Origin: a virus
Taxonomy: Duplodnaviria > Heunggongvirae > Uroviricota > Caudoviricetes
Length of the DNA: 4,815 nucleotides
IMG/VR virus record: IMGVR_UViG_2698536571_000003
Direction: 5' to 3' (one strand)
Both the position numbers and the translations under genes were made by a program. Under the pieces are notes generated by a model, which searched no databases, was not told the origin of the DNA, and saw nothing but the letters and a program-made list of their open reading frames with translations. Every line of letters starts with the position of its first letter. Within the stretch, counting starts at the first letter, position 1. Of this stretch, positions 1 through 4,815 are shown in pieces.

Positions 1-279
1 CTCCTGAATAAAGACCTTGCCACTGTCGCCAGACAAATTAACCCGTACATCAAAGTCGATATACCGGAAACAACGCGCGGCGCTCTTTACTCGTTCGTTT
101 ACAACGTGGGCGCTGGCAATTTCAGAACATCGACGCTTCTTCGCAAAATAAACCAGGGCTATATCAAAGGCGCATGTGACCAGCTATGTCGCTGGACATA
201 TGCTGGCGGTAAGCAATGGAAAGGGCTGATGACCCGTCGTGAGATTGAGCGTGAAGTCTGTTTGTGGGGGCAGCAATGA
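1..279 (+). CDS. R: Endolysin, GH24 T4/P21-type lysozyme (RrrD-like); C-terminal 92 codons only, 5' end lies outside the window
   Basis: Frame 1 is open from base 1 to TGA 277-279. Translation ...[90 protein letters not shown] matches, from memory, the C-terminus of P21 R / E. coli DLP12 RrrD-type lysozymes. Stop overlaps the Rz start (ATGA at 276-279). Confidence 0.85.
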
Positions 280-740
280 GCAGAGTCACCGCGATTATCT
301 CCGCTCTGGTTATCTGCATCATCGTCTGCCTGTCATGGGCTGTTAATCATTACCGTGATAACGCCATTACCTACAAAGAGCAGCGCGACAAAAACGCAAG
401 AGAACTGAAGCTGGCGAACGCAACCATTACTGACATGCAGCAGAGACAGCGTGATGTTAATGCACTCGATGCTAAATACACGAAGGAGTTAGCTGATGCG
501 AAAGCTGAAAATGAAACTCTGCGCGCTGATGTTGCCGCTGGTCGTCGTCGGTTGCACATCAAAGCAGTCTGTCAGTCAGTGCGTGAAGCCACCACCGCCT
601 CCGGCGTGGATAATGCAACCAGCCCCCGACTGGCAGACACCGCTGAACGGGATTATTTCACCCTCAGAGAGCGGCTGATGACGATGCAGATGCAACTGGA
701 AGGGGCACAGGAGTATATCCGCACTCAGTGCATTAAGTAG
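276..740 (+). CDS. Rz: Rz i-spanin (inner-membrane spanin subunit), 154 aa
   Basis: ATG 276 to TAG 738-740. N-terminal signal-anchor helix ([18 protein letters not shown]) followed by a charged, coiled-coil-like periplasmic domain; near-identical from memory to lambda/DLP12 Rz ([34 protein letters not shown]...). The ORF track starts at GTG 264, but ATG 276 reproduces the canonical MSRV N-terminus. Confidence 0.92.
483..488 (+). promoter_or_regulatory. Shine-Dalgarno (AAGGAG) for Rz1, located inside the Rz coding sequence
   Basis: AAGGAG lies 7 nt upstream of ATG 496. Confidence 0.7.
496..678 (+). CDS. Rz1: Rz1 o-spanin (outer-membrane lipoprotein), 60 aa, nested in the +1 frame of Rz
   Basis: ATG 496 preceded by AAGGAG (483-488) at 7-nt spacing. 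Lipobox LVVVGC with Cys20, a proline run (PPPPP) and the conserved [10 protein letters not shown] tail; matches lambda Rz1 from memory. Confidence 0.9.
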
Positions 741-782
741 CCTTTTTATCGTGGTAAACATTTCGCAGGGTATGAGGTATTT

Positions 783-1133
783 ATGCCATCACTAATCCCA
801 CGTGCCTGCCGTAAGCGTGGATGTGCAGGTACAACCACAGACAGTTCGGGTTACTGCGATAAACATCGCGGTGAAGGCTGGGTGCAGCACCAGCGCGGAC
901 TGAGCCGCCACCAGCGTGGCTATGGCTCAAAATGGACGGTGATTCGTGCCCGTATTCTGAAGCGCGATAAAGGTCTGTGTCAGTTGTGTCTGCGTGTCGG
1001 TGTGGTGAGCGAGGCGAAAACCGTCGACCACATCATCCCGAAAGCGCATGGCGGAACAGACGCAGACAGCAACCTGCAGAGTCTGTGCTGGCCCTGCCAT
1101 AAAGCGAAAACAGCGCGCGAACGAATCCGGTGA
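783..1133 (+). CDS. HNH endonuclease, phage packaging-associated (HK97 gp74-like), 116 aa
   Basis: ATG 783 with GAGGT at 774-778. Cys-rich zinc-binding N-terminus (CRKRGCAGTTTDSSGYCDKH) and an HNH core (DHIIPKAHGG...NLQSLCWPCHKAKT). Sits directly upstream of the terminase genes, the usual arrangement for this family. Confidence 0.9.
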   Translation: MPSLIPRACRKRGCAGTTTDSSGYCDKHRGEGWVQHQRGLSRHQRGYGSKWTVIRARILKRDKGLCQLCLRVGVVSEAKTVDHIIPKAHGGTDADSNLQSLCWPCHKAKTARERIR

Positions 1134-1191
1134 TAATTATTCTCACTTGTAGGGAGGGGCGGGGCAAATCCCTGTGACCTGACGTCTTCCG
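1134..1191 (+). other. Candidate cos / terminase recognition region (left flank only; remainder is in the N-run)
   Basis: Non-coding G-rich stretch (GGGAGGGGCGGGGCAAATCCCTGTGACCTGACG) between the HNH stop and the terminase small subunit, where HK97-like phages carry cos. Loosely resembles the lambda cosN left end (GGGCGG...GACCT) from memory. Positional inference only. Confidence 0.3.
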
Positions 1192-1365
1192 NNNNNNNNN
1201 NNNNNNNNNNNNNNNNNNNNNNNNNNNNNNNNNNNNNNNNNNNNNNNNNNNNNNNNNNNNNNNNNNNNNNNNNNNNNNNNNNNNNNNNNNNNNNNNNNNN
1301 NNNNNNNNNNNNNNNNNNNNNNNNNNNNNNNNNNNNNNNNNNNNNNNNNNNNNNNNNNNNNNNNN
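1192..1365. other. Run of 174 N (assembly gap or masked sequence)
   Basis: Unbroken n characters from 1192 to 1365. Confidence 1.
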
Positions 1366-1366
1366 G

Positions 1367-1681
1367 CAACTGACAACCAAAGAACTCTGCGGTCAGGGCC
1401 TGCTGTGCGTGACTGACCTGGCGGTACTTGAGCGGTGGTGCGTGGCCTATGAGTTCTGGCGACGTGCCGTGAAAAATATTGCCATACAGGGCAACACCAT
1501 CACCGGTGCAATGGGCGGCAGGGTCAAAAATCCGGAGCTGACCGCCAAAAAAGAACAGGAGTCCGAGATGAGCAGCACGGGGGCAATGCTCGGACTCGAC
1601 CCCAGCAGCCGCCAGCGTCTGATTGGCCTGGCGGGGCAGAAGAAAGCCACTAACCCGTTTCTGAAAATTATCGAATCATGA
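1367..1681 (+). CDS. terS: Terminase small subunit (P27/HK97 gp1-like), C-terminal 104 codons; 5' end lost in the N-run
   Basis: The frame is open from the first base after the gap to TGA 1679-1681 (...[35 protein letters not shown]...[13 protein letters not shown]). Stop overlaps the large-subunit start (ATGA at 1678-1681). Identity rests on position and coupling to the large subunit; the GTG at 1409 in the ORF track is an internal codon. Confidence 0.75.
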
Positions 1682-3411
1682 GCCGGAAATCTTACCCCAA
1701 CGTAAATGCTGCAAATCAGTATGCCCGGGATGTCGTGCGCGGAAAGATTGTTGCCTGCCAGTTTGTGATTCAGGCCTGCCAGCGCCATCTTGATGACCTG
1801 ATGGCGGAAAAAAGTAAGTCGTTTCGTTACCGCTTCGACAAGGACCTGGCTGAACGGGCCGCGAAATTTATTCAGCTGTTGCCGCACACCAAGGGGGAGT
1901 GGGCATTCAAACGGATGCCCATCACGCTGGAGCCGTGGCAGCTATTTGTGATCTGCTGTGCGTTTGGCTGGGTCAATAAAGGCACCCGGTTGCGCCGCTT
2001 CCGGGAGGTGTACACCGAAATCCCCCGTAAGAACGGCAAATCAGCAATCTCTGCCGGTGTTGCCCTGTATTGTTTTGCCTGTGATAACGAGTTTGGCGCG
2101 GAAGTGTATTCCGGTGCCACGACAGAGAAACAGGCGTGGGAAGTCTTTCGCCCGGCGCGACTGATGTGTAAACGCACACCCATGCTGACGGAAGCGTTCG
2201 GGATTGAGGTTAACGCCTCAAACATGAACCGTCCGGAGGATGGCGCGCGGTTTGAACCGCTGATCGGCAACCCAGGTGATGGTTCATCACCCCACTGTGC
2301 CGTGGTTGATGAATATCACGAGCATGCCACCGATGCGCTTTATACCACAATGCTTACCGGGATGGGGGCGCGACGTCAGCCACTGATGTGGGCCATCACC
2401 ACCGCCGGGTACAACATTGAGGGGCCGTGCTACGACAAGCGGCGGGAAGTCATCGAGATGCTCAACGGCTCGGTGCCTAACGATGAACTGTTCGGGATCA
2501 TCTATACCGTTGATGAAGGTGACGACTGGACCGGCCCGCAGGTGCTGGAAAAAGCCAATCCAAATATTGGCGTGTCGGTTTATCGCGAATTTTTGTTAAG
2601 TCAGCAGCAGCGTGCGAAAAATAACGCCCGTCTGGCAAACGTCTTTAAAACAAAACACCTCAATATCTGGGTGTCGGCGCGTTCGGCGTATTTCAACTTG
2701 GTGAGCTGGCAGAGCTGCGAGGATAAATCACTGACCCTTGAGCAGTTCGAGGGGCAGCCGTGCATTCTGGCCTTTGACCTGGCGCGTAAGCTGGATATGA
2801 ACAGCATGGCGCGACTTTATACCCGCGAGATTGACGGTAAAACGCATTACTACAGTGTGGCCCCGCGTTTCTGGGTACCGTATGACACGGTGTACAGCGT
2901 CGAGAAAAATGAAGATCGACGGACAGCCGAACGCTTTCAGAAATGGGTGGAAATGGGCGTTCTGACCGTTACCGATGGTGCGGAGGTGGATTATCGCTAC
3001 ATCCTCGAGGAGGCCAAAGCGGCGAACAAAATCAGCCCGGTCAGTGAGTCACCCATCGACCCCTTCGGGGCGACCGGGTTGTCACATGACCTTGCTGATG
3101 AAGACCTGAATCCCGTCACTATCGTCCAGAACTTCACCAATATGTCCGATCCGATGAAAGAGCTGGAAGCAGCGATTGAATCGGGACGTTTTCATCATGA
3201 CGGCAATCCCATCATGACCTGGTGTATCGGCAACGTGGTCGGCAAAAACATGCCGGGTAACGATGATGTGGTGAAACCCGTCAAAGAGCAGGCGGAAAAC
3301 AAAATCGATGGTGCAGTTGCGCTGATTATGGCGGTTGGCAGAGCCATGCTGTACGAGAAAGAAGACACGCTGTCTGACCACATTGAGTCCTACGGGATCC
3401 GCTCGCTTTAA
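1678..3411 (+). CDS. terL: Terminase large subunit (ATPase/nuclease), 577 aa
   Basis: ATG 1678 to TAA 3409-3411. Walker A-like PRKNGKS (about 2020-2045), Walker B-like CAVVDEYHE (about 2300-2325), and a C-terminal RNase H-like nuclease region with acidic residues ([21 protein letters not shown]). Confidence 0.95.
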
Positions 3412-3413
3412 CT

Positions 3414-3418
3414 GAGGT
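3414..3418 (+). promoter_or_regulatory. Shine-Dalgarno (GAGGT) for the small membrane ORF
   Basis: GAGGT lies 4 nt upstream of ATG 3423 in the 11-nt spacer after the terminase large subunit stop. Confidence 0.6.
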
Positions 3419-3422
3419 AATT

Positions 3423-3605
3423 ATGATCATGCTGATTCTCGCGCCTCTGGTGGGCGTGCTGGGTGCGCTTTTGCTGGCGTATGGTGCCTGGCTGATTTAT
3501 CCCCCGGCGGGTTTTGTTGTTGCCGGGGCGCTGTGCCTGTTCTGGTCGTGGCTGGTGGCGCGATATCTCGACCGTACACGGCAGTCTGTCGGCGGAGGTA
3601 AATAG
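3423..3605 (+). CDS. Small hypothetical membrane protein, 60 aa, two predicted transmembrane helices
   Basis: ATG 3423 with an upstream SD. Two hydrophobic helices ([26 protein letters not shown] / [16 protein letters not shown]) and a basic C-terminus; E. coli-like codon usage (CTG, GCG). Stop TAG 3603-3605 overlaps GTG 3605. No family recognised. Confidence 0.55.
3551..3558 (+). other. Chi site (5'-GCTGGTGG-3')
   Basis: Exact octamer on the + strand inside the small membrane ORF; this is the only exact occurrence I found on either strand. Confidence 0.8.
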
Positions 3606-4761
3606 TGTTCTTTTCGGGATTATTTCAACGAAAAAGCGATGTGCCGGTGACCACGCCAGCAGAACTGCTGATGCTATCGGGCTGTCATACGACACCTATA
3701 CCGGAAAGCGGATCAGTAGCCAGCGGGCCATGCGCCTGACGGCGGTCTATTCTTGCGTCAGGGTGCTGGCAGAGTCTGTTGGTATGCTGCCCTGCAGTCT
3801 CTACAAAATCAGCGGTACCCTGAAAACACGGGCGGTGGATGAACGACTGCATAAGTTGGTTTCGGCAAAACCTAATGGCTACATGACACCGCAGGAATTC
3901 TGGGAGCTGGTTATTGTCTGCCTGTGTCTACGGGGGAATTTTTACGCCTACAAGGTAAAGGCACTGGGAGAAGTGGTGGAGCTTCTTCCGATAGATCCGG
4001 GCTGTGTGGAACCGAAGCTGAACAGCCAGTGGCAGCCGGTTTATCAGGTGACGTTTCCGGATGGTTCCGTGGATGTGTTGACCCAGAATGAAATCTGGCA
4101 TGTGCGCACCCTGACGCTGGATGGACTTGTCGGGCTGAATCCCATTGCGTATGCGCGTGAGGCCATTTCACTGGCAGCGGCAACCGAGGAGCACGGTGCC
4201 AGGTTGTTTAGTAATGGTGCGGTGACATCCGGTGTGTTGCGTACGGAACAAAAGCTCACGCCGGATGCTTACGAGCGTCTGAAGAAAGATTTTGAGGAGT
4301 GTCACACGGGGCTTGGCAATGCTCACCGCCCGATGATTCTGGAAATGGGGCTGGACTGGAAGTCGATGGCGCTGAACGCCGAGGACAGTCAGTTCCTGGA
4401 AACCCGCAAGTTTCAGCTGGAAGAAATCTGTCGTCTGTTCCGGGTGCCGTTGCACATGGTGCAGAACACCGATCGCGCCACCTTCAACAATATCGAAGAG
4501 CTGGGGCTGGGATTTATCAACTATTCACTGGTGCCGTATCTGACCCGCATCGAACAGCGGATCAACACCGGACTGGTACGAAAAAGTAAGCAGGGCGTTT
4601 ATTACGCCAAATTTAACGCCGGGGCGTTACTGCGCGGGGATATGAAGTCCCGTTTTGAAGCCTACGCCACCGGGATCAACTGGGGAATTTACTCTTCCAA
4701 TGACTGCCGCGACCTGGAAGATATGAATCCGCGTCCCGGTGGTGTAATGCCGATCAGTTAA
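3605..4761 (+). CDS. Portal protein, HK97 family; 5' end uncertain because of an apparent -1 frame break between 3605 and 3736 (possible pseudogene or assembly indel; alternative start ATG 3730)
   Basis: Stop TAA 4759-4761 is firm. The portal-like frame carries motifs typical of HK97-family portals (RLTAVYSCVRVLAESVGMLP, WHVRTLTLDGLVGLNPIAYAREAISLAAATEEHGARLFSNGA, LEEICRLFRVPLHMV). That frame has no ATG/GTG/TTG with an SD between TTG 3520 and ATG 3730, whereas GTG 3605, preceded by GGAGG (3594-3598), opens a different frame that runs 44 codons to TGA 3737. Confidence 0.85.
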
Positions 4762-4815
4762 GGATCAGTTGACCGATCCAGTGGCTGTGTAAGAATCCGG
4801 AAACGCTCACTTGTT

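What the first reader, a model, noticed from the sequence alone, without database searches (positions are those of the whole stretch)
1134..1191. G-rich non-coding stretch after HNH is a candidate cos flank
The 58 nt between the HNH stop and the gap are non-coding and G-rich (GGGAGGGGCGGGGCAAATCCCTGTGACCTGACG). In HK97-like phages the HNH gene ends the genome at the right cohesive end and the small subunit begins it at the left, so in a prophage cos lies exactly here. The resemblance to lambda cosN (GGGCGG...GACCT) is from memory and weak.
Basis: inference. Interest (0 to 1): 0.35.

Follow-up and report, generated by a model that had tools for sequence, protein, structure and literature searches.

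The report
Left flank of a phage cos site
The G-rich stretch after the HNH gene is the conserved left-hand flank of a well-known type of phage DNA-packaging cut site (HK97/SfV/phiP27 type); the cut site itself lies just inside the run of N, so the finding is right but ordinary.

Summary
Window 1134-1191 is non-coding and lies between an HNH endonuclease gene and a P27-family small terminase gene.

Bases 1152-1191 match 38 of 40 bases directly left of the cohesive end of Shigella phage SfI, which was mapped by experiment (10 nt, TGCCCGCCCC). phiP27, whose HNH gene is 96% identical, has a cos site annotated at the same offset.

A near-identical relative (L011) shows what the N-run should hold: GAC, then TGCCCGCCCC, then a T-tract/ACCCGCGAAAAAT motif, then the terS start. 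The cut site would therefore start about 4 nt beyond the finding, hidden by the Ns.

G-richness is confined to 1152-1164. The resemblance to lambda cosN is not real.

One thing goes beyond the finding. The G-box plus CAAATC (1152-1170) is the most conserved part of this cos region. It lies 23-24 bp left of the 10-mer in HK97, mEp235, SfI/SfV, phiP27 and in Yersinia, Edwardsiella, Klebsiella, Proteus, Xenorhabdus and Pseudomonas phages or prophages. The terminase genes to its right change class, yet it stays the same. The papers I could search do not describe it. I propose it acts like lambda cosQ, or as a nuclease-positioning site.

This prophage is defective: the portal gene has a frameshift and an IS4 insertion.

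The parts
783..1133 (+). HNH endonuclease gene (116 aa), the packaging accessory nuclease at the right end of the phage genome
   Evidence: Pfam HNH PF01844, E=1.6e-16. 96.4% nt identity to phiP27 P27p34. 34% aa identity to HK97 gp74 over 70 aa.
1134..1151 (+). Variable non-coding linker between the HNH stop and the G-box
   Evidence: Mean major-allele frequency 0.83 for window 1134-1150 in 76 unique relatives (position 1151 was counted with the G-box), similar to HNH third codon positions at 0.815. About 320 nt long in HK97.
1152..1164 (+). G-box GGGAGGGGCGGGG, a conserved cos subsite
   Evidence: Highest G density in the window. Major-allele frequency 0.979 for window 1151-1170 (G-box+hexamer plus the base before it). 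1.45 bits/column across 14 diverse cos regions, against 0.29 upstream. Present in HK97, mEp235, YeP1, EPP-1, Klebsiella and Pseudomonas phages.
1165..1170 (+). Hexamer CAAATC, which follows the G-box directly and is the best conserved block of the cos region
   Evidence: 1.56 bits/column. Variants seen: CGAATC, CAAAAG, TAAATC, CGAAAG. Always 24 nt (23 in two Pseudomonas phages) before the 10-mer.
1171..1191 (+). First 21 of the 24 nt of the fixed-length, variable-sequence spacer between the hexamer and the cohesive-end sequence
   Evidence: Identical to SfI/SfV/L004/L011 (CCTGTGACCTGACGTCTTCCG, with TCTG in SfI). The sequence differs between classes but the length is constant.
1192..1365 (.). 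N-run (174 N). By homology it hides the last 3 spacer bases (GAC), the 10-nt cohesive-end sequence TGCCCGCCCC (nominally 1195-1204), the probable TerS site (T7 tract + ACCCGCGAAAAAT) and the first 182 nt of terS.
   Evidence: L011 is 1189/1191 identical on the left and 1197/1197 on the right, and has 242 nt here. L004/L005 also have 242 nt. The N-run therefore does not preserve length, or 68 nt are missing.
1366..1681 (+). 3' part of the small terminase gene (P27 family)
   Evidence: The full-length homologue in L011 matches Pfam Terminase_4 PF05119, E=3.9e-20. RefSeq annotation reads 'phage terminase small subunit P27 family'.
1678..3411 (+). Large terminase gene (577 aa)
   Evidence: Pfam TerL_ATPase PF03354 and TerL_nuclease PF20441.
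3605..4742 (+). Portal gene, inactivated by a 1-nt deletion near 3666/3667 and loss of its last ~100 nt
   Evidence: Pfam Phage_portal PF04860, E=2e-107, on the shifted frame. Alignment to four homologues shows the 1-nt gap. Homology stops at 4742.
4743..4815 (.). End of an IS4 element inserted in the portal gene
   Evidence: 100% match to the ends of annotated IS4 copies, up to 32 places per E. coli genome.

Best explanation
Window 1134-1191 is the left flank of an HK97/SfV/phiP27-type cos site. This is the side that becomes the right, last-packaged end of the phage chromosome.

In this family the terminase (P27-family TerS plus TerL), helped by the adjacent HNH endonuclease, cuts concatemeric DNA at a 10-bp sequence and leaves 10-nt 3' overhangs. 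In near-identical relatives of the window that sequence is TGCCCGCCCC. It starts 24 bp after the hexamer CAAATC, which is nominally window 1195-1204 and inside the N-run.

In HK97, TerS binds to the right of the cut (+15 to +29). The matching T-tract/ACCCGCGAAAAAT motif in relatives also falls in the N-run.

The visible segment carries the G-box-CAAATC element (1152-1170) and 21 of the 24 spacer bases. I propose that this element is a cos subsite read by the nuclease side of the machine (TerL and/or HNH, possibly sensed during translocation through the portal-motor complex). It would set or license the nick on the bottom strand a fixed 24 bp away, at the conserved RAC|YG junction. That would make it the functional counterpart of lambda cosQ.

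Shown: homology, position, conservation, fixed spacing, and the coincidence of record ends with the 10-mer.

Inferred: the 3' polarity in the SfI class, the role of the G-box, and that the hidden bases in this genome match those of its relatives.

In this genome the site is probably a relic, usable only by a related helper phage, because the portal gene is broken.
For: 1. Sequence identity to mapped or annotated cos flanks: SfI (run-off sequencing of virion DNA, 10-nt gap TGCCCGCCCC), the phiP27 'cos-site' feature, and the HK75 'cos site' feature on the last 10 nt of its record.

2. L011, which is 1189/1191 and 1197/1197 identical to the window, reads GAC-TGCCCGCCCC-ATCGTTTTTTTATACCCGCGAAAAATG...ATG(terS) where the window has N.

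3. Independent linear phage records begin or end exactly at the edges of the homologous 10-mer:
- HK97, HK022, HK75, SfI and EPP-1 end with it.
- HK633 and AsXd-1 end just before it.
- YeP1 lacks exactly those 10 nt.

4. HK97 ends are 10-nt 3' overhangs, gp74 HNH stimulates cos cleavage, and TerS binds +15 to +29.

5. Gene context is confirmed by Pfam.

6. The G-box+hexamer is the most conserved block:
- 1.45 and 1.56 bits/column, against 1.03 for the 10-mer and 0.29 upstream.
- Major-allele frequency 0.979, against 0.815 at HNH third codon positions.

7. It keeps a 24-bp distance to the 10-mer even in HK97, where the HNH stop is about 320 nt away.

8. It stays constant while TerS varies (14-51% identity among the six aligned TerS classes), TerL varies (29-38% in some loci) and the right flank swaps class.

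9. The left nick context RAC|YG reads YG^GT on the bottom strand. This resembles the CG^GT nicking sites of terminase-linked phage HNH enzymes.
Against: The cut site, the cosB-like motif and the terS start are not visible in this window.

The N-run is 68 nt shorter than the homologous stretch. If the Ns are length-true, cos or terS is damaged.

No experiment addresses the G-box in any phage. HK97 fine mapping of TerS used -20..+80 and shorter fragments, which exclude it.

The polarity of the SfI ends is my inference from the reported 'gap'.

Genomes found with the degenerate DNA pattern were selected on the G-box itself. Only HK97, mEp235, YeP1, EPP-1 and VW-6S are unbiased examples.
Confidence: 0.85

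Rival explanations
1. The G-box is the 5' arm of a hairpin, a transcription terminator or a DNA cruciform. Its 3' arm would be the C-rich 10-mer, followed by a T-run hidden in the gap.
For: In the SfV/SfI/phiP27/window class, GGGGCGGG and CCCGCCCC form a perfect 8-bp inverted repeat and a T7 run follows. The predicted fold pairs them.
Against: - The loop is about 33 nt.
- The terminator scan finds nothing.
- Fold energy is not unusual: z = -1.24 as RNA and -1.58 as DNA.
- The complementarity is lineage-specific: 3 bp in HK97 and 5 bp in most other classes.
- Classes C and D and HK97 have no T-run next to the 10-mer.
Confidence: 0.05
2. The G-box-CAAATC element is a second binding site for the small terminase (or a host factor), used to bend or wrap cos DNA. 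It would not be a nuclease or termination signal.
For: The HK97 TerS recognition region was first bounded as -80..+472, which includes the G-box. Fine mapping did not include it. Lambda cosB uses several TerS sites plus IHF.
Against: The element stays the same across TerS classes that share only 14-51% identity, whereas the right flank changes with the TerS class. The HK97 minimal TerS site is fully accounted for at +15..+29.
Confidence: 0.1
3. The stretch is conserved only because it is dragged along with the recently shared HNH gene and has no function. The prophage would package by another route (headful) or not at all.
For: Many relatives were collected through HNH similarity of 80-100%. 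The prophage here is defective.
Against: The element is more conserved than HNH third codon positions and than both neighbouring non-coding stretches in the same sequences. It persists in HK97, where it is about 280 nt from the HNH gene. It also persists in phages whose HNH is only 34-49% identical. Cos ends have been mapped in the family.
Confidence: 0.03

Closest known systems
cos of Shigella phages SfI/SfV (also SfII, SfIV)
   Same: 38/40 identity over window 1152-1191. Same spacer. Same terS/terL class (L011 and L004 are SfV-like). In SfI the 10-nt cohesive end TGCCCGCCCC was mapped by run-off sequencing.
   Different: The window's HNH gene is phiP27-like rather than SfV-like, so the element is a mosaic. 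The cut site itself is masked here. The prophage is defective.
cos of Stx2e phage phiP27 (GenBank misc_feature 'cos-site', CGCCCGCCCC)
   Same: HNH 96% identical. The same G-box, hexamer and 24-nt spacing. cos annotated 62-71 nt after the HNH stop.
   Different: The spacer sequence, the first base of the 10-mer, the right flank and the TerS class (48% identity) differ. I could not read how the phiP27 site was determined.
cos of phage HK97 (10-nt 3' overhang; TerS site +15..+29; gp74 HNH-stimulated cleavage)
   Same: Same architecture in the same register: G-run + ATCAAATC, 24 nt ending GAC, a 10-mer CGCCGCCAAA, then a T-tract/ACCCG motif. HNH, Terminase_4-type TerS, TerL and portal are all present.
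   Different: HK97 HNH lacks the N-terminal Cys-rich segment and is 34% identical. TerS is 14% identical. The HNH stop is about 320 nt from cos. The G-box is an uninterrupted G10 run.
Lambda cos (cosQ-cosN-cosB)
   Same: Same logic and order: a short, highly conserved element upstream of the nick site on the last-packaged side (cosQ, 7 bp, needed for termination), then the nick site, then TerS sites downstream.
   Different: No sequence homology. Lambda has 12-nt 5' overhangs, Nu1/gpA terminase and no HNH. cosN is not matched here. The cosQ-like function of the G-box is a hypothesis only.

Membership tests
HK97/SfV/phiP27-type (HNH-associated) cos site | Lies between an HNH endonuclease gene (upstream) and a P27-family/Terminase_4 small terminase gene (downstream), followed by terL and an HK97-type portal gene | tested here: met
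   Pfam hits for HNH, TerL and portal in the window, and Terminase_4 for the full-length homologue in L011. The ORF map agrees.
HK97/SfV/phiP27-type (HNH-associated) cos site | Left flank homologous to that of mapped or annotated cos sites (G-box + CAAATC + spacer) | tested here: met
   38/40 to SfI. Same register as phiP27 and HK97.
HK97/SfV/phiP27-type (HNH-associated) cos site | 10-bp cohesive-end sequence (YGCC...) 24 bp after the hexamer | tested here: inconclusive
   The position falls in the N-run (1192-1365). It is present in the near-identical L011 and in L004/L005. The N-run is 68 nt shorter than the homologous stretch.
HK97/SfV/phiP27-type (HNH-associated) cos site | TerS recognition motif to the right of the cut | tested here: inconclusive
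   Masked in the window. The relative L011 has ATCGTTTTTTTATACCCGCGAAAAAT, resembling the HK97 +15..+29 site.
HK97/SfV/phiP27-type (HNH-associated) cos site | Virion DNA with unique ends carrying 10-nt 3' overhangs | not testable with these tools
   This needs virion DNA. It is known for HK97 and implied for SfI by the 10-nt gap. This prophage has a broken portal gene.
Lambda-type cos | 12-bp cosN GGGCGGCGACCT or a close variant | tested here: not met
   No match with 3 or fewer mismatches in 1134-1191. The window-wide count equals chance. The masked part cannot be checked, but relatives have no such sequence there.
Lambda-type cos | Nu1/gpA-type terminase next to cos | tested here: not met
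   TerS is Terminase_4 (P27 family). TerL matches PF03354/PF20441. An HNH gene is present.
Intrinsic (rho-independent) terminator | GC-rich stem with a 3-8 nt loop followed by a T-run | tested here: not met
   No site was found in the unmasked relative. The only pairing has a loop of about 33 nt and an unremarkable energy.

The most novel reading that the evidence does not exclude
The G-box-CAAATC element (window 1152-1170; HK97 about -54 to -35) is an undescribed, deeply conserved third subsite of HK97-like cos sites. It would be a counterpart of lambda cosQ, or the docking site of the HNH/TerL nuclease. From a fixed 24 bp away it would fix where the bottom strand is nicked, and so explain how the 10-nt 3' stagger is produced.
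Probability: 0.45. Interest if true: 0.5.

Novelty: already known. Interest (0 to 1): 0.22.

Why it matters
For genome annotation, it places cos, and therefore the true ends of the phage chromosome, in a very common family of enterobacterial prophages. This family includes Stx2e phages and serotype-converting phages.

It also shows that the informative bases are hidden by an N-run, and that this copy is a dead prophage.

The broader point concerns how HK97-like terminases produce their cut. How they position the two nicks, and what the HNH partner contributes, is still open in the HK97 papers I read. A conserved element at a fixed distance on the untested side of the cut gives a concrete target for the existing HK97 in vitro packaging and cleavage system.

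Tried and rejected
1. Lambda cosN resemblance: rejected.

2. Terminator or hairpin: rejected. No terminator-like site was found, z-scores are -1.2 to -1.6, and the inverted repeat is not conserved outside one lineage.

3. Shine-Dalgarno reading of GGGAGG: no start codon at a suitable distance that is conserved between classes (reading).

4. Finding the source genome by an exact 40-mer in genome contigs: 0 hits.

Only 19 loci had HNH/TerS/TerL neighbours. The rest look like chance matches in GC-rich genomes, as expected for 16 specified bases in 596 Gb. The scan therefore says nothing about overall frequency.

7. Primary papers for phiP27 (Recktenwald & Schmidt 2002), SfV (Allison 2002) and Kala et al. 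2014 are not held. The basis of the phiP27 annotation and the SfV ends could therefore not be read. The SfV record boundary lies 7 nt left of the 10-mer, so it is not evidence for a physical end.

8. Searches for a described cosQ-like or G-rich element in HK97-type cos found none in the held library.

Full report
**What is in the window.**
The window is the late region of a lambdoid prophage:
- the 3' end of a lysozyme gene;
- Rz (Pfam Phage_lysis), with an embedded Rz1-like lipoprotein ORF;
- an HNH endonuclease gene (783-1133);
- 58 non-coding bases (1134-1191);
- a run of 174 N (1192-1365);
- the 3' part of a small terminase gene (to 1681);
- the large terminase gene (1678-3411);
- a small membrane ORF (annotated as ymfR in relatives);
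- a portal gene.

**Checking the observation.**
The coordinates and the non-coding status are right. Calling the whole 58 nt G-rich is not right: it has 29% G, the same as the window mean. The core GGGAGGGGCGGGG (1152-1164) is the most G-dense 14-mer in the window. The motif GGGNGGGGNGGGNCAAATC occurs once, against zero expected. The recalled likeness to lambda cosN fails. GGGCGGCGACCT has no match with 3 or fewer mismatches in the segment, and the window-wide count (6) equals the chance expectation (5.26).

**Identity by homology.**
- The HNH gene is 96.4% identical to that of the Stx2e phage phiP27.
- The phiP27 GenBank record annotates a 10-bp 'cos-site', CGCCCGCCCC, 62-71 nt after the HNH stop.
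- From 1171 onward the window follows the SfV/SfI type instead.
- Bases 1152-1191 match 38/40 of the sequence that precedes the end of the SfI record. That record ends ...GACGTCTTCCGGAC-TGCCCGCCCC.
- The SfI paper reports run-off sequencing of virion DNA. Both reads stop short of exactly these 10 nt, and the authors conclude that SfI uses cos packaging (PMC3636060).
- A 10-nt gap rather than an overlap implies recessed 5' ends, that is, 3' overhangs. This step is my inference. It agrees with the 10-nt 3' overhangs of HK97 (PMC9410871 and PMC11331095).

**What the N-run hides.**
A viral contig, L011, is 1189/1191 identical to the window left of the Ns and 1197/1197 identical to the right. Between the two anchors it has 242 nt:

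GAC TGCCCGCCCC ATCGTTTTTTTATACCCGCGAAAAATGAAATTTAACCAGGAGTGCCGCAT ATG...

The ATG is the start of a 165-aa Terminase_4 protein. E. coli genomes L004 and L005 give the same 242 nt.

By homology the cohesive-end sequence therefore starts 4 nt beyond the finding (nominally 1195-1204). The probable TerS site lies further right.

The window has only 174 N. Either the N-run is a scaffold gap of estimated size, or 68 nt are missing. A 68-nt loss would have to damage cos or the terS start. This cannot be decided here.

**The architecture is shared with HK97 itself.**
I placed 14 cos regions in one register. The layout is:
1. a G-box of about 13 nt;
2. a hexamer (CAAATC, with variants CGAATC, CAAAAG, TAAATC and CGAAAG);
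3. a 24-nt spacer of variable sequence ending in RAC (23 nt in two Pseudomonas phages);
4. a 10-mer beginning YGCC;
5. a right flank with a T-tract and an ACCCG(CG)AAA-like motif.

HK97 reads GGGCAGGGGGGGGGAT CAAATC ttcaaaacctttgccccaaatgac CGCCGCCAAA | GTTTGAATTTAACGCTAACCCGATTTTTTT.

In HK97 the HNH stop lies about 320 nt upstream, yet the G-box keeps its distance to the cut. It therefore belongs to cos and not to the HNH gene.

**Physical ends.**
Linear phage records end or begin exactly at the edges of the homologous 10-mer:
- HK97, HK022 and HK75 end with it, and HK75 annotates those 10 nt as 'cos site'.
- SfI and Edwardsiella phage EPP-1 end with it.
- HK633 and AsXd-1 end just before it.
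- The Yersinia phage YeP1 record lacks exactly these 10 nt: it ends ...CCGTAC and starts GTCAGATTTTT.

Several independent depositors thus placed genome ends at these two positions.

**Conservation.**

| Block | Bits per column, 14 diverse regions |
|---|---|
| Upstream linker | 0.29 |
| G-box | 1.45 |
| Hexamer | 1.56 |
| Spacer | 0.84 (last 3 nt: 1.37) |
| 10-mer | 1.03 |
| Right flank | 0.87 |

I also aligned 76 unique sequences collected only through HNH protein similarity. There the G-box+hexamer has a mean major-allele frequency of 0.979. The comparison values are 0.932 for the last 60 nt of HNH, 0.815 for HNH third codon positions, and 0.83 and 0.825 for the non-coding stretches on either side.

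Five examples were reached without any selection on the G-box: HK97, mEp235, YeP1, EPP-1 and VW-6S. All five have the element.

It returned mostly chance matches in GC-rich genomes. Still, 19 loci in Citrobacter, Mangrovibacter, Xenorhabdus, Proteus, Salinicola and others had HNH upstream and TerS/TerL downstream in the expected order.

**What varies with what.**
The same G-box-hexamer is joined to at least four right-hand classes (10-mer, right flank and TerS/TerL type). TerS identity to the window type falls to 14-51%, and TerL to 29-38% in some loci. The right flank changes together with the TerS class. This fits the HK97 result that TerS binds +15 to +29, to the right of the cut (PMC11331095).

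The G-box is therefore unlikely to be a TerS site. The gene that is always present on its side is the HNH gene (34-100% identity).

The left nick context RAC|YG reads YG^GT on the bottom strand. This resembles the CG^GT nicking sites reported for terminase-linked HNH enzymes of Bacillus phages (PMC3592412). The HK97 authors themselves raise the possibility that one strand is cut by TerL and the other by gp74.

**Proposed mechanism.**
The segment is the last-packaged flank of cos. As the motor nears the end of a genome it meets, in order, the G-box-hexamer, the spacer, the 10-mer and then TerS bound on the far side. TerS stalls the motor in HK97.

I propose that the G-box-hexamer is read by the nuclease side (TerL and/or HNH, possibly while that DNA lies in the motor/portal channel). 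It would license or position the bottom-strand nick 24 bp away. This corresponds to lambda cosQ, a 7-bp invariant element upstream of cosN that is required for termination (PMC4669245). The role is inferred; no experiment I could find addresses it. In the held HK97 papers cosQ appears only in reference lists, and no G-rich element is mentioned.

**Rivals.**
- *Hairpin or terminator.* In the window's class GGGGCGGG and CCCGCCCC are a perfect 8-bp inverted repeat followed by T7. However, the loop is about 33 nt, no terminator-like site is detected, the fold energies are ordinary (z = -1.24 and -1.58), and the repeat shrinks to 3-7 bp in other lineages.
- *Second TerS or host-factor site.* This is not excluded experimentally, but the covariation pattern argues against it.
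- *Neutral hitch-hiking with HNH.* The conservation contrast and HK97 argue against it.

**State of this prophage.**
The portal gene has a 1-nt deletion relative to four homologues near 3666/3667. Its last ~100 nt are replaced from 4743 by the end of an IS4 element. The cos, if intact under the Ns, could at most be used by a related helper phage.

**Verdict.**
The one point that goes beyond the literature I could read is the conserved G-box-hexamer at a fixed distance, as a candidate third cos subsite of HK97-like phages.

Noticed in passing
window 1192-1365: The N-run is 174 nt, but the near-identical relative L011 and the E. coli loci L004/L005 have 242 nt between the same anchors. Either it is a scaffold gap of estimated size, or 68 nt (not a multiple of 3) are missing from cos or the terS 5' end. 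The run starts 3 nt before the predicted left nick.
   Followed up: partly
window 3660-3670: The portal gene has a 1-nt deletion relative to four homologues (GAACT-GCTG against GAGCTGGCGG). This shifts the frame after about 20 codons. It may be a pseudogene or a sequencing error.
   Followed up: yes
window 4743-4815: The last ~73 nt are the end of an IS4 element (100% match to annotated IS4 ends, up to 32 copies per E. coli genome). It is inserted about 100 nt before the end of the portal gene.
   Followed up: yes
window 1165-1180; loci L010-L089: The cos region is a mosaic joint. The window's HNH and G-box are phiP27-like (96%), while the spacer, terS and terL are SfV-like. Across relatives, the same G-box is joined to four different classes of 10-mer, right flank and terminase. 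Classes B and C diverge inside the 10-mer itself (CGCCCGCC|CC against |AA).
   Followed up: partly
L011 1910-1913 and homologous positions in 14 cos regions: The junction at the left edge of the 10-mer is conserved as RAC|YG (bottom strand YG^GT). This resembles the CG^GT nicking specificity published for terminase-linked HNH endonucleases of Bacillus phages. It hints that the HNH enzyme makes this nick.
   Followed up: partly
L011 1923-1950; HK97 (L091) 13-30: The right flank carries a T-tract plus ACCCGCGAAAAAT (ACCCGATTTTTTT in HK97, within the mapped TerS site +15..+29). A different motif (CGCCGCAGGTTCGAAAAC-T8) goes with the third TerS class, so the right flank covaries with TerS.
   Followed up: partly
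L093 end / L097 start (Yersinia phage YeP1, MK733259): The deposited linear genome lacks exactly the 10 nt of the predicted cohesive end. This is what would happen if a 3' overhang were removed during library end-repair.
   Followed up: partly
L100 and L101 (Pseudomonas phages SC_8_H2H8_2017 and VW-6S): The same cos architecture occurs outside the Enterobacterales. The hexamer is CGAAAG and the spacer is 23 nt rather than 24 before GAC|CG.
   Followed up: no
window 496-678: A 60-aa ORF with a lipoprotein-like signal ([20 protein letters not shown]...) is embedded out of frame in Rz. It is presumably the Rz1 o-spanin. In related E. coli prophages (L004, L005) the gene embedded in the Rz-like gene is annotated 'Rz1-like lysis system protein LysC'.
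   Followed up: no
window 783-860 (HNH N-terminus): The HNH protein has an N-terminal Cys-rich segment (CRKRGC...YCDKH) that HK97 gp74 lacks. It may be a zinc-ribbon DNA-binding module. HK97 nevertheless keeps the G-box.
   Followed up: no

Follow-up and report, generated by a model that had tools for sequence, protein, structure and literature searches.

The run of Ns at positions 1192–1365 of the 4,815-nt stretch of phage DNA analyzed here (the window) is an artefact of a draft assembly, and the cos site and small-terminase gene (terS) start that it hides are already known. In our reading, to which we assign a probability of about 90%, the 174 N are the insert-size estimate of a scaffolder in a short-read draft, and the true content of the gap is 242 nt, comprising a cos core of the SfI/SfV/SfIV/phiP27 type and the start of terS.

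The N-run is the only one in the window, is exactly 174 N long, and is accompanied by no other N; as a property of the record and not a statistical pattern, it raises no issue of chance. On its right side, base 1366 completes a TGG codon, and the terS frame, whose next codons begin at 1367 and 1370, is open to the stop at 1679–1681. With the gap counted as 174 nt, the same frame 5′ of the gap holds a TGA at 1175–1177 and no ATG, GTG or TTG in 1178–1191. The original prediction had the N-run, its length, the stop, the missing start codon and the open frame past the gap right, and reasoned from them that the start of terS must lie inside the gap if the length is accurate. The start does lie inside the gap, where the ATG corresponds to hidden bases 64–66, 8 nt 3′ of an AGGAG, but the length is wrong (174 versus 242). 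Because the N count falls 68 short and the true length is not divisible by 3, the in-frame stop at 1175–1177 is irrelevant and a reading-frame argument across the gap is without force.

The hidden letters are found in relatives of the window, which were gathered by an exact look-up of the HNH protein encoded upstream of the gap and by a scan of viral contigs with the 36 bases left of the gap. This 36-mer matched 12 viral contigs, none of them with N, and its single match in metagenome_contigs is an N-free, divergent contig. One viral contig, IMGVR_UViG_2693429622_000001 (L024), shows 0 mismatches to the window over 1191 nt of left flank and 3422 nt of right flank, with 242 nt between the two; a second (L026) shows 0 mismatches over 665 nt of left and 935 nt of right flank, again with 242 nt between. 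Seven further contigs, complete genomes included, carry the same 242 nt and differ from the window by two mismatches each (window positions 160 and 187), and in the complete genomes L007, L009, L011 and L013 the flanks are joined by one uninterrupted 242-nt sequence. Across the 136 fetched loci with both anchors, the fill is 242 nt long in 134 and 241 nt long in 2, with N in none, and a pattern scan found the flanks 228–256 nt apart in at least 120 viral contigs and 160–189 nt apart in none. The 242-mer is present at ≥95% identity in 1111 of 5426 complete E. coli genomes. The real DNA at the gap is almost certainly the 242-nt stretch of the flank-identical contigs, to judge from their matching flanks, and it is an ordinary, very common sequence.

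It is most unlikely that the isolate really has 174 nt at this place, for example through a 68-nt deletion or rearrangement that removed cos or the terS start. The prophage is indeed degenerate (portal frameshift, IS4 insertion), and terS is broken in relatives by a frameshift (L001) or an inserted element (L023), which speaks for this reading. However, a spacing near 174 nt was seen at 0 of the 136 loci and in none of the viral contigs scanned, the contigs with 0 mismatches have 242 nt, and 174 nt is too short to hold the 179 coding nt of terS together with a ribosome-binding site. In addition, the N counts of sister scaffolds differ at the same locus, as estimates would.

These sister scaffolds were found via the 90-aa open reading frame called right after the gap (window 1409–1681). 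Scaffold CWTT01000217.1 (GCA_001254315.1), 5254 nt long, shows 0 mismatches to the window on either side of the gap; its N-run holds 273 N where the real length is 255 nt, starts 13 nt earlier than that of the window, and ends at the same base (N, then GCAACTG). Scaffold CWTL01000222.1 (GCA_001253255.1) has 286 N at the locus, with the same right edge as the window, and a further run of 250 N within the large-terminase gene (terL). The window, the sister scaffolds and further short contigs of the prophage each end in the first 30–100 nt of IS4, and contigs that stop inside a repeat are the usual signature of short-read assembly. Three different N counts (174, 273 and 286) for one locus, none of them equal to the real length, indicate that the counts are a scaffolder's insert-size estimates. 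Length-preserving masking or a reference-guided consensus would give 242 N.

The odd length had been taken at the outset to suggest either a size-estimated scaffold gap or deliberate masking, and the sister scaffolds with 273 and 286 N agree with the former. Placement of the N-run on purpose by the data provider is very unlikely, even though the description of genome_contigs mentions a few stretches masked as N-runs and 174 is no round placeholder length. Masking is normally length-preserving and would here require a shortening by 68 nt; the flank of the window has no match in genome_contigs; native N-runs (273 and 286 N) with an identical right edge occur at this locus in the independent GenBank WGS scaffolds; and cos or a terS start is no obvious target for masking.

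The size-estimated gap recurs at this locus, and the break is probably caused by a segment common to a co-resident prophage. This reading of the cause is drawn from two observations: three loci (L010, L014 and L015) combine the same HNH gene and left flank with a phiP27-type terS, and about 10% of the E. coli genomes with the 242-mer hold more than one copy of it. An unrelated IS element, moron gene or homing element concealed between the HNH gene and terS is barely credible by comparison with the 242 nt that lie uninterrupted in all complete genomes of the lineage. IS copies are a classic cause of assembly gaps and the lineage is rich in them, with IS4 at 4745 and IS66 and IS3-family genes beside the same HNH gene in L010 and L015, yet an IS has at least 700 nt and the scaffolder's estimates in three drafts are 174–286 nt. 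The original prediction had allowed that the filled sequence might contain an unrelated gene or insertion; the identical contigs show cos and the terS 5′ end instead.

In those contigs the fill opens with GACTGCCCGCCCCATCGTTTTTTTATACCCGCGAAAAATGAAATTTAACCAGGAGTGCCGCAT and then runs from ATGGCTGGAACG to ATCATGTG. In L024 it spans 1307–1548, and its insertion between window positions 1191 and 1366 yields a reconstruction of 4883 nt. Its elements are, in order, GAC, the cos 10-mer TGCCCGCCCC, ATCG, a tract of seven T (T7), AT, ACCCGCGAAAAA, TGAAATTTAACC, AGGAG, TGCCGCAT, and the ATG followed by terS codons. The terS part of the fill amounts to 179 coding nt, that is, codons 1–59 and two bases of codon 60. 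The cos 10-mer occupies hidden bases 4–13 (L024:1310–1319) and is present in every contig identical to the window, while being unreadable in the window itself. Sequencing of SfI virion ends by Sun et al. revealed the cohesive end as a 10-nt gap, 5′-TGCCCGCCCC-3′ (PMC3636060). In the records of SfI and Edwardsiella EPP-1, the first base is the one directly after the 10-mer, and the annotated cos-site of phiP27, CGCCCGCCCC, lies at the homologous place. Judged by these matches, the gap hides the cos cutting site already known from SfI. The claim that the gap removes cos and the 5′ end of terS thus stands, on the evidence of the flank-identical contigs, for the cut site, the downstream half of cos and the terS start, but not for the upstream part of cos, which is readable at 1152–1170. 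Similarly, the packaging element is unreadable in the window as regards its cut site, as had been stated, but its letters exist in public identical contigs.

In HK97, the cos ends have 10-nt 3′ overhangs, TerS binds 15 bp at +15 to +29 beside an A-tract, and the HNH protein gp74 stimulates cleavage by TerL (PMC11331095; PMC9410871). In the hidden stretch, the T7 tract (+5 to +11) and ACCCGCGAAAAA (+14 to +25) are conserved across phages of E. coli, Klebsiella and Edwardsiella, and the neighboring bases vary. By analogy, ACCCGCGAAAAA at +14 beside the T-tract is likely to be a TerS binding site. On the model of SfI and HK97, TerS would bind just 3′ of the cut site, likely at this element, and would position TerL; TerL and the HNH protein encoded immediately upstream would then nick in a staggered manner around TGCCCGCCCC, giving 10-nt cohesive ends. 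A search of the intergenic region for terminase-binding direct repeats, which had been proposed as a check on the filled sequence, returned only weak two-copy matches of the kind expected by chance.

The visible 3′ two-thirds of terS (1366–1681, + strand; PF05119, TIGR01558) comprises the last base of codon 60, codons 61–164 and the stop. The reconstructed 164-aa TerS matches PF05119 with E = 3.7e-20 and 72.6 bits (cut-off 24.7) over residues 57–147, and TIGR01558 with E = 3.3e-20 and 72.2 bits (cut-off 45.6); for the visible 90-aa fragment alone, a PF05119 match is on record. Comparison with HK97 gp1 by BLASTP gave E > 6, and gp1 is in neither PF05119 nor TIGR01558. These three tests thus gave no sign of homology between TerS and HK97 gp1, and the profile matches assign the small terminase to the P27 family and not to the HK97 gp1 family. 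It groups with the small terminases of phiP27, SfV, SfI, SfII, SfIV and ST64B, and has no match by sequence among the solved structures in the PDB. The codons removed by the gap encode a basic, highly conserved N-terminal arm, RRPKPTARKxLAGNPGKRALNKxEPxFTPI, which the Pfam domain does not cover.

The terS stop overlaps the terL start (ATGA, 1678–1681), a signal of translational coupling. Inactivated copies of terS are seen in several relatives: an inserted element lies in the gene in L023 (after 9246), the copy at L001:4473–4966 is frameshifted, and L152, L154 and L157–L160 have premature stops just past the region equivalent to the gap. The same 90-aa fragment is called as an open reading frame in relatives with a broken terS. 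With several relatives carrying an inactivated terS, decay of the packaging module is common. In the TerS of Edwardsiella EPP-1 (OQ910326.1, L033:48–653), a stretch of 37 aa is perfectly duplicated in tandem within the protein (ELAGNPGKRTLNKNEPVFTPIAGVEPPEWFSEDGLLL twice), near the end of the genome; this duplication may be either real or an assembly artefact.

Upstream of the gap, the window shows a putative cos sub-site at 1152–1170 (+ strand), a G-rich box, GGGAGGGGCGGGG, followed by CAAATC, and then the visible part (1171–1191, + strand) of a spacer between this motif and the cos cut that, in alignments, is variable in sequence between lineages and fixed in length. The intergenic regions of five lineages were aligned, those of L024, phiP27, Klebsiella ST101-KPC2phi6.3, Edwardsiella EPP-1 and HK97 (loci compared: window 1152–1170, L024:1266–1285, L006, L032, L034 with L033, and L031 with L030). 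In all five lineages, exactly 34 nt separate the G-rich box and its (C/T)AAATC from the 3′ edge of the 10-mer, or from the record junction; the motif lies upstream of the top-strand cos nick, and the middle of the spacer varies. The fixed 34-nt spacing suggests a sub-site that is recognized by a protein. A function as a second cos sub-site, either as a cosQ-like termination signal or as a docking site for the HNH protein or TerL, is possible but doubtful. Since the motif is common to HK97 and the P27-type phages despite their unrelated small terminases, it would point to recognition by TerL or the HNH protein and not by TerS.

A conserved hairpin or intrinsic terminator, in which GGGGCGGG (1157–1164) would pair with CCCGCCCC of the cos 10-mer ahead of the T7 tract, was considered, but as a conserved structure it was rejected. 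Within the lineage of the window the arms match perfectly, and their complementarity is lost elsewhere (7/10 in the Klebsiella phage, 7/10 in EPP-1 and 5/10 in HK97). The fold is no better than that of shuffled sequences (z = −0.93), and a terminator scan found nothing.

The genes around the gap, all on the + strand, were called from Pfam and NCBIfam scans and from the RefSeq annotation of relatives. The window starts within a phage lysozyme (endolysin) gene, the 3′ part of which spans 1–279 (PF00959, E = 1.8e-27), and continues with the Rz spanin gene (276–740; PF03245, E = 2.8e-52), in which Rz1 is embedded in another frame (496–678; PF06085, E = 6.4e-20). The HNH endonuclease gene follows at 783–1133 (PF01844, E = 1.6e-16, in agreement with the RefSeq annotation in relatives); its 116-aa product is the counterpart of HK97 gp74, with 34% identity by BLASTP (E = 2e-10). 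Beyond terS lie terL (1678–3411), encoding 577 aa with ATPase and nuclease domains (PF03354, PF20441) and matching the HK97 TerL structure 6Z6D with E = 5.4e-26, and the gene for a YmfR-like 60-aa protein (3423–3605), which takes its name from a RefSeq homologue, "protein YmfR," and has no Pfam match. The stop of the YmfR-like gene (3603–3605) overlaps the GTG start of the portal gene at 3605, again a coupling signal.

Two features of the left flank are of note in their own right. The 116-aa HNH protein of the window recurs unchanged in L010, L014 and L015 (4001–4981), where a near-identical Rz–HNH flank is joined to a phiP27-type terS and terL. These loci diverge from the window from about 1164–1175, which places a mosaic junction just upstream of cos. 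At positions 160 and 187, within the lysozyme gene, the window, L024, L026 and L155 have T, and the other near-identical contigs have G and C, respectively; on this pattern, the two T residues mark a sub-lineage.

The order HNH–cos–terS–terL that the original prediction gave for the module is borne out by the profile scans and the identical contigs. Its description of the module as HK97-like holds for the HNH protein and TerL, which are homologous to gp74 and gp2, but not for TerS, which falls in the P27 family. By these comparisons, the module resembles that of HK97 in layout and in two proteins out of three, and stands outside the HK97 TerS family. As in HK97, the HNH gene lies upstream of cos and terS and terL lie downstream, with TerL (6Z6D) and the HNH protein (gp74) homologous; HK97 also has the G-rich box and CAAATC exactly 34 nt from its genome end and, no more than 30 nt downstream of the cut, an ACCCG motif accompanied by an A/T tract (PMC11331095). 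In contrast, HK97 gp1 has no detectable similarity to the TerS of the window, the HK97 10-mer is CGCCGCCAAA, and the T-tract of HK97 lies at +24 versus +5 here.

The window closely resembles the serotype-converting phages of Shigella flexneri. The fill holds the exact cos 10-mer of SfI, TGCCCGCCCC, and the stretch from cos to the terS start is 100% identical to its counterpart in the records of SfV, SfIV and SfI. In terS, terL and portal, the window has 93.6–97.7% DNA identity to SfI, SfV, SfII and SfIV, with which it also shares the order HNH, cos, terS, terL, small membrane protein gene and portal. Unlike in these phages, the lysis–HNH side of the window belongs to another mosaic, and any single phage record covers at most about 70% of the window; the G-box of the window has G, not T, at 1164; and the copy in the window is that of a defective prophage (portal frameshift, IS4) seen through an assembly gap. 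The Stx-phage phiP27 (AJ298298), the type member of the P27 small terminases, has the same gene order, a cos-site, CGCCCGCCCC, at the homologous position, the G-box/CAAATC motif at the 34-nt spacing, ACCCGCGAAA at +14, and a terS in PF05119. Its DNA identity is about 84% and its TerS is only 49% identical, and it differs in the first base of the 10-mer, in the middle of the spacer and in the region just before the terS start.

The state of the prophage is seen at the right end of the window. Alignment to the intact portal gene of L001 identifies the portal (3605–4744, + strand) as a pseudogene that has lost 1 nt after 3666 and breaks off at 4744, short of its 3′ end; its downstream frame still matches PF04860 (E = 1.9e-107). 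The truncation is due to IS4, whose left end (TAATGCCGATCAGTTAAGG...) occupies 4745–4815 (+ strand) within the portal gene and was identified by its matches in E. coli genomes: this segment matches the flank of an "IS4-like element IS4 family transposase" in 2591 E. coli genomes, and the IS4 transposase gene comes next in L008, L009 and L012. The frame-shifting deletion is common to L024, L007 and L009, and both portal defects are present in the identical contigs. An intact portal followed by HK97-fold head genes was not found in the window, where the portal is broken and beyond which the head genes lie; relatives of the prophage carry an HK97-family protease and a capsid gene. A portal that is both frameshifted and interrupted by IS4 indicates that the prophage is defective and its packaging module a relic in this lineage, and on this reading of its genes the prophage is unlikely to package DNA.

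Taken as it is, the N-run (1192–1365, no strand) is a scaffold gap of estimated size in place of 242 nt, as established from the flank-identical contigs and the sister scaffolds. Public contigs of identical sequence suffice to fill such a gap in silico, and PCR is not needed to read the hidden element. Further practical lessons are that the lengths of scaffold N-runs are unfit for reading-frame arguments and that the prophage is a packaging-dead relic. The biological weight of the gap is small, the hidden element being well known and present in about one in five complete E. coli genomes. Of mild interest, as a by-product, is the constant distance of 34 bp from the upstream motif to the nick across HK97 and the P27-type phages.

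Follow-up and report, generated by a model that had tools for sequence, protein, structure and literature searches.

In a phiP27-like prophage of Shigella sonnei, a one-base deletion and an IS4 insertion disrupt the portal gene

Where does the portal gene of this prophage begin, and why do its best start site and its conserved domain lie in different reading frames? The window, the whole stretch of 4,815 nucleotides that was analysed (IMG/VR virus record IMGVR_UViG_2698536571_000003), is part of a phiP27-like prophage with an HK97-type head module in the Shigella sonnei chromosome. An initial annotation, made from the letters alone, proposed that a single missing base has split a portal gene initiated at GTG 3605, and it named three readings of the break: an inactivating frameshift in a decaying prophage, an indel of the draft assembly, or a portal that truly starts at ATG 3730. 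We compared the locus with intact relatives and with other assemblies of the same chromosomal region. The portal gene is almost certainly a genuine pseudogene fixed in the S. sonnei clone, part of a decaying prophage and disabled by a frameshift together with an IS4 insertion.

The Portal Gene Lies in a phiP27-like Packaging Module

The genes of the window are those of a phage late region, all on the plus strand. Upstream of the portal gene, the ORF list and domain searches give the following features in order.

First in the window, plus strand: lysozyme gene, end only.
After the lysozyme gene, plus strand: Rz gene with an embedded Rz1-like ORF.
783-1133, plus strand: HNH endonuclease gene.
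1192-1365, no strand: scaffold gap of 174 N, located 3' of the HNH gene and reaching into the P27-family small terminase gene, whose 5' part it includes.
After the N-run, plus strand: 3' part of the P27-family small terminase gene (match to TIGR01558, sm_term_P27).
1678-3411, plus strand: intact gene for the terminase large subunit (TerL; 577 aa, TerL_ATPase and TerL_nuclease domains).
3423-3605, plus strand: gene for a ymfR-like membrane protein of 60 aa, whose stop overlaps the portal start (TAGTG).

The gene order of the phiP27-like packaging module (HNH, sm_term_P27, TerL, small membrane protein, portal) is thus found in the window, and public assemblies contain the exact TerL protein in 4305 indexed blocks. 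The arrangement of the 60-aa gene and the portal gene is the same in phiP27 (L37/L38), ST64B (sb3/sb4), SfII, and E. coli, where the small gene is annotated as ymfR. A point beyond the initial annotation concerns the N-run: in complete genomes the real length behind it is 242 bases (241 in one), and a run of 174 N in the place of 242 bases is therefore a scaffold gap of estimated size.

The Portal Gene Is Divided between Two Reading Frames

The portal region and its 3' boundary comprise the features below.

3594-3598, plus strand: Shine-Dalgarno (SD) sequence GGAGG of the native portal start, 6 nt (TAAATA) before GTG 3605.
3605-3667, plus strand: portal codons 1 to 21 in the native frame, aligning with residues 1-21 of the phiP27, ST64B, SfII, and E. 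coli prophage portals.
3667/3668, plus strand: 1-nt deletion, 63 bases into the gene (CTGGCT in intact genes, CTGCT in the window).
3668-4744, plus strand: portal codons 22 to 380, which a one-base shift has put in the frame of TTG 3514 and ATG 3730.
3605-3739, plus strand: 44-codon ORF from the native start, with 21 native and 23 out-of-frame residues before TGA.
3730-4761, plus strand: 343-aa ORF, the gene callers' "portal protein", beginning at internal Met43 and ending within IS4; no SD sequence.
4733-4744, plus strand: candidate 12-bp IS4 target-site duplication, left copy (GTCCCGGTGGTG).
4745-4815, plus strand: left end of IS4 (TAATGCCGATCAG...), inside which the window ends; it contributes the codons for MPIS and a stop.

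The initial annotation described the start at GTG 3605 accurately: the GGAGG lies 6 nt before it, the GTG (3605-3607) overlaps the TAG stop of the ymfR-like ORF (3603-3605), and 44 codons follow to TGA 3737. The GGAGG is kept with the same spacing in all 80 of the best IMG/VR relatives. With SD strength taken as the predicted duplex energy with the 3' end of 16S rRNA and ranked against window positions, the sequence before GTG 3605 scores -10.8 kcal/mol, in the top 1% of window positions, versus -3.1 kcal/mol before ATG 3730, equal to the window median, and -4.4 to -5.5 kcal/mol before the TTG codons. The frame that carries the portal domain is open from TTG 3514 to TAA 4759-4761, and before 3760 its only in-frame starts are TTG 3514, 3517, and 3520 and ATG 3730; the absence of any start between TTG 3520 and ATG 3730, also described initially, was confirmed in the sequence. 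The single uninterrupted ORF with its own start that functional phages have was not found for the portal in the window.

The first 21 codons of the GTG-3605 frame match residues 1-21 of the phiP27 portal at 20 of 21 positions, and the match is continued by the other frame. When one base is restored, a 385-codon ORF results, and its product aligns with the phiP27 portal over residues 1-380 with 97% identity and no gap. The restored protein matches PF04860 (Phage_portal) with 359.2 bits (cut-off 39.1; 2.6e-107) over profile positions 2-321 of 321 and TIGR01537 (portal_HK97) with 263.6 bits (cut-off 112.05) over profile positions 3-343 of 343, and it matches the HK97 portal structure 8CEZ with E = 4.6e-51. 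Judged from these alignments, the division of one portal gene between two frames is far beyond chance.

Public annotation presents this locus differently. On at least 1000 contigs the 343-aa product bears the name "portal protein [Shigella sonnei]"; it is indexed in 1695 collection blocks, and a 414-aa version starting at TTG 3517 is AAZ89394.1 of S. sonnei Ss046. The N terminus of the TTG frame is the ymfR gene read out of frame. No exact copy of the peptide of the 44-codon ORF is called as a protein anywhere in the protein collection.

One G Is Missing Relative to Intact Homologues

A megablast search with positions 3400-4000 matched 1394 E. coli records and 20 phage records, and each of the full-length matches listed aligned 602 subject bases with 601 query bases. 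DNA alignments with seven intact homologues contain a sole gap in the window, of 1 nt, at CT-GCTGAT, where the homologues read CTGGCGGAG, CTGGCGGAT, CTGGCTGAT, or CTTGCGGAA; portal sequence is encoded in the GTG-3605 frame 5' of the gap and in the other frame 3' of it (ADAIGLSYDTYTGKRISSQRAMRL...). This single gap therefore defines the deletion as one G of a GG pair at 3667/3668. Among the indel sites proposed in the initial annotation, CTGCTG (3665-3670) includes the deleted position, and the A5 run (3631-3635) and the T4 run (3611-3614) are rejected because the homologues share the frame of the window through both.

Annotation places the start of the 413-aa portal CDS at the homologous GTG, across the stop of ymfR, both in phiP27 (CDS at 4206-5447 of L001) and in E. 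coli A36. The same layout is found in SfII and E. coli TD225, and the ST64B portal is annotated from a start one codon upstream. Among the best 80 IMG/VR relatives, 76 have one continuous portal ORF, starting at the homologous GTG in 53 and at an ATG there in 23, and 75 of these 76 ORFs encode 413 aa; the 44-codon ORF occurs in only four of the 80 loci, on contigs otherwise identical to the window (100%, from 1366 to the contig end). ATG 3730 corresponds to an internal Met, residue 43, in every intact homologue, and across eight sequences 28 of the 42 columns that precede it are invariant. The proposal that one missing base splits a portal gene starting at GTG 3605 was therefore upheld by homologues that start there and have one extra base: their N termini align with the 3605 frame and then switch frame, and N termini at ATG 3730 or TTG 3514, which the initial annotation had named as the finding that would speak against its proposal, were found in none of the 76 intact IMG/VR relatives.

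Sequence collections were also scanned for the allele itself, using a pattern of CCACGCCAGCAGAACTG, then zero or one base, then CTGATGCTATCGGGCTG. The metagenome scan gave one match, L013, in which the extra base is present (GAACTGGCTGATGCT) and a 413-aa portal gene is followed by a full-length head module. Seven matches were obtained in IMG/VR, one with the extra base (L024, again GAACTGGCTGATGCT) and six without it, and neither form of the site, with the extra base or lacking it, was found in the scan of genome contigs. Since L013 and L024 carry GAACTGGCTGATGCT, the local variant of the window exists unbroken elsewhere.

IS4 Interrupts the Portal Gene after Codon 380

Homology to intact portals stops at 4744 (...DMNPRPGG), where the gene is cut after codon 380 by IS4. 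The joined portal of about 385 aa suggested initially does correspond to a 385-codon ORF, but its C-terminal end is not portal sequence: the last four to five codons and the stop belong to IS4, and the last 33 residues of the native 413-aa protein are missing, a point that the initial annotation had overlooked. E. coli matches to the region 4745-4815 are annotated as "IS4-like element IS4 family transposase". The ORF that comes next in complete genomes encodes a 442-aa IS4 transposase with Nterm_IS4 (PF13006) and DDE_Tnp_1 (PF01609) domains, and the terminal inverted repeat of IS4 (TGTAATGCCGATCAGTTAAG / CTTAACTGACTGGCATTACA) was found flanking this ORF in L006.

Target-site duplications of IS4 are about 11-13 bp long. 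In the S. sonnei scaffold L030, GTCCCGGTGGTG recurs after the right end of IS4 and is followed by the 3' end of the portal gene and by protease, capsid, and tail genes. The presence of the same 12 bp at both ends of IS4 suggests the signature of a simple transposition with target duplication, the left junction being read in the window and the right one in L030. In L030, the portal 3' end that follows the deletion allele is also uninterrupted. This scaffold is probably a chimera, because it contains an N join, its 3' allele is found elsewhere only with intact portal starts, and its 371-aa product occurs on one contig only.

In intact relatives, Peptidase_S78 and Phage_capsid genes directly follow the portal gene; no protease or capsid gene lies next to the portal here. 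Beyond IS4, complete S. sonnei genomes contain bamE/recN, another IS inserted into IS4, or raiA-pheL-pheA, and phage head genes never followed IS4 in the complete S. sonnei genomes examined. A search with the exact protease protein displayed 16 loci (L132-L147, on 11 distinct contigs), all of them intact related prophages in other draft genomes, and the same protein is also present in two chromosome-sized records. If an IS4-mediated inversion had split the prophage, the right end of IS4 with GTCCCGGTGGTGATGTCTATCTC, followed by protease and capsid genes, would be expected; if the head genes had been deleted, it would be absent.

The Deletion Is Shared by S. sonnei Assemblies

Further loci were collected, from complete chromosomes as well as drafts, by exact-sequence look-up of the TerL protein, the 343-aa portal ORF, and the 60-aa protein of the window. 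The deletion allele is present in 20 of 20 S. sonnei loci (L003-L012 and L014-L023), at least ten complete chromosomes among them, and 17 of the 20 are base-identical to the window over 3594-4815. One of these 17 is from strain Ss046, the identity of CP000038.1 in the literature. Where the whole region was compared, ten loci from complete or chromosome-sized records are 100% identical over 1366-4815, and five IMG/VR contigs are 100% identical from 1366 to the end of the window or of the contig. Both lesions are found in every S. sonnei assembly examined, with the probable chimera L030 showing the deletion and an uninterrupted 3' end. The assemblies represent one young clone, so that their agreement shows the base to be truly absent without showing independent evolutionary events. 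Because the deletion is consistent across independent assemblies, the frameshift is best assigned to the organism and not to the draft, even though the window itself is a draft S. sonnei scaffold.

Weighing of Alternative Explanations

The draft-indel reading of the initial annotation, in which an intact gene has lost a base only through faulty sequencing or assembly, has very little probability left. The window does come from a scaffolded draft in which 174 N stand for 242 bases, and indels in homopolymers are indeed present in part of the public assemblies of the locus: one in a C5 run at 3501 (L008), and others in the terminase genes terS/terL, in A6 runs at 1547 and 1808 and a G5 run at 1893 (L017, L021, and L023). 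Yet all of these assembly-specific indels lie away from 3667, and none was found at that position in the loci compared. The site itself is a GG dinucleotide without a homopolymer run, and the same deletion recurs in every S. sonnei locus checked, whether in complete chromosomes, drafts, or IMG/VR contigs; the downstream-start ORF that derives from it is the one annotated on at least 1000 contigs. An equally poor prospect is that the true portal starts at ATG 3730, or at one of the TTG codons at 3514-3520, with the GTG-3605 ORF as noise or a small gene in its own right. It has annotation in its favour, as the 343-aa product is called in most assemblies and the 414-aa product in Ss046, and ATG 3730 stands just ahead of the stop of the 44-codon ORF, where reinitiation is conceivable. 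Against it, such a start would fall on an internal methionine behind 42 conserved residues, neither ATG 3730 nor the TTG codons have an SD sequence, the first 21 codons of the 3605 frame encode portal sequence while the TTG frame begins with out-of-frame ymfR, and the protein would still be without its C terminus and without partner head genes; the portal start at ATG 3730 offered initially was accordingly abandoned.

Expression might instead bridge the two frames, through programmed -1 ribosomal frameshifting or transcriptional slippage, which we consider the faintest prospect of all. A -1 shift fits the geometry, the frames overlap from 3605 to 3737, and the A5 run lies inside the overlap. 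However, 3605-3737 contains no X XXY YYZ heptamer in the 0 frame and no runs of four or more bases other than the T4 and A5 runs, and homology changes frame at 3667/3668, away from the A5 run. The intact relatives have single ORFs in 76 of 76 cases, the two-frame layout occurs only in contigs otherwise identical to the window, and an Rfam search of the window found no element. It is also conceivable that low-level reinitiation at ATG 3730, 5 nt upstream of TGA 3737, gives a doubly truncated fragment without residues 1-42 and 381-413. That such a fragment has been kept as a dominant-negative decoy against head assembly by superinfecting P27-, ST64B-, or SfII-like phages is highly improbable. 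The decoy idea draws solely on the overlap of ATG and TGA and on the perfect conservation of the locus, and such conservation is expected anyway because the clone is so young. An inactivating frameshift in a decaying prophage, the remaining reading of the initial annotation, is supported both by the homologues and by the S. sonnei loci.

The Lesions Are Probably Recent

Relaxed selection was assessed from substitutions private to the window portal relative to 82 intact homologues. Nine private nucleotide states were found in the portal gene, seven synonymous and two non-synonymous, and the two non-synonymous changes, R233C and P365S, affect positions invariant in 82 of 82 homologues. The private changes showed no non-synonymous excess, at 7/2 versus 61/20 in the intact controls (Fisher p = 1). 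As this ratio does not differ from that of intact genes, nothing in the portal apart from the two lesions points to long neutral decay, and both lesions probably arose late compared with the divergence of these phages.

Discussion

In the most probable history of the locus, the original gene would have started at GTG 3605, with the GGAGG as its ribosome-binding site and its translation coupled to that of the ymfR-like gene, and would have encoded a 413-aa portal of the HK97 family. Loss of a G from CTGGCT at 3667/3668 would then have led ribosomes starting at GTG 3605 to make 21 native and 23 nonsense residues before stopping at TGA 3737, leaving the portal domain in the other frame without a usable start. 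IS4 would have inserted after codon 380, duplicating GTCCCGGTGGTG and removing the last 33 residues from the product. We infer that no functional portal is made from this locus.

The nearest known system is the Stx2e phage phiP27 (NC_003356), whose L34-L38 packaging module shares its gene order with the window and whose portal, L38 (NP_543090.1), shares the start context of GGAGG, 6 nt, and a GTG over the upstream stop. Identity to phiP27 is 95% for DNA around the portal start, with 97% for the protein over residues 1-380 as given above. It falls to about 83% for DNA over terL and the portal gene, so the prophage is a mosaic relative and not phiP27 itself. The phiP27 gene is a continuous 413-aa ORF followed by protease and capsid genes, whereas the window is without one G after codon 21 and has IS4 after codon 380. 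The ymfR-portal junction and the N-terminal portal sequence are also shared with e14-type and ST64B/SfII-type prophages of E. coli, Salmonella, and Shigella flexneri. Over its first 93 residues the portal protein is 85-89% identical to theirs, and these prophages are intact at the deletion site (CTGGCGGAT or CTTGCGGAA). The restored protein matches full models of the HK97-family portals (TIGR01537/PF04860; HK97 gp3 structures 8CEZ and 8FQL), but the form encoded in the window would be a non-functional member of that family, with its domain frame lacking the native start and 33 C-terminal residues gone.

For annotation, the thousands of S. sonnei records with a "portal protein" of 343, 336, or 414 aa are gene-calling artefacts, fragments of a pseudogene, and the intactness of the region may be overrated by prophage-finding tools. 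The locus also serves as a worked example of how a lineage-fixed indel can be told from a draft error, by means of independent assemblies and of the same allele found intact elsewhere. Several phiP27-like regions had already been listed for S. sonnei on the basis of PHAST (PMC5447701). Shigella genomes are known to contain many copies of IS4 and many pseudogenes, produced by frameshifting indels and by the insertion of IS elements (Hawkey et al. 2020, PMC7373316). The same two routes of inactivation, fixed in the clone, are seen here, at a locus which that study does not discuss and in a kind of element, the prophage, whose name does not appear in its text. The finding is an ordinary one, and the portal gene is one more case of the well-documented decay of Shigella genomes driven by insertion sequences and indels.

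Gaps, indels and substitutions around the portal gene

The Rz gene (window 264-740) encloses, in the +1 frame, a 60-aa ORF (window 496-678) whose product has a signal resembling that of lipoproteins (LVVVGC) and a tail rich in proline. By these features, the ORF is predicted to be the embedded Rz1 of a classic spanin arrangement; at the locus L039, the ORF inside Rz is called with PF06085 (Rz1). In the lysozyme gene, the window carries two substitutions relative to most complete Shigella sonnei genomes (window 160 and 187), and since both are also present in the IMG/VR contig L027, they are strain-level SNPs.

The run of 174 Ns (window 1192-1365) takes the place of 242 bases that complete genomes have here, or of 241 in one genome; hidden by it are the region 3′ of the HNH gene and codons 1 to ~60 of a P27-family small terminase gene. 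In a few chromosome-sized assemblies, indels of 1-2 nt in C5, A6, or G5 runs break ymfR, terS, and terL. These indels are assembly-specific and occur only within homopolymers, and are therefore probably long-read consensus errors.

Homopolymer indel sites in the S. sonnei loci L008, L017, L021, and L023
Window 3501-3505
Window 1542-1547
Window 1803-1808
Window 1889-1893

Only the S. sonnei portal has the two non-synonymous changes R233C and P365S (window 4300 and 4696); both positions are invariant among 82 intact homologues.

IS4 insertion in the portal gene

Past codon 380 the portal is interrupted by IS4 (junction region, window 4733-4815), to which the last 71 nt of the window belong, the window ending inside the element. 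The 12 bp GTCCCGGTGGTG adjoin the left end of IS4 in the window and recur at the right IS4 junction in L030 (IMGVR_UViG_2663762996_000003), an S. sonnei scaffold with the frameshift allele, where the remaining portal and then head and tail genes follow the right junction.

IS4 and junction regions
Window 4733-4815
L030:2819-4210
L006:9066-10495

Among S. sonnei strains (L003-L009, L014-L023, and L031-L040), the sequence 3′ of the portal IS4 copy varies, which points to IS-mediated rearrangement at this site.

Sequence 3′ of the portal IS4
bamE-recN, directly 3′: L040
IS3-family element inserted into IS4, then bamE: e.g., L009
raiA-pheL-pheA-tyrA: L006, L007, L032, and L037

Positions 1-2818 of L030 run from the frameshift allele through a portal 3′ end without interruption and on into the beginning of the protease gene, followed by a single 'n' and an IS4 truncated at its left. 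The 371-aa product of L030, CST26286.1, was found on that contig only, and the scaffold is thus probably chimeric, derived from two related prophages. If the L030 junction were true, the frameshift would be older than the IS4 insertion.

Follow-up and report, generated by a model that had tools for sequence, protein, structure and literature searches.

A small YmfR-family gene for a predicted inner-membrane hairpin between terminase and portal in a defective prophage

The locus and its genes

The window, by which we mean the whole stretch of 4,815 nucleotides that was analysed (IMG/VR virus record IMGVR_UViG_2698536571_000003), holds the end of a lysis cassette, terminase genes and a portal gene, all read on the plus strand. 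The lysis cassette ends with Rz (264-740), in which Rz1 is embedded (496-678), and is followed by an HNH endonuclease gene (783-1133), a run of N (1192-1365) and the 3' part of a Terminase_4 small-subunit gene (1409-1681). The terminase large-subunit gene, terL (1678-3411), matches the Pfam families TerL_ATPase (E 8e-26) and TerL_nuclease (E 4e-33) and is 99% identical to the terL of phage SfII. Next comes the subject of this study, a small open reading frame (ORF) at 3423-3605, and after it an HK97-type portal gene with a GTG start (3605-4744), recognised by tblastn and blastn against SfII and by the Pfam family Phage_portal (E 3e-107).

The portal gene is a pseudogene. A single base pair is deleted between 3667 and 3668, and the homology of the gene to intact portals stops at 4744 (residue 380 of 413), where it is truncated by the end of an IS4 element (4745-4815) that is a 100% match to annotated IS4 copies, of which an E. 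coli genome has up to 32. Over 1366-4815 the window is matched at 100% identity by five IMG/VR contigs, which end inside IS4. Because its portal is both frameshifted and cut by IS4, the prophage of the window is defective. The sequence-only reading of this DNA had put the small ORF before a portal gene, and one correction to it is that this portal is broken. The small ORF is itself intact despite the dead portal beside it; the survival of a 183-bp ORF in a defective prophage is no sign that it is selected for in the host.

The small ORF starts with ATG and encodes 60 amino acids. It is preceded by a Shine-Dalgarno motif, GAGG (3414-3417, plus strand), 5 nt from the ATG, and 11 nt lie between the terL stop codon (TAA, 3409-3411) and its start. 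At the other end, its stop codon (TAG, 3603-3605) has its G in common with the GTG at 3605-3607, a 1-nt overlap, and it is at this GTG that the portal gene begins in relatives where it is intact (in SfII, ymfR occupies 2362-2544 and the portal gene 2544-3785). The portal Shine-Dalgarno motif, GGAGG (3594-3598, plus strand), falls within codons 58-59 of this ORF, and equivalent G-rich motifs also precede the portal start in relatives. The earlier reading had noticed the Shine-Dalgarno motif, the ATG and a stop codon overlapping the next start; all of these are seen in the sequence, and the last is borne out by the SfII portal. Two overlapping ORFs, one on the minus strand (3408-3695) and one on the plus strand (from 3514, upstream of 3605), were considered and rejected, the pattern of substitution by codon position supporting only the frame that begins at 3423.

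In composition the small ORF shows no anomaly against its neighbours, with a GC3 of 0.67 as compared to 0.65 for both terL and the portal gene. A consensus scan of 3000-3900 found no sigma-70-like promoter site, a result that does not by itself prove absence, and the scan for terminators found no terminator-like site on the plus strand, the sole such site being on the minus strand. A "putative rho-independent terminator" is annotated in the SfII homologue; the equivalent stretch of the window folds like its shuffled versions (z -0.25), and we discount it. An Rfam search of the window returned no RNA family, and no unusual RNA structure was found at the small ORF.

A YmfR-family gene under purifying selection

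Here, we propose that the small ORF is a genuine gene of the late operon and belongs to the YmfR / PHROG 502 family, and that its product is a 60-residue inner-membrane helical hairpin with both termini in the cytoplasm and a periplasmic turn of 4-5 residues. Taken jointly, we regard identity and topology as very nearly certain. The assignment is based on the RefSeq label, the PHROG match, the clusters of homologues and the pattern of substitution. The protein matches PHROG 502 with an E-value of 2.8e-28 over residues 1-55, and the RefSeq feature under the homologous E. coli DNA reads "ymfR: protein YmfR", a gene of the e14 prophage. The DNA is present in 1,604 of 5,426 complete E. coli genomes. 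The statement in the sequence-only reading that no family could be assigned is thus superseded.

YmfR from the cryptic prophage e14 of E. coli K-12, which corresponds to Sb3 of Salmonella phage ST64B, is 88-100% identical, and is likewise a 60-residue, two-helix transmembrane (TM) hairpin encoded in the slot between terL and portal. There is no material difference between the window copy and YmfR elsewhere, other than that the window copy sits in a prophage with an inactivated portal. The family is therefore already known by annotation, and the window copy is an ordinary member of it. That annotation is uneven: the homologue is named Sb3 in ST64B and "putative integral membrane protein" in phiP27, SfII and SfI, and it is unannotated in the SfIV and SfV records. 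The category given to PHROG 502 is "moron, auxiliary metabolic gene and host takeover". Searches of Pfam, NCBIfam and PADLOC gave no significant match for the protein, a sequence search of the PDB gave no match, and Foldseek against the PDB and BFVD returned only non-significant helical hairpins (best E 0.08). The earlier reading had described the product as not obviously structural, and indeed it resembles no recognisable structural protein.

Our literature search found no description of this small membrane family between terminase and portal. No title or abstract of the fourteen papers that name ymfR is about the gene, and those consulted give it only in tables or deletion lists. One data set records that e14 ymfR is induced together with other e14 genes (log2FC 4.5) upon exposure of cells to the LP-600 conjugate, an inducer of the SOS response as well (PMC10012262).

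The two hydrophobic helices and short basic tail that were first read from the sequence are supported by hydropathy, which finds hydrophobic stretches at residues 2-25 and about 29-47, and by an AlphaFold2 model (32-sequence alignment, mean pLDDT 73.9) with helices at residues 2-25 and 27-57. The predicted TM helix 1 (residues 2-25; 3426-3497) contains the invariant residues P8, G11, G14, G21 and W23, and the predicted TM helix 2 (residues 30-47; 3510-3563) contains G30, G35, C38, L39, W41 and S42, also invariant. The 32-member alignment, hydropathy and the model agree in joining them by a YPPAG turn, whose Y-P-P-A (residues 26-29; 3498-3509) is predicted to be periplasmic and is placed by two alignments at the centre of the signature YGAW...PAG[FY] of the wider superfamily described below. 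The tail (residues 48-60; 3564-3602) carries four basic residues, with a charge of +4/-1, and is predicted to be cytoplasmic. Counts of lysine plus arginine among 43 superfamily members are 41/200 in the N-terminal extensions and 69/415 in the C-terminal tails, as opposed to 6/173 in the loop. Since basic residues cluster at both termini and are scarce in the loop, an N-in/C-in topology is predicted.

A search of 5.8 billion proteins with the small-ORF protein found homologues in 166 clusters, almost all exactly 60 residues long and all from Enterobacterales; identity to the E. coli clusters is 88-97%. Among 32 aligned family members, 13 residues are invariant, all of them within or flanking the two helices. 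For diverged members, the Nei-Gojobori dN/dS over codons 1-47 is 0.07-0.29 at a dS of 0.8-1.9, and all four differences from SfII in the helices are synonymous. The dN of the small gene is 2-5 times that of terL and portal, yet the gene is still constrained. The tail codons 48-60 are near neutral (omega about 0.4-2.9) except for the terminal Gly-Gly, whose codons coincide with the GGAGG of the portal Shine-Dalgarno motif; for this reason the Gly-Gly is probably conserved at the nucleotide level. By these measures of sequence conservation the small ORF is confirmed as a real gene, beyond chance. The sequence-only reading had allowed for a spurious ORF, which the conserved length and purifying selection rule out, and the check that it proposed across related prophages comes out in favour of the gene: the ORF is conserved as a protein and the order terL, small gene, portal is kept among relatives.

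A hairpin superfamily that travels with the portal

The family profile, run against 1.84 billion representatives (clusters at 50% identity, E<=1e-3), gathered a superfamily of 386 clusters, nearly all of them hairpins of 45-90 residues, with the signature G-x2-G ... [SA]YGAW-x3-PAG[FY]-I-x-G. Many members have a basic N-terminal extension. A Pfam search with 43 diverse members matched no family. In five representatives the hairpin is duplicated in tandem, giving natural versions with four TM helices, and the existence of these versions suggests that the hairpins act at least as dimers.

Shigella phage SfV would seem to lack the gene, and is rejected as such a case: an unannotated 53-residue, two-TM ORF (record coordinates 2289-2450) lies in the same slot and overlaps the terL stop. 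It matches PHROG 7105 (E 3e-22), PHROG 502 (E 6e-6) and the superfamily HMM (E 1e-13), and on these profile matches it is a distant homologue of YmfR; the window protein matches PHROG 7105 with an E-value of 0.022. The portal start of SfV is probably annotated 48 nt too far upstream. PHROG 7105, which includes the SfV ORF and one from Klebsiella phage Kp4880-2, resembles YmfR in size, in its two-TM hairpin and in its slot. Unlike YmfR, its YGAW/PAG signature is degenerate, and in SfV this other hairpin subfamily accompanies a portal of another lineage (28% identical) despite a terL that is 98% identical.

In the loci gathered with the YmfR alignment (19 from genomes and 80 from IMG/VR), the order terL, small gene, portal holds in every one, wherever the contig or prophage reaches that far. 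The same arrangement is found in 80 metagenomic loci with distant members, for which a 10-sequence subset served as the query, the 43-sequence superfamily alignment being too diverse. Across 24 non-redundant metagenomic loci, the upstream ORF is TerL in 24/24 and the downstream ORF is Phage_portal in 24/24, even though identities to the first sequence of each set go down to 17% for TerL and 23% for portal. With HMMs made from the alignments, both genes are directly adjacent to the small gene in 156 of 176 loci; many of the 176 are near-duplicates, so that it is the diverse subsets that count. Azospirillum phage Cd, which has an alphaproteobacterial host, is arranged as HNH-terS-terL-small-portal-protease-capsid with the same 1-nt overlap, and Marinobacter phage AS1 has the same layout around the small gene.

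With which of its two neighbours is the gene inherited? In Serratia loci the terL is only 35-37% identical and the portal about 72% identical, and YmfR is still present, whereas SfV, as described above, has the reverse combination and the other hairpin subfamily. Distance matrices from 49 non-redundant loci, which are not phylogenetically independent, give a correlation between small gene and portal of r 0.74 (partial r 0.56 given terL), as opposed to a partial r of 0.10 between small gene and terL given portal. Extra genes occur at the junction of terL and small gene in about 11 loci and at the junction of small gene and portal in only 2. The stop codon of the small gene overlaps the portal start in 42 of the 49 loci; on the terL side a spacer of 8-16 nt is usual. 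Judged from these distances and junctions, the small gene is inherited with the portal type rather than with the terL type. Recombination that favours a junction at the 3' end of terL could by itself produce this co-inheritance. A conserved motif at the N-terminus of the portal (M-x-GLFG or MFFxGLF) was considered as a partner of the small gene and rejected, as it is also present in Bcep176, 16-3 and Carrot, which have no such gene.

The gene is common but accessory. In HK97 itself terL adjoins portal with nothing between them, the two genes overlapping. Of the 1,646 phage records with an HK97-type portal in a spread tblastn sample of INPHARED, we inspected 16 from proteobacterial phages; a small two-TM ORF stands right before the portal in 5 of them, about a third, and is absent in 11. 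The family HMM recognises the ORFs of Marinobacter AS1, Klebsiella Kp4880-2 and Vibrio K341 but not those of Vibrio H2 or Pseudomonas PAJU2. In phage PAJU2 the two-TM ORF precedes the portal even though its upstream neighbour is a capsid gene; since the HMM does not detect it, it can be no more than an analogue. The HK97 portal, used as a query against IMG/VR, yielded loci that are all at least 96% identical and belong to one clade. It is because HK97 and 11 of the 16 sampled relatives lack the gene that we call it accessory. The premise of the sequence-only reading, that HK97-type modules have terL followed directly by portal, holds for HK97 and is wrong for a large branch of such modules.

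That reading had also suggested a moron riding the late operon. Morons are marked by a promoter and terminator of their own, deviating nucleotide composition, patchy presence and expression from the repressed prophage. Presence is indeed patchy here, HK97 and 11 of the 16 inspected phages of this portal family being without the gene; consensus scans found neither promoter nor terminator, GC3 matches that of the neighbours, and, as to expression, ymfR of e14 rises along with the rest of that prophage under LP-600. Thus, the accessory status stands, while the lack of a promoter-like site and of a compositional anomaly, together with a position fixed beside portals that are only about 23% identical, argues against a classical moron. 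Its behaviour is instead that of a head-module gene integrated into the late operon.

Possible roles of the hairpin

In light of its attachment to the portal gene, what might the hairpin do? One option is that it is a late inner-membrane protein that organises the portal or the initiation of the prohead at the membrane. We prefer this reading because the linkage to the portal is the most specific clue, and we hold it tentatively, at well under an even chance. The phage late promoter would drive the small gene along with terL and portal, and its hydrophobic hairpin product would be inserted co-translationally into the inner membrane, where it probably self-associates through its conserved glycines. 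Ribosomes ending at its stop codon would probably re-initiate on the portal, so that portal protein would be made beside the membrane-bound hairpin and in roughly matched amounts. The hairpin might then act as a non-essential efficiency factor that helps to place or order, at the inner membrane, the start of portal-ring and prohead formation or else the packaging vertex. A broader version, in which YmfR-type hairpins form a widespread and so far unrecognised class of portal-coupled inner-membrane factors, a large HK97-type branch starts portal or prohead assembly or anchors its packaging vertex at the membrane, and the small ORF ties head-operon translation to that membrane, we consider doubtful.

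In concept, the proposed role is like that of T4 gp40, a chaperone of head vertex assembly, together with the membrane-bound initiator gp20. The T4 portal initiator, gp20, is membrane-bound and needs gp40 and YidC, and gp40 is the only well-known membrane-associated factor of a tailed phage that acts on portal initiation (PMC9958956). The likeness is hypothetical and functional only: gp40 shows no sequence similarity to YmfR (hhalign probability 0.1%) and, unlike YmfR, is an acidic protein of 114 residues without a TM hairpin that is encoded far from gene 20. Nor can assembly depend on the gene in general, since HK97 and 11 of the 16 phages with the same portal family do without the gene. The conserved residues are those within the membrane and in the periplasmic turn, while the cytoplasmic tail of 10-13 residues and the optional N-terminal extensions are variable. 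Because these cytoplasmic parts are variable and near-neutral, they present no obvious conserved surface to a cytoplasmic portal, and the pattern of conservation suits an envelope-directed role equally well. As for the overlap of stop and start codons, such overlaps are routine in phage late operons, HK97 included, and speak for integration into the operon rather than for a specific functional link.

An envelope target would fit a membrane effector that blocks DNA entry by superinfecting phages (exclusion) or otherwise aids the lysogen, which is how the PHROGs category would have it. The conserved intramembrane and periplasmic part, the accessory status of the gene and the frequent occurrence of exclusion factors (T4 Imm for one) among small phage proteins of the inner membrane are all consistent with this, as is the intact state of the gene in defective prophages, namely that of the window and two e14-like loci with truncated terL and portal (L003 and L005). 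However, survival of a 183-bp ORF in decaying prophages is expected by chance, and an S. flexneri copy (L013) is frameshifted. Exclusion genes are sporadic and turn over fast, whereas this one is fixed beside portals that are only about 23% identical, in phages of alpha- to gammaproteobacteria, and has no promoter, terminator or composition of its own; it also has no PADLOC match, and T4 Imm aligns with an hhalign probability of 0.2%. We judge an exclusion or lysogen-aiding role to be rather improbable. The architecture of the protein brings to mind a different kind of membrane effector, one that times lysis, such as a holin-like protein or an antiholin. Class II holins and pinholins, such as S21 of phage 21, are small proteins with two TM helices, an N-in/C-in topology, glycine-rich helices and a basic C-terminal tail, all of which YmfR shares along with its place in a late operon. 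What separates YmfR from them is that it matches no holin family in Pfam (E<=1) or PHROGs, lacks a conserved dual-start motif (Met3 is confined to the subgroup of the window protein) and is outside the lysis cassette, being always beside the portal and never beside an endolysin. SfII, moreover, is already equipped for lysis with a full set of genes for class I holin, lysin, Rz and Rz1, and in the window Rz/Rz1 lie upstream at 264-740. When 392 membrane-protein clones were screened at 0.1 mM IPTG, D-alanine was released by 65 of them, the ASKA ymfR clone included, and the authors suspect leakage or lysis through overexpression; the release was gone in a second screen and is non-specific (PMC10299036). 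A lysis role is in our estimation unlikely.

Another option is that the ORF is mainly a translational leader, which sets the rate or site of portal translation by termination and re-initiation and whose peptide has little function beyond membrane insertion. This would account for the overlap with the portal start in 42 of 49 loci, for a portal Shine-Dalgarno motif inside the last codons (and with it the conserved C-terminal Gly-Gly) and for the neutral evolution of the tail. It would not account for the specific conservation of the TM core, with 13 invariant residues in 32 members, a signature that extends across 386 clusters and an omega of 0.07-0.29, and HK97-type operons reach coupling without such an ORF; we give it a low probability. 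Much less probable again, to the point of being negligible, is that the gene is a head-tail adaptor like gpW of phage lambda or, as the remaining alternative, a spurious ORF, the latter being excluded by length conservation and purifying selection. Several INPHARED records name the homologue "head-tail joining protein W", and lambda W (68 residues; Ad1) is indeed a small gene between terminase A and portal B that overlaps both neighbours, in a position like that of ymfR. Yet gpW is soluble and hydrophilic, as opposed to a protein with two TM helices, and the family profile aligns to it with an hhalign probability of 0.9%. The "protein W" labels are a positional mis-annotation of an unrelated protein.

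Taken by itself, the window offers nothing out of the ordinary: its prophage is decaying, and the small gene belongs to a family already known and annotated. In the family at large, a tiny membrane protein has been kept beside the portal across phages of alpha- to gammaproteobacteria and is inconsistently annotated. The small gene is a clean marker of the boundary between the terminase and head modules in mosaic phage genomes, and the persistent attachment of the superfamily to the portal is the unexplained, and apparently undescribed, part. Were the hairpin to serve exclusion or the timing of lysis, its age and its fixed position would be unusual for such a factor. If instead the preferred role at the portal or prohead is true, membrane-initiated head assembly would extend beyond T4, which has so far been essentially its sole documented case.

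Lysis genes and the terminase side of the window

The genes that lie 5' of the packaging module in the window belong to the end of a lysis cassette, with an Rz i-spanin gene (264-740) and an Rz1-like lipoprotein ORF (496-678) that is embedded within Rz in another frame. These are followed by an HNH endonuclease gene (783-1133), whose position immediately ahead of the terminase genes corresponds to the HK97 gp74-type arrangement. A run of 174 N (1192-1365) hides the 5' portion of the small terminase gene as well as the expected cos region. In the IMG/VR contigs L022-L026, which are elsewhere 100% identical to the window, 242 bases occupy this position, and the N run therefore does not preserve length.

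Neighbours and annotation of the hairpin gene

Not every homologue of the small ymfR-family gene, which encodes a two-TM hairpin protein, sits directly between the large terminase subunit gene (terL) and the portal gene. In one metagenomic lineage of IMG/VR contigs (L117, L119, L120, L123, L129, and L134), a gene of ~190-230 aa (about 2920-3500) is found between terL and the hairpin gene, and in two further loci (L146 and L154) a gene of ~266 aa separates the hairpin gene from the portal gene. Pseudomonas phage PAJU2 (L275) has a 72-aa two-TM ORF (1149-1367) directly 5' of its portal gene and overlapping it, with a protease-capsid fusion, not terL, as the upstream neighbour; scanning this 72-aa ORF with the family HMM gave no detection.

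Annotation of the homologues varies among phage records. In SfV (U82619.2), a 53-aa two-TM ORF (2289-2450) that overlaps the terL stop (ATGA) is unannotated, and the annotated portal start (GTG 2392) falls within it; similarity to other portals starts at GTG 2440. The YmfR homologue of SfIV (KC814930.1) is likewise without any annotation. Several phage records (ON470584.1, ON470603.1, ON470580.1, and PQ793804.1) label the homologue "head-tail joining protein W", a designation we reject as the protein has no relation to lambda gpW.

Variant copies and unexpected hosts

The hairpin has been duplicated naturally in tandem in five homologues (P0160, P0182, P0184, P0187, and P0267), giving proteins of 100-122 aa with two YGAW...PAG units and thus four TM helices per chain. 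In Shigella flexneri CP182557.1, the prophage region is present in two copies, and the second ymfR copy (about 4001-4179) carries a frameshift in its first half.

Three records under unrelated host names, "Enterococcus phage Efm 3-10" (OR844959.1, 1764 bp), a "Bacillota bacterium" MAG, and Edwardsiella hoshinae, hold DNA or proteins ~96-99% identical to the E. coli/Shigella prophage region. Martelella alba is further off (portal 78% and terL 62% identical). Such matches likely reflect contamination, mis-binning, or recent transfer.

State of the portal gene

The portal N termini of loci L002-L020 and L103-L182 show that a conserved motif, M-x-GLFG or MFFxGLF, opens many portals of the HK97 type and lies outside the Pfam domain. 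Portals with and without the small gene beside them have this motif. At 3605-4815 of the window, the portal gene is a pseudogene. Compared with SfII, an intact relative, it has lost 1 bp between 3667 and 3668, which shifts the frame, and homology stops at 4744, giving way to one end of an IS4 element. Given the frameshift and the IS4 junction, the prophage is defective.
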